Shown piece after piece: positions 1 to 31,211 of a stretch of DNA of 31,211 bases (the first letter of the stretch is position 1; each line of letters opens with the position of its first letter). The stretch comes from a virus (Duplodnaviria; Caudoviricetes). The notes beneath the pieces are model-generated. The model had not been told where the DNA came from. It saw nothing but the letters and a program-made list of their open reading frames with translations, and searched no databases. The translations under genes and the position numbers were made by a program. The DNA is taken from IMG/VR virus record IMGVR_UViG_3300037755_000457, positions 1 to 31,211 of that record, one strand, 5' to 3'.

Positions 1-990
1 GTCCCCGTGGCCGGCCACGTAGCCGCTGTGGTCCACCGCCGGGTCGGTGTTCGGCGCGAAGTGCGAGCCGGTCGAGCACGTCGGGCAGGTCACGTCGTCG
101 CCGGTGACGACGATCGGCGAGGTGCCGCCGAGGTTCGTGTCGGCGCTGACGTCGACGCCGGAGAGCGTCGCGCCGGTATGAGCGTGGCCGTCGTCATCGA
201 CAGTCGGATCCGGGTACGTGCCTCCGAGGTCACCGCCGGCGGCTCCGGTCGGGGCCCGGGCGTCCGTCATCGTCGGGCCGATCTCCTGGAGCGCGGCCTC
301 GACATCGGCGCCGGTGAAGAACGTCCCGGCGTCGGTGATCGGGACCTCGGCCGCGGTCTGATCGTCCGATCCGCCGCCGCTCGGCGTGGGCACGCAGCTC
401 GGCACGCCGCTCGCTCCGTACTCGACCATCTCGCCCGGTCCGTCGCAGGCGGCCAATTCGGCTAGGCCTACCACGTCGTCCGACAGCGAGCCGTCGGCTT
501 CGAGGGCCAGTCCGGCGCCGAAGTCGCCCGACTCCGGCACGTCGTCGTCGGCCTTCGCCTCCTCGACGGTCAGGCGGTCGGCAAGGACGTTCAGGGCCAC
601 CCCAACCTCATCTGGATCAGGGTTGATCCAGTCGGTGTCGACGGCAGGGGTATACGGAACATCGTTCGCCATCAGCGGCCAGGTGTGGTGCGCGTCGGCG
701 ACGTTGTGCGCGTCGATCGCGGCCGACACCTCGATGTCGGTTGCCAGCTCGGCCGGGAGGTCGGCTGCGGTGATGGCGCGGAAGGTGGCCGCGCCGCCGG
801 CGAGGGGGGCCATGAAGGCGTGCGTCGCGGTCGTGGCCTGGAAGCACGCTCCCGTCGAGCAGTCGCCTACAGAGGTGATATCCCCCGAGCCGCCGGCGCC
901 GGTCGGGAACAGGGTCAGCACGCCCGTCGTCTGCCCCAGCGCCGGAGACGCAGCCATCAGGGCGCAGAGCAGCAGTGCAGCACGGCGCAT
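1..990 (-). CDS. Tail-fibre-like protein with N-terminal signal peptide (3' end runs off the window; not in the ORF track)
   Basis: My translation from ATG 990 (overlaps the TGA of the upstream gene) is open for 330 codons to base 1: MRRAALLLCALMAASPALGQTTG... It contains fibre-type motifs AAEVPITDAGTFFTGADVEAALQEI and AGGDLGGTYPDPTV, plus Cys pairs. Confidence 0.8.
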   Translation of the reverse strand, partial: MRRAALLLCALMAASPALGQTTGVLTLFPTGAGGSGDITSVGDCSTGACFQATTATHAFMAPLAGGAATFRAITAADLPAELATDIEVSAAIDAHNVADAHHTWPLMANDVPYTPAVDTDWINPDPDEVGVALNVLADRLTVEEAKADDDVPESGDFGAGLALEADGSLSDDVVGLAELAACDGPGEMVEYGASGVPSCVPTPSGGGSDDQTAAEVPITDAGTFFTGADVEAALQEIGPTMTDARAPTGAAGGDLGGTYPDPTVDDDGHAHTGATLSGVDVSADTNLGGTSPIVVTGDDVTCPTCSTGSHFAPNTDPAVDHSGYVAGHGD

Positions 991-1670
991 CACGGGTACA
1001 CCTGCACTTTCAGCGACCCCGGAGCCGGCGGCACCGTCATCACTCCACCGCCGCTGAAGGTCACCGTGAACCGTCCGTAGTAGGCGCCAGACAGCGCCGA
1101 GGTCTCGACCGAGGACCACGAGTGGCGGAAGGTAGCCGTCCAGGTCCCATCCACCTGCGCGTCGGCGTCCACTACCGAGGCCGCCGCGGCGTCGATGACC
1201 AGCGTCCCCTGGGTGCTCCAGAGATTGAACGCCACGTCCGCCCCGGTCGGGTCGGCGCCCAGCCCAGAGACGCTGACATCGGCCGCCGGGAGCGTGTCAC
1301 CGGCCGCTATCGTGATCGTGGCCGGCACCCGGTAGGAGACGGTCGCGGAGGTCACCTGCGGCGTCCTGGTCTGGATCGGGTAGGCGTATCTCCCCGGAGA
1401 TCCTGAAGCCTCCCAGGTCACCTCGTGCCACTCGCCGCTCCCGGCCACCGGGTCCGGCAGGCCGTCGAACAGGTAGTCGCGCCCGTTGGCCTGCTCCGTC
1501 ACCGTCACCGCGGAGTCATCACCGACGACGCAGCCGGAGGCGGTGCAGTCGTAGAGCACGAGGGCGAGGTCACCCTTCACCAGTCCGGGAGTGCCGAGCG
1601 GGGCGATGAAGCTCTCGGCCGCGACCGGCAGGGCCGTCAGCAGCAGGGCAGCAGCGAGGGATCTCTTCAT
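990..1670 (-). CDS. Signal-peptide protein with C-terminal BppU-N-like (baseplate upper protein) Ig domain
   Basis: N-terminus MKRSLAAALLLTALPVAA|ES. C-half IAAGDTLP...DPTGADVAFNL...GAYYGRFTVTFSGGGVMTVP...LKVQV fits the BppU N-terminal pattern. ATGA overlap with the upstream gene. Confidence 0.7.
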   Translation of the reverse strand: MKRSLAAALLLTALPVAAESFIAPLGTPGLVKGDLALVLYDCTASGCVVGDDSAVTVTEQANGRDYLFDGLPDPVAGSGEWHEVTWEASGSPGRYAYPIQTRTPQVTSATVSYRVPATITIAAGDTLPAADVSVSGLGADPTGADVAFNLWSTQGTLVIDAAAASVVDADAQVDGTWTATFRHSWSSVETSALSGAYYGRFTVTFSGGGVMTVPPAPGSLKVQVYP

Positions 1671-2641
1671 GCGGCAGCCTCCATGAGGAACAAGATATCA
1701 GGGGGAGCGCCGACCGTCGGATGATTCTCCACCACCACCCTTGAGTCCGGCGCGCCTGACGTGTCGGTCGCTGCGGCCACGATCGCCACCCGCGGCTCCG
1801 CTTCGTCCTCGGCGTCGATGCCGTAGAGCAGCGCCTTCCCGTCCTCGGTGCGTGAGTCGACGTTGGCCGGCAATCCGCTCGCCACGACCCATGACGCAGT
1901 GGTAGGCCAGCGCGGCTCCTCGCTCGGATACACCGCATCCTCGAGCGCCAGCATCTCGCCACCGCTAGGGAGCAGCGATTTGCCATCTCCGTCCGAGACC
2001 CCCGCGATGAAAAGCGCTGACCCGGGCGAGCCTGCCCCCTCTCCGCTTGTGGTCCCAGACGAACCAGACAGCGGCATACGGGATCCTCGCCCACCCGAAG
2101 ACTCTGCCGTGAACGTCGCAGCGATGAGCAGCGCTACCGAGTTGATCGCTGCCGTCAGCGAATCCCACGTTGCGTCCTCGGAGGTCTCCAGCTCCACAGT
2201 CGAAACCGTCTCCGCTCCCGTCAGGTCGCAGTCCGCTCGGCGCAGGTAGAGGATGGTGGTGGTGACGGTCGGCGCGGCCGGGATCTCCGACCAGTAGAGT
2301 TTGCCGGCGTGGTAGTAGGCGGACGAAACCAGAGCGCCCACAGTAGCGGTGTAGCTGTAGAGCACATCCCCGACGACATCCCAGCAGTAGATGGTGTCTG
2401 CGCCGTCGCTCCAGACCAGAGAACCGACCCCCACTTGCGCCGCGCTGTCCTCGTGGATGATGATGGCGTCGGCAGGAAACTCGCCCGCCCACGCCACACC
2501 GCCGCGATCCTCTATCCAGCCCCCGGCGTCCGAGTAGATCGACGACAGCAGCGATCCGCCATCCTCGTGGAAACCGTAGAAGGTCGGCGTCACCGTCACC
2601 GCAGGCACCGCTCGGATCAGGTCGCGCCCTACAGGGGCCAC
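1667..2641 (-). CDS. Virion tail-tip protein, beta-rich, possibly a beta-propeller
   Basis: 324 aa acidic ORF in the tail-tip cluster; GGAGGT RBS before the GTG; GKLYWSE...LRRADCDLTG resembles a YWTD-type propeller blade. Confidence 0.6.
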   Translation of the reverse strand: MAPVGRDLIRAVPAVTVTPTFYGFHEDGGSLLSSIYSDAGGWIEDRGGVAWAGEFPADAIIIHEDSAAQVGVGSLVWSDGADTIYCWDVVGDVLYSYTATVGALVSSAYYHAGKLYWSEIPAAPTVTTTILYLRRADCDLTGAETVSTVELETSEDATWDSLTAAINSVALLIAATFTAESSGGRGSRMPLSGSSGTTSGEGAGSPGSALFIAGVSDGDGKSLLPSGGEMLALEDAVYPSEEPRWPTTASWVVASGLPANVDSRTEDGKALLYGIDAEDEAEPRVAIVAAATDTSGAPDSRVVVENHPTVGAPPDILFLMEAAA

Positions 2642-4134
2642 AGCAGCACCTCCAGCACGGCATCCTCCGACGCAGTCCCGGACGGGATCTCGGCCACGGA
2701 GGCGCGGATCGCAGCGCCGGCGGCAATCTCGTAGGCGAGCGGGATCGCGTCGAGGTGGCGAGGATCGGCAGCAGCGACGGCGATGCGCGGCGGCGAGTCG
2801 GTATCACCGCCAGCGAGGTCGGAGGCCCACGTCAGGTCGAAGTCGGAATCAACCTCCAACCCGAAGCGCGTCTCGCCCGTGACGCCCGAATCGGCGACGA
2901 AGGCGCGGAGACCGCGCACCGGCAGCACGAACGCCGGTCGGTCGAAGGGGTTGACGGCGTAGCGATAGACCCCGGCCACCTGCGTCCCCGGCCACTCGAA
3001 GCGCAGCATCGCCCGGCTGCCACCGGCCCACTTCCGGCGATCGCGGTGCTCGGTGACTCCCGACCCGTCGGTGACCGCCTCGTGCAGCAGCAACGCCCGC
3101 GTCCCGACCGGAGGCTCGCCGTCGATGGTGACCGCCAATAGGCCGTTGCGCCGCAGCCAGATCGAATTCGTCTCCGAAGCCGTCAGCGCCACCTGCTGGG
3201 ACACCCCGGAGAGGGTCAGGGAGTTGTCCACCAGCGCGTTGCCGGGACCGATCGTGGCGGTGAGCAGGGTAGCGGTGAAGCCGTACAACCCGGCGCTCCA
3301 GAGATTCGTGATGTCGGCGTTGCCGATCACGCCCGAGTCGTCCACCGCGACGTAGGCGATCGCCACCTCGCCGGTCGGCGTGGCCGGCACGTCGTCAGGG
3401 CCCAGCGGGTCGGTGGTCTCGACCCCAGCCGTCACCGTCAACGTCCCGTCGGCGGCCAGTGACAGGAGGTCGTACCTGGCATTCGACGCCGCCGCGGCGG
3501 TCAACGGGATAAGCTGCTGGTGATACGCCCACGGCTTGCGCCCGGCGATCCACACCAGGGGACCGATCTGCACCTCATTGTCGGCCCCTCCGGGGTTCTC
3601 CGCCACGTTGGAGCCAGTTACCAGGACGGCGGCGTTCGGGTCTCCGATCGGCATGATGACGCCGTCGATGCCCGACTCGGTCAGGCCGGGCGAGGTCACC
3701 ACGGACAGATCCGACACCACCGACAGCACCAGCACCCGCTGGAGGGCCTGCGCATCGGCAGGAGCTGAGACCTGGAACTCCAGCGTCAGCCCCTCCCCGG
3801 CGGCGAGGGCGGGAAGCGGCAGGTAAGACCCGGCTCCCAGCGGTGTCCACTGCGTCGGTTGCGCCGTCTTGCCGCCGAGTCCGGAGACGACGCGGGCCTC
3901 GACGTAGTGCCGATCGACCAACTCGTCCCCACTCTCGACCGCCGAGGTGGCGCCGGAGGGGAGTGCCAAGCCATGCAGGCGCCCGTTGCTCAGAGCATCC
4001 GCCGGGGTGCCGTCCTTGGAGTTGTAGAGGCGCAGCTCAAGCGCCGTCCCCGCCGCCCCGGCATCCCCCTCGATCGGCGGCGCCGAGGTAAGCAGGGTAT
4101 CGGTGTCGTCGTACCACTCGATGTCGGCGACCAT
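2629..4134 (-). CDS. Virion structural/baseplate protein with two tandem related domains
   Basis: 501 aa. Segments VQIGP...ARYDLLSL...PATPTGEVAIAYVAV...DITNL and ATIGPG...PPVGTRALLLHEAVTD...HRDRR look like two copies of a common phage tail-fibre-anchor domain. Confidence 0.65.
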   Translation of the reverse strand: MVADIEWYDDTDTLLTSAPPIEGDAGAAGTALELRLYNSKDGTPADALSNGRLHGLALPSGATSAVESGDELVDRHYVEARVVSGLGGKTAQPTQWTPLGAGSYLPLPALAAGEGLTLEFQVSAPADAQALQRVLVLSVVSDLSVVTSPGLTESGIDGVIMPIGDPNAAVLVTGSNVAENPGGADNEVQIGPLVWIAGRKPWAYHQQLIPLTAAAASNARYDLLSLAADGTLTVTAGVETTDPLGPDDVPATPTGEVAIAYVAVDDSGVIGNADITNLWSAGLYGFTATLLTATIGPGNALVDNSLTLSGVSQQVALTASETNSIWLRRNGLLAVTIDGEPPVGTRALLLHEAVTDGSGVTEHRDRRKWAGGSRAMLRFEWPGTQVAGVYRYAVNPFDRPAFVLPVRGLRAFVADSGVTGETRFGLEVDSDFDLTWASDLAGGDTDSPPRIAVAAADPRHLDAIPLAYEIAAGAAIRASVAEIPSGTASEDAVLEVLLWPL

Positions 4135-4137
4135 GCC

Positions 4138-4707
4138 CTAGCTCCTCGTGGGATCGATGGAGATGCGGTGTCCTGTCGGGGCGGAAGCGGACAGCGTGAC
4201 ATCGATCTCGACCTCGGTCTCCGAGACGACTGTCGGCTCGCCCAGCGTGACCAGCGGGTCGGTCTCCCAGCCTCCGGCGCCGTCATCGCGCACGGCCCGG
4301 AAGGTGTCGGCCGGATCGTCGCGGAAGCCGTAGCCGGTCAGCGTGAAGGTCTCGGTCGCTCCCACCTCCAGGGTTTGCGGGTCGGCCTCGTGGATGCCGA
4401 CGACATCCACCTCTCCATCGGACCGCACGACCGCGAAGGCGCTCGCCCCGCCGAGGCCGGGCGGCGGTTCGTTCAAGATCACCCAGCCACCGCGCCCGGA
4501 GTTGCGAGCCACCAGCAGGCGGGTGCCCGGCGCGAACGTCTTGTCCGGGCCGGCGACAACGACATCCTCCGTCGAACCGATGCGCCGGACGTAGTGACCA
4601 CCAGGTGCCCCGGTCGGACCGACGTACACCGCCGGGAAGACGTCGCTCTCCCGCTCCCGTCGAGAGTCCAGGGAGGCCCGGAGTGCGCCGGTGAAGGTGC
4701 GGCTCAT
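4138..4707 (-). CDS. Tail-tip protein with C-terminal IPT/TIG-like Ig domain
   Basis: IHEADPQTLEVGATETFTLTGYGF...TVVSETEVEIDVTLSASAPTG is a TIG-type pattern; follows the hub gene with an ATGA overlap. Confidence 0.65.
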   Translation of the reverse strand: MSRTFTGALRASLDSRRERESDVFPAVYVGPTGAPGGHYVRRIGSTEDVVVAGPDKTFAPGTRLLVARNSGRGGWVILNEPPPGLGGASAFAVVRSDGEVDVVGIHEADPQTLEVGATETFTLTGYGFRDDPADTFRAVRDDGAGGWETDPLVTLGEPTVVSETEVEIDVTLSASAPTGHRISIDPTRS

Positions 4708-7037
4708 GCCACCTCCATGATGGCACGTCCGGTGACCTGAGTGTAGCCCGGCGATCCTGAGCCCGGCTCCTGGTGGAGACAGGCGGTGACCAGGATGTTG
4801 TCGTGTATCCAGCCGATCGCCGGGCAGTTGAGAGCGACGCGCTGACCGGGGCGCACCATGACGTTGAGCGGCAACGCGAAGCGGACCTCAGGGGCGGCCT
4901 CCCAGATCAGTCGATGCCGCCCAACGCGCTCCAGCTCCTCGGCGGTCTCGGCGTACTCGACCACGACGGGGCCAGCATCCCAGCGCTCTTTGACGAGCTC
5001 CAGGGCCGGTGACGTGACGATCGCCTCGATCGCCTGCGTCTCGTCACGCCTTGCCAGCAGCGCCGCAGCAGCCTCTTCCGGGTCGTCGTAGATCGACGGA
5101 TCGGGCGTGATGTCGGTGCGCCGCGTCGCCGCCGTCAGGTAACCGGCGATGCCGCTTTCGCTCCGCCCCTCGACCTGTCGTCCCTGCTCGTCGAAGCGGG
5201 CGAAGTACTCGGCATGGTTGGACTCCCCGCTGGCCGCGTAGCTGGTGCGCTCTGTGCCCCGCACCTGGAACTCGTACCCGCTCTGCGCGCTGACTCGGCC
5301 GTCGCTGTAGCGGTAGAGGCCGGTTCCCGACTCGTAGAGGTCCCACGCCTGCCTGACCGCCTCCTCGGCGACCAGGAAGCCGTCGGTGACGGTGTTGCTG
5401 GCGGTGTTGATCTCGGCCACCGCGGACCATGACGAGTTGGAGTGATCCCAGACGATGCGAAGAGCGTGGTACGGGAAGTCCACCTTGATCCGATGAAGAA
5501 CCGATGGCGCCACCGCGCCCTCGATCTCCGGCCGTTCGTCGTAGACGAGTTGCGGGCCATCCCAACCCTCGGCAACCGGGCGGGCTTCGGGGCCGGCGAT
5601 AGCGGGTTCGATCACGGTCCCGTCCGCCAGCATCGGGGCGACCTCGAAGTCCTCAGCCTCCCAGGTCTGGCCGGAGGTGTTGCGGTGCTGGGCCGGCGCC
5701 GGGTTGATCTGCCATCGACCGGCCCGGGAAACCGAGGTGGTCAGGAAGCCGCGAGCGTCGTAGACGTGCTGGACGCGATCCCACGACACCGGCACCCACC
5801 TCTCGGCCGGCCAGTAGTAGAGGGGAGATCCGGGATCGTCGTCGTAGATGTAGCCGAAGTAGTAGTCACCCACGGCACCAGTCGCGTCCTGCTCGTAGCG
5901 CGCCATCTCGGGTGAGTACCACCCCCAGGCGACGGTTTCCTCCGCGGCCAGAGTCTCGCAGTCGAACTCCCGAACGATCACCCGGCGCTCGACGTGGCGC
6001 AGTTCCGCCGGCAGCCCCTTCCACGTCACCGGCGAGACGGTCCCGGTGCCCACTCCCTGGGTGTACCTCGCCCCCCTGATCTCCCGCACCGCGTAGGAGT
6101 CGATGACCTGGTACTCGACGCGCTGCCCGCACTCGTCTCGCGTCACCTGCGCTTGTGAGGTCAGCGTCAGACGAGTCGGGCTGTCGGCGTTCTCGGAATC
6201 ACCGAAGCTGCCGACGCCGGACAGTAGATCCTCGGCCGTGAACACCCAGTCGAGCCGCCGCTCGCTCGTGGCGGCGTAGTCGAGGGCGATCAACCTCCCG
6301 CCGCGATCTACCATCGGCACCCGCAACTCGGGCTCCAGGACCAGGATCATGGACTCCGCGGCGGCGGCTTGCGCCAGAACCAGCGCCTTCGTCATCCGCT
6401 CCCCGCCGGAGATCGCCACCCGCGCCGAAGGCCACCCCGCAGCTTCCGCGATCCGACGCACCACCGTCCCTCGCTGCTGGTTGTGGCCGGGTGGGAATTG
6501 CAGTGTCACCTGCTGCCGGTCGTATCGCGCTGCCGCCGAAAGGGCCACGAAGCCGCGCTGGTCGGTGTCCCCCTGCGAGACGTCCAGGATGCCGTCCGTC
6601 AGCACCCGCACCGCCTTGCGCCCGGTCGGCGTCAGGTACTCGACATCGACGTTCACCGCCCGCTTGCCGCCCGGGACTCCCAACCAGTTGAGGGGATGGC
6701 CGAGCGGTTCGACGAACTCATCCGGTTCCGACCCGCGACGCGGAACCGCGAAGCTGAACACCGATCCCGCCTCCAGGGATTCCTCGAGCGTCGCTCCGGG
6801 AAGGCGTCGGCTGGCCGGCAGCGGGACACCCCCGATCGTCACCGGCCACGGCGACAGGAGCTGCTCTCGGTCAGCTCTCGGCCGCGCCGCCTCTGATGCG
6901 GCGGCATCGACCGTCACGTCGAGCCGGGCCTGGACGCCGAAGTCCGCCAGCGGCGTGACCCGCACGTCGAGGCGAGCCCGCGAGTGGCCAGACACCGCCA
7001 CCCGCACCGGCATCTTGAGCGTGGACACTACCGGCAT
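4704..7037 (-). CDS. Baseplate hub / Tal-like tail protein
   Basis: 777 aa, placed after the Dit-like gene. C-terminus VRFALPLNVMVRPGQRVALN...ILVTACLH...TQVTG resembles the gp27-like hub end. Confidence 0.65.
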   Translation of the reverse strand: MPVVSTLKMPVRVAVSGHSRARLDVRVTPLADFGVQARLDVTVDAAASEAARPRADREQLLSPWPVTIGGVPLPASRRLPGATLEESLEAGSVFSFAVPRRGSEPDEFVEPLGHPLNWLGVPGGKRAVNVDVEYLTPTGRKAVRVLTDGILDVSQGDTDQRGFVALSAAARYDRQQVTLQFPPGHNQQRGTVVRRIAEAAGWPSARVAISGGERMTKALVLAQAAAAESMILVLEPELRVPMVDRGGRLIALDYAATSERRLDWVFTAEDLLSGVGSFGDSENADSPTRLTLTSQAQVTRDECGQRVEYQVIDSYAVREIRGARYTQGVGTGTVSPVTWKGLPAELRHVERRVIVREFDCETLAAEETVAWGWYSPEMARYEQDATGAVGDYYFGYIYDDDPGSPLYYWPAERWVPVSWDRVQHVYDARGFLTTSVSRAGRWQINPAPAQHRNTSGQTWEAEDFEVAPMLADGTVIEPAIAGPEARPVAEGWDGPQLVYDERPEIEGAVAPSVLHRIKVDFPYHALRIVWDHSNSSWSAVAEINTASNTVTDGFLVAEEAVRQAWDLYESGTGLYRYSDGRVSAQSGYEFQVRGTERTSYAASGESNHAEYFARFDEQGRQVEGRSESGIAGYLTAATRRTDITPDPSIYDDPEEAAAALLARRDETQAIEAIVTSPALELVKERWDAGPVVVEYAETAEELERVGRHRLIWEAAPEVRFALPLNVMVRPGQRVALNCPAIGWIHDNILVTACLHQEPGSGSPGYTQVTGRAIMEVA

Positions 7038-7732
7038 CAGGCGACCGCCTCGAACCGCCGCGCCATCACTTCCTCGACGGTGAACGCCACGGCCAGGGCG
7101 TTGTGCGCCCGCAGGGATCGCTGGAGACCGACCAGCCGAGCCCGCAGGATCGGCGGATACCTCAGCTTGAGGTAGGAGCCCGCGATCCCGGTCGGCGTCT
7201 CGATGGCTGCGTAGTCCCCGGAATCCGGAACGTACACTTCACCCGCCCCAGGGCCAGAGCTCGCCACCACGGTCTGCGCGACTCCGTCGATCAGGGCAGT
7301 CGGCGGCCTTGAGGCGAGAGACACCCCCGTCAGGCTCGACCCGTAGGGGAGCTTGCGGGACGTCTTCCACGTCGTCTGTCCCGCGTCGGCGTGAGCGATG
7401 GACCAGATGTCGGTCACCGGCAGGTCGAGGTAGACATCTACGGCGAGGCCAAGCTCGGAAGCCTCGGTCACCGCCCAGTAGTCCTCCTCGTGCGCCAGGA
7501 CCACATCCACCGGGACCGACACCGGGCGCAGGTTGACCGGCACCTCGCCGCCCAGCCACACGAGCTGCACGATGTCGGTGCCGCCGATCGTCGCCAGGAC
7601 CGATCCCCGACTCGCCTGAGACACCGCCAGCGGCTGCGGGTAGAAGGCGCCACCTTCGATCCAGCGGCCGTCGACGTAGAGGCCCAGCAGGCCGGCGTCG
7701 GTGTCCCAGGTGTAGATCCCGCCGCCCGGCAT
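7037..7732 (-). CDS. Putative distal tail (Dit-like) protein
   Basis: 231 aa beta-rich ORF between the tape-measure region and the hub; ends ...AVAFTVEEV; call is mainly from synteny. Confidence 0.5.
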   Translation of the reverse strand: MPGGGIYTWDTDAGLLGLYVDGRWIEGGAFYPQPLAVSQASRGSVLATIGGTDIVQLVWLGGEVPVNLRPVSVPVDVVLAHEEDYWAVTEASELGLAVDVYLDLPVTDIWSIAHADAGQTTWKTSRKLPYGSSLTGVSLASRPPTALIDGVAQTVVASSGPGAGEVYVPDSGDYAAIETPTGIAGSYLKLRYPPILRARLVGLQRSLRAHNALAVAFTVEEVMARRFEAVA

Positions 7733-8157
7733 CAGTAGCCCCCCATGGCGCGCAAGCGTGCCCCACCATCACCCGTGACCAACGCGGACAGAGACTGCCG
7801 GATGCCGCGCAGCTCACCCACGATCGCGGCGCCATCGGCGGAGACCAGCGGCGCATCTAAGGTCCGGTTGCGACCACCTCCACCCCCACCGCCGGTCCCG
7901 CGGAGGGACGACGCTCCGCCTTCGCCCTGCCCGTCGAAGGTCCGGCTATTCCCGCCCCCGCCTCCGCCCCCGGTGCTGGTCGAGAACTCGCGGAAGCCAA
8001 GATCGGGGAGCGCTGCCCCGGTGGCTCCGGCGCTGATCGACGCCAGGCGCTCGGCCTCGTCAGCCGCCCCTGCCATGCTGTCGCGGATGCGATCGACGGC
8101 GCCGGCGACATCCCGCGCACCGGCGACGAAGTCCTGCATGCTCTTGGGGATCGGCAT
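7732..8157 (-). CDS. Gly-rich protein resembling a detached tape-measure C-terminus
   Basis: GGAGGA RBS; helical ends; duplicated TGGGGGGG-x-x-RT-(F/L)-D motif. Confidence 0.55.
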   Translation of the reverse strand: MPIPKSMQDFVAGARDVAGAVDRIRDSMAGAADEAERLASISAGATGAALPDLGFREFSTSTGGGGGGGNSRTFDGQGEGGASSLRGTGGGGGGGRNRTLDAPLVSADGAAIVGELRGIRQSLSALVTGDGGARLRAMGGY

Positions 8158-8460
8158 CTATCCTCCGGCGCCCTTTCGCCCGGTCGGTCTAGCTGGTCCA
8201 ATGTGGCCAGGCGGTTTGAAGAACCGGCTGGTGTTGCGCTCCCCGAACAGGACGCCGCTCCCCTGGAGCACCTTCACCAACTCAGCGGCCCGGCGCGCCG
8301 CCTCCTCCTCGCTGATCTGCGGCCCCTTCTTCTTCTTCGGGTCCTCCAGCCGCTCCTTCTCGCGGTGCGCCAACCGGCACGCCGACAGCGTCTCGGCCAT
8401 CGCCGCCGTGGCCGCGATCCAGCCGTCCCGCACGTCGTACCACGCCGCAGCCGTGCTCAC
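8158..8460 (-). CDS. Hypothetical protein (possible displaced tail assembly chaperone)
   Basis: GTG 8460 overlaps the tape-measure TGA, with GAGGA upstream; 100 aa, helical and charged. Confidence 0.55.
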   Translation of the reverse strand: MSTAAAWYDVRDGWIAATAAMAETLSACRLAHREKERLEDPKKKKGPQISEEEAARRAAELVKVLQGSGVLFGERNTSRFFKPPGHIGPARPTGRKGAGG

Positions 8461-10811
8461 GCCGCCAGATCCTCGGTGCAAGCCTTCGCCTCCTTGCAGA
8501 GCGTGACGTAGCGCTCGACCTCGGCATTGACCGACTGGAGGGCCGCGACCCGCTTCAGGGCCTCGGATTCGATGGCCTCGGTCAGCTCCTTCTCACGCTC
8601 TAGCTGCTCCTTCTGCGCCTCGTTGAGGTTCGAGGTCGCCTCGACCGCCTGCTCCTGCTGCTCGTTCCACTCGCCGAGGGCCTGACCGGCGATGTCGAGC
8701 CGGGACTTCATCGCGTCCAGGGTGTCGGCGTTGGCCGCCTGCTCGGCGGTCAGGTCGGCCAGCGCCAGCTCCGTGGTGCCGACCTCGGTCCCCAGCGTCT
8801 TCGCCGCCGCCGCCGCGTCCTTGGTGCCGAGGCCGAGCTGCTCCGTGATGTCGAGGTAATCCTGGGCCGAGGTCTCGGCCTGCGCCAGGCCGTGAGCCAA
8901 CTCGCCGGCCCCGACCACCTCCTCTCGCATCGCCTCCCGCAGGTCGCGGGTGCTGTCGAGGAGCTCCTGCCGCGACTCGATCGTGTCCTCGGTCTGGGAG
9001 TGCAGCACCTCGTAGACCGGGGCTGCTTCCGCGATCGCCGCCGTCAGATCACGCTCGACGACGGCAAGCTCATCGGTCGCCGCGAACAGATCCCCAAGCT
9101 GCTCTGCGGTCCGGCTCGGCAGGCCCTCCAGCCCTGCGATCGTGCGGCGCAGCTTCTCGGCCCGCTCGGCCAGCGACTTGGCATCCTCGGCCGCCTGCTC
9201 GGCCCCCTCTCCGAAGACCTGGACATCCTGACGCCTGGCGGCAGCGGCGGTCGCTTCGTCCGTCGCGGCGGCAACCTCCTTAAGGGAGGCGGTGAGGAGA
9301 TCGTTCTTCGCTGCCGCGTCGGTGACGGCATCCGCCTCGGCGCCCAGAGCCTCGCCGCGTTCCGCCGCTCCCGCTGTCGCCTCGGCCCGGGCCGCGTACT
9401 CCTCGCGGATGCGGGCGATCAGCTCGATCCCGGCCTGCGAGGCCGCGTACTGCTCCTGCGCCGTCTCGCGGTAGCCCTCGGCCAGGAACTTCAGGTCCGT
9501 CAGGGCACCCTCGCGGAGCGCGGCAATCGCCTCCCGATCGGCCCTCGCCGCTTCGGCGATCCTGCTCCCCACCACCGGGATCTTGTCGGCCAGGGATTCG
9601 ATCAGGCCGCCGATCGTGTCAGCAAACGCCAGACTGCCGTCCGCCACCTTGGCGAGGCCGCCGAGGATGATCCCCCAGGTGTCGGCCAGGACGCCGCGCA
9701 GCGTCGTGTAGGCGACGCCGACATAGCTGGCGCCACGGACCAGCGTGGCGAGCGTCTGACCGAGGCCGGCTGCGGCACCCGTGGCGGTTTCGCTGTCGGT
9801 GGCGAAGCCGGTCAGGGTGTCGGACGCGATCTCGAGCTCCCGCGCCAGCCCCGCCTGACCCACCCTCTCTGCGAGGTCGCCCACCGCGTTCTTGAGAGCG
9901 GCCAGGGCTCCCGGCAACGTTTCTCGTGCGGCCCTGGCGACACCGCCGAACTCTCCCGCCAGCTCTTCCAGGATGACGCGCTGCGCACCGGCCACGTCGC
10001 CGGTATCGACCAGTGCTTTGATGACCTCCTTCTGGTCCTCGGTGAAGGACACACCAGCCCGGGACAGCGCGCTGATCCCCAGAACCGGGTCGTTCAGCGC
10101 CTTGCCGAGTTGGAGCGCCGCGCCCTTGGCGTCCCCGCCCATCGCCTCGGCGAGATCCAGCGTCCTCTCCAGCACCTCCGGCAGGATGTCCCCGCCGATC
10201 TGCTTGAAGGTCAGCAGCAGCGACAGCAGGCCGAGGTTCGTCTCGTCACCGGAAGTGGTGACCGCCTGCATGTCGGAAGCGATCTTCTGGAGCTCGGCGG
10301 AGGTCAGGCCGGCGGCGTGTTGCGTCGCGGCCAGTGTGGCGTTGAGCTTGGCGACGGCGGCGTCCTGTACGCCCGTGGCTTCGATGATCGCCCTGAACGC
10401 CCGGCCGGCGCCGATCGCGGCCAGCGCAACACCGATGCCGAGGATCGCGCCCTTGAGGCCACCGAGCGAGGAGGCGCCCGACTTGCCGAACGACTCGATG
10501 CGCGCATCCGCCGAGCGTAGCTCGCCCTCCAGGCGGTTCACCTCGGCCCGGAGCTGGCTTACATCGGTGTCTGCGGCGTCAGCCTTCGTGGCCAGTTTGC
10601 CGAAGGCGACGGCGCCCTTCTGGCCGGTCTCGACCAGCTCGCGGGCCAAACCCTCGGCATCGCGCTCGAGGTCGTCGATCTCGGCCCGGTCCGTCGCCGC
10701 GTTGATCTTGGTGATGGTCTGCTGCCAGCGCTGGCCGACCTCGTTGAACCGGCCGAGAGTGTCGCCAATCTCGGCCAGAATCTCGATGATCGCCTGCTCG
10801 CGGACAGCCAC
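8457..10811 (-). CDS. Tail tape measure protein
   Basis: 784 aa Ala-rich helical protein with the conserved TMP block LLTFKQIGG...LGKALNDPVLGISALSRAGVSFTEDQKEVIKALVDTGDVAGAQRVILEEL; GGGGAG RBS. Confidence 0.95.
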   Translation of the reverse strand: MAVREQAIIEILAEIGDTLGRFNEVGQRWQQTITKINAATDRAEIDDLERDAEGLARELVETGQKGAVAFGKLATKADAADTDVSQLRAEVNRLEGELRSADARIESFGKSGASSLGGLKGAILGIGVALAAIGAGRAFRAIIEATGVQDAAVAKLNATLAATQHAAGLTSAELQKIASDMQAVTTSGDETNLGLLSLLLTFKQIGGDILPEVLERTLDLAEAMGGDAKGAALQLGKALNDPVLGISALSRAGVSFTEDQKEVIKALVDTGDVAGAQRVILEELAGEFGGVARAARETLPGALAALKNAVGDLAERVGQAGLARELEIASDTLTGFATDSETATGAAAGLGQTLATLVRGASYVGVAYTTLRGVLADTWGIILGGLAKVADGSLAFADTIGGLIESLADKIPVVGSRIAEAARADREAIAALREGALTDLKFLAEGYRETAQEQYAASQAGIELIARIREEYAARAEATAGAAERGEALGAEADAVTDAAAKNDLLTASLKEVAAATDEATAAAARRQDVQVFGEGAEQAAEDAKSLAERAEKLRRTIAGLEGLPSRTAEQLGDLFAATDELAVVERDLTAAIAEAAPVYEVLHSQTEDTIESRQELLDSTRDLREAMREEVVGAGELAHGLAQAETSAQDYLDITEQLGLGTKDAAAAAKTLGTEVGTTELALADLTAEQAANADTLDAMKSRLDIAGQALGEWNEQQEQAVEATSNLNEAQKEQLEREKELTEAIESEALKRVAALQSVNAEVERYVTLCKEAKACTEDLAA

Positions 10812-10830
10812 CAGCTACTCCCCTTTCACG

Positions 10831-10878
10831 AAAAAGGCGCCGGCCGGGGCGGAGCTACACGCTCTTGCCGGCCGGCGC
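10831..10878 (-). terminator. Rho-independent terminator between tail tube and tape measure genes
   Basis: Minus strand GCGCCGGCCGG-(20 nt)-CCGGCCGGCGC, then C-TTTTT. Confidence 0.75.
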
Positions 10879-10897
10879 ATCGGTCCGTCTCTGTGCG

Positions 10898-12253
10898 CTA
10901 CAGCGCGCTCCGACCGTTGACCACCACGATCTCGGCGTGGCTGTCGAAGTCCAGGCCGTCGTACGTGAAGGTGGCGTCCGGGTCGCCCGCCACCAACTCC
11001 AGCGACTCGTCTCGGTTCGCCGCTCCGGCCTCGGCATCGAACAGGTCGCCTCGCGGAGTGCAGGCCGGCAGCACGACCAGGATGCGGTAGGGAAGCGCGG
11101 TGGCACCGATCATGACATCCGTCTCGGCGTCGATGACGACGCTGATCGGCTGCCGCTCGTGGAGCGCCTGCTGGAGCGTCAGGTCCACCAGGTCGCGGGT
11201 CGGCGTCACGATGGCCCTGAGCTGGCCGGCGCGGCGCACCGTGGCCGACTGTCGGCCTGCGGTATCGGGCCTCGCCTCCAGGGTGTCCCAAGCCAGGCTG
11301 ACCGTCCACCCGCCCTCGACCCTGGTCTCCTCGCCGTCGAGGATGAAGGAGGTGTTGACCGAGCTGATCGCCTGCGAGGCGCCGAGGGCCGGAGTGAAGG
11401 GCGTCGCCCGCTTCGGGATACGGAAAACGTCCAGCTCGGCTAGCGTCGCGCCGACCGGGACGAACGCCTCCGGCTGCTCGGCCTTGACCCCGATCCGCGA
11501 TCCGTCGGTGTTGTGGAGTCGGAACCACACCCCCTCGGTCAGCGTCCGGGTGTCGGAGAACGTCGGCTCGACGGTCGAGCTGCCCAGACCCGCCTGCACC
11601 TCCCAGGTGCCGTCCGCGTTGTCGGTCAGGAACTTGATCCAGATGTCGGCGTCGTCGTCCTCGGCCCAGTTGCCAGGCCACGTCTTGCGGAGCACCGGCA
11701 GCGTCGAGGCGGCACCCGTCTCCTGCTCCGCCACGCCCCCGAAGTAGTAGCCGCCGAAGACGAACGGGAACTGCACCGCGAAGTTTTCCCCCGGCGCCGC
11801 CACGATCTCCGCTCCCCCGATCAGGAGGTCGTGAAAGCGCGTCTCCGGGATGACGTCGTTGAAGCCGCGCATCGACAGGAGGCCGGGTCCCGGCGTGGCC
11901 TTGTCCAGAGCGAACCGCCAGCGCTCGGCCGCGCCTGTGACGTTGGCCACGGCATACTTGCCGAAGAGATTGGCCAGGAAGTGGATCAGGCCGTAGTCGT
12001 TCGGGTCCACGTCGATGGGAGCCAGCGGACCACCGCCGAGGTTCGTCTTGCCCACCAGCGGGACGAGAGGAGCCCCGCCTGGGTTGATCGCCAACCGCTC
12101 GATCACCTGCGGGCTGATGGCCAGCGGCCCGCCCGCGGCGGTGAAGTCGCGGAAGGCCGCCGTCGCCGGCAGACCCCGCGTCGCCTGCGCGGCCACCTGC
12201 CGCTTCATGTTGATCGGGTCGCCGGTGTACCCGCTGAAAAACGGAAGTCCCAT
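10898..12253 (-). CDS. Major tail (tube) protein
   Basis: 451 aa directly upstream of the TMP and followed by a terminator. N-terminal pattern (AAQATRG...RDFT...HFLANLFG) and two-half beta architecture fit long siphophage tube proteins. Confidence 0.75.
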   Translation of the reverse strand: MGLPFFSGYTGDPINMKRQVAAQATRGLPATAAFRDFTAAGGPLAISPQVIERLAINPGGAPLVPLVGKTNLGGGPLAPIDVDPNDYGLIHFLANLFGKYAVANVTGAAERWRFALDKATPGPGLLSMRGFNDVIPETRFHDLLIGGAEIVAAPGENFAVQFPFVFGGYYFGGVAEQETGAASTLPVLRKTWPGNWAEDDDADIWIKFLTDNADGTWEVQAGLGSSTVEPTFSDTRTLTEGVWFRLHNTDGSRIGVKAEQPEAFVPVGATLAELDVFRIPKRATPFTPALGASQAISSVNTSFILDGEETRVEGGWTVSLAWDTLEARPDTAGRQSATVRRAGQLRAIVTPTRDLVDLTLQQALHERQPISVVIDAETDVMIGATALPYRILVVLPACTPRGDLFDAEAGAANRDESLELVAGDPDATFTYDGLDFDSHAEIVVVNGRSAL

Positions 12254-12256
12254 GGT

Positions 12257-12604
12257 CTACCCCTCCCCGCCCGGCTCAGTCCGGGCTTCGTCCTGCTCGG
12301 CGAGATGCCGCCGGGCGAGTTCGAGGTTTGCCCGCACCGCAGGCGATGGATCGGTGCCGCCCTCGTGATAGGCGACGTACTCGGCAGGCGTCATCTTGAA
12401 CGGCCAGGGCTTTAGTGCGGGCACCGTCACCGGCTCCACGCCCCACCCGGCCTGGGCGATCGACGCGGCTTGCAGCTCCGACAGCATCACCTCCCGAGAG
12501 ATCTGCGAGGCCGAGAAGCGCAGCCGCGGGCCGTGGTGAACGTGGAGCACCACCTCGCCCATGCTGGGTTCGGCCGGTCTCGTGATGCGATACAGGCTAT
12601 CCAT
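12257..12604 (-). CDS. Hypothetical protein (neck/tail region)
   Basis: 115 aa; GAGGAG RBS; fills the gap between terminator-like and tube genes. Confidence 0.65.
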   Translation of the reverse strand: MDSLYRITRPAEPSMGEVVLHVHHGPRLRFSASQISREVMLSELQAASIAQAGWGVEPVTVPALKPWPFKMTPAEYVAYHEGGTDPSPAVRANLELARRHLAEQDEARTEPGGEG

Positions 12605-12613
12605 GTCGGCTCC

Positions 12614-13207
12614 TCACGCGGCATCCGCCGCGACGACGTTCTTGAGCAAACCGCTCAGGTGGTCCACCGCAACCTCGTAGGTGACTCTGCACTCCCGCAT
12701 CACCACCACCGTCCCCGTCCCCGGCATCTGCGGGTGCTCGACGACACCTGCCGTAGCGAACGGCCCCACGATCGGACCCTTCTGGGCGAGCTGAACATCC
12801 ACGCCGTTGACCACCTCGGCCAAGTGGCGGGCGTTCTTGATCGCGGTCAGGATCCAGGTCTCCACCGTCGCCAGGCTCGGCTGCGCCCACGGCCACGGGT
12901 CGGTAGGCAGTCCCTTGCGTAGCGGCTTCCACTCCGGCCAGTCGACCAGGATGCGCAGCACCAGCGACACCTTGCGGATATCGACTCGCCCGGGCGCACC
13001 TACCTCCTCCGGGGCCAGGTCGTGCGCCACCTGTAGTCGGGGCATGTTGCGGTAGTCCGGCGCCAGGATCGGGACGGCTTCGATCCGCTCGGCACCGAAG
13101 ACGATCTGCAACCGCTCGTCGGCGGCGAGAACGCGCTGGATCTTGCAGACCAGGACGTCCTCGGGCGCCGCCTCGGCGGGGCCGAAATGCTCGGTCAGGG
13201 ACTTCAC
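12614..13207 (-). CDS. Putative tail terminator/completion protein
   Basis: GTG 13207 overlaps the upstream TGA; KIQRVLAADERLQIVFGAERI...MPRLQV pattern and synteny. The upstream extension shown in the ORF track overlaps the neighbouring gene. Confidence 0.65.
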   Translation of the reverse strand: MKSLTEHFGPAEAAPEDVLVCKIQRVLAADERLQIVFGAERIEAVPILAPDYRNMPRLQVAHDLAPEEVGAPGRVDIRKVSLVLRILVDWPEWKPLRKGLPTDPWPWAQPSLATVETWILTAIKNARHLAEVVNGVDVQLAQKGPIVGPFATAGVVEHPQMPGTGTVVVMRECRVTYEVAVDHLSGLLKNVVAADAA

Positions 13208-13773
13208 TGGACCAGCCCCCGCACGACCACTTCGGCCGCCCGTCGTAGCATCTCCGGCGATACGCCCACGCGACGGGGCGGGATCACCAGCCCAGCCAGC
13301 AGTTTGCGGGCGCTGATCCAGGCGCCGAACGTCAGGCCGAGAGTCACCTGCATAGACAGCCTGCCGGTCTTCCCGCGACGCCGGGCTCGCACCGTGGTCG
13401 ACCGCTCCCGCTGGTGGACGGCGCCGTAGCCCTGGATGCCGATCTGGACGCGATCGGGCTTGATCGCCTCGAAGCTTCCCGCCGCTCGGCCCGCCCACTG
13501 CGCGTCGAGGTTGCCGGTTCGATGGAGGCTCCGCGCCGGCGCCGGCCGGTTGCCGAACGCCTTGCTCCGTGGCCACGGCTGCACGCCCCCGCTGGCGGAC
13601 AGGTACAACTGCCGCCGGCGCTGGTCAGCGACGGAGCCCGGGCCGAAGCGCATCACCTCCACCACCCGCTTCCCAACGGGGTCCACCAGCGGACGCTTCA
13701 GCCTGTTCTCGATGCGGTCGAACGCCTTGCCGCTTCGGGGTCCGCCTCGGAAGCTGGTGCGCAAGACGGCCAT
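13204..13773 (-). CDS. Phage virion morphogenesis (Mu gpG / P2 gpS-like neck) protein
   Basis: Basic protein with W...LHRTGNL...VQIG..GYGAVHQ...IPPRRVGVS motifs; ATG 13773 lies 2 nt after the connector stop. Confidence 0.75.
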   Translation of the reverse strand: MAVLRTSFRGGPRSGKAFDRIENRLKRPLVDPVGKRVVEVMRFGPGSVADQRRRQLYLSASGGVQPWPRSKAFGNRPAPARSLHRTGNLDAQWAGRAAGSFEAIKPDRVQIGIQGYGAVHQRERSTTVRARRRGKTGRLSMQVTLGLTFGAWISARKLLAGLVIPPRRVGVSPEMLRRAAEVVVRGLVQ

Positions 13774-13775
13774 CG

Positions 13776-14354
13776 TTAGAACCCGTGGATCATGCGGTGG
13801 GACTGCACGGTGGACCAGAAGCCTGGCGGGAGGTGCCCGCCGCTCGCCTGGACCGCTGCGCCGGTGTCGATGGTGGGCGTCGCACTGCGGCGCTCGCGGA
13901 ACATCGCCGCGGCGGCTTCGATGATGGCGTGCTCGATGTCGGCCGGCATCGGGTGCGAGGCGTCGTAGCCGGCGGCGTAGGTCACCCGGACAGCATCGGC
14001 ACCTGACGGCCACGTCGCGCCCAGCGCCGAGCCGATGCGCACGAGATAGCGATTCCCGCGCAGCTCGTAGTCGGCCACCAGCGATGCCTCGTAGGAACCG
14101 CCGAGGATCGTGGCCTCGCGCAGCGCCACCTCCGACACCTCGACCGGCTGGCCGAACCACAGGGCCTGCGCCCCTCGCGGCGGCACGGTGAAGTACTTGA
14201 CCGCGGCGGTGGTCCGATCGATCACCAGACCGGAGTGCTGCGCGAAGATCGCCCGCGCCCTGGCCAACAGAGCCTCCAGCAGACCGTCGTGTTCTGCGTC
14301 CACCTCGCCGCCGAGGTAGTCCTTGAGGCTCGCCAGGGTGGGCGGGGTGGTCAC
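13776..14354 (-). CDS. Head-tail connector (HK97 gp6/SPP1 gp15-like, long form)
   Basis: TLASLKDYL...DGLLEALLARA...VRVTYAAGY...MPADIEHAIIE motifs. Confidence 0.85.
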   Translation of the reverse strand: MTTPPTLASLKDYLGGEVDAEHDGLLEALLARARAIFAQHSGLVIDRTTAAVKYFTVPPRGAQALWFGQPVEVSEVALREATILGGSYEASLVADYELRGNRYLVRIGSALGATWPSGADAVRVTYAAGYDASHPMPADIEHAIIEAAAAMFRERRSATPTIDTGAAVQASGGHLPPGFWSTVQSHRMIHGF

Positions 14355-14357
14355 GCT

Positions 14358-14588
14358 CTACGCCTTGGCCTTCCGCGGACGGCCGCGCCGCGCCTTGTTC
14401 GCTGCCGGCGCGTCGGCCTTGTTCTCGGCTGGACGGGCGGCCTTGGCGGCGGTCACGATCTCGACCACGCCGCGCCGCGCCTTGTCCCGCGCCCGCTCCG
14501 CCTCCTCGTCGTACTCGTGCCCCTTCGGGCACCAGGCCGCGCCGGCGGTGTGATTGACCAGGGCGCGGACTCTCACGGTGTTCGCCAT
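14358..14588 (-). CDS. Small basic protein following the capsid gene
   Basis: AGGAGG RBS before ATG 14588; ends RRGRPRKAKA (AT-hook-like). An alternative in-frame ATG at 14705 also has GGAG upstream. Confidence 0.7.
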   Translation of the reverse strand: MANTVRVRALVNHTAGAAWCPKGHEYDEEAERARDKARRGVVEIVTAAKAARPAENKADAPAANKARRGRPRKAKA

Positions 14589-14731
14589 GCCAACCTCCTT
14601 GCGTGTTGCGGTGCTGCCGATGCGCGGGTCCGGACCTGACACCCCTGCCGAGGTCACGGTGACCGACCGCTTCGGGTCGTGTGGCGCGTCGATGATGAGA
14701 GGCATCGGTTCGATCTCCGTGCGGTGGTAGC

Positions 14732-14775
14732 GGTGGCGGGTCCCGGCCGGAGGAGGCCAACCGGAACCCGCCACC
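14732..14775 (-). promoter_or_regulatory. 19-bp stem-loop just downstream of the capsid gene (mRNA stabiliser or attenuator)
   Basis: GGTGGCGGGTTCCGGTTGG-CCTCCT-CCGGCCGGGACCCGCCACC pairs fully with three G-U pairs on the minus strand; no U tract. Confidence 0.6.
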
Positions 14776-14788
14776 CTCGAGCTATGGG

Positions 14789-16303
14789 CTAGCTCGGCGC
14801 CGCGTCGAAGGCCACCTCGACGAACGCCTCGGGCCTGTACCACGCCACGCCGACGCGCTCCTCGGCGAGGATGGTCAACAGGTTCTTCGTGAAGTTGTCG
14901 CTGTGCTGATCCGAGACCCGGATGTTGCCCTCCTCCAGGTCCCAGAGCTGCGCAGCCTGCGCGAAGGCGCCGACCAGGCCGGTGCCCGGAGCGATGGCGG
15001 TGGTCACCACCACCGGCACCCGGAAAAAGCGCGTCACGCCGGCGTTGTCGATGGACGAGATCACCAGGTAGTGGCCGTCGTCGCCCTTGGCCAGCTCGAT
15101 GTCCTGCCAGTCGAGCGGGTGGAAGACCCCGCCGGTCACCGGGTACTCGGCGATCTGCGCCAGCGTCATGGCCTTGCGGATCGCGTCGATCTTGGTATCC
15201 GGCACCGGCAGCGTGGCCCCGGTGCTCCAGGTGTAGGTCTGCCGGCGGGCGTGCGTCAGGATGCCCTGGAGGTTCGGGCTGGCGCCGTCACCGTAGAGGA
15301 GGTCGACCTCCTCTTTGTGGCCGAGACCGTAGAGCAGGCGGTTGTCCACCATGGCCCGGAGCTGGTCGTTGTCCATGACCACCTGACGGGTGACGGGGAG
15401 CCAGTGCGCGATGACCTGAGCGTACCAGTTGCGCAGGGTGAAGCTGAGCTGCGCTTCGGGCTTCAGCGCACCCTCGGCTACGCCCGCCGCCGCGCCCTGC
15501 GTTTGCGACTTGTAGGCGAGGATGGTGCCGGTCGCCGGAGTGGTCGCACCGGAGTCCACCGCGAAGGTGCCCGCCGTGGTGGTGGTGATGGTGACCAGGA
15601 ACGTGCCGTTGTAGTCGGCCTGCACCGCTCCGGAGATGGTGACGTTCACCTTCTGCCCGACGTAGCCCCAGCCGTGGGCCGCCGCCATGGTGATGGTCGC
15701 CAGACCCGCGACGTGCGCGATCGAGGTTACGGCCGCACCGACGCCGGCGCTGAAGCCCATCTCCTCGTAGTACTCGCCCGACGGGACGGAGGTCCGCGCC
15801 GAGGGGATGAGGTCGCGCAGCGTCAGCACCCGGCTGGGGGCCGGGATGATCGGATCGCGCTGGGCCTGCGGAGCGATCCCGGTGCTGTCGAGGAGCGTCT
15901 TGCTCCGGCTGGGCACCATCGCACCCTTGACCCGCATGTTGATGTTGGCGACCTGGCTCTCCCGGAAGCGCTTCAGCGCATCCGAGTTGGTGAACAGGGC
16001 GCCGGGGCTCTCATCGCCCACCCCGGGAGCACCGGGGCGTCCGGAGTTGGCGATCAGCTCGTCCAGCTCCTTGCGCAGCTTGGCGCGCTCCGCGGACTCG
16101 GAGTCCTGGAGGCTCTTGAGGTCGTCGAACAGCTTGTTGACCTTGGCCGCCTGCTCCTCGGTCGCCTTGCCCTGCGTGGCGATCTGCTCGTCACGCTTGG
16201 CGATGGCCGCCTCGAGCGCGGTCGCGGTCTTCTGGAAATCGGATGCCAGCGTGTCGAGCGTCTTCTGCTCGGCCGGCGTGGGGGTCTCTTCGGTGGGCGG
16301 CAC
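14789..16303 (-). CDS. Major capsid protein, HK97 family, with delta domain and E-loop insertion
   Basis: GGGAGG RBS before GTG 16303; coiled-coil N-terminus; TLRDLIP, VAEGALKPE, VIAHWLPVTRQ, LLYGDG, NFTKNLLTILAEER motifs. Confidence 0.96.
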   Translation of the reverse strand: MPPTEETPTPAEQKTLDTLASDFQKTATALEAAIAKRDEQIATQGKATEEQAAKVNKLFDDLKSLQDSESAERAKLRKELDELIANSGRPGAPGVGDESPGALFTNSDALKRFRESQVANINMRVKGAMVPSRSKTLLDSTGIAPQAQRDPIIPAPSRVLTLRDLIPSARTSVPSGEYYEEMGFSAGVGAAVTSIAHVAGLATITMAAAHGWGYVGQKVNVTISGAVQADYNGTFLVTITTTTAGTFAVDSGATTPATGTILAYKSQTQGAAAGVAEGALKPEAQLSFTLRNWYAQVIAHWLPVTRQVVMDNDQLRAMVDNRLLYGLGHKEEVDLLYGDGASPNLQGILTHARRQTYTWSTGATLPVPDTKIDAIRKAMTLAQIAEYPVTGGVFHPLDWQDIELAKGDDGHYLVISSIDNAGVTRFFRVPVVVTTAIAPGTGLVGAFAQAAQLWDLEEGNIRVSDQHSDNFTKNLLTILAEERVGVAWYRPEAFVEVAFDAAPS

Positions 16304-16320
16304 TGTGGTTCCTCCCGCTG

Positions 16321-17094
16321 CTATGCGCCGGGCGGTGAGGCCACCGAGCGCAGGTTGTGGAGAGCCGCCATGACGCCGCTGAAGTCCAGCGCCGCCAGCG
16401 CGACCTTCGTCTGCTCGGGGTCCTCCGGGGCAGCAGCGGGGGGAACCTCGCGGGTGCGCGGGAGTGCCGATAGGGTGCGCAGGTGGACGCCGATGTCGGC
16501 CTTCGCCGACTTGATCCACTCGCGCTCTTCGGTCGAGAGCTCGCCCTTGGCTTCGAGGGCGAGGACTACGGACTTCATGGCCGCCATCGCGTCCGGCAGA
16601 GTCAGTGCGGTCGGAGAAGTCCCGAGGGACTCGCGGATCGCCTTGACCGCTGAGACGCGGGCCTGGTCATTCATCGGCCACGCCACCGGCCCGAATTCGT
16701 ACAAGGTCAACTCGTGCAGCTTACGGGTGTTCGTCTCGTGGTCCAGCTCGTCTCGCACCACATTGTAGGCAAAACTCATGTGCGCCAACTCGCCAGACTT
16801 CAGCTCGGCGTAGGTCTCTCGGCCGACCTGTTTGTCCATGTTGAGCTGCGCCCGAACCCACAGACCGCGCCCGTCCTCACGCATCTCAAGCGGCATGCCT
16901 GCCGAATCTGTGTGGTTCCGGTAGACCTTGATGAGCTTCTGGGGGAGGCGTTCCTTGATGGTGCGGTCGAACGCGCCCGGCATCACGATGTCACCACCGG
17001 CGTCGCGGTTGCCGAAGGTGGAGGCGTAGCCCTCGAAGATTCCGGTCTCCCCGTCGAGCTTGAAGTCGGTCGCTGGGATTGACTTGAGCTGCAT
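16321..17094 (-). CDS. HK97-family prohead protease
   Basis: FEGYASTFGNRDAGGDIVMPGAF, catalytic H (YRNH) and S (HMSFAY), LYEFGPVAWPMN. Confidence 0.95.
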   Translation of the reverse strand: MQLKSIPATDFKLDGETGIFEGYASTFGNRDAGGDIVMPGAFDRTIKERLPQKLIKVYRNHTDSAGMPLEMREDGRGLWVRAQLNMDKQVGRETYAELKSGELAHMSFAYNVVRDELDHETNTRKLHELTLYEFGPVAWPMNDQARVSAVKAIRESLGTSPTALTLPDAMAAMKSVVLALEAKGELSTEEREWIKSAKADIGVHLRTLSALPRTREVPPAAAPEDPEQTKVALAALDFSGVMAALHNLRSVASPPGA

Positions 17095-17105
17095 CTCGGG
17101 TCCCG

Positions 17106-17156
17106 ATTATAGGGCCGCTTGCGTTGCCGGTGTCGTCCGGTGTAGTCTGTTGCTAT
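17106..17156. promoter_or_regulatory. Back-to-back promoters with 10-bp direct repeats
   Basis: Minus-strand TATAAT (17106-17111) before the protease. Plus-strand TTGCGT-18-TAGTCT lies 6 nt before ATG 17155. Repeats CCGGTGTCGT/CCGGTGTAGT at 17127-17146. Confidence 0.6.
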
Positions 17157-17457
17157 GACTTGCGCGGATACGCTTGTAGCAGAGCACTCCTCCTACACGC
17201 CGAAGGAGGTCGCGGCGCTGGAGCGTTGCCACATCGAAACCATCTACCGGGCACTGCGGGCGGGGTGCCTGCGCGGATACAGGCTTCGCGGATCGGCCGG
17301 GAAGTGGCGGATCAGCGGGTCGGCACTGGCAGAGTGGAGGGGTGAGCCAACATTCGAGGAGTTGCGCGACTTCCTCGCCGATTTCCCGCACGAGGGCATC
17401 GTCTGGCACCACCCCGACGGACGCATGGCGAAGATCAAGCGGCGGGACTTCCGGTGA
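17155..17457 (+). CDS. Excisionase/MerR-like (HTH_17) DNA-binding protein fused to an RNA-ligase-like C-terminal fragment
   Basis: YTPKEVAALERCHIETIYRALRAGCLRGYRL...KWRISGSALAEW is an HTH_17 pattern; the tail is EGIVWHHPDGRMAKIKRRDF. Confidence 0.8.
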   Translation: MTCADTLVAEHSSYTPKEVAALERCHIETIYRALRAGCLRGYRLRGSAGKWRISGSALAEWRGEPTFEELRDFLADFPHEGIVWHHPDGRMAKIKRRDFR

Positions 17458-17657
17458 TGAGCGAGGAGGGTGCGATGAGCGACACGACGTGGCATGAAGT
17501 GGTGGTGGACGGCCTGACGTACCGCTTCCGCGACAAGGCGACGGGGGAGCGGTTCCGGCTGGCGGTCGAGGAGCAGTCGGTCGGGACCGAGAACGCGAGG
17601 GTCGCCGACGACGGAACCCTGCTCGGCGCCCGCCTGATCGGCCGGCGAGTCCTCTAG
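17454..17657 (+). CDS. Hypothetical protein
   Basis: Coupled to the HTH gene; GAGGAGG RBS suggests the start is MSDTT (ATG 17475); the stop overlaps the portal stop. Confidence 0.6.
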   Translation: MMSEEGAMSDTTWHEVVVDGLTYRFRDKATGERFRLAVEEQSVGTENARVADDGTLLGARLIGRRVL

Positions 17658-20092
17658 CCCACCACCTCGACCACGCCCTCCCCGCACCGGCAGCTCCCCG
17701 GATGCGGCTCCGGCGGGCCGAAGTACGAAGACCCGCTGATCGGCGAGACGTAGAGATCGTCTCCCCTCGCCACCTGCTCATCCAGACTGATGCACTCCGG
17801 GCACACCCGGCCGTCGTCGGAGTCCACCCAGATGCGGTGGATGTCCTGCACCTGACGGGTCTGGCGCGCCTGATCCCACGCCTGGCGCTGCGCACCAAAG
17901 GCCGCTCGAGACCCCTGGTCGGCGCCTACCATCGTCGCTCGCTCGGTGATCTGCTTGACGATCATCCGCTCGACCTTGTGGATCGCGTCCGCGATGGACT
18001 GCCCGGCGGCGAGGAGGTCGGCCAGGAACTTCCGGGCCCGCGCCGCCTGCGGGCCGTTGATCGCCACCAGCCAGGAGAACAGGCCAGCGGCAGCCGCCAG
18101 GTCCGCCGGCGAGAGGGTGGAGCGTAGGTCCGCCACAGCGTCCAGTACGGCACGCTCGGAGCTCTCGGCGATGAAGCCCGCGGCCGCCACCGCCGTCCCC
18201 CGCGACCAAGCGTCGAGCAGCCCCTGATCCACCTCGATGTCGCGGCCCACCGCCGAGGCCAGACGTTCGGCGCCTACCGCTGCCCCCTGCTGGCTGGCGG
18301 CCACGACCGGAGCCACCAGAGCGTCGAGCTCGGCGATCAGGGCCTGAATCCCGGCAGCCCTGGCCACGTCTCCGGGCGTACCGGACTCCAGGGCGGAACG
18401 CACCCGCTCCTCTCTGACCGAAGACCGGGCCGATGCGGCGGCGGTGCGGAAGACCGTGGCGATCCGCGAGGCGGTCCGGTCCGCCAGGGCGAACAGCGGG
18501 GCCAGCTCGGCCAGGATCGACGCCTTGCGCTCGCTGGCGGGTGGAGCAGCCTTGCCGATGATCGCCGCGGGCGGCAGGCGCTTGGCGGGCGTCACGTCGG
18601 TCGGGCGGTCGAAGCTGGACGCCGCACCAACCATTCGGAGCACCGTGTCTCGGTCCACGGTAGGGAACGACACCGAGATCAACTCGATAGCCGTCTCCGG
18701 GGGGAGGATGCGGTCGGCAACCGCTTGCACGATGGCCTGGAGAGACTGGACCTGAGCGCCGTTCAGAGCCGTCTGCGCAACCTCTTCCGTCGCAAGGGTA
18801 GCGCCCTCCGGCAACTCGGGGGGGGATGATCCAGACTCGATCGCCAGACGGCCCAGGCTGACGCCGTGCGGCATGTCCCCCGCCCCGTCGATAGGGGCGA
18901 GGTCGATGTCCAGCAGCCGGATCGCCTCGTTGTACGGAGTCCCGGCCCTGAGCAGCCGCTCCATCGTCTCGACCTTCGCGCCGACCTTGTCCTGTAGCGC
19001 CTCGACCGCCGATGCGTCGGGGACGATCCAGAGCCTACCCTCCTCGCCGAAGCGCGGCACCACCTGTCGGTTTAGGGTGCCACAGAAGAGGTCGAGCCAG
19101 GGCATGACGTTCGACTCCCACAGCCAGCGGATCGCGTGCTCGAGGTTCGAGTACGTGGCCGCCTCCGGGCTGAGAAGCGCGGGCAGCAAGTTGAACCCCG
19201 CCGCCACCTTGTCGACCGTGAATTTCGACGTGGCGAGGAAGTCCATCTCGACGGGGCTGCGGCTGAGATCCTGGTAGGTCCATGACCCAGGGATCAGGGC
19301 CACGCCGTGAGCGTTCTCGGCGCCCTGCATCTGCTCATCCACGAGCTGGCGTGCCTGAGCGTATTGGATGTCGGTCGGGTAGACGCCGTCCTTCCCAATC
19401 AGCATGCCGTCCTTGACGGCGCGCCGCTTCATCGCCTCCCGATTCCACAGCGTCGCCTCGATGTCGGCCTCGACCACCCCGGCCAGACTCTCGAGCGGCC
19501 CCACGCCCCAGTCGAACCGGCCGGGGTCCTGGAACATCCAGTGCGCGACACCCTCCGCCGGCAGCTCGCGGTCCACGGTCTGTAGCCCCGAGTGCCGATA
19601 CCGGATCGGCCAGCCCGTCTCGTCCGGCACCGCTCGATAGCCCAGCGCCAGCGGCCAGAGCGCCACCGGCCTACCACGGAGGCCCTGCTGCGCCGTCACG
19701 ATCTTGGCCAAGCAGTTGCCGGTGAGCGACATCCGAGACGAAGCGAGGCGGATGAACCCCGAGCGGTCCATCTTCGGGTTCGGCCGGTCGAGGAGATCCT
19801 GGAGCTGGCGCACCGCGGACCCCTCAGGATGCTCGGAGGCCGGCTCCCACTCCTCGCCGACAAGCACCTGCGCCACCAGGGGCACCCGGGCCGCGGCGGT
19901 AGCGATCAGGCGAACCGCAGTCGACACCCAGACGTTGCCGCGGTAGCCGCGCCTGACCGCCTCCGCTTCGTCCCACGTCGCCTCCGAGGATCGCCCGGCA
20001 GACACGGAGCGCACGATCAGCGGCGGTTCCGTCGAGGACTTCGCACCCACGGGCCGCGCCGTCGCCCGGGCCAACGCTGTGATGGGATTCAC
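17654..20092 (-). CDS. Portal protein fused to a MuF/SPP1 gp7-like minor head domain
   Basis: N-terminal ~410 aa is an HK97-type portal (LLDRPNP, LTGNC, GVGPLESL, SPVEMDFL, ATYSNLE). C-terminus WVDSDDGRVCPEC...PPEPHPGSCRC is the MuF signature. Confidence 0.92.
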   Translation of the reverse strand: MNPITALARATARPVGAKSSTEPPLIVRSVSAGRSSEATWDEAEAVRRGYRGNVWVSTAVRLIATAAARVPLVAQVLVGEEWEPASEHPEGSAVRQLQDLLDRPNPKMDRSGFIRLASSRMSLTGNCLAKIVTAQQGLRGRPVALWPLALGYRAVPDETGWPIRYRHSGLQTVDRELPAEGVAHWMFQDPGRFDWGVGPLESLAGVVEADIEATLWNREAMKRRAVKDGMLIGKDGVYPTDIQYAQARQLVDEQMQGAENAHGVALIPGSWTYQDLSRSPVEMDFLATSKFTVDKVAAGFNLLPALLSPEAATYSNLEHAIRWLWESNVMPWLDLFCGTLNRQVVPRFGEEGRLWIVPDASAVEALQDKVGAKVETMERLLRAGTPYNEAIRLLDIDLAPIDGAGDMPHGVSLGRLAIESGSSPPELPEGATLATEEVAQTALNGAQVQSLQAIVQAVADRILPPETAIELISVSFPTVDRDTVLRMVGAASSFDRPTDVTPAKRLPPAAIIGKAAPPASERKASILAELAPLFALADRTASRIATVFRTAAASARSSVREERVRSALESGTPGDVARAAGIQALIAELDALVAPVVAASQQGAAVGAERLASAVGRDIEVDQGLLDAWSRGTAVAAAGFIAESSERAVLDAVADLRSTLSPADLAAAAGLFSWLVAINGPQAARARKFLADLLAAGQSIADAIHKVERMIVKQITERATMVGADQGSRAAFGAQRQAWDQARQTRQVQDIHRIWVDSDDGRVCPECISLDEQVARGDDLYVSPISGSSYFGPPEPHPGSCRCGEGVVEVVG

Positions 20093-20301
20093 CGCGTACC
20101 TCCCTCCGCGACCCTGCGCGGACCCTGCTCAGGTGATGCCTGCACCTCGCGAACCTGCGCCCACACCGCGACCGCGCCGTAGACCAGCAGCAGCAGGCCG
20201 GCGCTGATCGGCCACGTCGGCCAGCCGACCCAGGAGGCGATGCCCCAGGTCACGAGCCCCCACCCGGCGACGACAGACAGCACCGGCAAGTGACGCGTCA
20301 T
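20089..20301 (-). CDS. Small two-TM membrane protein between terL and portal
   Basis: MTRHLPVLSVVAGWGLVTWGIASWVGWPTWPISAGLLLLVYGAVAVW; start/stop overlaps on both sides. Confidence 0.75.
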   Translation of the reverse strand: MTRHLPVLSVVAGWGLVTWGIASWVGWPTWPISAGLLLLVYGAVAVWAQVREVQASPEQGPRRVAEGGTR

Positions 20302-21863
20302 CGGTGGCCGTTGCCCCCGTTGGTGCTCGCGGCGCGGTCCTTCTGCATCCGCTCGGCCCAGCCCCAGAAGCTCGACTCGACCAGCGGGAACTCCTGGTGG
20401 ACCAGATACCCCAGGGCGTCCGTCATGTGGTCGTACTTGCCCTTCACCACGATGGACGTTCCGGGTTTGTAGATCAAGCGCTGGAGGCCGGCGATCAGTG
20501 CCCGACAGCGGGGGTGGACGTAGAGTCGGCGGCCCGCCTCGCCTTCGTCGGCCAGTGCGTTGACCTCGTTGATGCGGTCCACCACCGGCGGGGCGGCCGG
20601 AGGCGAGCTGACCTGGAAACCGTGGCGGCGGAGGATCGCGAAGTCTGTATCCCCCACCGCGGCCGAGGTGCGGCGCTGCTGGCCGCTGGGGTCCGGACAG
20701 ACCCGGACCCGCCTGCCCGGCCATCGGGCCTTGATCTCCCGGCACATCTCCTCCGTCCCGGAGTCGCGCAGCTCGATCTCATCGAAGACGTGGAGCTGAT
20801 CCGCCGCCCGCACCGCAACGCAGGCGCTCATGGGATCGACGTTGAAGTCCATGCCGATGAGGAGATCGCACTCGCCGGGATCCTCCACCTCCGCCACGTT
20901 GACGCCGGTGAAGGAGTGGTAGACCCGGCCCTTACCCTGGGTGCTCCGCGGCACCTGCTGGTAGAGAGACAGCCAGTAGTACTCGCCCACCCGACGGCGT
21001 AGGCGCTCCAGGGTCGCCAGCGGGTAGCGCTCCGGGCACAGCGCCTCGCCCGGGGACCGCCAGTCGGGCTCCACGGTGCAGCCCTCCGGCCACTGCGCGA
21101 TCAGCTCCGCATCGGCGATCGCCGGCAGGTGGATGATGTGCCACCCCTCGCCGCCGTCCTCGCCCGCCTCCTCGGAAAGCAGCCAGCCGGCGAGATCGTC
21201 CTCATCCCAGCGAGTCATCGTGACGACGATGGCGCCGCCAGGCTCCTCGCGGGTGGCGAAGGTCGAGCGATACCACTCCTTCTGCTTTTCGCGGATGACC
21301 TCCGAGCTCGCCTCCTCGGCGTTCTTGAGCGGGTCGTCGATCAGCCCGAGGTGGAAGCCCTTGCCGGTGATGGGCCCTCCCGCCCCGGCCGCCCACATGC
21401 CGCCACCCTGGACCGTCTCCCAGTGCGTCACCGCCCCGGCGTCGTCGCGGACTTGGCCACCCAGGGCGATGTAGTGATCCCGGGCCGATCTGGAGAACGT
21501 GCGGGCGAGGTCCGCCGAGTAGGAGTTCAGCCCCACCCAGCGGTCGGGGTGGCGGCTCAGGAAGTAGGCAGGCAGAATGCGGGAGGCCAGCATCGACTTC
21601 CCGTGGCGCGGCGGCATGTAGACCATGAGCCGACGGATCTCCCCCGCCACCACCCGCTCCAGCGCGTCGCCCAGCACCTCGACGTGACGCCACCATCGGA
21701 AGCGGGGATCGGCACGGGGAGCGAAGTCGCGCAGCGTCATGCGCTGGCGCTGGTGACGGATCGCCAACTCGCGGATCGCCGCTTCTTGAGCGGCCCGCTG
21801 GAGGTCGGCGTAGCTATGCGCCAGGAGGGCCAAGGACGGACCGGATGTCTTCGCCGGCGGCAA
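20298..21863 (-). CDS. terL: Terminase large subunit
   Basis: Walker A MPPRHGKS, Walker B LGLIDDP, nuclease IGMDFN and DHMTDALGY. Start uncertain (TTG 21863 or ATG 21740). Confidence 0.96.
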   Translation of the reverse strand: MPPAKTSGPSLALLAHSYADLQRAAQEAAIRELAIRHQRQRMTLRDFAPRADPRFRWWRHVEVLGDALERVVAGEIRRLMVYMPPRHGKSMLASRILPAYFLSRHPDRWVGLNSYSADLARTFSRSARDHYIALGGQVRDDAGAVTHWETVQGGGMWAAGAGGPITGKGFHLGLIDDPLKNAEEASSEVIREKQKEWYRSTFATREEPGGAIVVTMTRWDEDDLAGWLLSEEAGEDGGEGWHIIHLPAIADAELIAQWPEGCTVEPDWRSPGEALCPERYPLATLERLRRRVGEYYWLSLYQQVPRSTQGKGRVYHSFTGVNVAEVEDPGECDLLIGMDFNVDPMSACVAVRAADQLHVFDEIELRDSGTEEMCREIKARWPGRRVRVCPDPSGQQRRTSAAVGDTDFAILRRHGFQVSSPPAAPPVVDRINEVNALADEGEAGRRLYVHPRCRALIAGLQRLIYKPGTSIVVKGKYDHMTDALGYLVHQEFPLVESSFWGWAERMQKDRAASTNGGNGHR

Positions 21864-22305
21864 GGCGGGCGAGCTGGTCGGTGGAAAGGGTGTCGAGGTT
21901 GACGTTGAGGGTGTCGTGCTCCTGCTTGTCGCGCCAGAGACGCGGCTGACGGTTCTTCAGCCAGAAGATGCAAGCCACCGTGTCCGGCGGGTAGTGCTCG
22001 ACATAGGGGACTTGGACGCTCTTGCCGGTCTTCGCGTCGGCCACGATCTTCACCGCGTCATGGCTGTAACCAAGGGCGCGACGGTACAAGCTCTTGGCGA
22101 CCTCGGCGTCCGCTACCTCCTTGCCCTCTTTTAGGGACTCCGAAAACTCCGGGTGATCAACCTTCCACTTGGCGATGGTGGACTCTGCCACCTCAAGGAT
22201 GCGGGCGAGGTCAGCATCCGTCGCGCCGAGAAGCGCGATGCGACCGGCGAGGGGAGCGTATTCCTCGCGGTAGCTCGACGGCCGCCCCGCCTTCCCCTTC
22301 GCCAC
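21814..22305 (-). CDS. terS: Terminase small subunit
   Basis: GRPSSY...LGATDADLARILEVAESTIAKWK...SLYRRALGY...PPDTVACIFWLKNR; directly upstream of terL. Confidence 0.88.
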   Translation of the reverse strand: MAKGKAGRPSSYREEYAPLAGRIALLGATDADLARILEVAESTIAKWKVDHPEFSESLKEGKEVADAEVAKSLYRRALGYSHDAVKIVADAKTGKSVQVPYVEHYPPDTVACIFWLKNRQPRLWRDKQEHDTLNVNLDTLSTDQLARLAAGEDIRSVLGPPGA

Positions 22306-22340
22306 CCCTCACCCCTCGCCTTCCGCTAGGTCGCGGCGCG

Positions 22341-22568
22341 TCATGGCGTAGCCTCCCTGATCTCCGCCAACATCCTCAGCCGCCAGAAATCGACCATCTC
22401 GGACCGCATCCCGAACGTCTCGGCCACTTCAAGATCGCGCTGGATCTCGCACCACAGCCGCCAGCGATCCAGGCGACGGTAAGCGCACAGGCGAAACCAG
22501 GCCCGCTGGTCGCCGTAGGCCGCCAGTGCTTCCAGGTGGGCGCGGTAGATGGCTTCGACGATCCTCAC
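22341..22568 (-). CDS. Hypothetical protein
   Basis: GTGA-coupled, with GGAGG RBS. Confidence 0.6.
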   Translation of the reverse strand: MRIVEAIYRAHLEALAAYGDQRAWFRLCAYRRLDRWRLWCEIQRDLEVAETFGMRSEMVDFWRLRMLAEIREATP

Positions 22569-22759
22569 GCCGCCCTCCTCTCCTCATCCCCGGGGGCTCT
22601 CCCCAGCACTTCCCCCCGCCTTCGCGCCGCCACGTCCACCAGGCGCCCCAGCACTCCTAACTCGCGGGCCGCTGCGATAGTGCGGGGGTCGAGGTCGTAG
22701 CGCTGCGCCAGCAGGGTGTCGGCGGGGGTGGGAGCGCGATGCGGAGGGGCTTGGATCAT
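22565..22759 (-). CDS. Hypothetical protein
   Basis: ATG 22759 overlaps the upstream TGA; GGAGG RBS. Confidence 0.55.
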   Translation of the reverse strand: MIQAPPHRAPTPADTLLAQRYDLDPRTIAAARELGVLGRLVDVAARRRGEVLGRAPGDEERRAA

Positions 22760-22941
22760 GGGGCGCCTCCCGTCGTCAACGCCACCGGGACGTACTCCCG
22801 GCAGCCGCACGACCAGCATCCTACCTGCCGGGGGTCTCCGGGGTCGGTGTGGTGATCGTAGCGGTGACCGCACCGGCAGGGCGGGTAGCCCGGGGCTTCT
22901 GCCTCCGTCCTCCGGGCTTCGCTCGTCTTGGTGCGGACCAT
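22756..22941 (-). CDS. Small Cys/His-rich (zinc-binding) protein, first gene of the late arm
   Basis: CRCGHRYDHH...CWSCGC; TAAGAT lies 9 nt upstream of the ATG. Confidence 0.65.
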   Translation of the reverse strand: MVRTKTSEARRTEAEAPGYPPCRCGHRYDHHTDPGDPRQVGCWSCGCREYVPVALTTGGAP

Positions 22942-23002
22942 GGCGCGCCTATCTTACCGCATGACGCACCGGATGCGGTGAGGTGGTGGTAGACTGCTGG
23001 CC

Positions 23003-23320
23003 GTGCTCGACCTGACACCAACGTTCATTCAGGAGGTGGTAGGGGACATCGTTGGGGTCGGATTCGAGCCCGGACGTGATGAAGTTCGCCTACGGGCCGA
23101 TCCGACGTCGTTCAATTGCGTCGCGACCAGCGACCAGGTAGATAAGGCGCTGGAGCTGAGAGGTACACCAGTGCGAGCCCTGCTGATTCAGGCGGACAAC
23201 AAGACCCGACTCCTCCGGCTCGGGCGGCCGGATGACCCGCCATTCGTGCCGAGCGAGGAGGATGTTGAGCAACACCTCTTCAAGCGTTGGCACGAACTGC
23301 TTACGAGGCTCGCCAAGTGA
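23003..23320 (+). CDS. Putative antitoxin of the Doc/Fic gene
   Basis: GTGA-coupled upstream of doc; C-terminal helix LFKRWHELLTRLAK resembles Doc-neutralising tails; extended -10 TGG-TAGACT lies 7 nt before the GTG. Confidence 0.6.
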   Translation: MLDLTPTFIQEVVGDIVGVGFEPGRDEVRLRADPTSFNCVATSDQVDKALELRGTPVRALLIQADNKTRLLRLGRPDDPPFVPSEEDVEQHLFKRWHELLTRLAK

Positions 23321-23736
23321 ACGGGGTGCCTTGGTCGGAGCTTATGACCAGAGATCAGGTCATCCGGCTCCACGATGAGGGCATCAAGCGATACGGTGGA
23401 GATCCGACCCCACGCGGCGACTTGGAGTCCTGCATCGACCGCAGCCTTGGGGCTGCGTGGAACGGCGCCTTGTATCGAGAGCCGGTCGACGCAGCCGCAG
23501 GGCTGTGCTTTGCTGCGTTCCTTCTCTTCTATCTTACTAAGAACCAGTGTTTCACAGATGGCAACAAGAGGACCGGGTGGCTTGCTGGGGTCTGGGTCCT
23601 GTTGGCGCTTGGCCTGACCGTCACGGCCTCCAAAGAGGAGTGCGAGATCATGGTCCGGTCGATAGCCGCCGAGGCCGCCGCCACGGCTGATGATGTTGTA
23701 CGGTGGCTGGCGCCCCGAGTCGAGAGCGTCACCTAG
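23317..23736 (+). CDS. doc: Doc/Fic family toxin with degenerate catalytic motif
   Basis: VIRLHDEGIKRYGG N-terminus; KNQCFTDGNKRTG versus consensus HPFxDGNKR. Confidence 0.88.
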   Translation: MNGVPWSELMTRDQVIRLHDEGIKRYGGDPTPRGDLESCIDRSLGAAWNGALYREPVDAAAGLCFAAFLLFYLTKNQCFTDGNKRTGWLAGVWVLLALGLTVTASKEECEIMVRSIAAEAAATADDVVRWLAPRVESVT

Positions 23737-24024
23737 CCCTTCGACCGCTTCTTCCAACGCGTCAAAGCGGCCTTCCGAGCAATCGCGCTGCGGCGGGCGG
23801 CGGACAGGCTTCTCGGCCCGCACCTTCCCGCCCTTCTTCCCGCCCAGCCTTCCGAGCGCCACGGCGTGCGGGTTCTTCTCCCGCTTCTCCGGCTTGAACT
23901 TCTCCTCGTCCCCTACCGCTTCGCGCACGACGTTGTAGGCGAGCTGGCTAGAGTCGCGGGGGCGCCGCTCCTGCTTGTCTCGTCGGTCCTCGTCGGGCGG
24001 GTCGCTGCTTGAGCGCTTCGGCAT
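23733..24024 (-). pseudogene. Small basic protein (KNPxAVALGRLGGxKGGxxRAxxL family) with a +1 frameshift
   Basis: Removing one base at 23807-23808 gives ...RAEKLSAARRSAIARKAALTRWKKRSKG*, with the stop overlapping the doc stop. May be a sequencing error. Confidence 0.75.
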
Positions 24025-24111
24025 ACGGGGATGGTAACACGAGGCGGGGCGCCAGAATTCAGCCGAATGCTATGCTGCGGCATCCGTCCAATTTCGTAAG
24101 GGAGGTGCAGC

Positions 24112-24277
24112 ATGGCCCGTGTGTCGCCGTACTACAGCATCAAGAATCCCGGCAAGTACCACGTGTGCTCGAAGTGCACCGAGGGGAACAAACATCGAGA
24201 AGGAGAACAAGCGGGAGGGGACCGGGGGAGGCACGCTGTGCACCCGCTGTGCGCAGCTGACCGGCACCGAGTGCTAG
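24112..24277 (+). pseudogene. Small His/Cys zinc-binding protein with a +1 frameshift
   Basis: GGGAGG RBS. Removing one A at 24190-24192 gives MARVSPYYSIKNPGKYHVCSKCTEGNNIEKENKREGTGGGTLCTRCAQLTGTEC*. May be a sequencing error. Confidence 0.7.
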
Positions 24278-24531
24278 CTGGGGCGATAGGCGTGATCGAC
24301 TGACGGCAGCGCATCCAGCCGGCGGCAGTGATCGGCGATCAGCTCGCCGAGCATGGCAAGGCTCACGCCCCACTTCTCGGCCAGCCAGATGAAGGTCAAG
24401 CCCTGGGTGTGGATCTCGTGGCAGAGGATCTCGCCGAAGCTGCCGCCGCAGCCGGTCGGCTGGTCGAGGTACTGCTCCTCGATCAGCCGACGGCATCGCT
24501 CGACGTACGGCTCCTCGCAGGGGGCCTGCAT
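24274..24531 (-). CDS. Small Cys-containing HTH-like protein divergent from the Cro-like gene
   Basis: GLTFIWLAEKWGVSLAMLGELI is HTH-like; leaderless promoter directly upstream of ATG 24531. Confidence 0.65.
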   Translation of the reverse strand: MQAPCEEPYVERCRRLIEEQYLDQPTGCGGSFGEILCHEIHTQGLTFIWLAEKWGVSLAMLGELIADHCRRLDALPSVDHAYRPS

Positions 24532-24538
24532 GGGTAGA

Positions 24539-24567
24539 ACGGTAACACATGTGTAGATTGGTAGCAA
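24539..24567 (-). promoter_or_regulatory. Leftward sigma70-type promoter with palindrome in spacer
   Basis: TTGCTA-17-TACCGT with extended TG, 7 nt before the ATG; perfect palindrome ACACATGTGT at 24545-24554. Confidence 0.65.
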
Positions 24568-24652
24568 CTGCGCCCGCTTCAATCCCTTGAACCGCCCTTC
24601 GGGTCAAACTGAGCCACTACCTCTCGCCGGCAACAAAGAGACCCAAAAGCTC

Positions 24653-24720
24653 GGACGGAAAACGCTTGACACGGAGACGGGAACCGTCTACAGTTCGCGT
24701 ATGGCGAACGGAAACCATCC
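24653..24720 (+). promoter_or_regulatory. Rightward early promoter with operator-like sites
   Basis: TTGACA(24666)-17-TACAGT(24689), 6 nt before ATG 24701. Inverted repeat AGACGG-GAA-CCGTCT at 24675-24689, with degenerate copies at 24653-24667 and 24706-24720. Confidence 0.8.
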
Positions 24721-24970
24721 CGGGCAGAGAATACGGTCGTACCGCGAGAAGCGGGGATGGACCCTGACCTACCTGGCCCGGCTCCTCAGCACGTCCAAGG
24801 GCTACCTGTCCGACATCGAGCGAGAGCTGCGGGTTCCTGGCGCCCCCCTCCAGAGGCGCATCGAGATCCTGGTCGGCGTCCCGCTCAGCAACTGGCCGGT
24901 CGAGGGGCCAACGGCGGAAGAGATCCGCCAGAACCTCGCCGATCTGGCGGAAGCCGGGGGCCGCCGATGA
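24701..24970 (+). CDS. Cro-like XRE-family HTH regulator
   Basis: GQRIRSYREKRGWTLTYLARLLSTSKGYLSDIERELRVP; first gene of the early operon. Confidence 0.9.
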   Translation: MANGNHPGQRIRSYREKRGWTLTYLARLLSTSKGYLSDIERELRVPGAPLQRRIEILVGVPLSNWPVEGPTAEEIRQNLADLAEAGGRR

Positions 24971-25215
24971 CGCTGCTGGCCGCCTCCTTCGTCGTGCTGG
25001 CGCTCGCCGCCGACGTGGTCCTGGTGGTCTCCGCCGTGAGGCTCGAGGTCTGCGGTTCGGCGGCGTCCGAGGGGATCCGGGCAGCGCAGGATGGCCGCGT
25101 CGAGGCGCACGAGCTCCCCGCGCTGGAGACGGCGGTCCACGCTGCCATCGAGACGCTGCACCGCCTGATCCGCGAGGCGCAGGCGGCGGTCGGAAGCCGG
25201 GAGGCGGTGTCGTGA
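24967..25215 (+). CDS. Hypothetical protein; C-half resembles phage CII/YmfL-type regulators
   Basis: ATGA-coupled to cro; AAQDGRVEAHE...L helix pattern; hydrophobic N-terminus. Confidence 0.5.
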   Translation: MTLLAASFVVLALAADVVLVVSAVRLEVCGSAASEGIRAAQDGRVEAHELPALETAVHAAIETLHRLIREAQAAVGSREAVS

Positions 25216-25730
25216 CCCTCTCCCGCCGCGAGCGCCGCCGGCATCCTCGTGTCCCCGTGGGCTCCCCTCCGTGGGAGGTCCGGGTGGGCGAGCGGACGGC
25301 GGTGTGCTCGACGCGGGTGGAGGCGGTCCTCGCATGGTGCGTGATGAAGCTGCGGGAGCGGCCTCTCCTGCGGCGTCGTGGGGGCCGGGGCCGGCGCCCC
25401 GTTCAGTCGTGCGGCGAGGGAGGGGCCGGCACGGCAGCAGTTGGTTCCACTGCGGCAGGCGCTCACCGTGGCGCGGCGTCGATCCCTGACGCTGTCCCCG
25501 CCCGAGCGTTGTCCACCGATCCAAGCAGCTCATCCCATAGCCCCCATCGGCCCGCCTCATTCGCCGCCGAACGGGAGCGTCTGCCGGAGCGGAACCGACT
25601 TCACCGACCCCGCCGCGTCTCGGAATCCGCCGAGGGGGGCGCAGTACTCACCGGGACACTCGACCCGTCCAGACGCGACCCCCGGTGCTCTTTCGGGGCC
25701 CCTGAGCCCGGCCAGGGGCATTGGTCCTAG
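25212..25730 (+). CDS. Hypothetical protein (only the N-terminal ~60 aa looks protein-like)
   Basis: GTGA-coupled with GGAGG RBS; the 3' part is low-complexity and hairpin-rich. Confidence 0.35.
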   Translation: MTLSRRERRRHPRVPVGSPPWEVRVGERTAVCSTRVEAVLAWCVMKLRERPLLRRRGGRGRRPVQSCGEGGAGTAAVGSTAAGAHRGAASIPDAVPARALSTDPSSSSHSPHRPASFAAERERLPERNRLHRPRRVSESAEGGAVLTGTLDPSRRDPRCSFGAPEPGQGHWS

Positions 25731-25794
25731 ACCCGCCTAACGAGTTGCGCCCCGCCGGGAGCGAACCGACGAGGCGCGGAGGAGGAGAAATCCG

Positions 25795-26106
25795 ATGCGA
25801 GATCAGGATACCACACCCGATACGGTGACGATGGCCGGCTACATCGAGGCGGACGGCCCCTACTCGGACCGGCTGGCGCTGTCGGATCTGGCCACCCTGG
25901 TCGGCCGGCTAGCCTCGGCCCTGCGGTCGCGCCTGGAGGAGGACCTCGAGATGCCGACGGTCAACCGCCGCGACCACCGACGCGACGCCGGGGACCTCTC
26001 TGTCGACGCGCACCGGCTTGCCGGTCACCTGCGGCGGGATGAGCGGGCGCTGGTCGCCGTCGAGAGGGAGCGCGTGCGGACGGAGGAGGAGGCGCTCGGT
26101 GCCTGA
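25795..26106 (+). CDS. Hypothetical protein
   Basis: Strong RBS GGAGGAGGAG; helical 103 aa. Confidence 0.7.
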   Translation: MRDQDTTPDTVTMAGYIEADGPYSDRLALSDLATLVGRLASALRSRLEEDLEMPTVNRRDHRRDAGDLSVDAHRLAGHLRRDERALVAVERERVRTEEEALGA

Positions 26107-26560
26107 CCCCTACACCACCGCCGACGTCTACCGCCTCCTCTACGAGTCCCGCACCCTGGACCTCGACGCCAACATCGACACCGACTGTCTGTGCCGCGAG
26201 GCGGCGATCCGCCACGAGTCAGCAGCGGGCCGCGTCGAGTACGGGCAGGCCGACATCTCCGGCTGGTCGTGCCGCGAGCCGGAGCGCTTCTACCGCCCGG
26301 ATGGCTCGGTGGGCGCGATCCTCAACTGTCGCTCGTCCGACAGCGTGTACGTCACCCTGACCGACGCCGGGTTCACCGGCGCGGACCTCGACGCGGAGCT
26401 GCTGCGCCGCCTCGACGCTGCCGCCGCCAGGGAGTGCCCGCAGTTCGACGGCGGCCCCACCGTCCGCCTCATGGACGCCACGCTGCGCCTGCTGAAGTCC
26501 GGCCTGAGCCGCGAAGAGGTGGCGCAGGTGCGGCAGGACATCGTGGAGGCCGAGCGGTGA
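26099..26560 (+). CDS. Hypothetical protein
   Basis: GTG 26099 with GGAGG RBS; high GC3 codons; MPDPYTTADVYRLL... Confidence 0.7.
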   Translation: MPDPYTTADVYRLLYESRTLDLDANIDTDCLCREAAIRHESAAGRVEYGQADISGWSCREPERFYRPDGSVGAILNCRSSDSVYVTLTDAGFTGADLDAELLRRLDAAAARECPQFDGGPTVRLMDATLRLLKSGLSREEVAQVRQDIVEAER

Positions 26561-27456
26561 CCGCCGGACGGAAGCGGTCGCGCTGGTGGGCGAGTGACTG
26601 GCGAGACCACGAGTTGTGGTCGCCGGGGTTGATCCACGGCCCGGACGTGGTGCCGATGGCCGCCTACCACGCCGCGCCGGGGATCTCCAAGAGCGGTCTC
26701 GACCTCGCCGCCCGGACGGTGGACAAACTGCTCTGCCCGCCTCCGCGACCGGAGTCTCCGCCCGATCACTTCGCCTTCGGGTCGGCGGTCAACGACGCCA
26801 TCCTCATGCCGGACGAGTTCGTCCGTCGCTACCGTCGAGCCCCGGAGTGCGGCAAGCGGAGCAAGGCCGAGAAGGAGGCATGGGGCGAGGCGCAGGAGGA
26901 GGCGAGGGCCGAGGGCGCCGTCCTGATCCCGACCGACCTCTACCAGGCCGCGCTCGAGTGGCGCGACGCAGCCTACTCGCACCCCAAGCTCCGGTCCATC
27001 CTCGACGGCGCCAAGCGTCGCGAGGTGACGGTGGTGTGGGAGGACGAGACGGGCCTGCTGTGCCGGTGCCGCCCCGACATCCTCACCGACAGCGGCAACG
27101 TCATCGACATCAAGAGCGCCCGCAACGGCGAGTGGGGGGCCTTCCGTGCGGCGGTCTTCGGCTGCCGCTACTACCTGTCGGCAGCCTTCACCGCAACCGG
27201 TGTCGAGAGGGTGACCGGACACGCCCCTGGCTACGTCTTCGCCGTCCTTGACAAGGGTCTGCGGCCGGCGCCGGAGTCGATCGCCTTCTATCAACTGGAC
27301 GAGGACTTCCGGCTGCGCGGCCTAGACGAAGCCCGGCGCGACCTCGAGCGGCTGGCCGGCTACCTATCGGCCGCCGATCGCGGCGACGCTCTCGCCTGGG
27401 CCGGATACCCGCAGGACATCCAATTGATCTCGTATTCGAGAGGAGCTTCAGCATGA
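26557..27456 (+). CDS. RecE/exonuclease VIII-like PD-(D/E)XK nuclease (DUF3799-type)
   Basis: YHAAPGISKSGLD, FGSAV, EVTVVWED..GLLCRCRPD, IDIKS; GTGA-coupled start. Confidence 0.88.
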   Translation: MTAGRKRSRWWASDWRDHELWSPGLIHGPDVVPMAAYHAAPGISKSGLDLAARTVDKLLCPPPRPESPPDHFAFGSAVNDAILMPDEFVRRYRRAPECGKRSKAEKEAWGEAQEEARAEGAVLIPTDLYQAALEWRDAAYSHPKLRSILDGAKRREVTVVWEDETGLLCRCRPDILTDSGNVIDIKSARNGEWGAFRAAVFGCRYYLSAAFTATGVERVTGHAPGYVFAVLDKGLRPAPESIAFYQLDEDFRLRGLDEARRDLERLAGYLSAADRGDALAWAGYPQDIQLISYSRGASA

Positions 27457-28529
27457 CCGCCGAACCAGTGACCGCCATCGCCCGCCGCGGCGAGGAGATC
27501 GAAGACTCCGGACTCGTCACCACCAGCGCCACCGGCGCCGAACTTTCGACCGCCGCCGACTCCGCAGCCGTCCAGGCCGAGATCCAGTCGGCGCTGGTGC
27601 TCGCCAACCGCTTACCGCGGAACGAGGACGGCGCCTTCCAGTCGCTGATCCGGTCCTGCCGGCGCCCGACCTTCGCCGCCGAGGCCGGCTACAGCTTCCC
27701 TCGCGGCGGATCCAAGGTCACCGGGCCGTCGGTCAACCTCGCCCGCGAGGCGGCCCGCTCCTGGGGCAACATCCGGTACGGCCTGGAGGTCGTCCGAGAC
27801 GACGAGGACAACCGCAAGATCCGCGGCTGGGCCTGGGATCTCCAGACCAACACGAAGGTCACCGCCGAGGACGAGTTCCGCAAGCTGGTACAGCGGAAGC
27901 GCAACAACGGTACGGCGTGGGTCAAGCCGGACGAGCGCGACCTGCGGGAGCTGACGAACCGGCGGGGCGCGATCCTGGTCCGCAACTGCCTGCTCCAGCT
28001 CCTGCCGCGCGACCTGATCGAGGACGCCTACGACACGGCGCAGCAAACCCTCGCCAACGCTGCCGCCAAGGACCCGGACGGAGAGCGCAAGCGCCTGCTC
28101 GCGGCCTTCGACGCCATCAACGTCACGGCGGCCCAGCTCGAGGAGTACCTGGGCCACCCGATCAAGGAGGCGTCACCGGCCGAGCTCGCGGACCTGCGGA
28201 TGGTCTGGAAGTCGATCTCCGACGGCAACTCCACGTGGGACGAGCACGCCCCGCGTCCCTCCGCCCCCGGCAAGGAGATCAAGACCGACGACCTGCTGCC
28301 GCCGGTAAAGACCGAGGCGGCGGAGGTGGACCAGGCCGACAAGCCCCGCCTGTCCGCCGAGGGGGTCGCCCGCATCACGGCCGCCTGTGATTCGGCCGGC
28401 GTCGAGGTGGCTGGCCTCGAGGAGCGACTGCAGGGGCCGCTCGCCCACTGCTTCGCGGCCGAGGAGACGGACGTCATGGCGATGGTCAAGCGGATGGCCG
28501 GGTCGCCGAAGAAGGGCAATCGGTCGTGA
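27453..28529 (+). CDS. Putative single-strand annealing protein/recombinase partner of the exonuclease
   Basis: Coupled to the RecE-like gene; conserved-looking block EIQSALVLANRLPRNE...YSFPRGG..VTGPSVNLARE.AR.WGNI...AWDLQTN. Function inferred from position. Confidence 0.65.
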   Translation: MTAEPVTAIARRGEEIEDSGLVTTSATGAELSTAADSAAVQAEIQSALVLANRLPRNEDGAFQSLIRSCRRPTFAAEAGYSFPRGGSKVTGPSVNLAREAARSWGNIRYGLEVVRDDEDNRKIRGWAWDLQTNTKVTAEDEFRKLVQRKRNNGTAWVKPDERDLRELTNRRGAILVRNCLLQLLPRDLIEDAYDTAQQTLANAAAKDPDGERKRLLAAFDAINVTAAQLEEYLGHPIKEASPAELADLRMVWKSISDGNSTWDEHAPRPSAPGKEIKTDDLLPPVKTEAAEVDQADKPRLSAEGVARITAACDSAGVEVAGLEERLQGPLAHCFAAEETDVMAMVKRMAGSPKKGNRS

Positions 28530-28621
28530 CCCTCGACCTCATGGACTGCGCCCGCCTGCTGGCCGAGGTGGTGGCGCTTCGGATGCCGGAGCCCCCGGTG
28601 CCGATGGAGGTGGACCCGTGA
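28526..28621 (+). CDS. 31-aa hypothetical protein
   Basis: MTLDLMDCARLLAEVVALRMPEPPVPMEVDP; GTGA overlaps at both ends. Confidence 0.5.
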   Translation: MTLDLMDCARLLAEVVALRMPEPPVPMEVDP

Positions 28622-29085
28622 ACACCGACAGCAGATATCGCCTCGCAAGCGCCGTTCGCCGCCTCGCGTCGTCCGCTTCGATGGAGGTGACCCCAGCCGC
28701 GGAGGAGTTCGTCAGCGCCTTCACGGCTGCCGTGATGGACACCGCTCCGGCCGCCCCCGCTCCCCCCGAGGCCACGGAGGGGGAGGCGGCCAACGGCGGC
28801 GCAGCGGAAGCGGAGCCGGTGGCGTGGCGGTACAGACACCGAGAACCGAAGTGGCTGTTGACCGATGACCGTGAGTATGCGGAGTGGATCGCAACGCACG
28901 TCGACTCTGCGGCAGAGCCCCTCTACCTCCACCCCGCCCCTCCCGCCCCCGACCAGGAGGCGGTCGAGGAACTGCGGGAAGCGGCGCGCGGGATGCTCGT
29001 GGTGGACAGCGACTCCGCGAAGGGAGCAGAAGCGCGCAATCGCCTCCGCCGCGCCCTCTCCCGGCTGGAAGGGGGTGGGCGGTGA
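28618..29085 (+). CDS. Hypothetical phage early protein (EPVAW...PLY motif)
   Basis: GGAGG RBS; AEPVAWRY...EPLYLHPAPP motif is common in phage accessory proteins. Confidence 0.7.
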   Translation: MNTDSRYRLASAVRRLASSASMEVTPAAEEFVSAFTAAVMDTAPAAPAPPEATEGEAANGGAAEAEPVAWRYRHREPKWLLTDDREYAEWIATHVDSAAEPLYLHPAPPAPDQEAVEELREAARGMLVVDSDSAKGAEARNRLRRALSRLEGGGR

Positions 29086-29294
29086 CTACTCTCCGCTTCG
29101 GCGCTCTGGCTCCACCTCTTGACGAGCAGTTGGAAGGCTCCGGGATCGACCCGCGCACGGTCGCCCACTTCCAGCGCGACCACGACGCCATCACCCGCCT
29201 CGCCGTTCGCGGACTGCTGAGTGAGCGAGAGAAGGACGCTGCACAATGTCGACTCGCGCGGCGCATCTCCAAAGAGTCGGGGGGTGGAAGTTGA
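29082..29294 (+). CDS. Hypothetical protein
   Basis: GTGA-coupled; MTTLRFGALAPPLDEQL... Confidence 0.65.
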   Translation: MTTLRFGALAPPLDEQLEGSGIDPRTVAHFQRDHDAITRLAVRGLLSEREKDAAQCRLARRISKESGGGS

Positions 29295-29470
29295 CGAAGT
29301 TCTTGGCACTGTTCAACTTCGGCGTCGTGGGCGCCGTGACCGTGGGGATCGCCATGCATGCCTCTGCTGGTCGTTGGGAGTGGGCAGCAGTGTGCGGTTT
29401 CATCGACGGACTGTGCCTCGCCTTCGCGCTGCTCGATTTGGCTGACTACCACCGGAGGCCGCGCCCATGA
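29291..29470 (+). CDS. Small membrane protein
   Basis: TTGA-coupled; two hydrophobic segments. Confidence 0.55.
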   Translation: MTKFLALFNFGVVGAVTVGIAMHASAGRWEWAAVCGFIDGLCLAFALLDLADYHRRPRP

Positions 29471-29805
29471 TCCGCCGCATCCTCGACCGGTGGCGATCCC
29501 GACGCCTGGACCGCGGGCTGACCGCCCCGGTTCCGCCGCCTCCCGAGCCCTACCCGCGTCCCCACCGCGACAGCGTTAGCGAGGGCTTCGCCTGCCGCAT
29601 GCCGGAGCGGCCGTGGGTCAAGGATCGCCACACCGAGCCGCCGTGCGGGCGGGCCAAGTCGCCGGCCGAGCCGACCTGTAGGCGGCAGCTCTGCGTCGAG
29701 TCCTACGCCGCGGATCTCGAGGCGGCACATCGCTCCGAGGCACGGCGCGACGCCAGCGAACCGAAGCGGCCGGCGAAGGTGCTGCCGATGGAGGGGCGTT
29801 GGTGA
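29467..29805 (+). CDS. Hypothetical protein
   Basis: ATGA-coupled with GGAGG RBS; four Cys. Confidence 0.6.
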   Translation: MIRRILDRWRSRRLDRGLTAPVPPPPEPYPRPHRDSVSEGFACRMPERPWVKDRHTEPPCGRAKSPAEPTCRRQLCVESYAADLEAAHRSEARRDASEPKRPAKVLPMEGRW

Positions 29806-30092
29806 GCGAGATCCACGTCAACCGCAGCCGCGTCGATGCCGCCCGCGTCGAGATTCTCGACTGTCCAACATGCGAGAAGAAACGACCTTTCTGGCGCTGG
29901 TTTCAGGAATGGTACGGATGGCACGACACCTGTCTCAACTGCGGCGAATCGTGGCAGGACGGCGAGATGCTGCCGCGACCATTCGCGCCGAGGTGGCGCC
30001 GCGACAGCGTGGACGGAGCCGTCCGCCACATGAGCCGCCTCCTGGCCGCTTACATCCCTCGCGATCCCGCGAGAGAGGAGGGCCGGCGGTGA
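29802..30092 (+). CDS. Zinc-ribbon protein
   Basis: CPTC...CLNC; GTGA-coupled. Confidence 0.7.
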   Translation: MSEIHVNRSRVDAARVEILDCPTCEKKRPFWRWFQEWYGWHDTCLNCGESWQDGEMLPRPFAPRWRRDSVDGAVRHMSRLLAAYIPRDPAREEGRR

Positions 30093-30211
30093 GCTTCGAC
30101 CTGATCGATTGGACCCAGGCCCTCCGCGCGCTGGCCGGGCTGGCAGGATTCTGCGGGTTCGTGCTGGTGCTGGCGATCCTGGGGCGGCGTGACGGAGGGG
30201 AGCAAAGGTGA
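30089..30211 (+). CDS. 40-aa single-TM protein
   Basis: GTGA-coupled with GGAGG RBS; ALAGLAGFCGFVLVLAIL. Confidence 0.55.
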   Translation: MSFDLIDWTQALRALAGLAGFCGFVLVLAILGRRDGGEQR

Positions 30212-30245
30212 CGACGACCGACCATAGGCATTCGAGGGGATAGGT

Positions 30246-31049
30246 GTGTCCGATGGGGTTGTGGAGGGAAGTGGCTATCACACCATCTCGCGGCGCTTCT
30301 ACGAGTCGGACCTCTGGACGGAGCCGCGTGAATTCAGCCGAGCGGAGGCGTTCCTCGACATGATTCAACTGGCCGCCTGGAAGGACCACCACAAGATCGT
30401 CCGCGGTCGCCGCGTAGAGGTCGCCCGCGGCAGCTTCATGGCCTCCGAGCGCTTTCTGCTCCGCCGCTGGGGGTGGGGCAGCCGGGGCAAGGTGCGCCGG
30501 TTCCTCGCCGACTGCGTGTTCGCCGGACGGATCGAACATGATCCGAAAACGAACCGCGTAACACTCTGCAAGTTCGACAGATATCAGCTTCGGCGGACCG
30601 GCGACGGACCAGCCGCGGACCAGCCGCGGACCAAAGAGAAGAAGGGTAAGAAAGAGAAGAAGGTAGAAGCAACCCCAACGCGACCTGCGGTCGCGGTCGC
30701 TCTGGACAGCATTCCAGAGGCGCTGCGGTGCGAGCCGGTGGAAGCGGCCGTTCGGGAGTACGTGACCTATCGCGGCAAGATCGGCCACAAGGCCCTCCCC
30801 GACATCGGCTGGACCAAGCTCTGGAACCGCCTGGAGGGGCTGGCGGTGCAGGGGGTCGTGGCGGCATTCGACCGCTGCATGGGCTCGGGAAACCAGGGAG
30901 TCTTCCCCTCGAACCCCACGCCGAACGCAGCGAACAGGGCCCGCAAGGCGACAACCTACCGCGCCGCCGGCTCCCGCCCCGACGACGCCGAGGACTACCA
31001 CCGCAAGGTGATCCGCTGGCAGCCCGACGAGGAGGCCGAGAGTGCGTGA
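30246..31049 (+). CDS. Phage replication initiator (replisome-organiser type winged-helix N-terminus)
   Basis: GYHTISRRFYESDLW...SRAEAFLDMIQLA...RGSFMASERFL.RRWGW.SRGKVRRFL; internal iterons; followed by a DnaC-like gene. Confidence 0.85.
   Translation: MSDGVVEGSGYHTISRRFYESDLWTEPREFSRAEAFLDMIQLAAWKDHHKIVRGRRVEVARGSFMASERFLLRRWGWGSRGKVRRFLADCVFAGRIEHDPKTNRVTLCKFDRYQLRRTGDGPAADQPRTKEKKGKKEKKVEATPTRPAVAVALDSIPEALRCEPVEAAVREYVTYRGKIGHKALPDIGWTKLWNRLEGLAVQGVVAAFDRCMGSGNQGVFPSNPTPNAANRARKATTYRAAGSRPDDAEDYHRKVIRWQPDEEAESA
30594..30669 (+). repeat. Putative replication origin: four tandem 11-bp iterons plus A/G-rich tract
   Basis: CGGACCGGCGA CGGACCAGCCG CGGACCAGCCG CGGACCAAAGA, then GAAGAAGGGTAAGAAAGAGAAGAAGGTAGAAG, inside the initiator gene as in lambdoid origins. 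Confidence 0.75.
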
Positions 31050-31211
31050 GCTGACCGCCTACGCCGCCCGGGTCACCGCCGCCCACCAGGAGGGGAGAGC
31101 GCTATGCGAGCACTGCTCAGACCGGGGGTGGACGGCCGGTGGCCCGCACGATCCGGTCCGCCCTTGCGACTGCCGCCTACGCCGCCCGTTGGCCGAGCGG
31201 ATGGCCGAGGC
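31042..31211 (+). CDS. 5' end of DnaC/IstB-like helicase loader (partial)
   Basis: GTG 31042: MRELTAYAARVTAAHQEGRALCEHCSDRGW...RPCDC. The CxxCxDxGW...CxC zinc motif after an initiator fits; the ATPase domain is not in the window. Confidence 0.6.
   Translation, partial: MRELTAYAARVTAAHQEGRALCEHCSDRGWTAGGPHDPVRPCDCRLRRPLAERMAE

Follow-up and report, generated by a model that had tools for sequence, protein, structure and literature searches.

The two most distal genes of the tail operon of an uncultured sediment phage encode proteins, designated P0001 and P0002, that begin with predicted Sec leaders. With such leaders, the products likely leave the cytoplasm and are trimmed and disulfide-bonded after export. 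The account that we modestly favor is that a putative adaptor (P0001) and a putative fiber (P0002) are exported, oxidized, and docked onto the tail around the time of lysis. A sequence-only reading of this DNA had proposed export and oxidative folding of both proteins, followed by incorporation into the virion or by a free role as receptor decoys or adhesins, and that interpretation is partly supported by the results below. Conservation of the leaders, at a fixed place in the operon, is supported, and leader-bearing proteins of the cultured phage phi10:1 that are annotated from mass spectrometry provide an apparent precedent.

Gene order of the window

The window, which is the whole stretch of DNA analyzed and also the whole record (31,211 bases; ≈70% GC), is a fragment of an HK97-type phage that is probably long-tailed. 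Its minus strand encodes, in order, a small terminase, a large terminase (TerL), a portal-MuF fusion, an HK97-type protease, the major capsid protein, a head-tail connector, a 451-aa protein, and the tape measure protein, followed by proteins of 231, 777, 189, 501, and 324 aa and then by P0001 and P0002. The 451-aa protein, which has no family match, is the probable tail tube judged by its position, and the 231-, 777-, 189-, 501-, and 324-aa proteins gave no significant family match in Pfam and PHROG searches. The location of the tape measure gene (Table 1) places the upstream genes in the tail operon. No sheath gene was detected in the window, and the tail is therefore probably non-contractile. 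Lysis genes are also absent from these 31,211 bases.

Near-identical DNA is present in 2 of the 12 listed sediment runs, which contain at least half of the words and one of which may be the source, and the remaining 10 have word shares of ≤0.20; no RNA run was listed as containing the window sequence. The best matches of TerL are Synechococcus phages at <50% identity, and host assignment failed. When genomes of one phylum were sampled, each profile matched 2 of 401 genomes, in single domains only.

Several other features of the window were observed. The portal carries a C-terminal MuF domain (17654-20092, minus strand), and the major capsid protein (14789 to about 16312, minus strand) has an apparent β-rich insert at about residues 190-265, before the HK97 core, as judged from a weak phrog_9998 match. 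On the plus strand, a Doc/Fic-type toxin gene (23003-23736) overlaps an upstream gene for a 105-aa protein, and the two are probably a toxin-antitoxin pair.

Leaders and gene starts of P0001 and P0002

The two distal reading frames and the N-termini described in the sequence-only reading were found as given, on the minus strand (Table 1). Leaders were called by a rule of our own, rather than by SignalP, that combines a basic n-region, a hydrophobic 9-mer, and small residues at positions -3 and -1. By this rule the signal-peptide-like N-termini hold up: P0001 and P0002 are the only 2 of the 22 window genes that pass, and the head and tail genes are leaderless. The rule passed 38 of 5557 internal control segments (0.7%) and 7 of 1055 N-termini taken from start codons in the window, 3 of which belong to P0001 or P0002. 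Two small hydrophobic ORFs, one between the terminase and portal genes (20089-20301, minus strand) and one in the early region (from 29291, plus strand), also pass.

Translational coupling to the other tail genes was borne out by an ATGA overlap (1667-1670) that joins the gene for the 324-aa protein to P0001 and by a TGATG overlap (988-992) that couples P0001 to P0002. A Shine-Dalgarno-like sequence precedes the P0001 ATG, which is the sole start codon between an in-frame stop 9 codons upstream and codon 31. For P0002, alternative starts are GTG codons at -43, -1, and codon 24 and an ATG at codon 12. GC3 is 0.88 for both genes, compared to 0.85-0.91 for the structural core, and their in-frame codon scores and GC content likewise match the core. 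This core-like composition argues against recent insertion. The suggestion that the pair might be lysogenic morons is not borne out by gene spacing or composition: there is no intergenic space before P0001 or P0002, and GC and GC3 are those of the core.

Table 1. Coordinates of the tail-operon features considered in this study
Feature	Position	Strand	Basis
P0002, first 330 aa (gene truncated at its 3' end by the contig boundary); predicted exported mosaic fiber-like protein	1..990	-	
GGDL repeat module of P0002 (residues 241-266)	193..270	-	
DDQ-x-A-x-EV...MTDAR repeat module of P0002 (residues 209-248), query for related loci	247..366	-	
Predicted Sec/SPase I leader of P0002, residues 1-19, cleavage between ALG and Q	934..990	-	rule pass
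P0001, 226 aa; leader followed by Ig-like and BppU_N-like domains, predicted to be an exported adaptor	990..1670	-	
P0001 domain 2 (residues about 108-226), BppU_N-like β-sandwich	993..1349	-	
P0001 domain 1 (residues 19-97), Ig-like β-sandwich bearing C42/C47	1380..1616	-	
Predicted Sec/SPase I leader of P0001, residues 1-18, cleavage between VAA and E	1617..1670	-	rule pass
Shine-Dalgarno-like GGAGG, 7 nt before the P0001 ATG	1678..1682	-	sequence
324-aa leaderless protein directly upstream of P0001; no family match	1667..2641	-	
501-aa leaderless, cysteine-free, all-β multidomain tail protein	2629..4134	-	
Tape measure protein	8457..10811	-	phrog_27166, E 3e-38

P0001 is a leader-bearing two-domain protein related to BppU_N

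Six homologues of P0001 were found (41-67% identity), and five carry a leader, three by the rule at the called start and two by alignment; a further member of the cluster (P0031) also passes the rule. In the alignment, positions -3 and -1 keep small residues ahead of an invariant Glu. Two homologues (P0006 and P0008) have the same hydrophobic stretch and ALPVAA before E, after a conserved 57-aa extension that could be an extended signal peptide or the result of a miscalled start. The expectation that homologues keep the peptide fails for P0007, which has no leader and starts where the mature parts of the others align; its start could be miscalled.

The closely spaced cysteines that had been remarked on (CTASGC; C42/C47) are present, and their conservation is uneven: three of the six homologues, the closer ones, keep this pair, two (P0006 and P0008) have a different pair, and one has none. 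Cysteines track the leader, as the mature part of every leader-bearing homologue has a pair and the leaderless P0007 has none, a natural control that consists of this one case.

AlphaFold2 modeled P0001 as two β-sandwich domains (mean pLDDT 73.9) with no coiled coil, and residues 19-30, which are conserved, form the first strand. Foldseek and VIA searches with this model returned general Ig folds only, mostly for domain 1. The Atlas model matches BppU_N clusters, with TM scores of 0.78 by row and 0.41 by query in the structure row, and Atlas feature scores for P0001 (0.86-0.88) were below the bar of that tool. A relationship to BppU_N emerged from sequence comparisons. In the tail module of a prophage (locus L148), the P0001 family profile finds a stand-alone protein of 109 aa (E 1.1e-10), which domain 2 of P0001 matches at 36% over 102 aa (blastp E 1e-12). 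The 109-aa protein is leaderless and matches Pfam BppU_N (PF10651) at 36.1 bits, with a cut-off of 23.1, and one of its relatives in cultured viruses is annotated as a BppU N-terminal domain. Neither P0001 nor 7 relatives matched PF10651. By sequence comparison, then, domain 2 of P0001 is homologous to BppU_N through the leaderless L148 protein; since P0001 itself has no Pfam score, BppU_N is a works-like link through one intermediate. The BppU-like body that had been proposed is thus upheld for about residues 108-226 and not for the rest of P0001. At L148 (10128-11589), a gene for a leader-bearing, four-cysteine protein of 264 aa is found two genes downstream of the stand-alone BppU_N gene.

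The best viral match of P0001 is a 144-aa protein (36% identity). Searches with P0001 or its alignment found no loci in the viral, metagenome, or genome collections, and tblastn with P0001 and its second domain found no match in cultured phages. Gene order around true orthologues is hinted at only by the longest contig of P0004 and that of P0034, which are both 5665 bases. Small leaderless proteins at loci L004-L006 were considered as P0001 relatives, an idea that found no support (hhalign probability 0.3%; no Pfam or PHROG match).

P0002 is a mosaic, fiber-like protein

Over its residues 1-118, which include the leader, P0002 shares 58% identity with P0009. Among longer proteins, 22 matches were obtained, and each has from one to a few short modules in common with P0002 (residues 1-118, 108-187, 167-207, 203-248, 241-266, and 309-330). 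Mosaicism of short modules is typical of fibers. The GGDL module is common to P0002, leaderless fiber-like proteins, and a Bdellovibrio S74 fiber. There are weak matches to a Streptomyces phage minor tail protein (E 6e-3) and to a Bdellovibrio protein with a tail-fiber domain. P0002 is distal in the tail operon and its modules recur in fiber-position genes, which agrees with the fiber-like character that had been ascribed to it, although searches of Pfam, PHROG, and PDB gave it no match. Three alignments used as queries against PDB sequences returned nothing meaningful.

P0002 has six cysteines past the leader (C44/C49, C182/C199, and C302/C305) and one, C9, within it. The leader rule was passed by 9 of the 22 matches, 7 were classed as leaderless, and 6 were ambiguous by eye. 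Cysteine content is 0.9-2.3% in the 9 leader-bearing matches versus 0.2-1.2% in the 7 leaderless ones (p = 0.003), a comparison that sets aside the 6 ambiguous matches, 5 of which have 0-0.2% cysteine, so that the contrast is not robust and is weakened if these are counted as leader-bearing. Prediction of a complex between P0001 (residues 19-226) and P0002 (residues 20-80) gave scores of 0.32, 0.00, and 0.00, which are neutral on binding.

Leader-bearing genes at the far end of structural blocks in other loci

Loci were searched with an alignment of six proteins, all leader-bearing, that covers the P0002 repeat, and 26 viral, 63 genome, and 49 metagenome loci were recovered. The repeat-matching ORF passes the leader rule in 21 of the 26 viral loci, a count biased by the leader-only query, by acceptance of any in-frame start before the match, and by two pairs of near-duplicate loci. 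The five viral misses comprise one truncated ORF, one long leader that is visible by eye, and three leaderless proteins. Among the metagenome loci 26 of 49 pass, including L132, which has a spurious internal start; several loci duplicate one another. The 63 genome loci are nearly all titled Bacteroidota, and L064 alone was examined.

In most viral loci, the repeat gene is one of 1-4 consecutive leader genes that close the structural block, after the large structural genes. A small leaderless gene often comes before such a run and lysis-type genes after it, with neighbors read mostly by eye and 18 locus proteins checked. At L017 and L025, the small gene ahead of the leader-bearing fiber gene is also leader-bearing. 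Leader-bearing fibers at L015, L021, and L022 lack any cysteine. The locus closest in GC (L007; 68%) encodes a tape measure protein 44% identical to that of the window, followed by a hub-like protein, a Dit-like protein, a leaderless stub, and two cysteine-rich leader-bearing proteins, with a muramidase downstream. Three other viral loci match over short stretches only, yet have leader-bearing genes in their structural blocks.

Further observations were made at individual loci. In L064, on a contig binned to Gemmatimonadota, a cysteine-rich leader-bearing gene (1837-2538) that shares several P0002 modules lies right after a Dit-like gene and probably shows what follows the cut end of P0002. 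The fiber-position genes of L010 (9530-10936) and L011 (9530-11050) have a lipoprotein-like leader (LAGC) instead of the cleavable type found elsewhere. Podovirus-like contigs also have leader genes inside structural blocks, at L001 (9347-10556), L003 (8522-12176), and L002 (near 12368-13315).

Candidate docking partners in the tail

The 324-aa protein is possibly a cytoplasmic part of the tail tip. The 501-aa protein is a candidate for the cytoplasmic docking site of the adaptor: none of its 17 homologues has a leader, and AlphaFold2 modeled it confidently as an all-β multidomain chain (pLDDT 85.8). Its central part has weak tail-protein matches only, and no loci for it or its homologue P0047 were found in viral contigs. 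From a motif, we take its two central modules to be gp10-like sockets, a reading that Foldseek and sequence searches did not confirm. By likeness to the T4 gp10-like branched complexes (CBA120 TSP1-4, G7C), these two similar modules of a leaderless protein could socket extra fibers. Known members of such complexes are cytoplasmic.

Relation to known systems

According to the textbook route, tailed phages are built wholly in the cytoplasm. The nearest precedent for leader-bearing structural proteins is the cultured Cellulophaga phage phi10:1 (KC821618), in which gp091-094 are annotated as structural from MS/MS, an annotation that can include co-purifying proteins. Of 18 phi10:1 proteins tested, gp091-095 pass the leader rule and the other 13 fail; the product lines of the record do not mention leaders. 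As in the window, a run of leader genes lies at the far end of a tail operon with a tape-measure-like gene, here after the gene for the small leaderless protein gp090. The two phages differ in that phi10:1 has a Bacteroidota host, 0-2 cysteines in each leader-bearing protein, and no leader-bearing BppU_N adaptor that we could see. None of the window proteins, including P0001, P0002, and the 501-aa protein, matched the 18 phi10:1 proteins directly. They are joined through L021, which contains the P0002 repeat, matches gp091 (residues 1-71, 48%, E 1e-9), and mirrors phi10:1 in upstream gene order; the two matches fall in different parts of L021, and the leader is among the 71 matched residues.

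BppU_N is a baseplate attachment module, as in the upper baseplate protein of TP901-1, and small stand-alone BppU_N proteins occur in L148 and in Halorubrum tailed virus 25. Unlike in these systems, the domain in P0001 is C-terminal, behind a leader and a cysteine-paired Ig domain, and there is no coiled coil.

The MAT fibers of Bdellovibrio carry signal peptides and are surface-displayed (PMC10769870). Like P0002, they have a signal peptide followed by mosaic phage-fiber-like modules, and the Bdellovibrio S74 fiber shares one stretch with P0002 (about residues 241-293). MAT proteins, however, are encoded on the chromosome and serve as adhesins of the cell surface, with a conserved ~130-aa domain past the leader and an S74 or NS74 tip, whereas P0002 is encoded in a phage tail operon; P0002 has no visible S74 domain because its gene is cut.

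The tail of Agrobacterium phage Milano is disulfide-linked (PMC10811340), and the terms "signal peptide", "periplasm", and "cytoplasm" do not occur in that paper, so that these disulfides are not tied there to export. Cysteine pairs alone therefore do not prove periplasmic folding. In a preprint on HFTV1, signal peptides belong to host pili and not to virion parts, and the P22 tailspike is said to have no signal peptide (10.64898/2026.09.13.751334). Sec export of tailed-phage structural proteins was not found in the titles and abstract openings searched, a scope that leaves subscription journals mostly outside. A BppU_N adaptor and a mosaic fiber are known kinds of protein, and their export route was not found in the literature searched.

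A proposed export route and its alternatives

In the route that we favor, the late operon would be translated as one unit, and head and tail parts would remain in the cytoplasm. The adaptor and fiber would pass through Sec, have their leaders removed, form disulfides, and accumulate outside the inner membrane. The fiber would be a trimer, and the adaptor would bridge it to a leaderless tail protein, for which the 501-aa protein is the candidate. Opening of the membrane at lysis would then allow the adaptor and fiber to bind the tail tip. We infer every step of this mechanism past the leader. The likely benefit would be oxidative folding of the fibers, which would also be kept off the assembly line until release. 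Addition of fibers to finished particles is known from P22 tailspikes and T4 long fibers.

Alternatively, the two proteins could be exported and never enter the virion, serving as free decoys, as blockers of superinfection, or as adhesins on the surface of an infected cell or lysogen, with co-opted tail modules as their building blocks. This kind of role, which we consider rather unlikely, is kept alive by the occurrence of the P0002 repeat in host proteins, at 63 loci in many host genomes, and is favored by the surface-displayed Bdellovibrio MAT fibers, by the stretch that the S74 fiber shares with P0002, and by the lipoprotein-like leaders of L010 and L011, which would give a membrane anchor. 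P0001, however, has no evident anchor, and the end of P0002 is missing. Moreover, the two genes use codons as the core does and are coupled into the late tail operon, they occupy the place that receptor-binding genes take across related phages, and the leader-bearing proteins of phi10:1 are annotated as virion-associated. Decoys or adhesins thus fit the gene position and codon usage less well than does docking onto the tail.

A fiber that enters the virion alone, leaving P0001 behind as a periplasmic folding or carrier partner, would accord with the two tandem Ig-like domains and missing coiled coil of P0001 and with the usually leaderless small gene before leader-bearing fibers in other loci, which implies that a fiber may reach the tail without an exported adaptor. 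We judge this improbable, given that domain 2 falls in a baseplate attachment family (a role known from TP901-1) and that leader-bearing small genes do precede the fiber gene in L017 and L025. There is also a slim chance that the leaders are not cleaved and serve as inner-membrane tethers where tails are finished, or as timing anchors freed at lysis. The 57-aa extension before the hydrophobic stretch in two homologues resembles a signal anchor, but the small -3 and -1 residues before the invariant Glu and the leaderless homologue that starts exactly there speak for cleavage. A basic-then-hydrophobic N-terminus places the body of a protein outside the cytoplasm in any case. That both proteins are ordinary cytoplasmic tail parts, whose true starts lie downstream of the hydrophobic segments, is hard to credit. 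In-frame starts do exist at codon 31 of P0001 and codons 12 and 24 of P0002, but the start-stop overlaps and a ribosome-binding site point to initiation at the first ATG. In addition, the first strand of the P0001 model is made by the conserved residues 19-30, and homologues that have diverged in sequence still retain leader-like character.

Implications

We see an even chance that docking of exported parts onto finished tails belongs to a widespread group of tailed phages that make heads and tails in the cytoplasm and fibers in the periplasm. Here the adaptor would be exported too, and a pre-folded, disulfide-locked adaptor-fiber unit would snap onto finished tails only at lysis. What is particular to this phage is that the adaptor itself is leader-bearing and has a leaderless, cysteine-free relative. 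If the proposal is correct, the phage would rely on Sec and on oxidative folding by its host in order to recognize that host, and infectivity would be acquired only at lysis. Fibers could also be swapped with secreted adhesins of the host that bear the same repeats. Finally, pipelines that treat signal-peptide genes as non-structural would miss the receptor-binding genes of many environmental phages.
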